From IMG/VR virus record IMGVR_UViG_2541047699_000011: a stretch of DNA of 10,189 nucleotides; one strand, 5' to 3'. Both the position numbers and the translations under genes were made by a program. This document shows, piece by piece, positions 1 to 10,189 of the stretch; positions within the stretch are counted from its first letter, which is position 1, and the number at the start of each line of letters is the position of its first letter. The notes below the pieces were generated by a model that searched no databases, was not told the DNA's origin, and was given only the letters and a program-made list of their open reading frames with translations. The stretch is from a virus. Its lineage: Duplodnaviria; Heunggongvirae; Uroviricota; Caudoviricetes.

Positions 1-447
1 GTTTTACATGCCTTGACTTATCGGATGAAATTCTCTTACTGAATTTAACGGCAGTTTAATAGCCGTACAACTCGTGGTAGCCAGGGAAATATCCCAGTCG
101 TGGTTAAGGTTGTACTTGACGGCTATTATTTCAACAATGCTTAAAGTGAGAGCTTAAGGTTATGCGTATGTTTTACAGTCCGAGTAGATTCTGACCAATA
201 GCTTCTTTGTATAATTCTGTCAGAAATAAATCTTGGCTTGCATGAAGTTTGAGACCTTATCTTGTTTGATTATGAATAATCAATTCGCCATAATTGTATC
301 ACCGGAGCCTGAACAACTCCGGTGACTTCTGCGCTAAACGGGGACGTTTATGCGCACACACAATCCAAACTCTCTTCTCCCTTCACAGATGCAGAAATGC
401 ACCTGCGTTTTTTTGCATCCAGCGTCTGACCTCTGTGGAGGTGAAGC

Positions 448-903
448 GTGAACCTACCACAAGATGGCATCAAACTGCATCGCGGTAACTTCATCGCTAT
501 CGGCCAGCAGATCCAGCCTTATCTGGAGGACGGAAAATGCTTTCGCATGGTGCTTAAACCGTGGCGTGAGAAACGCAGTCTTTCCCAGAATGCACTCAGC
601 CATATGTGGTACAGCGAAATCAGTGAATACCTCATCAGCAGGGGGAAATCGTTCGCTACCGCAGCATGGGTAAAAGATGCTCTCAAACACACATACCTCG
701 GTTATGAAACCAAGGACCTGGTTGATGTCGTAACCGGCGAAATCACTACTATCCAGTCGTTACGCCATACCTCCGATCTTGATACCGGAGAGATGTATGT
801 CTTCCTGTGTAAGGTTGAAGCCTGGGCGATGAATATTGGCTGCCACCTGACTATTCCGCAGAGCTGCGAGTTCCAGCTGCTGCGCGACAAGCAGGAGGCG
901 TAA
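448..903 (+). CDS. ybcN: NinB-family prophage protein (YbcN-like), 151 aa
   Basis: GTG start at 448 preceded by GGAGG; the translation [15 protein letters not shown]...[13 protein letters not shown] matches my recollection of DLP12 YbcN and the NinB-type 'RSLxQN...W' motif; stop TAA overlaps the next ATG (TAATG). Confidence 0.85.
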
Positions 904-1073
904 TGGCTACACCGCTTATTCGTGTCATGAACGGACACATCTACAAAGTACCAAATCGTCGTAAGCGTAAACCTGAGCTGAAGCCATCCGAAATACCAAC
1001 ACTGCTCGGGTATACCGCCAGCCTGGTTGATAAAAAATGGTTGCGACTGGCAGCAAGGAGGAATCATGGCTGA
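903..1073 (+). CDS. ninE: NinE-family small prophage protein, 56 aa
   Basis: Hand-translated [59 protein letters not shown], absent from the ORF track because it is short; sits between ybcN and ybcO as in DLP12; start overlaps the ybcN stop. Confidence 0.75.
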   Translation: MATPLIRVMNGHIYKVPNRRKRKPELKPSEIPTLLGYTASLVDKKWLRLAARRNHG

Positions 1074-1356
1074 TTTAAGAAAAGCAGCGCGTGGTCGGGA
1101 ATGCCAGGTAAGAATCCCTGGCGTATGTAATGGCAATCCTGAAACGTCAGTACTGGCACATATCCGGCTGGCTGGATTGTGCGGTACCGGTATCAAACCG
1201 CCAGACCTGATTGCCACCATTGCATGTTCTGCCTGCCACGACGAAATCGACCGTCGCACGCATTTTGTTGACGCTGGATATGCAAAAGAATGCGCGCTGG
1301 AAGGTATGGCGAGAACACAGGTTATCTGGTTGAAAGAGGGGGTTATTGAGGCGTGA
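1066..1356 (+). CDS. ybcO: DUF1364-family protein YbcO, Cys-rich putative zinc-binding nuclease, 96 aa
   Basis: Internal ATG at 1066 of the 1027..1356 track ORF gives [23 protein letters not shown]...ACSACHDE with CxnC...CxxC cysteine pairs; overlaps the ninE 3' end by 8 nt; conserved position ahead of rusA. Confidence 0.8.
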
Positions 1357-1715
1357 ATACCTACAGCATCACATTACCCTGGCCTCCGAGCAATAATCGC
1401 TATTACCGCCATAATCGTGGGCGCACGCACGTCAGCGCAGAGGGGCAGGCATACTGCGATAACGTCGCCCGAATCATTAAAAACGCAATGCTGGATATCG
1501 GCTTGGCTATGCCAGTGAAAATCAGCATTGAGTGCCACATGCCGGATCGCCGTCGCCGTGACCTTGATAATCTGCAAAAGGCCGCTTTTGACGCACTCAC
1601 CAAAGCAGGTTTCTGGCTGGATGATGCTCAGGTCGTTGATTACCGCGTTGTGAAGATGCCCGTTACCAAAGGTGGGAAGCTGGAGCTGACTATCACTGAA
1701 CTGGGAGATGAATGA
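1353..1715 (+). CDS. rusA: Holliday junction resolvase RusA, 120 aa
   Basis: GTG start overlapping the ybcO stop (GTGA); translation [23 protein letters not shown]...[25 protein letters not shown] matches recalled E. coli RusA almost residue for residue. Confidence 0.9.
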
Positions 1716-1852
1716 TGTTTGAGTCTTATATGGCAGAGCGTCTTCGCCGCCGCTGGGTGCGCCTGCGCTTATATCGTTTTCCTGGTTCTGTTTTGACCGA
1801 TTACCGAATACTGAAGAATTACGCCAAAACCCTGACAGGAGCAGGAGTATGA
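1712..1852 (+). CDS. ylcG: small DLP12-type protein YlcG, 46 aa
   Basis: ATGATG start overlapping the rusA stop; hand translation [46 protein letters not shown]; short, so not in the ORF track. Confidence 0.55.
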
Positions 1853-1937
1853 AGTCAGAGATAACAATCAACTAATACTGTTTTGTTGATTTTTGCTTGT
1901 AATTGGCGTTCTGGTCTGATTTTTGTGGAGTAAGTTG

Positions 1938-2321
1938 ATGCGTGATATTCAGATGGTTCTTGAGCGTTGGGGAGCGTGGGCGGCTAATAATCATGAAGAT
2001 GTGACCTGGTCGTCCGTTGCCGCCGGTTTTAAGGGATTAATTCCTTCAAAAGTAAAATCTCGCCCGCAATGTTGTGACGATGACGCGATGATCATTTGCG
2101 GGTGCATGGCCCGTCTGAAAAAGAACAACAGCGATTTACACGATTTATTAGTAGATTATTATGTATGTGGTATGACATTCATGTCACTGGCAAGTAAGCA
2201 TTGCTGCTCGGATGGTTATATCGGGAAAAGGTTACAGAAGGCTGAGGGCATAATTGAAGGGATGTTAATGGCATTAGATATCCGGTTAGATATGGATATC
2301 GTTGCTAATAATTCTAATTGA
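1938..2321 (+). CDS. quuD: late-gene antiterminator Q (phage 21/82-type QuuD), 127 aa
   Basis: ATG at 1938 preceded by GGAG; translation [24 protein letters not shown]...[16 protein letters not shown] matches recalled DLP12 QuuD; it sits immediately before a leader region and a strong intrinsic terminator. Confidence 0.85.
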
Positions 2322-2458
2322 TATGCAATTGTTTACTAAAAGTTATTAAAAATGGGGCGTGGAAACGCCCCCAAAATAAAGGGTAATATATAACAGAAGG
2401 TTTATATAGTAAGAAGCAAGGTAGTGCTTCTAAAGGAAGTGGCTTGAGGGCTCCACTT
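2322..2458 (+). promoter_or_regulatory. candidate late promoter (pR'-like) and Q-utilisation leader
   Basis: Position directly after Q and before a strong terminator mirrors the lambda pR'-qut-tR' layout; AT-rich with TTGTTT/TATTAA-like hexamers, but no convincing -35/-10 pair with 17-bp spacing could be fixed by eye. Confidence 0.25.
2352..2376 (-). terminator. candidate intrinsic terminator downstream of nmpC
   Basis: Perfect hairpin GGGGCG-TGGAAA-CGCCCC; on the - strand it is followed by ATTTTTAATAACTTTT. It lies ~135 nt beyond the nmpC stop, so assignment is tentative. Confidence 0.3.
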
Positions 2459-2502
2459 ATATGTTGCGGAGGCAAAGCCTCCCGCAACATATCTTTTTCG
2501 TA
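2459..2502 (+). terminator. rho-independent terminator (tR'-like, end of a short late leader RNA)
   Basis: ~15-bp near-perfect stem ATATGTTGCGGAGGC / GCCTCCCGCAACATAT with an AAA loop, followed by CTTTTTCG on the + strand. Confidence 0.55.
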
Positions 2503-2509
2503 AGTCAGA

Positions 2510-3592
2510 TTAGAACTGATAAACCAGACCTACAGCGACGATGTCGTCGGTATCAATACCAGCTGTTTTGGTAAACTTACTATCGTCAATTAAGTTGATT
2601 TTGTAATCAACAAAAGTGGACATGTTTTTATTAAAGTAGTAAGTAGCACCGACATCGACATACTTGACTAAGTCTCGGTCACCATGAACACCAAGGTCTT
2701 TACCTTTTGACTGAAGGTAAGCAACAGATGGTCGCAGACCGAAGTCAAACTGATATTGTGCTACTGCTTCAAAGTTTTGTGCTTTGTTTGCAATATGGTT
2801 ATTACCAAAAACGGTCATATTCTGAGTTTCAGAATATGTGGTAGCCAGATAGATATTGTTCGCATCATATTTCAGGCCTGCAGCCCATACTTCCGCATTT
2901 TTGCCGGAGGCATTGAATTTGCTCTTACCATAGGCGACCTGACCGTCAGTGCGATCTGATTTAGCATAGGTTGCACCCACGCCGAATCCTTCATACTCAT
3001 AAGTAGTGGAGAAACCGAAACCATCACCATTGGCTTCAGTTACGTCAGTGCGGTCATTTTTACCCTGATACTGAGCAGCAAAGTTCAGGCCATCGACCAG
3101 ACCAAAGAAGTCGTTGTTACGATAAGTTGCAACACCAGTAGTGCGACCAGTCATGAACACATCTGTTTGGGTCCAGGTATCACCACCGAATTCTGGCAGG
3201 ACGTCAGTCCACGCACCGATGTCGTATGCTACACCGTAGTTACGGCCGTAATCGATTGAGCCGTAATCACCAAATTTCAGGCCTGCAAATGCAAGACGGG
3301 TTTTGTCTTTGGAAGAACCTTGAGATTCAGCACGGTTGCCTTTGAATTCATATTCCCACTGACCGAAACCAGTCAGTTGATCGTTGATTTGGGTTTCACC
3401 TTTGAAGCCAAGACGGGCATAAGTAGTATCACCATCATCTGCATCATTAGAGGAGAAGTAGTGCTTGGCATTAACTTTCCCGTATAGATCCAGCTTGTTA
3501 CTGTCTTTATTATAAATTTCAGCTGCCTGAGCAGACATCGCCATCAGTACTGATGCAGCTACAGCAGAAATTGCCACTGTTAATTTTTTCAT
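2510..3592 (-). CDS. nmpC: outer-membrane general porin, OmpC/OmpD/NmpC family, 360 aa precursor
   Basis: Signal peptide [23 protein letters not shown]|AEIYNKD, porin hallmark LYGKV...GFKGETQ, and C-terminal ...VGLVYQF ending in Phe; uninterrupted ORF. Confidence 0.9.
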
Positions 3593-4018
3593 TGTACGCC
3601 CTTTTTTTTGAACTATTATTAAAAAATGATGTCACTGCGCGATAAATATTCATCTAATCAATGCGATTATTTCAAGATGTAAGTTTTAGTTTCTCATTTA
3701 ATTTGTGAAGTAGATCTCTATTTTTATCTGAACCTTTTCTATCTAATCCTATTCATGGCTCTTGTTTGAACGAAAATAAATCTATTAGCTAATTTATATT
3801 AATGGCACTTATTTATAAGCGCTCTATAATTCTTTAACTTAATTTAAACAAACTAAAAATAACATCGGAAATTATTCATTGGTTATTTGTTGAAGTTTTC
3901 TTATGTATTTGTGGTGGTGTTTTGAACACTCGGTGGCATTCTCACAAATATCATTTAGTAGTTTACGTACGTAAAAAATTGGTTATGCTGTTAAGAGTGG
4001 TTACTTCGTCACACAGCT

Positions 4019-4050
4019 TAAACCCGCCGTCGAGCGGGTTTTTCCATTTT
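4019..4050 (+). terminator. rho-independent terminator-like hairpin upstream of the holin gene
   Basis: AACCCGC-CGTCGA-GCGGGTT stem-loop followed by TTTCCATTTTTT. Confidence 0.4.
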
Positions 4051-4181
4051 TTGAGTCTCGATATTAGCTGATAACCCAATACCTGAGTTATTCACTGACT
4101 CCGAATCTGTTACGTTTCTGCCTTTATTGCGATACGTAGTATCCCCTTAATTTACACCCGCTTTGTCTGCGAGGTGGGGTT

Positions 4182-4397
4182 ATGAAATCCATGGATAAGT
4201 TAACAACGGGTGTCGCCTATGGCACCTCAGCAGGTAGTGCCGGGTACTGGTTTTTACAGTTGCTCGATAAAGTCACGCCCTCACAGTGGGCGGCAATAGG
4301 TGTGCTGGGTAGTCTGGTATTTGGCTTGCTGACGTATCTGACAAACCTTTATTTCAAGATTAAAGAAGATAAGCGTAAGGCTGCGAGAGGTGAATAA
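4182..4397 (+). CDS. essD: class II pinholin (phage-21 S type), 71 aa, dual-start motif
   Basis: [26 protein letters not shown]...[17 protein letters not shown] has two TMDs and a charged C-terminus [13 protein letters not shown]; Met1/Met4 dual start; GAGGTGGGG RBS; stop overlaps the next ATG (TAATG), as in S21-R21. Confidence 0.9.
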
Positions 4398-7300
4398 TGT
4401 CGCCATCATTACGCAAGGCTATTGCTGCTGCTATTGGTGGTGGGGCTGTTGCCATAGCGTCTGTGCTCATCACTGGTCCGAGTGGTGACGATGGCCTGGA
4501 AGGTGTCAGCTACATACCATACAAAGATATTGTTGGTGTATGGACTGTATGTCACGGGCATACAGGAAAAGACATCATGCTCGGTAAAACGTATAAAGGC
4601 AGCAGTAAGGGGCATACCCCGCGCGAAGCGAAGGACAACCTGAAATCCACGCAGTTACTGAGTGTGATCGATGCCATCAGCGAAGGGCCGATTGAAGGTC
4701 CGGTGGATGGGTTAAAAAGCGTGCTACTGAACAGTACGCCGGTGCTGGACACTGAGGGGAATACCAATATCTCCGGTGTCACGGTGGTGTTCCGGGCAGG
4801 TGAGCAGGAGCAGACTCCGCCGGAGGGGTTTGAATCCTCCGGCTCCGAGACGGTGCTGGGTACGGAAGTGAAATACGACACGCCGATCACCCGCACCATC
4901 ACGTCGGCAAACATCGACCGTCTGCGTTTTACCTTCGGTGTGCAGGCACTGGTGGAAACCACTTCAAAGGGTGACCGGAATCCGTCGGAAGTTCGCCTGC
5001 TGGTTCAGATACAGCGTAACGGTGGCTGGGTGACGGAAAAAGACATCACCATTAAGGGCAAAACCACCTCGCAGTATCTGGCCTCGGTGGTGGTGGATAA
5101 CCTGCCTCCGCGCCCGTTCAATATCCGGATGCGCAGGATGACACCGGACAGCACCACAGACCAGCTGCAGAACAAAACGCTCTGGTCGTCATACACCGAA
5201 ATCATCGATATGAAACAGTGCTACCCGAACACGGCACTGGTCGGTGTGCAGGTGGACTCGGAGCAGTTCGGCAGTCAGCAGGTGAGTCGTAATTATCATC
5301 TGCGCGGGCGCATTCTGCAGGTGCCGTCGAACTATAACCCGCAGACGCGACAATACAGCGGTATCTGGGACGGAACGTTAAAACCGGCATACAGCAACAA
5401 CATGGCCTGGTGTCTGTGGGATATGCTGACCCATCCGCGCTACGGCATGGGGAAACGTCTTGGTGCGGCGGATGTGGACAAATGGGCGCTGTATGTCATC
5501 GGCCAGAATTGCGACCAGTCGGTGCCGGATGGTTTTGGTGGCACGGAGCCGCGCATCACCTGTAATGCCTGGCTGACCACACAGCGTAAGGCGTGGGATG
5601 TTCTCAGTGATTTCTGCTCGGCGATGCGCTGTATGCCGGTATGGAACGGGCAGACGCTGACGTTCGTGCAGGACCGGCCGTCGGATAAGGTGTGGACCTA
5701 TAACCGCAGTAATGTGGTGATGCCGGATGATGGCGCGCCGTTCCGCTACAGTTTCAGCGCCCTGAAGGACCGCCATAATGCCGTTGAGGTGAACTGGATT
5801 GACCCGGATAACGGCTGGGAGACGGCGACAGAGCTTGTGGAGGACACGCAGGCCATTGCCCGTTACGGTCGTAACGTCACGAAGATGGATGCCTTTGGCT
5901 GTACCAGTCGGGGGCAGGCACACCGAGCCGGGCTGTGGCTGATTAAAACGGAACTGCTGGAAACGCAGACCGTGGATTTCAGCGTGGGCGCAGAAGGGCT
6001 TCGCCATGTGCCGGGCGATGTTATTGAAATCTGCGATGATGACTATGCGGGTATCAGCATCGGCGGGCGCGTGCTGGCGGTGAACAGCCAGACCCGGACG
6101 CTGACGCTCGACCGTGAAATCACTCTGCCATCCTCCGGTACCACGCTGATAAGCCTGGTTGACGGAAGCGGCAATCCGGTCAGCGTGGAGGTCCAGTCCG
6201 TCACCGACGGCGTGAAGGTAAAAGTGAGCCGGGTTCCTGACGGCGTTGCCGGATACAGCGTGTGGGGGCTGAAGTTGCCGACGTTGCGCCAGCGCCTGTT
6301 CCGCTGCGTGAGTATCCGTGAGAACGATGACGGCACGTATGCCATCACTGCCGTGCAGCATGTACCGGAAAAAGAGGCCATCGTGGATAACGGGGCGCAC
6401 TTTGACGGCGACCAGAGCGGCACGGTGAATGGTGTCACGCCGCCAGCGGTGCAGCACCTGACTGCCGAAGTCACCGCAGACAGCGGGGAATATCAGGTGC
6501 TGGCGCGCTGGGACACGCCGAAGGTGGTGAAGGGGGTGAGCTTTATGCTTCGCCTGACCGTGGCAGCGGATGACGGCAGTGAGCGGCTGGTCAGCACGGC
6601 CCGGACGACGGAAACCACATACCGCTTCACGCAACTGGCGCTGGGGCGGTACACGCTGACAGTCCGGGCGGTAAATGCGTGGGGGCAGCAGGGCGATCCG
6701 GCGTCGGTATCGTTCCGGATTGCCGCACCGGCAGCACCGTCGAGGATTGATCTGACGCCGGGCTATTTTCAGATAACCGCCACGCCGCATCTTGCCGTTT
6801 ATGACCCGACGGTACAGTTTGAATTCTGGTTCTCGGAAAAGCGGATTACCGATATCAGGCAGGTTGAAACCACAGCCCGCTATCTTGGCACGGCGCTGTA
6901 CTGGATAGCTGCCAGTATCAATATTAAGCCGGGCCATGATTATTATTTTTATATCCGCAGTGTGAATACTGTTGGCAAATCGGCATTCGTGGAGGCTGTC
7001 GGTCAGGCGAGCGATGATGCTTCCGGCTATCTGGATTTTTTCAAAGGCCAGATAACTGAATCCCATCTCGGCAAGGAGCTGCTGGAAAAAGTCGAGCTGA
7101 CGGAGGATAACGCCAGCAAACTGGAGGAGTTTTCGAAAGAGTGGAAAGACGCCAACGATAAATGGAATGCCATGTGGGGCGTCAAAATTGAGCAGACCGA
7201 AGACGGCAGGCATTATGTCGCGGGTATTGGCCTCAGCATGGAGGATACGGAGGAAGGCAAACTGAGCCAGTTCCTGGTTGCCGCTAACCGTATCGCGTTT

Positions 7301-7987
7301 ATTGACCCGGCAAACGGGAATGAAACGCCGATGTTTGTGGCGCAGGGCAACCAGATATTCATGAACGAAGTGTTCCTGAAGTATCTGACGGCTCCCACCA
7401 TTACCAGCGGCGGCAATCCGCCGGTATTTTCCCTGACACCGGACGGGCGGTTGACGGCGAAAAATGCCGATATCAGCGGTAACGTGAATGCGAACTCAGG
7501 GACGCTCAATAATGTCACGATTAACCAGAACTGTCGGATTCTGGGAAAACTGTCTGCCAACCAGATTGAAGGTGATATTGTCAAAACGGTGGGAAAAGCC
7601 TTTCCGAGAAATGGCAGTTATGCCAGCGGTACAATAACGGTCACTGTGTACGATGACCAGGCTTTTGACCGTCAGATAGTAATCCCACCCGTTCTGTTTC
7701 GCGGTGGTAAGCATGAAAACTTCAACAGCAACAACCAACAGTCATACTGGTATTCAACCTGTAAGCTGCAGGTACTGAAGAACGGACAGGAAATCTTTCA
7801 GCAACCCGCGACGGATGTCAGCAGGGTATTTTCATCCGTCATTGATATGCCAGCGGGACACGGCCATGTCACCCTGACTTTCAATGTTTCTTCATATGGT
7901 GCAAATAACTGGACGCCAACGACCAGTATCAGCGACCTTCTTGTTGTCGTGATGAAGAAATCAACAGCCGGTATCAGTATCAGTTGA
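4397..7987 (+). CDS. chimeric ORF: SAR-endolysin N-terminus (~66 aa, RrrD/R21-like signal-anchor) fused in frame to a lambda-J-type tail-tip host-specificity protein (~1130 aa)
   Basis: Residues 1-66, [66 protein letters not shown], match the phage-21 R / DLP12 RrrD N-terminus. From residue 67, [39 protein letters not shown]... follows lambda J from its third codon for more than 1100 residues. One uninterrupted frame. Confidence 0.85.
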
Positions 7988-8005
7988 ATTTTATAACCCA
8001 AATAC

Positions 8006-8034
8006 GGGCGCCAGAAATGGCGCCTTTTTTATTT
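8006..8034 (+). terminator. rho-independent terminator after the J-type ORF
   Basis: GGCGCC-AGAAAT-GGCGCC hairpin followed by TTTTTTATTT. Confidence 0.5.
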
Positions 8035-8045
8035 GTGGAGTGAAT

Positions 8046-9356
8046 ATGGCAGTACAGATTTCAGGCGTGCTGAAAGACGGTGCAGGAAAACCAATACAGA
8101 ACTGTACTATTCAGCTCAAAGCAAAGCGTAACAGCACCACGGTACTGGTGAACACGGTGGCCTCTGAAAATCCGGATGAAGCCGGGCGTTACAGCATGGA
8201 TGTTGAGTATGGCCAGTACAGCGTCACCCTGCTGGTTGAAGGTTTTCCGCCTTCACATGCCGGGACCATTACCGTCTATGAAGGTTCCAGACCAGGTACG
8301 CTGAATGATTTTCTCGGTGCCATGACGGAAGATGATGTCATGCCGGAGGCATTGCGTCGTTTTGAGGTAATGGTGGAGGATGTGGCACGCAACGCTGAAG
8401 CCGCCTCTCAGAGCGCAGCGGCAGCAAAGAAATCAGAAACAGCAGCGGCATCGTCCAGGAACGCGGCGAAAACATCAGAGACGAATGCAGGTAACAGCGC
8501 GAAAGCGGCAGCTTCTTCAAAAACAGCCGCACAAAACGCAGCAACAGCGGCAGAACGTTCAGAGACAAATGCCCGTGCGTCAGAAGAAGCCTCCGCAGAC
8601 AGTGAAGAGGCTTCCCGCCGTAATGCAGAGTCAGCCGCTGAAAATGCCGGAGTCGCCACCACAAAAGCGCGGGAGGCTGCAGCAGACGCAACAAAGGCCG
8701 GGCAGAAAAAGGATGAGGCTCTGTCGGCAGCGACACGAGCTGAAAAGGCGGCAGACCGCGCAGAAGCCGCAGCGGAAGTGACTGCAGAGCCCTATGCGAA
8801 TATAGTGCCGCCGCTGCCTGATGTGTGGATACCGTTTAACGATTCACTGGATATGATTGCGGGTTTTTCTCCGGGCTATAAAAAAATAGCTATTGGTGAC
8901 GATGTGGTTCAGGTCGCCAGTGATAAACAGGTTAATTTCAGTCGCGCATCAACGGCAACATATATCAACAAATCTGGCGAACTGAAAACGGCGGAAATTA
9001 ATGAGCCGCGATTTGAGTGTGATGGCCTGCTTATTGAGGGACAAAGAACGAACTACATGCTCAATTCGGAAAGTCCAGCCAGCTGGGGGAAGTCATCAAA
9101 CATGGATGTGCCCGAAACCGGGACGGATAGTTTTGGTTTTACTTATGGAAAGTTTGTCTGCAACGATTCTCTGGTTGGGCAAACTTCGGCTATTAATATG
9201 GCATCAATTGCTGCAACAAAGTCAGTTGATGTCTCAGGCGATAACAAGTACGTGACAACCTCATGCCGTTTTAAAACAGAACGACAGGTAAGGTTACGTA
9301 TACGGTTTGATAAGTATGATGGTAGTGCAACAACTTTTCTTGGCGATGCGTACTGA
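8046..9356 (+). CDS. stf: side tail fibre protein (Stf-like), N-terminal ~436 aa, 3' end truncated by an IS insertion
   Basis: ATG at 8046 with GGAG 5 nt upstream; MAVQISGVLKDGAGKPIQNCTIQLKAKRNSTTV...GRYSMDVEYGQYSVTL matches the lambda Stf N-terminus, followed by an Ala/Ser/Glu-rich repetitive shaft; the stop TGA (9354-9356) is the first three bases of the IS end. Confidence 0.75.
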   Translation: MAVQISGVLKDGAGKPIQNCTIQLKAKRNSTTVLVNTVASENPDEAGRYSMDVEYGQYSVTLLVEGFPPSHAGTITVYEGSRPGTLNDFLGAMTEDDVMPEALRRFEVMVEDVARNAEAASQSAAAAKKSETAAASSRNAAKTSETNAGNSAKAAASSKTAAQNAATAAERSETNARASEEASADSEEASRRNAESAAENAGVATTKAREAAADATKAGQKKDEALSAATRAEKAADRAEAAAEVTAEPYANIVPPLPDVWIPFNDSLDMIAGFSPGYKKIAIGDDVVQVASDKQVNFSRASTATYINKSGELKTAEINEPRFECDGLLIEGQRTNYMLNSESPASWGKSSNMDVPETGTDSFGFTYGKFVCNDSLVGQTSAINMASIAATKSVDVSGDNKYVTTSCRFKTERQVRLRIRFDKYDGSATTFLGDAY

Positions 9357-9425
9357 AGTGGTTTACTGAATTTGGCCACCTGAACAGAGGTGATATGCTC
9401 ACCTCAGAACAACACAGGTGCCATA

Positions 9426-10189
<764 letters not shown>

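Follow-up and report, generated by a model that had tools for sequence, protein, structure and literature searches.

The porin gene lying between the Q antiterminator and the holin is an intact allele of the classical and already known NmpC/Lc porin moron of DLP12/PA-2-type lambdoid prophages, and it is very probably a self-contained unit in a slot between Q and the late promoter pR', divergent from the late operon and not crossed by Q-modified polymerase. The window we analysed is a stretch of 10,189 nucleotides (IMG/VR record IMGVR_UViG_2541047699_000011) in which the gap of interest, 2322–4181, runs exactly from the Q stop codon (2321) to the holin start (4182).

The porin CDS is the single long ORF of this gap. 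Residues 29–360 match the whole of the Pfam Porin_1 model (PF00267, 1–337 of 337, E = 1.9e-151, 504.7 bits with a cutoff of 23.7) and residues 24–360 align with the mature OmpC structure 2xe2 from end to end (residues 1–343 of 343, E = 6e-137), the 16-strand barrel being complete relative to the solved structure. A signal peptide is encoded by 3524–3592 (leader MKK...AQA/AE, mature start AEIYNK), the PEFGG L3 motif of the constriction loop is kept, the C-terminus reads ...VGLVYQF with Phe as the final residue, and no frameshift or premature stop was found in the ORF at 2510–3592. An intact, full-length porin between Q and holin is far beyond chance, and the sequence-only reading, which had described a complete OmpC-family gene on the minus strand with Q and holin as its neighbours, is borne out on both counts (the holin belongs to the P21 holin S family; see Table 1 for the Pfam matches of Q and the holin). 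Judged by its sequence, the protein is a general bacterial porin of the Porin_1 family and of the OmpC/OmpF/PhoE type, and the ~60% similarity to OmpC structures suggests that it would form a trimeric outer-membrane diffusion channel.

Table 1. Features in and around the gap between Q and the holin (window coordinates).
Feature	Position	Strand	Basis
Q antiterminator gene, QuuD type, 127 aa	1938..2321	+	PF06530, E = 9e-54; RefSeq quuD in identical genomes
Structured 188-bp spacer between Q and porin	2322..2509	.	Terminator scan, fold z-scores
Porin CDS, NmpC/Lc type, 360 aa	2510..3592	-	Pfam match, OmpC structure alignment, NmpC/Lc identity
Predicted sigmaE-type promoter 'essDp'	3610..3642	+	GAACTA 3610–3615, N16, TCACT 3632–3636, +1 at A3642
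Porin upstream regulatory region	3593..3791	-	AT-rich (27–34% GC), CRP-like site TGTGAAGTAGATCTCT at 3704–3719
Candidate 933W-type late promoter pR'	3962..3989	+	-35 TTTACG 3962–3967, 16-nt spacer, -10 TATGCT 3984–3989
Conserved late leader, candidate tR'	3990..4051	+	Initial transcribed region (TAAGAGTGGTTACTTCGTCACACAG), hairpin 4020–4041, T-run
Holin/antiholin essD, S21 (pinholin) type, first gene of the late operon	4182..4397	+	PF04971, E = 2e-35; essD annotation in identical genomes
Endolysin N-terminus (codons 1–66) fused in frame to lambda-J-type tail tip protein	4397..7987	+	Pfam, DNA match

The chromosomal porins OmpC, OmpF and PhoE and the Klebsiella proteins OmpK36 and OmpK37 belong to the same fold family, and the full-length structure alignment, the PEFGG motif and the C-terminal Phe are common to them and the window porin. 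The window porin differs from them in its promoter region, which is AT-rich and contains a CRP-like site, and in being prophage-borne rather than part of the core-genome ompC locus. This is despite the PGAP label 'porin OmpC' given to the same CDS in the RefSeq entry for strain M1/5 (9611–10693, WP_000737271.1), a label which hides an extra, prophage-borne porin beside the lysis cassette.

Membership of the NmpC/Lc group is indicated by the position of the gene, which has a QuuD-type Q on one side and an S21-type holin on the other and is encoded on the opposite strand to both, and by close identity which includes the upstream region. The protein shares 90.7% identity with the reconstructed K-12 NmpC and also with PA-2 Lc; the first 180 residues are identical to NmpC at 178 positions and the differences cluster in the C-terminal half, in blocks which by their position are probably surface loops L4–L8. 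The K-12 prophage DLP12 has the same gene order (ybcN–ninE–ybcO–rusA–ylcG–quuD, then nmpC on the opposite strand, then essD) with 95% identity in the flank on the Q side and 88–95% on the holin side. However, in MG1655 an IS5B insertion after codon 346, with a CTAA target duplication, splits nmpC (b0553) and makes it a pseudogene, and the K-12 product as it stands is without the last beta-strand and the C-terminal Phe, whereas the window porin is intact; the earlier reading had named the IS5 disruption of the K-12 copy and our comparison agrees with it. DLP12 also keeps rrrD and rzpD/rzoD, while the lysis cassette of the window has been destroyed by an R'–J deletion fusion. In phage PA-2, lc (GenBank J02580) has the same placement and orientation relative to the lysis genes and shares its upstream region with the window, including CRP sites annotated in the PA-2 record; DNA identity is 89% over 2.1 kb. 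PA-2 itself is viable, and the Lc allele that it carries resembles that of K-12 (98.9% identical to K-12 NmpC).

The same earlier reading had placed the porin where lambdoid phages carry the late leader, and this is not supported, as the leader is found at 3962–4051 towards the holin. The window Q shares 95% identity with K-12 QuuD and 76% with the VT2-Sakai/933W Q, and is distantly similar to the Q21 structures 6p18/6jnx (E = 3e-8). DNA homology to VT2-Sakai covers Q at 1936–2270, where it ends and the C-terminal tail of Q therefore differs, and then only 3959–4043, which is annotated in Sakai as promoter, qut and terminator; no other part of the Q–S gap is homologous to the pR'/qut/terminator region of VT2-Sakai and SC370. 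The gap in homology between Q and leader is 86 bp in Sakai compared with 1688 bp in the window. The candidate pR' aligns column for column with the VT2-Sakai 'putative late promoter' (L005 1504–1531) and the SC370 pR', is single-copy in the window and was also found by a relaxed hexamer scan, with transcription expected to start near 3996. The last Q933 codons overlap pR' in VT2-Sakai, and a relic of these codons (SLRS and stop) can be read in the window at 3959–3975 as AGT TTA CGT ACG TAA.

The leader block is near-invariant in the window, K-12, PA-2, VT2-Sakai, SC370, Stx2a_1447 and SfII with unrelated flanks on either side, and the window and K-12 are 100% identical over 3959–4100 while their flanks diverge; identity to the Stx-phage pR' block is only 77–89% over 85 nt. 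The hairpin at 4020–4041 was picked up by the terminator scan and is present in the centroid fold. An exact match to the leader motif occurs once in the window, and in IMG/VR the motif is always downstream of a Q of the QuuD/Q933 family. A Rfam scan of the whole window produced no match at E ≤ 1, and the leader is therefore not a curated RNA family. The promoter and terminator calls for the window rest on homology and consensus, and together they point to a Q933/QuuD-type antitermination unit consisting of Q with its cognate promoter, initial transcribed region and terminator upstream of the lysis genes. That Q controls the lysis cassette of DLP12 is cited in PMC7918800.

The Stx phages 933W and VT2-Sakai have a homologous Q, and their -35 and -10 hexamers, spacer length, initial transcribed sequence and first hairpin are homologous as well. 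In these phages pR' overlaps the last Q codons and the cargo (tRNAs and stx) follows the leader and is sense-oriented, whereas in the window ~1.69 kb of antisense cargo separates Q and pR' and a tRNA scan of the window found none, unlike Stx-phage late regions. The Stx-phage PR' start has been mapped by dRNA-seq, 258 nt from tR' (PMC7547250), and transcription there continues past the homologous first hairpin as far as a second terminator 258 nt from the start (PMC7547250), and so the window hairpin at 4020–4041 may be an inefficient terminator. Homology to the 258-nt StxS leader stops at the first hairpin, and the 3' part of that leader is absent in the window.

A second plus-strand promoter, essDp, is located 18 nt from the porin ATG and is directed away from the porin. 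We take essDp at 3610–3642 to be of the sigmaE type, as reportedly assigned by Rueggeberg et al. 2015. Its position was obtained from the K-12 lysis-operon reporter fragment '-121 to +650', which begins within the nmpC codons for the signal peptide and extends to the right into essD (the forward primer maps to window position 3520 and the amplicon is 771 bp, placing +1 near 3642; the reverse primer as printed matches inexactly, with small indels), and the sequence is the same in K-12 except for one T. Published work places the Q-responsive, RpoE-dependent promoter of DLP12 at ~3642 and not at 3962–3989. Both plus-strand promoters (~3642 and 3962–3989) are on the holin side of the porin, as is the leader, and therefore the porin and the late operon are divergent, not convergent. 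Q-modified transcripts crossing the porin in antisense, as had been proposed, are not supported by this arrangement, in which the spacer next to Q has no promoter-like site and the reporter fragment covers only what is to the right of the nmpC signal-peptide codons.

The porin appears to have its own promoter region, although the -10 and -35 hexamers we considered in a relaxed scan were weak candidates whose distance from the CRP-like site agrees with neither a class I nor a class II arrangement, and we did not adopt them. A CRP site is annotated at the equivalent position in PA-2, and the 590 bp upstream of the porin are ~95% identical between the window and K-12, where PnmpC is active and deletion of -199 to -1 abolishes its activity (PMC11677980). 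There is probably an overlap between the 5' UTR of the porin and the sigmaE-type promoter of essD. As a separate observation, the second 'CRP site' of the 1986 PA-2 record coincides with the apparent initial transcribed region of pR'.

At the other end of the gene, the spacer contains a predicted porin terminator on the minus strand (a hairpin at 2371–2354 followed by ATTTTTAATA, from the terminator scan) and a plus-strand hairpin at ~2458–2493 followed by CTTTTTC just before the porin 3' end, and its fold z-scores are -4.0 (plus strand) and -5.8 (minus strand). The promoter scan found no sigma-70-like promoter in 2322–2509, no similarity to any pR' region was found for this segment, and in the phage collection the spacer occurs only in the 36 porin-carrying records. 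We suggest that the porin has been inserted in reverse in an accessory slot between the Q gene and the cognate late promoter of Q, and that it would be transcribed as a unit of its own from the AT-rich promoter region with its CRP-like site to its own terminator, while the hairpins of the 188-bp spacer would insulate it from transcripts leaving Q. Q made from the early transcript would then act in trans on pR'/qut ~1.65 kb downstream of the Q gene, and late transcription, starting either at pR' or at the published sigmaE-type essDp near 3642, would pass the hairpin terminator at 4020–4051 into the holin.

Antisense transcription of the porin might instead come from the early transcripts which encode Q, starting at pR under N antitermination in intact relatives or at a quuD promoter nearby, which would continue beyond the spacer hairpins into the 3' end of the gene and dampen the porin during lytic growth. 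We consider this unlikely, but it is the alternative that survives best, since Q and porin are convergent and only 188 bp apart. N-modified polymerase ignores intrinsic terminators, which favours early read-through into the porin, and the K-12 authors inserted an rrnB terminator in the nmpC/quuD gap, having deemed read-through from PquuD plausible (PMC11677980). However, the long plus-strand hairpin and T-run are found just before the porin 3' end, and in M1/5, a 100%-identical relative, the region upstream of ybcN has been replaced by unrelated genes and IS remnants with no N or pR annotated (the window itself begins ~450 bp upstream of ybcN, where our view of the left side ends). The antisense idea is not supported for Q-modified late transcripts but survives in this weaker form, in which N-modified early transcripts leaving Q could enter the porin in intact relatives.

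The divergent arrangement is widely distributed: many complete E. coli genomes contain the Q–porin–holin segment at 100% identity, and 2395 of 5426 (~44% of complete E. coli genomes) have an uninterrupted stretch covering 80% or more of it. The segment also occurs at 99.9% identity in several 49-kb phage genomes, among them 4A7, Lambda_4C10, 1W and 3W, which makes this layout compatible with a late operon that works. The prophage of the window is itself defective, as shown by the endolysin–J fusion, in which Phage_lysozyme is found at residues 34–83 followed by a complete set of J domains (Pfam), with the K-12 rrrD DNA match stopping at nucleotide 198 of the fusion ORF; RefSeq labels this ORF gpJ, immediately after essD, in identical genomes. 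The R'–J fusion is accompanied by an IS insertion at the right end of the window, where the tail-fibre junction is interrupted.

These signs of decay leave room for a porin ORF which is intact but effectively silent, kept because the prophage remnant is young and making no contribution to the outer membrane. Upstream DNA of 27–34% GC would be typical of horizontally acquired DNA silenced by H-NS, and in laboratory strains nmpC has for many years been regarded as quiescent, which would fit a silent gene. We regard this as slightly less probable again than early read-through, given that the nmpC promoter is active in K-12 (PMC11677980), that two CFT073 genes annotated as nmpC are expressed as RNA and protein, preferentially at 37 °C, and NmpC is highly expressed in strain AW1.7, and that many unrelated isolates share the porin ORF in intact and identical form while adjoining genes have been deleted.

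Our survey of IMG/VR recovered 97 loci in which the leader motif is preceded by a complete Q, counted without de-replication so that the numbers overstate independent events. Q ends 21 or 62 nt from the leader motif in 12 of these, an antisense porin in the window-type layout is found in 54, and the remaining 31 have other cargo in which the longest ORF is antisense in all but one (30/31). The porin is absent from those 12 loci and from VT2-Sakai and SC370 where Q and pR' overlap, in agreement with its earlier description as a moron. Among this other cargo are KwaB (E = 2e-150), PDC-S20, an HNH effector and the ATPase of a gene pair, with the partner ORF of the ATPase resembling, by eye, a Dcm-type methyltransferase.

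This variable content also bears on the weakest alternative, a lambda-like pR' directly after Q (2318–2400) from which Q-modified polymerase would cross the porin in antisense, leaving 3962–4051 as a functionless relic: a TTGATA hexamer does fall on the Q stop codon (2318–2323), the canonical lambdoid place for pR', and the strongly structured spacer ending in a plus-strand hairpin and T-run superficially resembles a promoter–leader–tR' unit, but the hexamer has no acceptable -10 (the best candidates match at 3/6 positions and are without A at position 2), the promoter scan of 2322–2509 is empty and the spacer is unlike any pR' region and occurs only with the porin, the leader of the closest characterised Q (76%) is found at 3962–4043 where it has a single copy and is conserved more strongly than the flanking DNA, the interval from Q to this leader contains quite different cargo, also antisense, in related phages, and the K-12 lysis-operon promoter fragment leaves out the spacer, all of which makes this reading highly improbable. 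A second copy of pR' beside Q was likewise rejected, as the leader is single-copy, the spacer has no promoter and the spacer is tied to the porin.

With pR' on the holin side, the Q/late-promoter junction of Q933/QuuD-type lambdoid phages might more generally be a cargo slot, occupied in antisense in 84 of 85 filled cases by a porin or by defence genes (Kiwa, PDC-S20 KAP NTPase, HNH effector, ATPase pair). The porin would then be kept as an equivalent of defence which protects the lysogen by remodelling receptors, and the reverse orientation and bidirectional hairpins would stop leakage of constitutive transcription from the cargo into the lysis genes. We offer this tentatively, as a proposal for which the balance falls just short of even, and our literature search found nothing specific describing a lambdoid defence hotspot at Q. 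If it is true, the overlap between the porin 5' UTR and essDp could couple porin and lysis-cassette expression under envelope stress.

An intact porin of this type may be produced in the lysogen as a general-diffusion trimer, and from work on Lc, NmpC and CFT073 its likely benefits would be an alternative permeability pathway and altered availability of porin receptors for phages and colicins. That intact NmpC-type porins can affect antibiotic permeability, heat resistance and the availability of phage and colicin receptors is known from the same literature and our analysis adds nothing new to it. Literature searches pairing nmpC with DLP12/antitermination or with PA-2/lambdoid found nothing. 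The placement of the late promoter is the one useful refinement: models in which late transcription interferes with that of the porin are probably incorrect, since in this phage family the late promoter is separated from Q by the cargo, and the focus shifts to the divergent, overlapping promoters of the porin and essD.

The minus-strand ORF between the Q antiterminator gene and the S21-type holin gene is a complete porin: it covers positions 1–337 of the 337 in Pfam Porin_1 (E=1.9e-151), residues 24–360 align end-to-end with mature OmpC structures, and it has a normal signal peptide, a PEFGG motif and a C-terminus ending in VYQF. This bears out the sequence-only reading of an intact OmpC-family porin at this place, although the interval first assigned to it was the entire Q–holin gap and the gene proper is shorter (see the table below). 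The window itself comes from a defective E. coli prophage of the lambdoid, DLP12-like kind, with the same gene order as K-12 DLP12; many complete E. coli chromosomes match the segment 1900–4420 at 100% identity, and in these RefSeq labels the genes quuD, 'porin OmpC' (WP_000737271.1) and essD, and at least 80% of it was found in one piece in 2395 of 5426 genomes. The statement that the K-12 copy is disrupted by IS5 also proved correct: IS5B splits MG1655 nmpC into a pseudogene of two pieces. By our reconstruction the element sits behind codon 346, accompanied by a CTAA duplication, the last strand is lost from the as-is product, and the record of a laboratory phage 434 hybrid agrees on a K-12-type disruption. 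The window porin shares 90.7% identity with both K-12 NmpC and the Lc porin of phage PA-2, with 178 of the first 180 residues matching and nearly all of the differences found in blocks of the C-terminal half.

Features of the window around the porin gene, with coordinates and strand
Feature	Position	Strand	Remarks
ybcN/ninB-like, ninE, ybcO, rusA, ylcG			Left part of the window, in this order, before Q
Q antiterminator, 127 aa	1938–2321	+	
Predicted terminator for the porin	2371–2354	-	In the Q-proximal spacer
Long hairpin, then CTTTTTC		+	In the spacer, just before the porin 3' end
Porin ORF, 360 aa	2510–3592	-	
-35 TTTACG	3962–3967	+	Aligned with Stx-phage late promoter; 16-nt spacer to -10
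-10 TATGCT	3984–3989	+	Aligned with Stx-phage late promoter
Initial transcribed sequence TAAGAGTGGTTACTTCGTCACACAG	After -10	+	Nearly invariant in alignment
GC-rich hairpin, then T-run	4020–4041	+	From alignment
Holin, S21-type	4182–4397	+	
1196-aa ORF, tail-fibre gene, IS3-family element			Right of the holin, in this order

Besides the porin, the Q–holin gap holds a 188-bp spacer next to Q (2322–2509), a 370-bp AT-rich stretch and a 220-bp stretch next to the holin. When the holin-proximal part was searched against phage genomes, homology was found between 3959–4043 and the sequence immediately following Q in 933W-type Stx phages, where depositors have annotated the late promoter, Q-utilisation site and terminator, and the two blocks align column for column. 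The hairpin was also found independently by a terminator scan and is the centroid structure of the leader, and the window has a single copy of the late-promoter and leader motif. For Stx phages, dRNA-seq has located the PR' start (PMC7547250). The window Q is 76% identical to that of VT2-Sakai; DNA homology to Sakai extends only to 2270 in Q and resumes at 3959, so that the two homologous blocks are separated by 86 bp in Sakai and by 1688 bp in the window. In Stx phages such as Sakai, pR' overlaps the final codons of Q (…SLRS*). The window still reads AGT TTA CGT ACG TAA at 3959–3975, apparently what is left of the 3' end and stop of a 933W-type Q. The C-terminal tail of the window's own Q, which stops at 2321, is different and shorter.

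Two details of this leader concern earlier records. The second 'CRP binding site' of the 1986 PA-2 record (J02580, 1730–1750; window 3996–4016) falls on the nearly invariant initial transcribed region of the 933W-type late promoter (GTGGTTACTTCGTCACAC, an imperfect palindrome). It more probably belongs to the Q-utilisation/leader element than serves as a CRP site. Between the hairpin terminator and the holin, 17 bp of leader that the window (4123–4139) and PA-2 both have are missing from K-12 DLP12.

In the published K-12 essD reporter fragment, a 771-bp amplicon ending in essD, the forward primer lies within the codons for the nmpC signal peptide (window 3520). The published +1 thus falls on A3642, behind GAACTA-N16-TCACT, in what we take to be the RpoE-dependent, Q-responsive essDp. 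The two plus-strand promoter candidates, sigmaE-type at 3610–3642 and 933W-type at 3962–3989, are both on the holin side of the porin and are directed away from that gene. A transcript from either must pass the 4020–4051 hairpin to reach the holin, which makes this the natural place for Q action. Either could be the promoter that Q uses, with sequence comparison favouring the 933W-type site. Of all sequences in the Q–holin gap, ATGGCA-N17-TATAAT at 3802–3830 (+) comes closest to the sigma-70 consensus (10/12); it is situated in the AT-rich stretch, ahead of the 933W-type pR', and may be a chance match in such DNA or a third rightward promoter.

The Q-proximal spacer was found only in porin-carrying phages in our phage collection, and is strongly structured (z = -4.0 and -5.8). 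A promoter scan of 2322–2509 found no promoter-like site and the single pR' block is on the holin side, and the suggestion that late transcripts cross the porin in antisense is not supported. If Q is made, late transcription would start on the far side of the porin and run away from it. In the lysogen, the porin would be transcribed leftwards from its own promoter region in the very AT-rich upstream stretch (27–34% GC), ending at the minus-strand terminator. The equivalent K-12 region from -199 to -1, which is 95% identical in the window, drives strong transcription (PMC11677980), and the CRP site annotated in the PA-2 record is kept at 3704–3719. Two genes that carry the annotation nmpC are made as RNA and protein in CFT073, with a preference for 37 C, and strain AW1.7 expresses NmpC at a high level (PMC12890032).

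Two weaker forms of interference could be envisaged. The -35 of essDp is 18 nt from the porin ATG on the opposite strand, so the porin 5' UTR and essDp must overlap; the two promoters could compete or interfere mutually, and co-regulation under envelope stress is possible. In intact relatives, N-modified early transcripts encoding Q might continue beyond the spacer hairpins and enter the porin gene at its 3' end.

In the strain carrying the window the late operon is a stump: in the 1196-aa ORF, the first 66 codons of a SAR endolysin (rrrD-like) are fused in-frame to a lambda-J-type tail tip protein (4397–7987, +; junction near 4595, with the J part beginning at about its third codon), a deletion which took out Rz/Rz1, bor, terminase, head and most tail genes, and the rest of the lysis genes. 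In many E. coli genomes that are otherwise unrelated, the fusion follows essD immediately and is called gpJ by PGAP. The tail-fibre gene (8040–9356) is truncated by the IS3-family element (IS911/ISEc52-like; 9354–10189, left end TGAAGTGG..., OrfA at 9423–9728), and this junction was not found in one piece in any complete E. coli genome of the collection searched.

We scanned IMG/VR for the leader motif and obtained 97 loci with a complete Q upstream, which were not de-replicated, so that counts refer to sequences and not events. In 12 of these the distance between the Q end and the motif is 21 or 62 nt, 54 have an antisense porin in the gap (1672–1691 nt), and the other 31 carry 0.6–3 kb of different cargo, whose longest ORF is antisense in all but one (30/31). 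Examples of cargo-filled gaps among IMG/VR loci L009–L128 are L014 4034–5615, L021 1591–3074, L037 1346–2232 and L111 8968–11927. The different cargo includes Kiwa (KwaA/KwaB; KwaB at E=2e-150, with an adjoining membrane protein), a KAP-type NTPase (PDC-S20, E=1e-177), an HNH effector (PDC-M68A), a HEC-04-like ATPase whose partner ORF resembles, by eye, a Dcm-type methyltransferase, and several two-gene cassettes without a PADLOC hit. The same layout is seen in the annotated records of SfII (829–2443) and Stx2a_1447 (884–2447). These sequences give a clear picture: between Q and pR' lies an accessory slot, the porin is one of the elements that can fill it, and the cargo there is almost always reversed with respect to Q, plausibly because a sense-oriented gene expressed constitutively in the lysogen would push transcription towards the lysis genes.

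The window porin is the real and already known nmpC/lc porin, reportedly described in the 1980s. The PA-2 record is in our phage collection, K-12 nmpC is annotated as a DLP12 pseudogene, and intact alleles are common. Both the essD promoter and the control of the DLP12 lysis cassette by Q have already been published (cited in PMC7918800). The literature searched contained no explicit statement of the split of Q from a 933W-type pR' by cargo or of the orientation bias of the slot, and we regard both as refinements rather than a new kind of system.

Follow-up and report, generated by a model that had tools for sequence, protein, structure and literature searches.

A single unbroken open reading frame occupies positions 4397..7987 (+) of the 10,189-nucleotide stretch of viral DNA analysed here (the window), and the 1196-aa protein that it encodes begins as a lysis enzyme and ends as a tail-tip protein. 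This raises the question of whether such a long, intact chimera reflects a new function or the decay of a prophage. Our analysis indicated that it is very probably a neutral-type deletion scar of a lambdoid icd prophage, with no selected function indicated.

The sequence-only reading had recognised the N-terminus of a signal-anchor-release (SAR) endolysin and a nearly full-length J protein within one frame, and both homology and Pfam searches agreed with it. Residues 1-68 aligned with residues 1-68 of the phage 21 lysozyme (PDB 3hde) and of RrrD (4zpu) with an E value of about 1e-38. Residues 1-66 were identical to phage 21 R (R21) at 62 of 66 positions and to the endolysin of phage 4A7 at 66 of 66. 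From there on, fusion residues 67-1195 corresponded to lambda J residues 3-1131 (8iyk, E = 0). Together with the 4A7 alignments, these matches assign codons 1-66 of an R21/RrrD-type SAR endolysin to 4397..4594 (+), and codons 3-1132 plus the stop of the tail-tip attachment protein J, in frame with the endolysin fragment, to 4595..7987 (+). Pfam detected Phage_lysozyme only at profile positions 3-45 of 125, and every J domain was present. Six J-specific families were found with E values from 1e-35 to 1e-43, and the series was complete: FNIII-A, Phage-tail_3, two Ig-like domains, the tail-tip fibre region and the C-terminal receptor-binding domain. The fusion thus resembles lambda J in all domains from residue 3 to the C-terminus. 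It differs from lambda J in that a 66-aa membrane-targeting segment has replaced the native N-terminus, in the deletion of the assembly partners I, K, L, M and H from the element, and in its receptor-binding region (7490..7984, +), which is of the non-lambda 'A8 gpJ' type (137/165 identical to PDB 9wca, 81/165 to lambda J) and not of the LamB-binding type.

The sole hydrophobic segment of the protein was found at residues 8-26 (KD19 maximum 2.11). It belongs to a Gly/Ala-rich signal-anchor of roughly codons 8-27 (4418-4477, +), where 11 of 20 residues are Gly or Ala, R6 and K7 stand upstream, and homology to the R21 SAR domain is evident. A complete lysozyme catalytic domain is absent: R21 homology stops at residue 66 of 165, and the missing residues 67-165 make up about two thirds of the lysozyme fold. 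The fusion has E35, D44 and T50 at the positions of the R21 catalytic triad. As predicted from this truncation, the protein cannot degrade murein, nor can its SAR helix refold into an enzyme body. The gene nevertheless occupies the place of a SAR endolysin, directly 3' of the pinholin gene, as do R21 and RrrD (PDB 3hde, 3hdf, 4zpu). The S21 stop and the fusion ATG share one base (ATAATG, 4395-4399), the same overlap as in the native S21/R21 pair and in 4A7. The native context of J, in contrast, is lost: the gene no longer ends a tail operon, behind M, L, K and I, but follows the pinholin gene, and the deletion has taken its codons 1-2 with all that preceded them.

Comparison with phage 4A7 (NC_049946.1, Bievrevirus) explained how the two halves came together. 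By BLAST, window 1-4595 aligned with 4A7 42733-47327 at 99.59% identity, and window 4594-9353 with 4A7 15413-20172 at 96.68%, both with zero gaps. The two blocks overlap by 2 nt, placing the deletion junction at 4594..4595, where a 2-nt microhomology, TA, is common to both parental sequences. The breakpoint at 4594/4595, the first 66 endolysin codons and the entry at J codon 3, all proposed before any comparison, proved exact by these gap-free alignments. The microhomology proposed at the same time, GGTAAA at 4583-4588, did not survive: a crossover there would yield CTCGGTAAAGGC, whereas the window retains ACGTAT between the two, and the parental alignments, which overlap at TA 4594-4595 only, likewise rule it out. 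The deletion measured 17,255 bp both against 4A7 and against the intact chromosomal prophage of E. coli Eco889 (R-to-J distance). Lost with it were the lysozyme body, Rz/Rz1, cos, terminase, all head genes and the tail genes Z to I. The two comparisons therefore agree with the earlier idea that one deletion removed the lysozyme domain, Rz/Rz1, terminase, portal, capsid and tail-shaft genes. Sizing against an intact relative, as had been recommended, succeeded; the relatives named for it did not serve, and DLP12 or phage 21 as parent is superseded by the 4A7-like icd phages, of which 4A7 is gap-free and collinear on both flanks. We propose that the chimera arose when illegitimate recombination deleted 17,255 bp from a lambdoid prophage in a single event and joined codon 66 of an R21-type SAR endolysin to J codon 3 across the 2-nt TA, and that the reading frame would have been preserved by chance (1-in-3).

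The fusion J differed from 4A7 J at 101 synonymous and 22 nonsynonymous codons, and the R fragment showed five differences, all synonymous. The 101:22 pattern in J and the synonymous-only differences in R look like divergence between functional phage alleles, that is, divergence that would predate the fusion. Chimeric queries (the 3' end of 4A7 gene I plus window J, and window S/R 5' plus 4A7 R 3') did not retrieve the exact parental alleles; the nearest intact J was 97.0-97.5% identical and the nearest R 99.5%. As judged from these alignments, the parent of the fusion is unsampled, and the 3' edge of R in the window, like its J, belongs to unsampled alleles.

Gene order on both sides of the junction was equal to that of 4A7 and of 4A7-like icd prophages such as that of Eco889. 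The left arm, from the esterase gene to R codon 66, runs esterase-ybcN-ninE-ybcO-rusA-ylcG-Q-porin-S21-R21 in both; the right arm, from J codon 3 into stf, continues in 4A7 as J-stf-sitABCD-icd, as it does in the carrier strain M1/5. Unlike the fusion element, 4A7 retains the 17,255-bp stretch that separates R codon 66 from J codon 3, as well as an immunity/replication region. The 4A7-like prophage of M1/5 lies at the icd attachment site with sitABCD as cargo; its integrase gene carries a frameshift, only part of xis remains, the immunity/replication region has been lost, and an ISEc52 is present. This decay, added to the loss of 17,255 bp of lysis and morphogenesis genes relative to 4A7 and Eco889, marks a defective prophage, as had been supposed from the window. 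With the lysis and particle genes removed, the element is incapable of normal cell lysis and of particle production. Within the window, the 5' part of the side tail fibre gene (stf; 8046..9353, +; Pfam PF08400; collinear with the 4A7 tail protein gene; start as called by PGAP in M1/5) is cut by ISEc52 of the IS3 family (9354..10189, +), which continues past the window end and is 100% identical to the ISEc52 copy at L001 5889-6726. None of the complete genomes had ISEc52 at this stf site. The svsR sRNA of the related NC-SV prophage at icd is not relevant here, because it is located in cI, which is deleted from the remnant.

K-12 DLP12 offers an instructive parallel. It shares the ybcN-ninE-ybcO-rusA-ylcG-quuD-nmpC-essD arm and the regulatory region that precedes essD, and it is likewise a defective lambdoid prophage in which a large internal deletion took the morphogenesis genes, leaving the terminase pseudogene aaaD beside tfaD. 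Unlike the window, DLP12 has complete rrrD, rzpD/rzoD and borD, no J, another chromosomal site and an IS5-broken nmpC. Its deletion ends in the terminase/tail-fibre region and produced pseudogenes, not a long in-frame chimera.

The junction was present in 79 of 5426 complete E. coli genomes, independently assembled in many laboratories, and was covered by none of the 50,697 phage records. The exact chimera protein, already in RefSeq as WP_001556898.1, occurred on at least 1000 contigs. With the same junction recovered so often, the probability of an assembly or sequencing artefact, or of an N-terminal extension that J natively has in one of the phage lineages, is negligible; against the latter also stand the absence of any phage record spanning the junction, the identity of the N-terminal 66 aa with the 4A7 endolysin, and the collinearity of the flanking DNA with distant 4A7 segments. 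The native extension had been named beforehand as a refutation of the fusion, and it failed. Eight named junction carriers are ST1193 (PMC11488385), and those named carriers that could be typed were ST1193; judging from them, the chimera is fixed in the ST1193 lineage. The parental prophage would have been a 4A7 relative at icd with sitABCD, in a phylogroup B2 E. coli lineage including ST1193 (clonal complex 14).

Conservation among the carriers said little about selection. The ORF was 100% identical in at least 60 carrier records and is for this reason uninformative; with zero ORF differences among these records, a selection test from carrier diversity is without power. ST1193-type carriers scored 16 bits under a perfect match over 9353 nt, a shortfall estimated as about 3 SNPs, zero of them in the ORF; were about 3 SNPs placed at random in 9353 nt, the chance of all missing the ORF would be about 0.23. 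In at least two carriers, FDAARGOS_536 and AREA_492, an IS4 splits the ORF. With identical copies in all listed carriers and an IS4 break in some, an intact ORF cannot count as evidence of function. The ORF would still be intact through a recent event and near-clonal carriers, not through a need for the protein.

The question of expression turns on the genes and signals upstream. The intact Q-type late antiterminator gene (quuD, the PGAP name in M1/5; 1938..2321, +; 127 aa; Pfam PF06530, E 1e-53) encodes a protein identical to 4A7 Q at 127/127 positions and to K-12 QuuD at 121/127. Between Q and the lysis cassette lies a prophage porin gene of the NmpC/Lc type (2510..3592, -; annotated OmpC; Pfam Porin_1, E 2e-151), 359/360 identical to the 4A7 porin and laid out in the same way in DLP12. 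The S21-type pinholin gene (essD; 4182..4397, +; Pfam PF04971, E 2e-35) is intact, with the dual-start motif MKSMDK, and its 71-aa product is identical at 71/71 residues to the 4A7 holin and to K-12 EssD. A candidate sigma-E-type promoter, tGAACT-N17-TCACT (3609..3636, +), putatively assigned by its motif, is homologous to the DLP12 lysis-operon promoter region and invariant across the window, K-12 DLP12 and 4A7. The forward primer of a DLP12 reporter stated as '-121 to +650' maps exactly to 3520-3539, which would place the transcription start near 3641; the reverse primer as printed did not map, probably owing to typos in the supplement, so that this start was derived from the forward primer and the -121 given for the reporter. 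A sigma-70-like match, ATGGCA-17-TATAAT (3802..3830, +; 10/12 in a consensus scan), is a candidate pR' equivalent whose -10 element is kept in K-12 and 4A7. A terminator-like, tR'-like hairpin followed by a T-run (4020..4041, +), invariant in K-12 DLP12 and 4A7, separates these promoters from the pinholin gene. An Rfam scan of the window returned zero families.

A published study of the DLP12 lysis operon reports that Q, RpoE and Hha control it, that it is expressed and that it influences vesicle production (PMC7918800). By comparison, the chimera could be transcribed from the conserved DLP12-like promoter region, with intact Q further upstream, and translated in its native context behind the pinholin. 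The suggestion that it is coupled to the pinholin gene and positioned for Q fits what was found, namely the native start overlap and the intact Q upstream. Low-level expression of the chimera, under envelope stress or Q action, is plausible, since neither the pinholin and Q genes nor the promoter region and terminator upstream are damaged. If it is translated, the SAR segment would, by analogy, enter the Sec pathway and leave the N-terminus anchored in the inner membrane. In SAR::PhoA fusions, the SAR domain of R21 brings about export of the passenger, most of which stays membrane-anchored while a small fraction is released uncleaved (PMC8385771). Export of the tail-tip protein had been put forward from the sequence alone as an inference, to which these published fusions lend indirect support. 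P1 Lyz / P21 R SAR::PhoA constructs resemble the fusion in that the R21 SAR domain precedes a heterologous passenger (PMC8385771). The passengers differ, however, PhoA being a natural Sec substrate of ~450 aa, and the passenger here a ~1130-aa cytoplasmic, trimer-forming tail protein; unlike those constructs, the fusion also has 40 lysozyme residues between the SAR segment and J. The ~1130-aa J moiety might then be translocated, jam the translocon or be degraded.

These properties could be taken to mean that the chimera was exapted, with the SAR segment exporting or tethering J at the periplasmic inner-membrane face for a selected role in ST1193 and relatives, for example outer-membrane receptor masking (superinfection exclusion) or modulation of envelope stress and vesiculation as in the DLP12 lysis module. 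In its favour, the ORF is unbroken and keeps both the ribosome-binding site and the start overlap of the native gene; the upstream set of pinholin, Q, promoter region and terminator has been conserved; in DLP12 the homologous operon is expressed and influences vesicles; PhoA is exported by the R21 SAR domain; and the chimera appears fixed in a pandemic clone. We nevertheless consider such an exaptation very unlikely. Zero sequence variation is available with which to show constraint, natural IS4 knock-outs occur, and in-frame joining has a prior of 1-in-3. J attaches to loops that folded porins display at the cell surface, out of reach from the periplasm, and its folding and trimerisation normally take place in the cytoplasm, together with tail partners that this element has lost. 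The literature searched held no mention of WP_001556898, nor of endolysin-tail fusions in cryptic prophages. Slightly less probable still is the fuller proposal that the chimera is made from a stress- or Q-responsive lysis promoter, that the SAR segment places J periplasmically or pinholin depolarisation releases it, and that the result is a selected trait in ST1193 and relatives. If true, that trait would be phage exclusion via receptor interference, or changed envelope or vesicle behaviour, and the locus would show, in nature, how an export signal from phage lysis can be turned to the secretion of a structural protein.

The hybrid may instead be a harmful or inert by-product that jams or burdens the Sec translocon, as in classic hybrids of a signal sequence and a large passenger, or is degraded, the operon being kept silent and toxicity beside that of the pinholin being its only effect. 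We regard this as unlikely. The only hydrophobic segment is the N-terminal signal-anchor, followed by ~1130 aa of a normally cytoplasmic protein, and every carrier keeps an intact, potentially lethal pinholin gene, which implies either tight silencing or termination at 4020-4041. The argument is, however, purely inferential, and compatible with the deletion scar rather than exclusive of it. Counted against the neutral reading are the chimera's intactness in most carriers and its apparent fixation in a very successful pandemic clone. Purifying selection may also have acted, since zero ORF variation leaves room for it, and to say 'no function' is to argue from a missing signal. Taken together, these findings suggested that the chimera is probably recent and probably neutral, and the fusion looks like a common, ordinary type of prophage-decay scar, not a new functional system.

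As such, the locus provides a precisely mapped case of prophage decay, in which one microhomology deletion, with both parental contexts available, produced a long chimeric ORF. Nothing found suggests a new biological system. Its main practical value is as a guard against over-reading an intact ORF in a near-clonal population, and annotation pipelines call the chimera either an ordinary 'J' protein or two pseudogenes. The junction is also a marker of a lineage including the pandemic clone ST1193, and the SAR domain joined to a very large passenger is a natural construct for the study of SAR-mediated export. Carrier genomes contained further J-like loci, at several places per record.

We found the ORF at 4397-7987 (+) to be a chimera of 1196 aa without a stop or frameshift, and its ATG shares one base with the pinholin stop (ATAATG), as in the native pinholin and endolysin pair of phage 21 (S21/R21). 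Residues 1-68 aligned with residues 1-68 of both the phage 21 lysozyme (3hde) and its K-12 counterpart RrrD (4zpu), at E values of about 1e-38, and residues 1-66 showed four differences from R21, all conservative. Residues 67-1195 aligned with residues 3-1131 of lambda J (8iyk). In agreement with these alignments, the Pfam lysozyme profile was matched only at positions 3-45 of 125, its first third, and was followed by the complete J domain series. The sequence-only reading, which had proposed one intact ORF adjoining the pinholin gene, with 66 SAR endolysin codons joined to J codon 3, was thus correct in every coordinate. A Gly/Ala-rich segment at residues 8-27 is the sole hydrophobic stretch in the chimera. 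The residues at E35, D44 and T50, which we take to be the R21 catalytic positions, are kept; as judged from its sequence, the lysozyme fragment nevertheless cannot be an enzyme, because two thirds of the fold are absent. With its catalytic domain incomplete, the chimera is not a SAR endolysin; nor is it a working J, since the native N-terminus and operon context are lost. In the C-terminal receptor-binding region of J (7490-7984), 137 of 165 residues were identical to 'A8 gpJ' (9wca, 'A8 gpJ 713') and only 81 of 165 to lambda J, which argues for a receptor specificity unlike lambda's; the ancestral phage therefore probably relied on a receptor site other than that of lambda.

When a junction-spanning query was compared with a phage collection, 4150-4595 matched holin and endolysin, 4594-5050 matched J, and no record in the collection spanned both halves, so that residues 1-66 are SAR endolysin sequence and not a native extension of J. 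Among the matched phage records, 4A7 (NC_049946.1), an intact phage that integrates at icd, is the counterpart of the window element, with the same left arm (esterase-ybcN-...-Q-porin-S21-R21) and the same right arm (J-stf-sitABCD-icd fragment-integrase). Window 1-4595 aligned gap-free with 4A7 42733-47327 (99.59%) and window 4594-9353 gap-free with 15413-20172 (96.68%), the two blocks overlapping by the dinucleotide TA. Counted in prophage order, 17,255 bp are missing, and the chromosome of strain Eco889 has an intact prophage in which the end-points are likewise 17,255 bp apart. In 4A7 this piece holds the remaining 99 lysozyme codons, the Rz spanin gene, three small ORFs, both terminase subunits, portal, protease, decoration protein, major capsid protein, head-completion genes and every tail gene up to I; Rz1 is presumably embedded in the missing Rz gene, as in lambdoid lysis cassettes in general. 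The suggestion of a single deletion from the lysozyme body to the tail genes therefore held, and comparison with an intact phage, 4A7 in place of the proposed DLP12 or phage 21, gave its size. GGTAAA, put forward as the crossover, was rejected, as it lies 6 nt left of the actual TA overlap. The 2-nt microhomology points to illegitimate recombination: the chimera arose when one deletion of 17,255 bp, across this microhomology, occurred in a prophage at icd that resembled 4A7.

The R fragment has five synonymous differences that set it apart from 4A7 as well as from K-12 rrrD, all clustered within 34 nt (4531-4564) immediately left of the junction, the rest of that block being nearly identical to 4A7; this suggests a mosaic boundary within R of an unsampled parent phage. 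Comparison of the J part with 4A7 J gave 101 synonymous and 22 nonsynonymous codon differences. By its sequence, this pattern in R and J is that of functional phage alleles diverging before the deletion, and it shows that the actual parent is absent from the sampled genomes, in which no intact J comes closer than 97.0-97.5% identity.

The window is a lambdoid prophage late-region remnant. From its left end it carries ybcN, ninE, ybcO, rusA and ylcG, a Q-type antiterminator gene (1938-2321), an antisense porin gene (2510-3592, -) between Q and the lysis cassette, the S21-type pinholin gene (4182-4397), the chimera, and a side tail fibre gene (stf) interrupted at 9353/9354 by a copy of the IS3-family element ISEc52 (9354-10189). 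The porin gene is intact, prophage-borne and of NmpC/Lc type (PGAP name 'OmpC'); it is identical to the live phage 4A7 porin at 359 of 360 residues, and the K-12 DLP12 copy is IS5-broken. The nearest analogue in kind is K-12 DLP12, whose left arm is the same and whose morphogenesis genes likewise disappeared through an internal deletion, its terminase pseudogene aaaD now adjoining tfaD; the window element differs only in the positions of the end-points and the accident of frame. No paper found mentioned the chimera protein or this kind of fusion. It represents a further deletion chimera in a cryptic prophage, an already known phenomenon.

The pinholin is identical at 71/71 residues to those of 4A7 and K-12, Q is identical at 127/127 to 4A7 Q, and the 590-nt porin-pinholin gap is almost invariant across the window, 4A7 and K-12 DLP12. 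Upstream of the pinholin gene, the 17-nt CTGCCTTTATTGCGATA (about 4119-4135) is also found in 4A7 and is absent in K-12 DLP12 (L004). A study of DLP12 reported control of the homologous operon by the Q antiterminator, RpoE and Hha, and described its reporter fragment as '-121 to +650' (PMC7918800). The forward primer of that reporter matched window 3520-3539 exactly, which places the start near 3641. Just upstream lies a putative sigma-E-type motif, tGAACT-N17-TCACT (3609-3636); between it and the pinholin gene, a terminator-like hairpin (4020-4041) was found, and K-12 DLP12 and 4A7 carry both unchanged. A sigma-70-like match is located at 3802-3830. With pinholin and Q intact, the upstream region conserved and promoter-like motifs present, the pinholin-chimera pair may plausibly be transcribed, weakly or under certain conditions.

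J, at about 1130 aa, normally folds in the cytoplasm with its partners, and these are deleted from this element. In published work, PhoA joined to the P21 R SAR domain was exported and remained mostly membrane-bound, with small amounts released uncleaved (PMC8385771). The chimera should, by analogy with these constructs, engage Sec through its N-terminus, and the J moiety might be translocated, jam or be degraded. The chimera probably has no function, and we regard an exapted, exported J as very improbable. The 3591-nt ORF is 100% identical in at least 60 records; ST1193-type matches fall 16 bits under a perfect match over 9353 nt, an estimated three substitutions, none within the ORF. Three random substitutions would all miss the ORF with a probability of about 0.23, so this comparison has no power to detect constraint. 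The prior for an in-frame junction is one in three. In FDAARGOS_536 and AREA_492 the ORF is split by IS4 (L002, 8977-10403), which cuts J near residue 910 and has duplicated 13 bp of target (window 7114-7126); in the present window, ISEc52 interrupts the adjacent stf. All of this fits a recent, neutral scar.

Of 5426 complete E. coli genomes, 79 carried the junction, and the exact protein was on at least 1000 contigs of a large protein collection. RefSeq lists it as WP_001556898.1, 'phage attachment tail tip protein J'; for the broken ORF, PGAP calls two pseudogenes, 'glycoside hydrolase family protein' and J. Eight listed carriers (MS10711, MS10858, MS10860, MS8320, MS8324, MCJCHV-1, 09-02E and AVS0096) belong to ST1193, O75:H5, clonal complex 14, phylogroup B2 (PMC11488385); further carriers including M1/5 showed zero mismatches to window 1-9353. 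Strain 23AR0151 has the chimera twice, once in its chromosome and once in another record of 195 kb (NZ_CP195449.1), and the listed copy of strain MY504 is on a 237-kb record (NZ_AP026904.1); these could reflect duplication, a large plasmid with chromosomal DNA, or fragmented assembly. The M1/5 remnant lies at icd, with a frameshifted integrase gene, a partial xis, an IS in the former immunity region and sitABCD at the right end. It is placed between icd and a partial icd duplicate (L001, 1-26000), has an IS200C copy on each side, and carries as cargo sitABCD, an alpha/beta hydrolase gene and an Ig-like/inverse-autotransporter gene. The window ISEc52 is 100% identical to the copy that separates xis from the Ig-like gene in this M1/5 remnant, and no IS was found at this stf site in the complete genomes searched, so that the window derives from an M1/5-like strain outside those sampled. 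The length of the Ig-like gene varies among carriers, from 1.5 kb in M1/5 to 3.9 kb in FDAARGOS_536.

Follow-up and report, generated by a model that had tools for sequence, protein, structure and literature searches.

The analysed window, a stretch of 10,189 nucleotides, corresponds to the late region of a sitABCD-carrying, defective lambdoid prophage (Bievrevirus/4A7 type) that resides at icd in phylogroup B2 Escherichia coli. Its reduced lysis cassette is very probably the result of ordinary prophage decay by one deletion, which fused the start of the endolysin gene to the tail gene J and requires no selection on the surviving holin gene essD. The features on which the analysis is based are as follows.

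1923-2321, + strand: quuD, a Q-type late-gene antiterminator gene (PF06530 Phage_antitermQ, E=1e-53; the PGAP start is equivalent to 1938).
2510-3592, - strand: intact NmpC/OmpD-like porin gene, a moron between quuD and essD (PF00267 Porin_1, E=2e-151; 'porin OmpC' in PGAP).
3520-4181, + strand: regulatory region and leader of the lysis operon (promoter and terminator scan, comparison with K-12).
4182-4397, + strand: intact essD, an S21-type class II holin (pinholin) gene with dual starts M1/M4 (PF04971, identity to K-12 EssD and the 4A7 holin).
4397-4595, + strand: rrrD', codons 1-66 of an R21/RrrD-type SAR endolysin gene, in which the SAR segment and the initial third of the GH24 domain are preserved (66/66 residues from 4397 shared with the 4A7 endolysin, which is of the RrrD type).
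4594-4595, + strand: deletion junction, a TA dinucleotide common to both parental sequences (three sequences aligned: window, 4A7 endolysin, 4A7 J).
4596-7987, + strand: codons 3-1132 and stop codon of J (tail tip attachment/host specificity protein), in frame from the rrrD start (4A7 J alignment, Pfam).
4397-7987, + strand: chimeric ORF RrrD(1-66)::J(3-1132), 1196 aa (ORF translation; 'gpJ' in RefSeq, WP_001556898.1).
8040-9356, + strand: N-terminal part of an stf-like side tail fibre gene, cut by an insertion sequence (PF08400 phage_tail_N, E=2e-67).
9354-10189, + strand: left portion of an ISEc52/IS911-like element of the IS3 family, continuing beyond the window (ORF 9390-9728 resembles orfA; match to ISEc52 of M1/5).

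The undeleted parent type is represented by phage 4A7 (Bievrevirus bv4A7, NC_049946) and by the icd prophage of strain SE15. The 4A7 DNA is 99.4% identical to the window from the porin-essD spacer to the breakpoint, both relatives possess the same cargo (sitABCD, esterase, porin) and the same icd attachment fragment, and the SE15 prophage encodes EssD and QuuD under the same accessions as found here. Unlike the present element, however, 4A7 and SE15 have a complete early region and integrase and carry the missing DNA, which amounts to 17,255 bp as determined from the undeleted SE15 prophage and in agreement with the 4A7 coordinates. With this segment the element lost the remainder of R, the spanin genes Rz/Rz1, cos, the terminase and every head and tail gene that precedes J, as well as the start codon and ribosome-binding site of J itself. 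Across all other E. coli genomes, matches to essD/rrrD stop at window position 4595 (query position 414) and matches to J start at 4594 (query position 413). The chimera is the product of a single deletion by illegitimate recombination at a 2-nt microhomology. The end coordinate of 4600 proposed earlier for the cassette lies at most 5 nt from this true breakpoint (4594-4596).

The J part of the chimera is identical to 4A7 J at 1108 of 1130 residues (98%), from J residue 3 to the end, and all J domains score (PF24801, PF13550, PF24421, PF24489, PF09327 and PF12421, each with E<1e-35). The divergence from 4A7 J reflects phage mosaicism predating the deletion, and since the carriers are moreover too clonal, dN/dS on J is uninformative.

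The rrrD' frame overlaps the essD stop codon as TAATG. The full-length homologue of the remnant matches PDB entries 4ZPU (RrrD) and 3HDE with E around 1e-109, and the Pfam Phage_lysozyme match in the remnant spans only profile positions 3-45 of 125, leaving the GH24 lysozyme domain incomplete. The SAR segment is kept (residues 7-27, of which 62% are Gly/Ala/Ser/Thr; hydropathy peaks at 2.3, in residues 9-25), and the residues beyond it (28-66) include E35, D44 and T50, which we take to be the catalytic triad of R21; because two thirds of the GH24 fold are missing, the fragment should be inactive. In tblastn searches of the window, RrrD residues 67-165 as well as the SE15 Rz and an Rz1-like ORF gave only matches with E>0.1. 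The earlier note on this DNA had described an endolysin reduced to its SAR segment with no spanin genes following. The truncation, located after codon 66, and the lack of the R remainder and of Rz/Rz1 are borne out, but 66 codons are kept rather than the SAR segment alone, and the word 'stub' does not apply, as there is no stop codon and the frame goes on for 1130 codons into J. In the annotation of the whole icd element (M1/5, FDAARGOS_536) there is likewise no other lysozyme or spanin, and hence no endolysin-spanin pair elsewhere in the same prophage, a possibility that the note had raised against its own reading. Compared with the phage 21 cassette (S21 pinholin/antiholin, R21 SAR endolysin, Rz/Rz1), only the pinholin is whole here, since the endolysin breaks off after 66 of its 165 residues and no spanin is left; pinholin, SAR endolysin and spanin occur together in one cassette in the parents 4A7 and SE15.

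A 1196-aa chimera is encoded because the join happens to be in frame, for which the chance is 1 in 3. The exact protein was found on at least 1000 public contigs, always under the name J, and the chimeric ORF is annotated as a whole gpJ CDS in 26 of the 30 best-listed carrier records. In a functional chimera, the J part, tethered to the membrane, would be directed by the SAR segment to the periplasm via Sec, where it might, for example, act on an outer-membrane receptor or be released in vesicles. The retained translational coupling to essD, the hydrophobic N-terminal SAR segment, the complete set of J domains and the intactness of the ORF in most carriers are compatible with such a role, but the in-frame join is expected in one case out of three, and several carriers have an IS4 within the ORF, with no sign that such copies are selected against. 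In addition, the cytoplasm is the normal site of folding and trimerisation for J, a protein of 124 kDa, and we know of no precedent for an exported SAR::J chimera. We therefore consider a functional chimera hardly credible.

The 71 aa product of the ORF at 4182-4397 matches Pfam PF04971 ('Bacteriophage P21 holin S') with E=2e-35 over profile positions 1-63 of 64 (score of 121 bits against a cutoff of 26), and shows 100% identity with both K-12 EssD (ESSD_ECOLI) and the holin of 4A7, a live phage. It belongs to the same family as S21 of phage 21, with which it shares the M-K-S-M dual start, and in an alignment it was about 86% identical to what we take to be the S21 sequence. The N-terminus M1-K2-S3-M4 is a dual-start motif from which an antiholin, starting at Met1 and carrying an extra Lys, and a holin, starting at Met4, are predicted, and a Shine-Dalgarno sequence, GAGG, is located 8-11 nt 5' of the first ATG. 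The Kyte-Doolittle profile displays a strong TMD2 at residues 37-53 and a weak N-terminal segment at residues ~8-27, consistent with a two-TMD layout of a weak, releasable TMD1 and a stable TMD2, although hydropathy is blind to membrane release itself. The earlier description of essD as intact, S21-type and dual-start thus stands.

Of 5426 complete E. coli genomes, 79 had the deletion, M1/5 and ST1193 among them; 160 genomes had an intact cassette. The 79 carriers are 99.9-100% identical over ~9.3 kb, and ST1193 chromosomes match the window at 99.9-100%; M1/5 matches it at 100%, yet has its ISEc52 copy elsewhere in the element. The element itself is already known as a published partial prophage of ST1193: 'Prophage 2' of that clone, a 29.7 kb region scored 'questionable' by PHASTER, lies downstream of icdA and contains sitABCD, ompC and multiple IS (PMC11488385), and is, as described there, the same element; the passages of that report on 'Prophage 2' mention neither the orphan holin nor the R'::J fusion. 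Decay continues in other parts of the element. The integrase gene is frameshifted, xis truncated and the O-like replication gene frameshifted or deleted; cI/cro and most of the early region are absent (annotation of M1/5 and FDAARGOS_536); and insertion sequences have entered J (IS4, in some strains) and, in this window, stf, matches to which end at position 9353 in genomes without the IS.

Upstream of essD, the gene order ybcN-ninE-ybcO-rusA-ylcG-quuD-porin-essD is the same as in the K-12 prophage DLP12. DLP12 differs in residing at argU, in having the whole cassette (essD-rrrD/ybcS-rzpD/rzoD) and in its porin gene being split by IS5, whereas the element at icd has kept its porin, arranged as in 4A7, and lost R and Rz. 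QuuD (WP_001204794.1, common to M1/5, FDAARGOS_536 and SE15) distantly matches the Q21 structures 6P18 and 6JNX (E=3e-8). Between the porin gene and essD, the sequence shares 96% identity with DLP12 and contains a putative sigmaE-like motif read by eye (GAACTA-16-TCACT, 3610-3636) and, according to the scan, a sigma70-like site (3802-3830) and a hairpin resembling a terminator (4020-4041), the region of which is 100% conserved. The forward primer of a K-12 promoter-reporter fragment, which drove lux in K-12 (PMC7918800), maps exactly at 3520-3539. The reverse primer as printed had no match within 3 mismatches in the window or K-12 and resembles essD at ~4285-4306 with indels; as it can be placed only loosely, a transcription start near 3641 is an estimate, but by the primer positions the promoter region examined in K-12 lies between the porin and essD genes. 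A late promoter directly 3' of quuD was also considered and rejected, as the stretch 2321-2510 holds only hairpins resembling porin terminators. A tRNA scan of the window and an Rfam scan at gathering thresholds gave no match, and thus there is neither a tRNA moron in the style of stx phages nor a known RNA between Q and S.

Small heptameric channels of ~2 nm, which depolarise the membrane without freeing a cytoplasmic endolysin, are known for S21 68 only; through such channels a pinholin by itself collapses the proton-motive force (PMC9636201). The earlier statement that a pinholin alone would depolarise the cell without lysing it agrees with the phage 21 literature reviewed there. From this it had been proposed that the orphan pinholin is a cryptic toxin or dormancy effector which depolarises the cell upon late-gene induction. 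The idea is biophysically plausible, and essD with its ribosome-binding site, the sequence upstream and quuD are unimpaired, but nothing in the analysis supports it. With cI/cro and most of the early region lost and the integrase frameshifted, however, no repressor or SOS circuit is left to induce the late genes. Triggering takes ~7000 molecules per cell, and an antiholin form is also encoded (PMC9636201), and a K-12 strain retaining essD without its partners is viable (PMC7918800). Furthermore, a second prophage at potB/potC, ~15-45 kb away, in both carriers examined (M1/5 and ST1193 MS10858) has a complete cassette that encodes a holin of class II, a spanin-like lysis protein and a lysozyme whose N-terminus resembles a SAR segment. 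The pinholin is hence an orphan within its own icd element, as had been claimed, but not in the cell. Taken together, these data make a toxin function improbable.

Somewhat better placed, though still unlikely, is a domesticated envelope modulator, in which low pinholin activity would tune vesicles, peptidoglycan turnover or biofilm, as proposed for DLP12. The K-12 cassette is transcribed under the control of Q, RpoE and Hha and responds to pH, osmolarity and temperature (PMC7918800), and the regulatory region conserved here is nearly that of K-12. The closest experimental analogue of the present element is an engineered K-12 double deletion of ybcS and rzpD/rzoD keeping essD, which increased vesicle production 2.4-fold, whereas K-12 strains without essD behave as wild type (PMC7918800). 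Against this, the authors of that work saw the benefit as coming from the operon as a whole, above all from the endolysin (PMC7918800), which is destroyed here; there is also no selection signal, the essD product being identical to the holin of a live phage and the carriers near-clonal. A further reading, more improbable than the toxin, is that quuD, the regulatory region and essD act as a trip-wire fired by strong sigmaE envelope stress or by a superinfecting lambdoid phage with a Q protein able to recognise the late promoter here. The pinholin would then pass its threshold early, and the proton-motive force would collapse ahead of completion of the invader's cycle, in a Rex-like abortive infection without lysis; an exported, functional SAR::J chimera would be a variant less likely still.

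Ordinary decay by one deletion accounts for these observations as follows. Lying upstream of the breakpoint, essD would be a simple survivor that still has its ribosome-binding site, dual start, regulatory region and quuD. By analogy with phage 21 and K-12, the lysis operon is probably transcribed at a low, sigmaE- and Q-dependent level, EssD would stay below the trigger of ~7000 molecules, with the S71 antiholin form as an additional buffer, so that the effect on the cell may be none or at most a mild change in envelope or vesiculation. Only if the pinholin were forced above threshold would collapse of the proton-motive force and a growth stop without lysis be expected. Persistence of the element would most plausibly be due to its cargo (sitABCD, porin) and to a young host clone. 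By rough arithmetic, ~6-8 disruptive events per ~30 kb lead to a neutral expectation of ~0.05 hits in a 216-bp gene, and the intactness of essD is therefore uninformative on selection; nothing indicates that these 216 bp in a young, near-clonal element have been retained by selection. Counted against decay were the measurable phenotype of the K-12 essD-only strain (PMC7918800), in view of which essD may have some physiological effect, the intact chimera in most carriers (the 26 of 30 best-listed records mentioned above) and the presence of the allele in a very successful clone, the latter two being also expected from hitch-hiking in a young lineage.

If the pinholin were expressed and phage-protective, it would be a simple natural case in which a lysis gene has been put to new use as a defence by depolarisation, although nothing points in that direction. 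The main value of the present analysis lies in a correction, namely that the state of an element whose holin is none other than K-12 EssD is explained by a single deletion, starting from a known phage type that is live. The 1196-aa 'gpJ' spread by RefSeq is really an endolysin-fragment::J chimera, and under this label it can mislead surveys of tail proteins and of lysozyme domains. The junction at 4594-4595, in turn, offers a clean marker by which the STc14/ST1193 version of the sitABCD prophage can be traced as a lineage.

ORF calling showed that the window carries the late region of a lambdoid prophage, arranged as follows:

Ahead of quuD: ybcN, ninE, ybcO, rusA and ylcG, in this order
1923-2321: quuD
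2510-3592, minus strand: porin gene, in opposite orientation between quuD and essD
4182-4397: essD
4397-7987: ORF of 1196 aa
8040-9356: tail-fibre gene
9354-10189: start part of an IS3-family element, after the tail-fibre gene

The side tail fibre gene is truncated at ∼9354 by this ISEc52/IS911-like element; no IS was found at that position in the complete genomes listed, and strain M1/5 carries an identical copy, but near xis. The NmpC/OmpD-like porin moron is intact (360 aa), whereas its counterpart in the K-12 cryptic prophage DLP12 is split by IS5; live phages of the 4A7 group also carry such a moron.

EssD (71 aa) matched the phage 21 holin family in a Pfam profile search (PF04971, E=2e-35) and was identical to K-12 EssD as well as to the holin of 4A7, a viable Escherichia phage. 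As its N-terminus, M-K-S-M with an upstream GAGG, is the antiholin/holin dual-start arrangement of S21, the earlier note had correctly described an intact S21-type pinholin gene with a dual start. Its description of the partner endolysin as a SAR stub held for the truncation, but not for a free stub. The essD stop overlaps the start of the 4397 ORF (as TAATG), residues 1-66 of which are identical (66/66) to the RrrD/R21-type endolysin of 4A7, a protein that at full length matches PDB 4ZPU and 3HDE (∼1e-109). No stop codon follows residue 66, and the frame continues into the tail tip protein J, residue 67 onward corresponding to J residues 3-1132 with 98% identity to 4A7 J and all six J-specific Pfam domains. 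The endolysin fragment of this R'::J chimera keeps the hydrophobic Gly/Ala-rich SAR segment (hydropathy peak at residues 9-25), as well as E35, D44 and T50, which form the catalytic triad in R21; roughly two thirds of the endolysin fold are absent, and of the 125 positions in the lysozyme Pfam profile only 3-45 are matched. As tblastn with RrrD 67-165, Rz and the Rz1-like ORF gave no match within the window, the statement that spanin genes are missing after the endolysin holds.

A three-way alignment of the window with the 4A7 endolysin and J genes placed the breakpoint at 4594-4596, where the endolysin side reads to ...ACGTATA and the J side restarts with AAGGCAGC, the TA dinucleotide at the junction being common to both parents. 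Sampled complete E. coli genomes lacking the junction independently supported this position, as their essD/rrrD matches stop at 4595 and their J matches start at 4594. Strain SE15 carries an undeleted prophage at icd whose EssD and QuuD protein accessions are the same as those of the deleted element; relative to SE15 the deletion comprises 17,255 bp, and 4A7 coordinates gave the identical size. The deleted DNA contains:

remainder of the endolysin gene
spanin gene
DUF6979 gene
cos and the terminase genes
portal, capsid and every tail gene upstream of J

The 2-nt microhomology points to illegitimate recombination; an in-frame join would be expected a priori in one of three cases.

Of 5426 complete E. 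coli genomes, 79 had the junction (99.9-100% identity across ∼9.3 kb); the intact cassette was present in 160 genomes. Carriers are near-clonal and include M1/5, FDAARGOS_536, MCJCHV-1, MS10858, MS8320, 09-02E and AVS0096, the last five of which are ST1193 reference strains according to PMC11488385. The same paper already reports the element in ST1193: it is Prophage 2 there, graded "questionable", 29.7 kb long, located downstream of icdA and carrying sitABCD and ompC. In the annotated carriers M1/5 and FDAARGOS_536, the element is flanked by icd and a duplicated icd fragment, with sitABCD on board. It is heavily decayed, with a frameshift in the integrase gene, a truncated xis, and a repressor and early region that have been lost or interrupted by IS elements. 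An inverse-autotransporter/Ig-like adhesin gene has taken the place of the early region of the phage: FDAARGOS_536 has the full-length 3.9-kb gene (locus L001, 10913-14821, coordinates local to each locus), M1/5 a truncated one beside ISEc52 (L002, 18378-19883). In viable phage 4A7, sitABCD and a 3' fragment of icd are also present (L003, 24135-27584 and 28512-28664), so an active temperate phage makes this ExPEC iron/manganese transporter mobile.

Both the element and its components are already known, and the exact junction and the in-frame chimera were the only undocumented details found. RefSeq/PGAP labels the chimera 'gpJ phage attachment tail tip protein J' (WP_001556898.1, 1196 aa, J itself having 1132 aa), and an identical protein is encoded on at least 1000 public contigs, named J every time. 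In some strains IS4 lies inside J, the 3.6-kb chimera thus being already broken in several carriers; that it serves a function is highly improbable.

The 589-bp spacer preceding essD shares 96% identity with that of K-12 DLP12, with perfect conservation of a terminator-like hairpin (4020-4041). A 17-bp leader stretch of essD (4119-4135, ctgcctttattgcgata) is also found in 4A7 and is absent from DLP12. In K-12, a lux reporter is expressed from a fragment given as -121 to +650 (PMC7918800); since the forward primer of this fragment matches exactly at 3520-3539, the start site is estimated at ∼3641 from this primer, the reverse primer having no exact placement. By our own reading, a sigmaE-like motif (GAACTA-16-TCACT, 3610-3636) lies just upstream of the estimated start and the hairpin ∼380 nt downstream, still before essD, a layout that fits a putative Q-dependent read-through. 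The K-12 cassette is transcribed under the control of the Q antiterminator, RpoE and Hha (PMC7918800), and by homology low-level transcription of the window operon appears more likely than total silence.

Pinholins form heptameric channels of ∼2 nm, their Met1 product being the antiholin; triggering needs ∼7000 molecules per cell, abolishes the proton-motive force and frees SAR endolysins from their membrane tether (PMC9636201). Given this mechanism, the reasoning that a lone pinholin would depolarise the cell without lysis is sound: triggering without endolysin would arrest or kill it while leaving it unlysed. The toxin or dormancy role that the earlier note derived from this is nevertheless very unlikely. 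K-12 lacking ybcS and rzpD/rzoD but retaining essD is viable, its sole difference from wild type being 2.4-fold more vesicles, and strains lacking essD are wild-type-like (PMC7918800); as the nearest experimental analogue, this speaks against essD having a strong effect in nature. Moreover, the element has lost its repressor/SOS circuit, which leaves no route to "late-gene induction" as understood for a phage.

As claimed, the pinholin is an orphan inside its own element, whose annotation contains no other lysozyme or spanin. In both carriers inspected, M1/5 and MS10858, a lambdoid prophage in potB/potC, ∼15-45 kb from the element, has lysis genes for a class II holin similar to S21 (71 aa), a lysozyme of 177 aa whose N-terminus (MNTKIKYGLSAAVLALIAAGA...) looks SAR- or signal-like, and then a spanin-like "lysis protein":

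L005 (MS10858), 18912-21547: potB/potC lysis cassette
L007 (M1/5), 28320-30955: potB/potC lysis cassette

In MS10858 the J gene, a tail fibre gene and a C40 peptidase gene of this prophage are frameshifted, and in M1/5 these genes are apparently intact. At the level of the cell, the pinholin is thus not an orphan in at least these two carriers.

With roughly 6-8 disruptive events per ∼30 kb of the element, only ∼0.05 hits are expected in the 216-bp essD, and its intactness is therefore uninformative on selection; a domesticated essD with an envelope-modulating role is unlikely. Taken together, the earlier observation was partly confirmed and its interpretation partly supported, and the simplest account, which we consider probable, is that the prophage decayed recently and is retained because of its cargo or has yet to be purged.

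Follow-up and report, generated by a model that had tools for sequence, protein, structure and literature searches.

A phage-21-type receptor-binding tip at the end of a SAR endolysin::J fusion in a decayed lambdoid prophage

Judged by its sequence, the C-terminal segment (~155 residues) of the tail tip protein J encoded in the 10,189 nt of phage DNA analysed here (the window) is, relative to lambda J, another allele joined at a sharp boundary, the mark of a recombinational mosaic and not of gradual drift. We propose that positions 7529-7987 would specify the trimer-forming end of the central straight fibre together with an Ig-like receptor-binding domain, both of the phage 21 allele, and taken whole this explanation strikes us as probable. 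The gene that carries the tip is a relic in a defective prophage, in which the start of J has been replaced by that of a SAR endolysin gene.

Results

A J-type ORF that departs from lambda at both ends

A single long ORF occupies 4397-7987 of the plus strand and translates into 1,196 aa. An earlier reading made from the letters of the window (the sequence-only reading) had taken it for a J-type protein that tracks lambda J closely up to its last ~150 residues, and the translation of 7529-7987 is exactly the peptide quoted there, ending in STAGISIS and a stop. In a protein alignment with lambda J (NP_040600, from NC_001416), the ORF matches from lambda residue 3 onward with an offset of 64 residues, and the identity is 96.9% over ORF residues 66-879, 93.2% over 880-996 and 90.9% over 997-1040. 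Over residues 1041-1196 it is 46.8% (73/156), and this tail has a 4-residue deletion and a 5-residue insertion relative to lambda; set against the 96% (938/975) of residues 66-1040, the drop gives a Fisher p of 1e-52. The description as lambda-like is thus accurate for residues 66-1040 and wrong for residues 1-66, which are not J, and the loose alignment of the C-terminus is borne out: uniform identity to lambda J is absent there, with 90.9-96.9% upstream against 46.8% in the tail. Of three anchors said to be retained from lambda, FDRQIV and GIS are shared; VIDMPAG is shared only as DMPAG, lambda having IVDMPAG.

A Pfam scan of the ORF returned six families above their cutoffs (E = 1e-35 to 1e-43), in the order FNIII-A_GpJ, Phage-tail_3, Ig_J, Ig_J_second, Phage_Tail_Tip and Ig_GpJ_C. 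On the minus strand an antisense 611-aa ORF lies inside J (5378-7213), probably as the shadow ORF of a long, codon-biased gene. The features of the window are collected in Table 1.

Table 1. Features of the window, with coordinates counted from its first nucleotide.
Feature	Coordinates	Strand	Basis or remark
OmpC/NmpC/Lc-type porin gene, intact, 360 aa	2510-3592	-	Between Q antiterminator and holin gene
S21-type pinholin gene, 71 aa, overlapping the start of the fusion ORF	4182-4397	+	Pfam PF04971
5' fragment (codons 1-66) of a phage-21-type SAR endolysin gene (R21/rrrD-like), N-terminus of the fusion	4397-4595	+	
Deletion junction, 2-nt microhomology TA (R21 codons 66/67, J codons 2/3)	4594-4595	+	
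J trunk (hub domains, FNIII-A, two Ig-like domains)	4595-6989	+	Pfam, protein identity, informative-site runs
Lambda-type patch: alpha-helical shaft and upper central straight fibre	6990-7455	+	Identity profiles, informative sites
Crossover zone, lambda-like to phage-21-like, lower central straight fibre	7456-7528	+	Informative sites
Phage-21-type end of central straight fibre and Ig-like receptor-binding domain of J, including stop	7529-7987	+	
Ile1061 codon, equivalent of phage 21 I1025	7577-7579	+	Sequence; wild-type Ile kept
Pfam Ig_GpJ_C (PF12421)	7616-7984	+	Residues 1074-1196, profile 17-135 of 135
Ile1096 codon, sole amino acid difference from phage 21/ev017 (Val1060)	7682-7684	+	Sequence alignment
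Intrinsic terminator after J, GGGCGCC-AGAAAT-GGCGCC and T run	8006-8035	+	Terminator scan
5' two-thirds of phage-21-type side tail fibre gene stf, cut by IS	8040-9356	+	Pfam, DNA identity
IS3-family element	9357-10189		OrfA-like HTH_Tnp_1 ORF 9390-9728; annotated ISEc52-like in M1/5

The tip is a common domain of the phage 21 type

The C-terminal domain scored 129.1 bits against PF12421, for which the gathering cutoff is 26.2; the family bears the name 'Tip attachment protein J, C-terminal receptor binding domain'. The last 152 aa of the ORF are identical to those of phage 21 J (OL657228, CPT_21_21 / UMO75436.1) at 151 positions (99.3%). Twelve of the 456 nucleotides differ, 11 of them synonymously and one non-synonymously, an excess that in sequence terms indicates purifying selection. 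The single replaced residue, Ile1096, falls in a column that is Ile in 16/16 protein-database homologues and in A8 gpJ, and Val in phage 21 and ev017; V1060I, as the change reads in phage 21 numbering, is not among the published host-range mutations in the main text of two host-range papers. Over the same 152 aa, 125 residues (82%) are identical to A8 gpJ and 27 differ, and the count against lambda is 72/153.

The allele is widespread. When the 152-aa block was searched by tblastn against 50,697 phage records, 22 matched at 99.3%, among them phage 21, mEp460, ev017 and several gut lambdoid phages, and a further group consisting mostly of Stx phages matched at ~89%. At a DNA identity of at least 95%, the tip allele is present in ~1,080 records, roughly a fifth of the collection of 5,426 complete E. 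coli genomes.

Sequence matches in the PDB are to A8 gpJ713 (9wca/9wcb, E = 1e-150) and lambda gpJ (8xcj/8xck, E = 1e-100). A structure prediction, which the sequence-only reading had called for, was run on the last 200 residues: the AF2 model, a monomer of a protein that is trimeric, is mostly beta and of only moderate confidence (pLDDT 73.6), and its nearest neighbours are the gpJ central-fibre structures (Foldseek best matches 9wca, 9wcb, 8xck and 8xcj). Against the A8 gpJ tip the Foldseek E values are 8e-22 and 3.5e-20, which shows the same fold and subfamily; this likeness does not by itself fix the receptor, since phage 21, at 99.3% identity, uses LamB. Together with the Pfam score, these matches uphold the assignment of the block as the receptor-binding domain of J. 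The possibility that divergence from lambda is concentrated in loops was also considered and rejected, as identity is 43% in the predicted strands versus 55% elsewhere.

LamB is the probable receptor

The native receptor of phage 21 is LamB, as shown with knockout hosts (bioRxiv 10.1101/2023.04.13.536812; PMC11336670) and as given also in PMC12803456, and phage 21 lysed lamB deletion cells only after evolving (Borin et al., 10.1101/2023.04.13.536812). The J substitution I1025T adds the use of OmpC, and additional J mutations add that of OmpF (PMC11336670). Since the window's tip is essentially identical to the phage 21 domain, LamB is its most likely receptor, and we would expect with fair assurance from the sequence that the tip shares this receptor with lambda's. 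The earlier proposal, that a swapped tip implies another outer-membrane receptor, finds no support, the block being nearly identical to the J of an experimentally established LamB user. Indeed, the phage 21 tip is 47% identical to lambda's and yet uses LamB, so low identity is no proof of a new receptor. It counts against LamB that the exact J differs from that of phage 21 by V1060I within the domain and by a lambda-type shaft and upper fibre, which may affect receptor triggering.

Could the tip instead bind OmpC and not LamB? The closest solved structure to the tip, 9WCB, is that of A8 gpJ bound to OmpC of E. coli EDL933, and with A8 gpJ, DNA enters a lamB deletion strain by way of OmpC (PMC11338833). 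Outside the predicted β-strands, a portion that takes in the loops, the window and A8 agree at 91% of residues, Ile1096 is the A8 residue in place of the phage 21 Val, and I1025T by itself suffices for phage 21 to use OmpC. The element also carries an intact porin gene, 100% identical in phages ev017, PhiR57_1, 2G7b and others, of which ev017 and PhiR57_1 share the J tip; a Lc/NmpC-type porin encoded in the element that carries the tip would accord with an exclusion logic built around OmpC. Set against these points, the 99.3%-identical phage 21 domain is ancestrally LamB-specific, with lamB deletion hosts uninfected until mutation; the position equivalent to I1025 still has its ancestral Ile in the window; the replacement of V by I is conservative; and the 27 differences from A8 fall within a block of 152 residues. 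On balance we consider an OmpC-specific tip unlikely.

LamB remains the preferred receptor, and the sequence most likely endows the tip with a latent capacity for OmpC. Because phage 21 gains OmpC by one substitution, specificity in the 21-type allele class is labile, and we read this class as sitting on the border between LamB and OmpC. The Lc porin of phage PA-2, encoded at the position that the porin gene has in the window, lowers OmpC, and a link between the porin gene and a tip on the LamB/OmpC borderline is possible. A literature search for receptor data on 4A7, 4C10, 1W, 3W, ev017, mEp460 and the PhiR phages gave nothing usable, and neither the tip sequence nor other tested gpJ variants were found in the supplements of Brödel et al.

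How the tip would work in a virion

In lambda, the three Ig-like tip domains each insert four bottom loops into the LamB trimer; their lower ends spread apart and their upper ends draw together. Newly formed hydrogen bonds then put a twist on the beta-prism fibre, which is followed by a flip of the helical shaft and the opening of the tail tip (PMC11101478). The open and closed structures of A8 with OmpC (9WCB/9WCA) point to the same mechanism with a different porin. In a virion, the tip domain described here would lie at the extreme end of the tail, where its bottom loops would enter an outer-membrane porin trimer, and the splaying of the three tip domains would be relayed up the fibre to open the tail. 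The window encodes all the parts of the lambda-type opening mechanism, which has been shown for the relatives and is predicted by homology for this sequence.

A large deletion has fused J to a SAR endolysin fragment

In a three-way DNA comparison, the window is nearly identical to the phage 21 SAR endolysin gene up to 4595 and unrelated to it beyond, and at the N-terminus of the ORF only the first part of the Pfam PF00959 Phage_lysozyme profile is matched. The ORF does not, then, encode a plain J-type protein as had been supposed: residues 1-66 are a SAR endolysin N-terminus, and J lacks its own start. The junction was defined by comparing the window with R21 and with the J starts of lambda and phage 21, and J sequence begins at 4594. 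The native N-terminus (MGKGSSKGH...) and the start downstream of K and I are absent, J codons 1-2 having been deleted. Endolysin codon 66 is joined in frame to J codon 3 by a deletion of ~18.4-18.5 kb, a size estimated from annotated coordinates on the phage 21 and ev017 maps. On those maps the lost segment starts at endolysin codon 67, takes in the spanin genes, bor, cos and every head and tail gene before J, and ends at J codon 2. The RefSeq product name for the fusion ORF is just 'phage attachment tail tip protein J'.

Intact relatives have ~15.7 kb of head and tail genes upstream of J. Neither the window nor the 33-kb context of an identical locus contains head genes, or any tail genes besides the J remnant and the truncated stf. 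With these genes lost the prophage cannot assemble a tail, and the tip cannot act in a virion of its own; in this genome it would serve only as recombination stock for incoming lambdoid phages.

The junction was found in 79 of the 5,426 complete E. coli genomes, in copies that are ~100% identical, with most of these genomes retaining an unbroken fusion ORF. An in-frame ORF of 1,196 codons that is identical in most of these genomes, keeps the SAR membrane segment and lies directly behind an intact holin gene and the Q antiterminator gene might suggest a host protein exapted from the fusion, for instance a membrane-anchored or periplasmic porin binder for superinfection exclusion. We regard this as highly improbable, as the near-identity of the copies points to recent common descent, under which an ORF stays intact without any selective signal; IS4 interrupts the ORF in two strains, FDAARGOS_536 and AREA_492; one in three random deletions is in frame; and J works as a trimer within the tail tip, alongside partner proteins that this prophage lacks. 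Recent clonal descent accounts for the intact ORF in most of the 79 genomes, although it does not prove that function is lacking. There is only a very slim chance that a putative SAR-endolysin(1-66)::J(3-end) protein is expressed and would tether a porin-binding J fragment to the envelope as an exclusion factor or porin modulator, and not as part of a tail. The fusion is best regarded as the by-product of the deletion.

The allele boundary within the central straight fibre

The boundary was mapped by setting the window against both lambda and phage 21, using identity profiles and the sites at which lambda and phage 21 differ. From the start of J to about residue 880 all three are 95-100% alike, and the trunk of the window's J is about equally near to both (96.9% to lambda and 97.4% to phage 21 in protein). 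Within the trunk (4592-6990), lambda-like and 21-like runs of informative sites alternate at a fine scale, with 21-like runs at, for example, 5792-5891 and 6192-6591 and a lambda-like run at 6592-6791; such a pattern of sites points to a history of numerous small exchanges between lambdoid J genes.

The shaft and upper fibre that follow, named after the J domains of PMC11101478, are of the lambda type. The DNA identity of this patch is 0.9-0.98 to lambda versus 0.26-0.7 to phage 21, and residues 880-996, 93.2% identical to lambda, are 54.7% identical to phage 21, which across these coordinates is only 10-60% identical to the window and carries a 28-aa insertion. Across 6992-7391, the informative sites divide ~109 to 17 in favour of lambda over phage 21. 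After ~7460 the DNA identity to lambda drops from 0.93-0.98 to 0.45-0.6; informative sites are mixed over 7456-7516 and are all of the phage 21 type from 7516 on. Identity to phage 21 J is 95.5% over residues 997-1040 and 95-99% over residues 997-1196. The informative sites thus place the switch at ~7455-7516, and the start at 7529 given in the sequence-only reading lies just downstream, within ~70 nt of it.

Similarity to phage 21 was not seen to end at the J stop, nor was a gradual rise of divergence from lambda seen; an identity of 95-100% continues past the stop through the terminator (8006-8035) into stf, as far as 9356. Since the locus as a whole resembles phage 21, a tip of the 21 type represents its native condition, and it is the lambda-type segment at 6990-7455 that is the exchanged piece relative to phage 21. 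The earlier notion of a mosaic swap was therefore sound as regards a recombination joint relative to lambda, and mistaken as to which part had moved: the shaft patch, and not the tip. Relative to lambda, the allele boundary at ~7455-7516 would be that joint. The same composite of lambda-type shaft and 21-type tip is known from isolated phages too, occurring in Lambda_4C10, 4A7, 1W and 3W at 97.7% nucleotide identity over 6900-7987.

An origin of the divergent tip in situ, through accelerated point mutation or diversifying selection and with no exchange of modules, is effectively refuted at the sequence level, even though receptor-binding tips are known targets of diversifying selection and laboratory evolution of lambda and phage 21 alters J through point mutations. 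The DNA of the block matches phage 21 at 95-99%, with the identity running on past the stop into the terminator and stf, the informative sites switch abruptly, differences from phage 21 are 11:1 synonymous to non-synonymous, and the block has indels relative to lambda.

Neighbouring genes and the host prophage

The gene that overlaps the start of the fusion ORF matches PF04971, 'Bacteriophage P21 holin S', at E = 2e-35 and is annotated essD in identical genomes. Downstream of J, a site homologous to the terminator is annotated in phage 21, and there is no lom gene between J and stf. The latter (Pfam phage_tail_N, E = 2e-67) has ~100% DNA identity to phage 21 stf up to ~9290-9350 and is interrupted at about codon 438 of 686, phage 21 stf being 2,061 nt long. 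At this stf site the IS is present in no complete E. coli genome of the collection, in which the best matches end at 9353; E. coli M1/5 covers 100% of the window, but the IS part matches another IS copy there. The end of the window may reflect either a lineage outside the genome collection or an IS-mediated rearrangement.

At an identical locus (L002, in the context of NZ_CP054345, 1-33353), the icd attachment site is occupied by a phage-21-like prophage in decay. Its intE is frameshifted and its early genes are disrupted by IS elements, and it also contains replication genes, a gene for a 1,302-aa inverse autotransporter and, after the tail fibre genes, sitABCD; intact phage 21 and ev017 likewise carry sitABCD next to their tail fibre genes. 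At this locus (20046-22106) RefSeq divides stf between a pseudogene ('incomplete N-terminal domain') and a separate CDS ('head spike fiber domain'), a split that looks inconsistent with the one continuous ORF of the window and its ~100% likeness to phage 21 stf. An Rfam scan of the window gave no match. The sRNA svsR of icd-integrated lambdoid prophages is located at the end of cI (PMC12803456), a site that falls outside the window.

Discussion

The nearest known system is phage 21, with which the window shares the last 152 aa of J at all positions but one, the terminator, stf and the lack of lom, and with which its prophage shares the S21 pinholin, the SAR endolysin, the sitABCD cargo and the icd attachment site. 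The J of phage 21 differs in being an intact 1,160-aa protein in a viable phage, with a shaft and upper fibre of its own (55% identity over window residues 880-996, with the 28-aa insertion) and Val1060; phage 21 also has tRNA genes between Q and S, where the window has the porin gene. Phages Lambda_4C10, 4A7, 1W and 3W, which were deposited as complete genomes, have the same composite J as the window, but in full-length J genes.

Two further systems offer structural parallels. A8 gpJ (9WCA, closed; 9WCB, open with OmpC; Brödel et al., 2024, PMC11338833) likewise joins a foreign tip to a lambda trunk and is the best structural match; within its 82% identity over the last 152 aa, a long 18-residue loop and a 12-residue segment are identical to those of the window. 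In contrast to the window's J, it is an engineered chimera with 27 substitutions in the tip and a demonstrated OmpC receptor, whereas LamB is the receptor of the natural relative nearest to the window. Lambda J (8XCJ/8XCK, gpJ713 with and without LamB) is 96% identical from J residue 3 to ~976 and has the same domain order, a tip of the same Pfam family and fold and, probably, the same receptor. It is unlike the window in its tip, which is 47% identical and offset by the 4-residue deletion and 5-residue insertion, and lambda has lom between J and stf.

The tip allele, its receptor biology and the structures of its close relatives are already published; the observation is real but ordinary, and the tip, a known allele in a prophage relic, adds little that is new. 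What can be taken from it is, first, that low identity to the lambda J tip does not amount to a different receptor: phage 21, at 47%, uses LamB, and its 82% relative uses OmpC. Second, annotation as tip protein J hides an endolysin::J fusion left by a large deletion. Finally, defective prophages of this kind keep ready-made host-range modules, which incoming lambdoid phages could acquire by recombination.

Follow-up and report, generated by a model that had tools for sequence, protein, structure and literature searches.

The stf side tail fibre gene of a defective lambdoid Escherichia coli prophage is split by ISEc52

Overall organization of the locus

The window analysed here is the whole 10,189-nucleotide stretch of IMG/VR record IMGVR_UViG_2541047699_000011 (Caudoviricetes). 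Positions 1..4595 match the lambdoid Q/porin/holin/lysis region and 4594..9353 match J and stf; the sequence that follows belongs to an insertion sequence (IS). The features considered below are listed with their coordinates, their strand and the evidence from which they were assigned.

4397..7987, plus strand: lysozyme'-'J in-frame fusion, 1,196 residues (switch of phage matches at 4594/4595; Pfam)
8046..9356, plus strand: stf', truncated side tail fibre gene, 436 residues and stop (ORF list, translation, PF08400, phrog_1419, PDB 9e7m)
9351..9353, no strand: left copy of the target-site duplication TAC, the codon for Tyr436 (flanks in the source scaffold)
9354..9356, plus strand: TGA stop codon of stf', nucleotides 1–3 of the IS (sequence reading, ORF end)
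9354..10189, plus strand: ISEc52 (IS3 family), nucleotides 1–836 of 1,250 (the window stops in orfB, two bases before a scaffold gap)
9354..9389, plus strand: left inverted repeat (IRL), about 36 bp (length by analogy with the 36-bp right inverted repeat, IRR, of IS911)
9426..9728, plus strand: orfA, 100 residues, HTH_Tnp_1 DNA-binding regulator and N-terminal part of the transposase (PF01527, 52.4 bits; translation)
9671..10189, plus strand: orfB, DDE catalytic part of the transposase, continuing past the window to IS nucleotide 1217 (frame analysis, rve)
9677..9683, plus strand: A AAA AAG, predicted −1 frameshift site joining orfA and orfB (motif at IS nucleotides 324–330)

The truncated stf gene and its stop codon

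The plus-strand open reading frame that contains stf' extends from 8040 to 9356 (438 codons from a GTG) without an earlier in-frame stop. Its likely start is the ATG at 8046, which gives a product of 436 residues and a stf frame of 8046..9353. The frame closes with the TGA at 9354–9356, which constitutes bases 1–3 of the left terminus of the IS (TGAAGTGG); the window sequence from 9354 onward reads TGAAGTGGTTTACTGAATTTGGCCACC and represents the left inverted repeat. An earlier note on this DNA, made from its letters alone, had described the stf frame as entering the IS end and taking its stop codon from the first three bases there, and both the sequence and the end of the ORF bear out that description. 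The stf coding sequence reaches the IS with the codon TAC (Tyr436), and because this codon directly precedes the TGA of the IS, stf' carries no foreign residues. A TGA in the stf frame has roughly a one-in-three chance of arising from an insertion in such an orientation and so calls for no special explanation.

The right end of the element and the restored gene

The source of the window was located by exact look-up of the 436-residue product, which identified scaffold KE699075.1 of assembly GCA_000456385.1 (L003 below); the window corresponds to L003 1956..12144. It ends at this point because a scaffold gap of 610 N (L003 12147..12756) lies there, inside the IS, and the window stops two bases short of it. 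The last base of the window is nucleotide 836 of the 1,250 of the IS; that the window ends inside orfB had been stated in the earlier note. The contig ends flanking the gap overlap perfectly by 39 bp and, when this overlap is collapsed, an IS of exactly 1,250 bp results; the size assigned to the gap is probably an artefact of repeat assembly.

The right end of the IS (...GGTGGCCAGTTTTTGTTGACCACTTCA) is followed by TAC ATT GAT ACG..., and the left flank ends in ...GGC GAT GCG TAC. The flanks in L003 are accordingly GGCGATGCGTAC on the left and TACATTGATACG on the right of the IS, with a 3-bp direct duplication, TAC, on both sides. Target duplications of the IS3 family are 3–5 bp in length (PMC10379815), and TAC falls within this range of short direct repeats. 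The 3' part of stf resumes in frame directly after the IS. Removal of the IS together with one copy of TAC restores a 2,061-nucleotide ORF encoding a Stf of 686 residues, which is collinear without gaps with the rebuilt Stf of strain GN02323 and matches the Stf of phage 1W, except for a one-residue gap, up to the point at which the latter is itself truncated. The right inverted repeat and the duplication of 3–4 bp that the earlier note had proposed to look for are thus present in L003, as is the continuation of stf beyond the IS (251 codons). The same note had considered the C-terminal part of Stf to be displaced or lost; displacement is what is seen, by 1,253 bp, and nothing of this part is missing.

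The TAC duplication and the in-frame resumption of stf together identify the event as a simple insertion rather than an IS-mediated deletion. Judged from the window alone, which ends within orfB, a deletion or rearrangement was possible, in which the IS would mark a breakpoint and the 3' part of stf and the downstream genes would have been lost or moved. Rearranged copies of the element may exist, as indicated by the one at yjhR in E. coli 1434, an ISEc52 without matching 3-bp flanks (CGA versus CTT). In L003 as scaffolded across the gap, however, the right IS end is followed by the duplicated TAC and the remainder of stf and then, as in uninterrupted loci, by two small ORFs and sitDCBA, and the restored ORF matches intact homologues. 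Loss or relocation of the distal part through the IS is, on this evidence, extremely unlikely.

A second alternative concerns the gap itself, which could hide more than one IS copy (a tandem ISEc52 dimer, a composite or other DNA). Scaffolding had put the gap at a positive 610 bases, where one copy would require the contig ends to overlap by 39 bp, and elements of the IS911 type can form tandem dimers. On the other hand, short-read scaffolding gives untrustworthy gap sizes at repeats, the perfect 39-bp overlap yields exactly 1,250 bp with 100% identity to a full-length ISEc52 found elsewhere (see below), and the matching TAC duplication fits a single integration event. We regard additional DNA within the gap as very unlikely.

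A 400-bp query representing the empty site matches at 100% identity in FDAARGOS_536 and in several further E. coli genomes; of the 5,426 complete E. coli genomes, 974 have the site uninterrupted. When window positions 8700–10189 were compared by megablast with the 5,426 complete E. coli genomes, the stf/IS junction of the window was absent from all of them; one genome, GN02323, gave a match of full coverage. An exact search for the 44-nucleotide stf/IS junction among GTDB species representatives likewise returned no occurrence. GN02323 was considered as a second carrier of the same event and was rejected, since its insertion is a different one, 120 bp upstream. We are therefore highly confident that the locus records a simple, recent and strain-private insertion of ISEc52 into the stf gene of a defective lambdoid E. 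coli prophage.

The insertion may be pictured as follows. By homology with IS911, an OrfAB transposase made by programmed −1 frameshifting would form a figure-eight and then a circular copy of the IS, along a copy-out/paste-in route, and the abutted IRR–IRL junction of the circle would integrate into the target. A staggered cut between stf codons 436 and 437 would produce the 3-bp TAC duplication and, with the left end of the IS directed towards the 5' side of stf and beginning with TGA in the stf frame, the reading frame would stop at once. Frameshifting of OrfAB and the circle intermediate have been described for IS911 (PMC1636345), and it is from that biochemistry and from family membership that the route suggested for ISEc52 is drawn.

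Structure and identity of the element

The termini of the element are of the form 5'-TG...CA-3': the IRL reads TGAAGTGGTTTACTGAATTTGGCCACC, and the right end, taken as its reverse complement, is TGAAGTGGTCAACAAAAACTGGCCACC. The two repeats agree over the first 8 nucleotides (TGAAGTGG) and over a GGCCACC block. The IRL was delimited with reference to the IRR of IS911, which is 36 bp long (PMC1636345). Between the repeats, orfA occupies IS nucleotides 73–375; frame 1 is open to nucleotide 372 and frame 3, which is orfB, from nucleotide 318 to 1217. PF01527 was found on the orfA call and PF00665 (rve) on the orfB calls of L003. The overlap of orfA and orfB with its A6G site is the arrangement characteristic of the IS3 family, and −1 frameshifting at this site is predicted from the sequence. 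The fused OrfAB has 382 residues and matches NF033516, 'IS3 family transposase', with 380.6 bits (cut-off 160).

The portion of the IS inside the window is 99.3–100% identical to many chromosomal and plasmid copies annotated in RefSeq as 'IS3-like element ISEc52 family transposase'. The rebuilt 1,250-bp IS is 100% identical over its full length to an ISEc52-annotated copy in E. coli 1434 (NZ_CP184019.1), an identity that presupposes the merging of the two contig ends over their 39-bp overlap at the gap, the name being taken from the RefSeq annotation. It differs by one base from the ISEc52 copy in GN02323. Compared with the ISEc52 copies of RefSeq E. coli genomes, the element itself shows no difference and only its site of insertion is new. 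A copy in HB101 annotated as IS911 is more distant, with a nucleotide identity of 94.2% (1,178 of 1,250 columns; 72 differ).

The earlier note had called the element IS911-like and had held that it truncates stf, with the reservation that it might be a different member of the IS3 group. The truncation and the likeness to IS911 both stand, and the RefSeq name of the element is ISEc52. On the comparisons made here, 'IS911-like' appears accurate as a description, and ISEc52, a close relative of IS911, is the more precise name. The resemblance is extensive. Both elements share the TGAAGTGG...CCACTTCA termini, a 100-residue OrfA, the A AAA AAG site and a 382-residue OrfAB, and the 1,250-bp length and 3-bp target duplication of canonical IS911 agree with those of ISEc52 here. 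The right terminus is identical to that of the HB101 copy over the last 28 nucleotides (IS nucleotides 1223–1250), and within the first 68 nucleotides the left end differs only at positions 9–11, where the IRL has TTT instead of CAC; a further difference affects the three bases just upstream of the orfA ATG. With the same organization and 94.2% overall identity, the element could be taken for IS911 proper and not a distinct member of the family. That reading is unlikely, as copies 99–100% identical to it are consistently annotated as ISEc52 in RefSeq, those annotated as IS911 form a class at ∼94%, and there are 72 differences in the 1,250 aligned columns. In ISfinder practice, near-identity at the isoform level is what would warrant the name IS911.

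The HB101 copy of IS911 (L005) is 1,248 bp long, two of its A-runs (at alignment columns 324 and 1209) being shorter by one A. It has A5G at the frameshift site, which would fuse orfA and orfB directly; these deficits could be homopolymer sequencing errors or a real variant. RefSeq flags two ISEc52 copies, at L004 373..1542 and L001 9607..10776, as 'frameshifted' pseudogenes, with a CDS span that reaches IS nucleotide 1242. In these copies orfA, the A6G site and orfB look canonical, and the 382-residue OrfAB ends at nucleotide 1220; the flag is probably an issue of the annotation model tied to the A-run at IS nucleotides 1209–1214. The possibility that ISEc52 is dead, as this flag would imply, was rejected in view of the canonical frames and of the identical copies at many loci; the number of identical copies at different loci argues that the element is active.

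The Stf protein and its interruption

Intact Stf consists of an N-terminal attachment domain (residues 1–131), an Ala-rich coiled coil, a domain resembling the head spike fibre of gene transfer agents (GTA) and a distal laminin-G/ConA-like domain. The attachment domain corresponds to PF08400, 'prophage tail fibre N-terminal' (225.7 bits in Pfam), and residues 1–94 match PDB 9e7m, 'tail fiber protein'. Its reading frame begins 59 bp past the stop codon of a J-type gene, and the combination of PF08400 with this position identifies it as a lambda-type Stf. The spike-fibre-like domain was detected with NF048003 (GTA head spike fibre) on residues 329–529 and with PDB 6tb9 on residues 297–543 (E = 1.4e-9). 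The Laminin_G_3 match in the distal part scores 26.7 bits, slightly below the cut-off of 27.6, and places a laminin-G/ConA-like domain within the last 251 residues. Residues 297–543 (window ∼8934..9353 together with L003 13211..13531) are homologous to Rcc01080, the head spike fibre of the Rhodobacter capsulatus GTA. The presence of a GTA head-spike-fibre module in a lambdoid tail fibre was unexpected.

Similarity to Stf of phage lambda is confined to part of the protein. Both have the N-terminal PF08400 attachment domain and both genes lie directly after J, but the distal half of the present Stf is unrelated, being composed of the region similar to the R. capsulatus GTA head spike fibre and of a laminin-G/ConA-like domain; profile and structure matches of Stf yielded no homology of the distal receptor-binding part to lambda Stf or T4 gp37. 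The two genes are also alike in being dispensable and found disrupted: stf of the laboratory strain lambda PaPa is reportedly interrupted by a frameshift, according to Hendrix and Duda in 1992. Here an IS, and not a frameshift, is responsible, and, in a further difference from lambda, no tfa follows.

The IS falls between Stf residues 436 and 437, inside the spike-fibre-like domain, so that stf' contains the attachment domain, the Ala-rich coiled-coil region and the first half of the spike-fibre-like domain. The two halves of stf occupy adjoining parts of a single PHROGs profile (phrog_1419), with the 5' half matching profile positions 299–541 and the 3' half beginning at 541. The 436-residue product ends short of the distal domain and is probably incompletely folded, from which we infer a loss of function of the truncated protein. 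The 3' part, with its 251 codons including the ConA/laminin-G-like domain, is intact downstream of the IS and is without evident start signals of its own. The gene caller opened it at a TTG within the right repeat of the IS, which does not constitute proof of expression. A scan for consensus promoters and terminators on both strands of window positions 9150–9750 returned no sites, so that neither a terminator nor an outward-directed hybrid promoter is supported at the junction.

Genes downstream of stf

Two ORFs follow stf in L003, encoding 92 and 146 residues. Neither has a Pfam match, and in PHROGs they match only phrog_1361 and phrog_1443, both of unknown function; two such small ORFs come after stf in all related loci. 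Pfam and PHROGs searches recovered no recognizable Tfa chaperone downstream of stf. The proposal of the earlier note that any tfa assembly chaperone had been displaced or lost along with the tail fibre tip was thus not upheld: since no recognizable tfa follows stf in this type of phage, none could be lost.

Beyond the two small ORFs lies the sitABCD iron/manganese transporter operon (L003 14636..18085). In related genomes, a truncated icd fragment comes next after sitABCD. This arrangement suggests icd as the site at which the remnant integrated, sit being either cargo or a neighbour.

Other IS insertions in stf

Two further stf genes of this type carry IS elements. In GN02323 (L001), a second, independent ISEc52 occupies 9535..10784, 120 bp (40 codons) upstream of the site in the window. 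It has the same orientation and frame as the copy in the window, its target-site duplication is GTC, and its terminal TGA again serves as the stop codon. The GN02323 prophage keeps the tape measure gene and M, L, K, I and J upstream and is, by virtue of these tail genes, less decayed. In phage 1W (L002), a 2,532-bp element of the IS66 family lies near the 3' end of stf (9378..11909), with ends GTAAGCG...CGCTTAC and an 8-bp duplication, TATAATGG. The annotated 642-residue Stf of phage 1W is itself truncated, with a TAA stop inside the IS end. All three cases are independent simple insertions with their own duplications in which an IS end provides the stop, but the sites in GN02323 (120 bp upstream) and phage 1W (near the 3' end) differ from that in the window.

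Three independent insertions in one gene, two of them ISEc52 copies only 120 bp apart with the same orientation and frame and each with an immediate TGA, could indicate that stf is a preferred target or that loss of the distal receptor-binding domain has been selected, as opposed to neutral decay. Against this, the stf site is uninterrupted in ∼974 complete genomes; 995 genomes gave a match of some kind, no more than 21 of these are without the site, and the few of the latter that were listed are low-identity partial matches or GN02323 itself. No common motif is evident in the two ISEc52 target sites, the coincidence of proximity and orientation amounts to about 0.06 and was evaluated post hoc, and non-essential genes in dead prophages gather insertions neutrally. 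A hot spot or selection is consequently a very unlikely account of these insertions.

The prophage remnant

The prophage had undergone a large deletion before the IS arrived. In the 1,196-residue fusion ORF upstream of stf, Pfam identifies Phage_lysozyme on residues 34–83 followed by all of the J domains; approximately the first 66 codons of the lysozyme gene are joined to J from about its third codon. This fusion is what a deletion left behind when it took out the remainder of the lysis cassette, every head gene and those tail genes that precede J. Among 5,426 complete E. coli genomes, 79 have the fusion junction at 100% identity. One of them, FDAARGOS_536, in which the junction is annotated as two partial genes, has an intact stf site, and the deletion therefore predates the ISEc52 insertion. 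In FDAARGOS_536 (L006) an IS4 (6602..7947) lies inside the lysozyme'-'J fusion gene, with the stf site intact. The remnant is decaying through different IS insertions in different strains.

To the left of the window, genes were called for an esterase-type hydrolase and a Big_1/invasin-like protein, neither of phage type, and the gene calls of L003 include none for an integrase, for immunity or for replication. On its other side, the remnant adjoins sitABCD, with the icd fragment further downstream. Within the window, a gene for a 360-residue porin lies on the minus strand (2510..3592) between the Q antiterminator and holin genes. It contains Porin_1/Porin_4 domains and is annotated as ompC/nmpC-like in related genomes; we take it to resemble the nmpC cargo gene of prophage DLP12.

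Concluding remarks

An stf gene split by an IS is an ordinary and well understood event, already known both in kind and in the element concerned. Its importance beyond correct annotation is small, and it opens no question on the biology of the phage or of the IS. The proper annotation is a single stf pseudogene, interrupted by a full copy of ISEc52 with TAC as its target-site duplication, in a remnant that carries a lysozyme'-'J scar; annotation as a short tail-fibre gene plus a separate 'tail protein' would be wrong. The case is a clean textbook example of an IS terminus that provides a stop codon and, as a strain-private marker, the insertion could serve for typing. As the prophage had by then lost its head genes and the tail genes preceding J, truncation of stf would have no consequence for phage production and no plausible effect on phage function, and the ISEc52 insertion would represent a further step in the neutral decay of a dead prophage.
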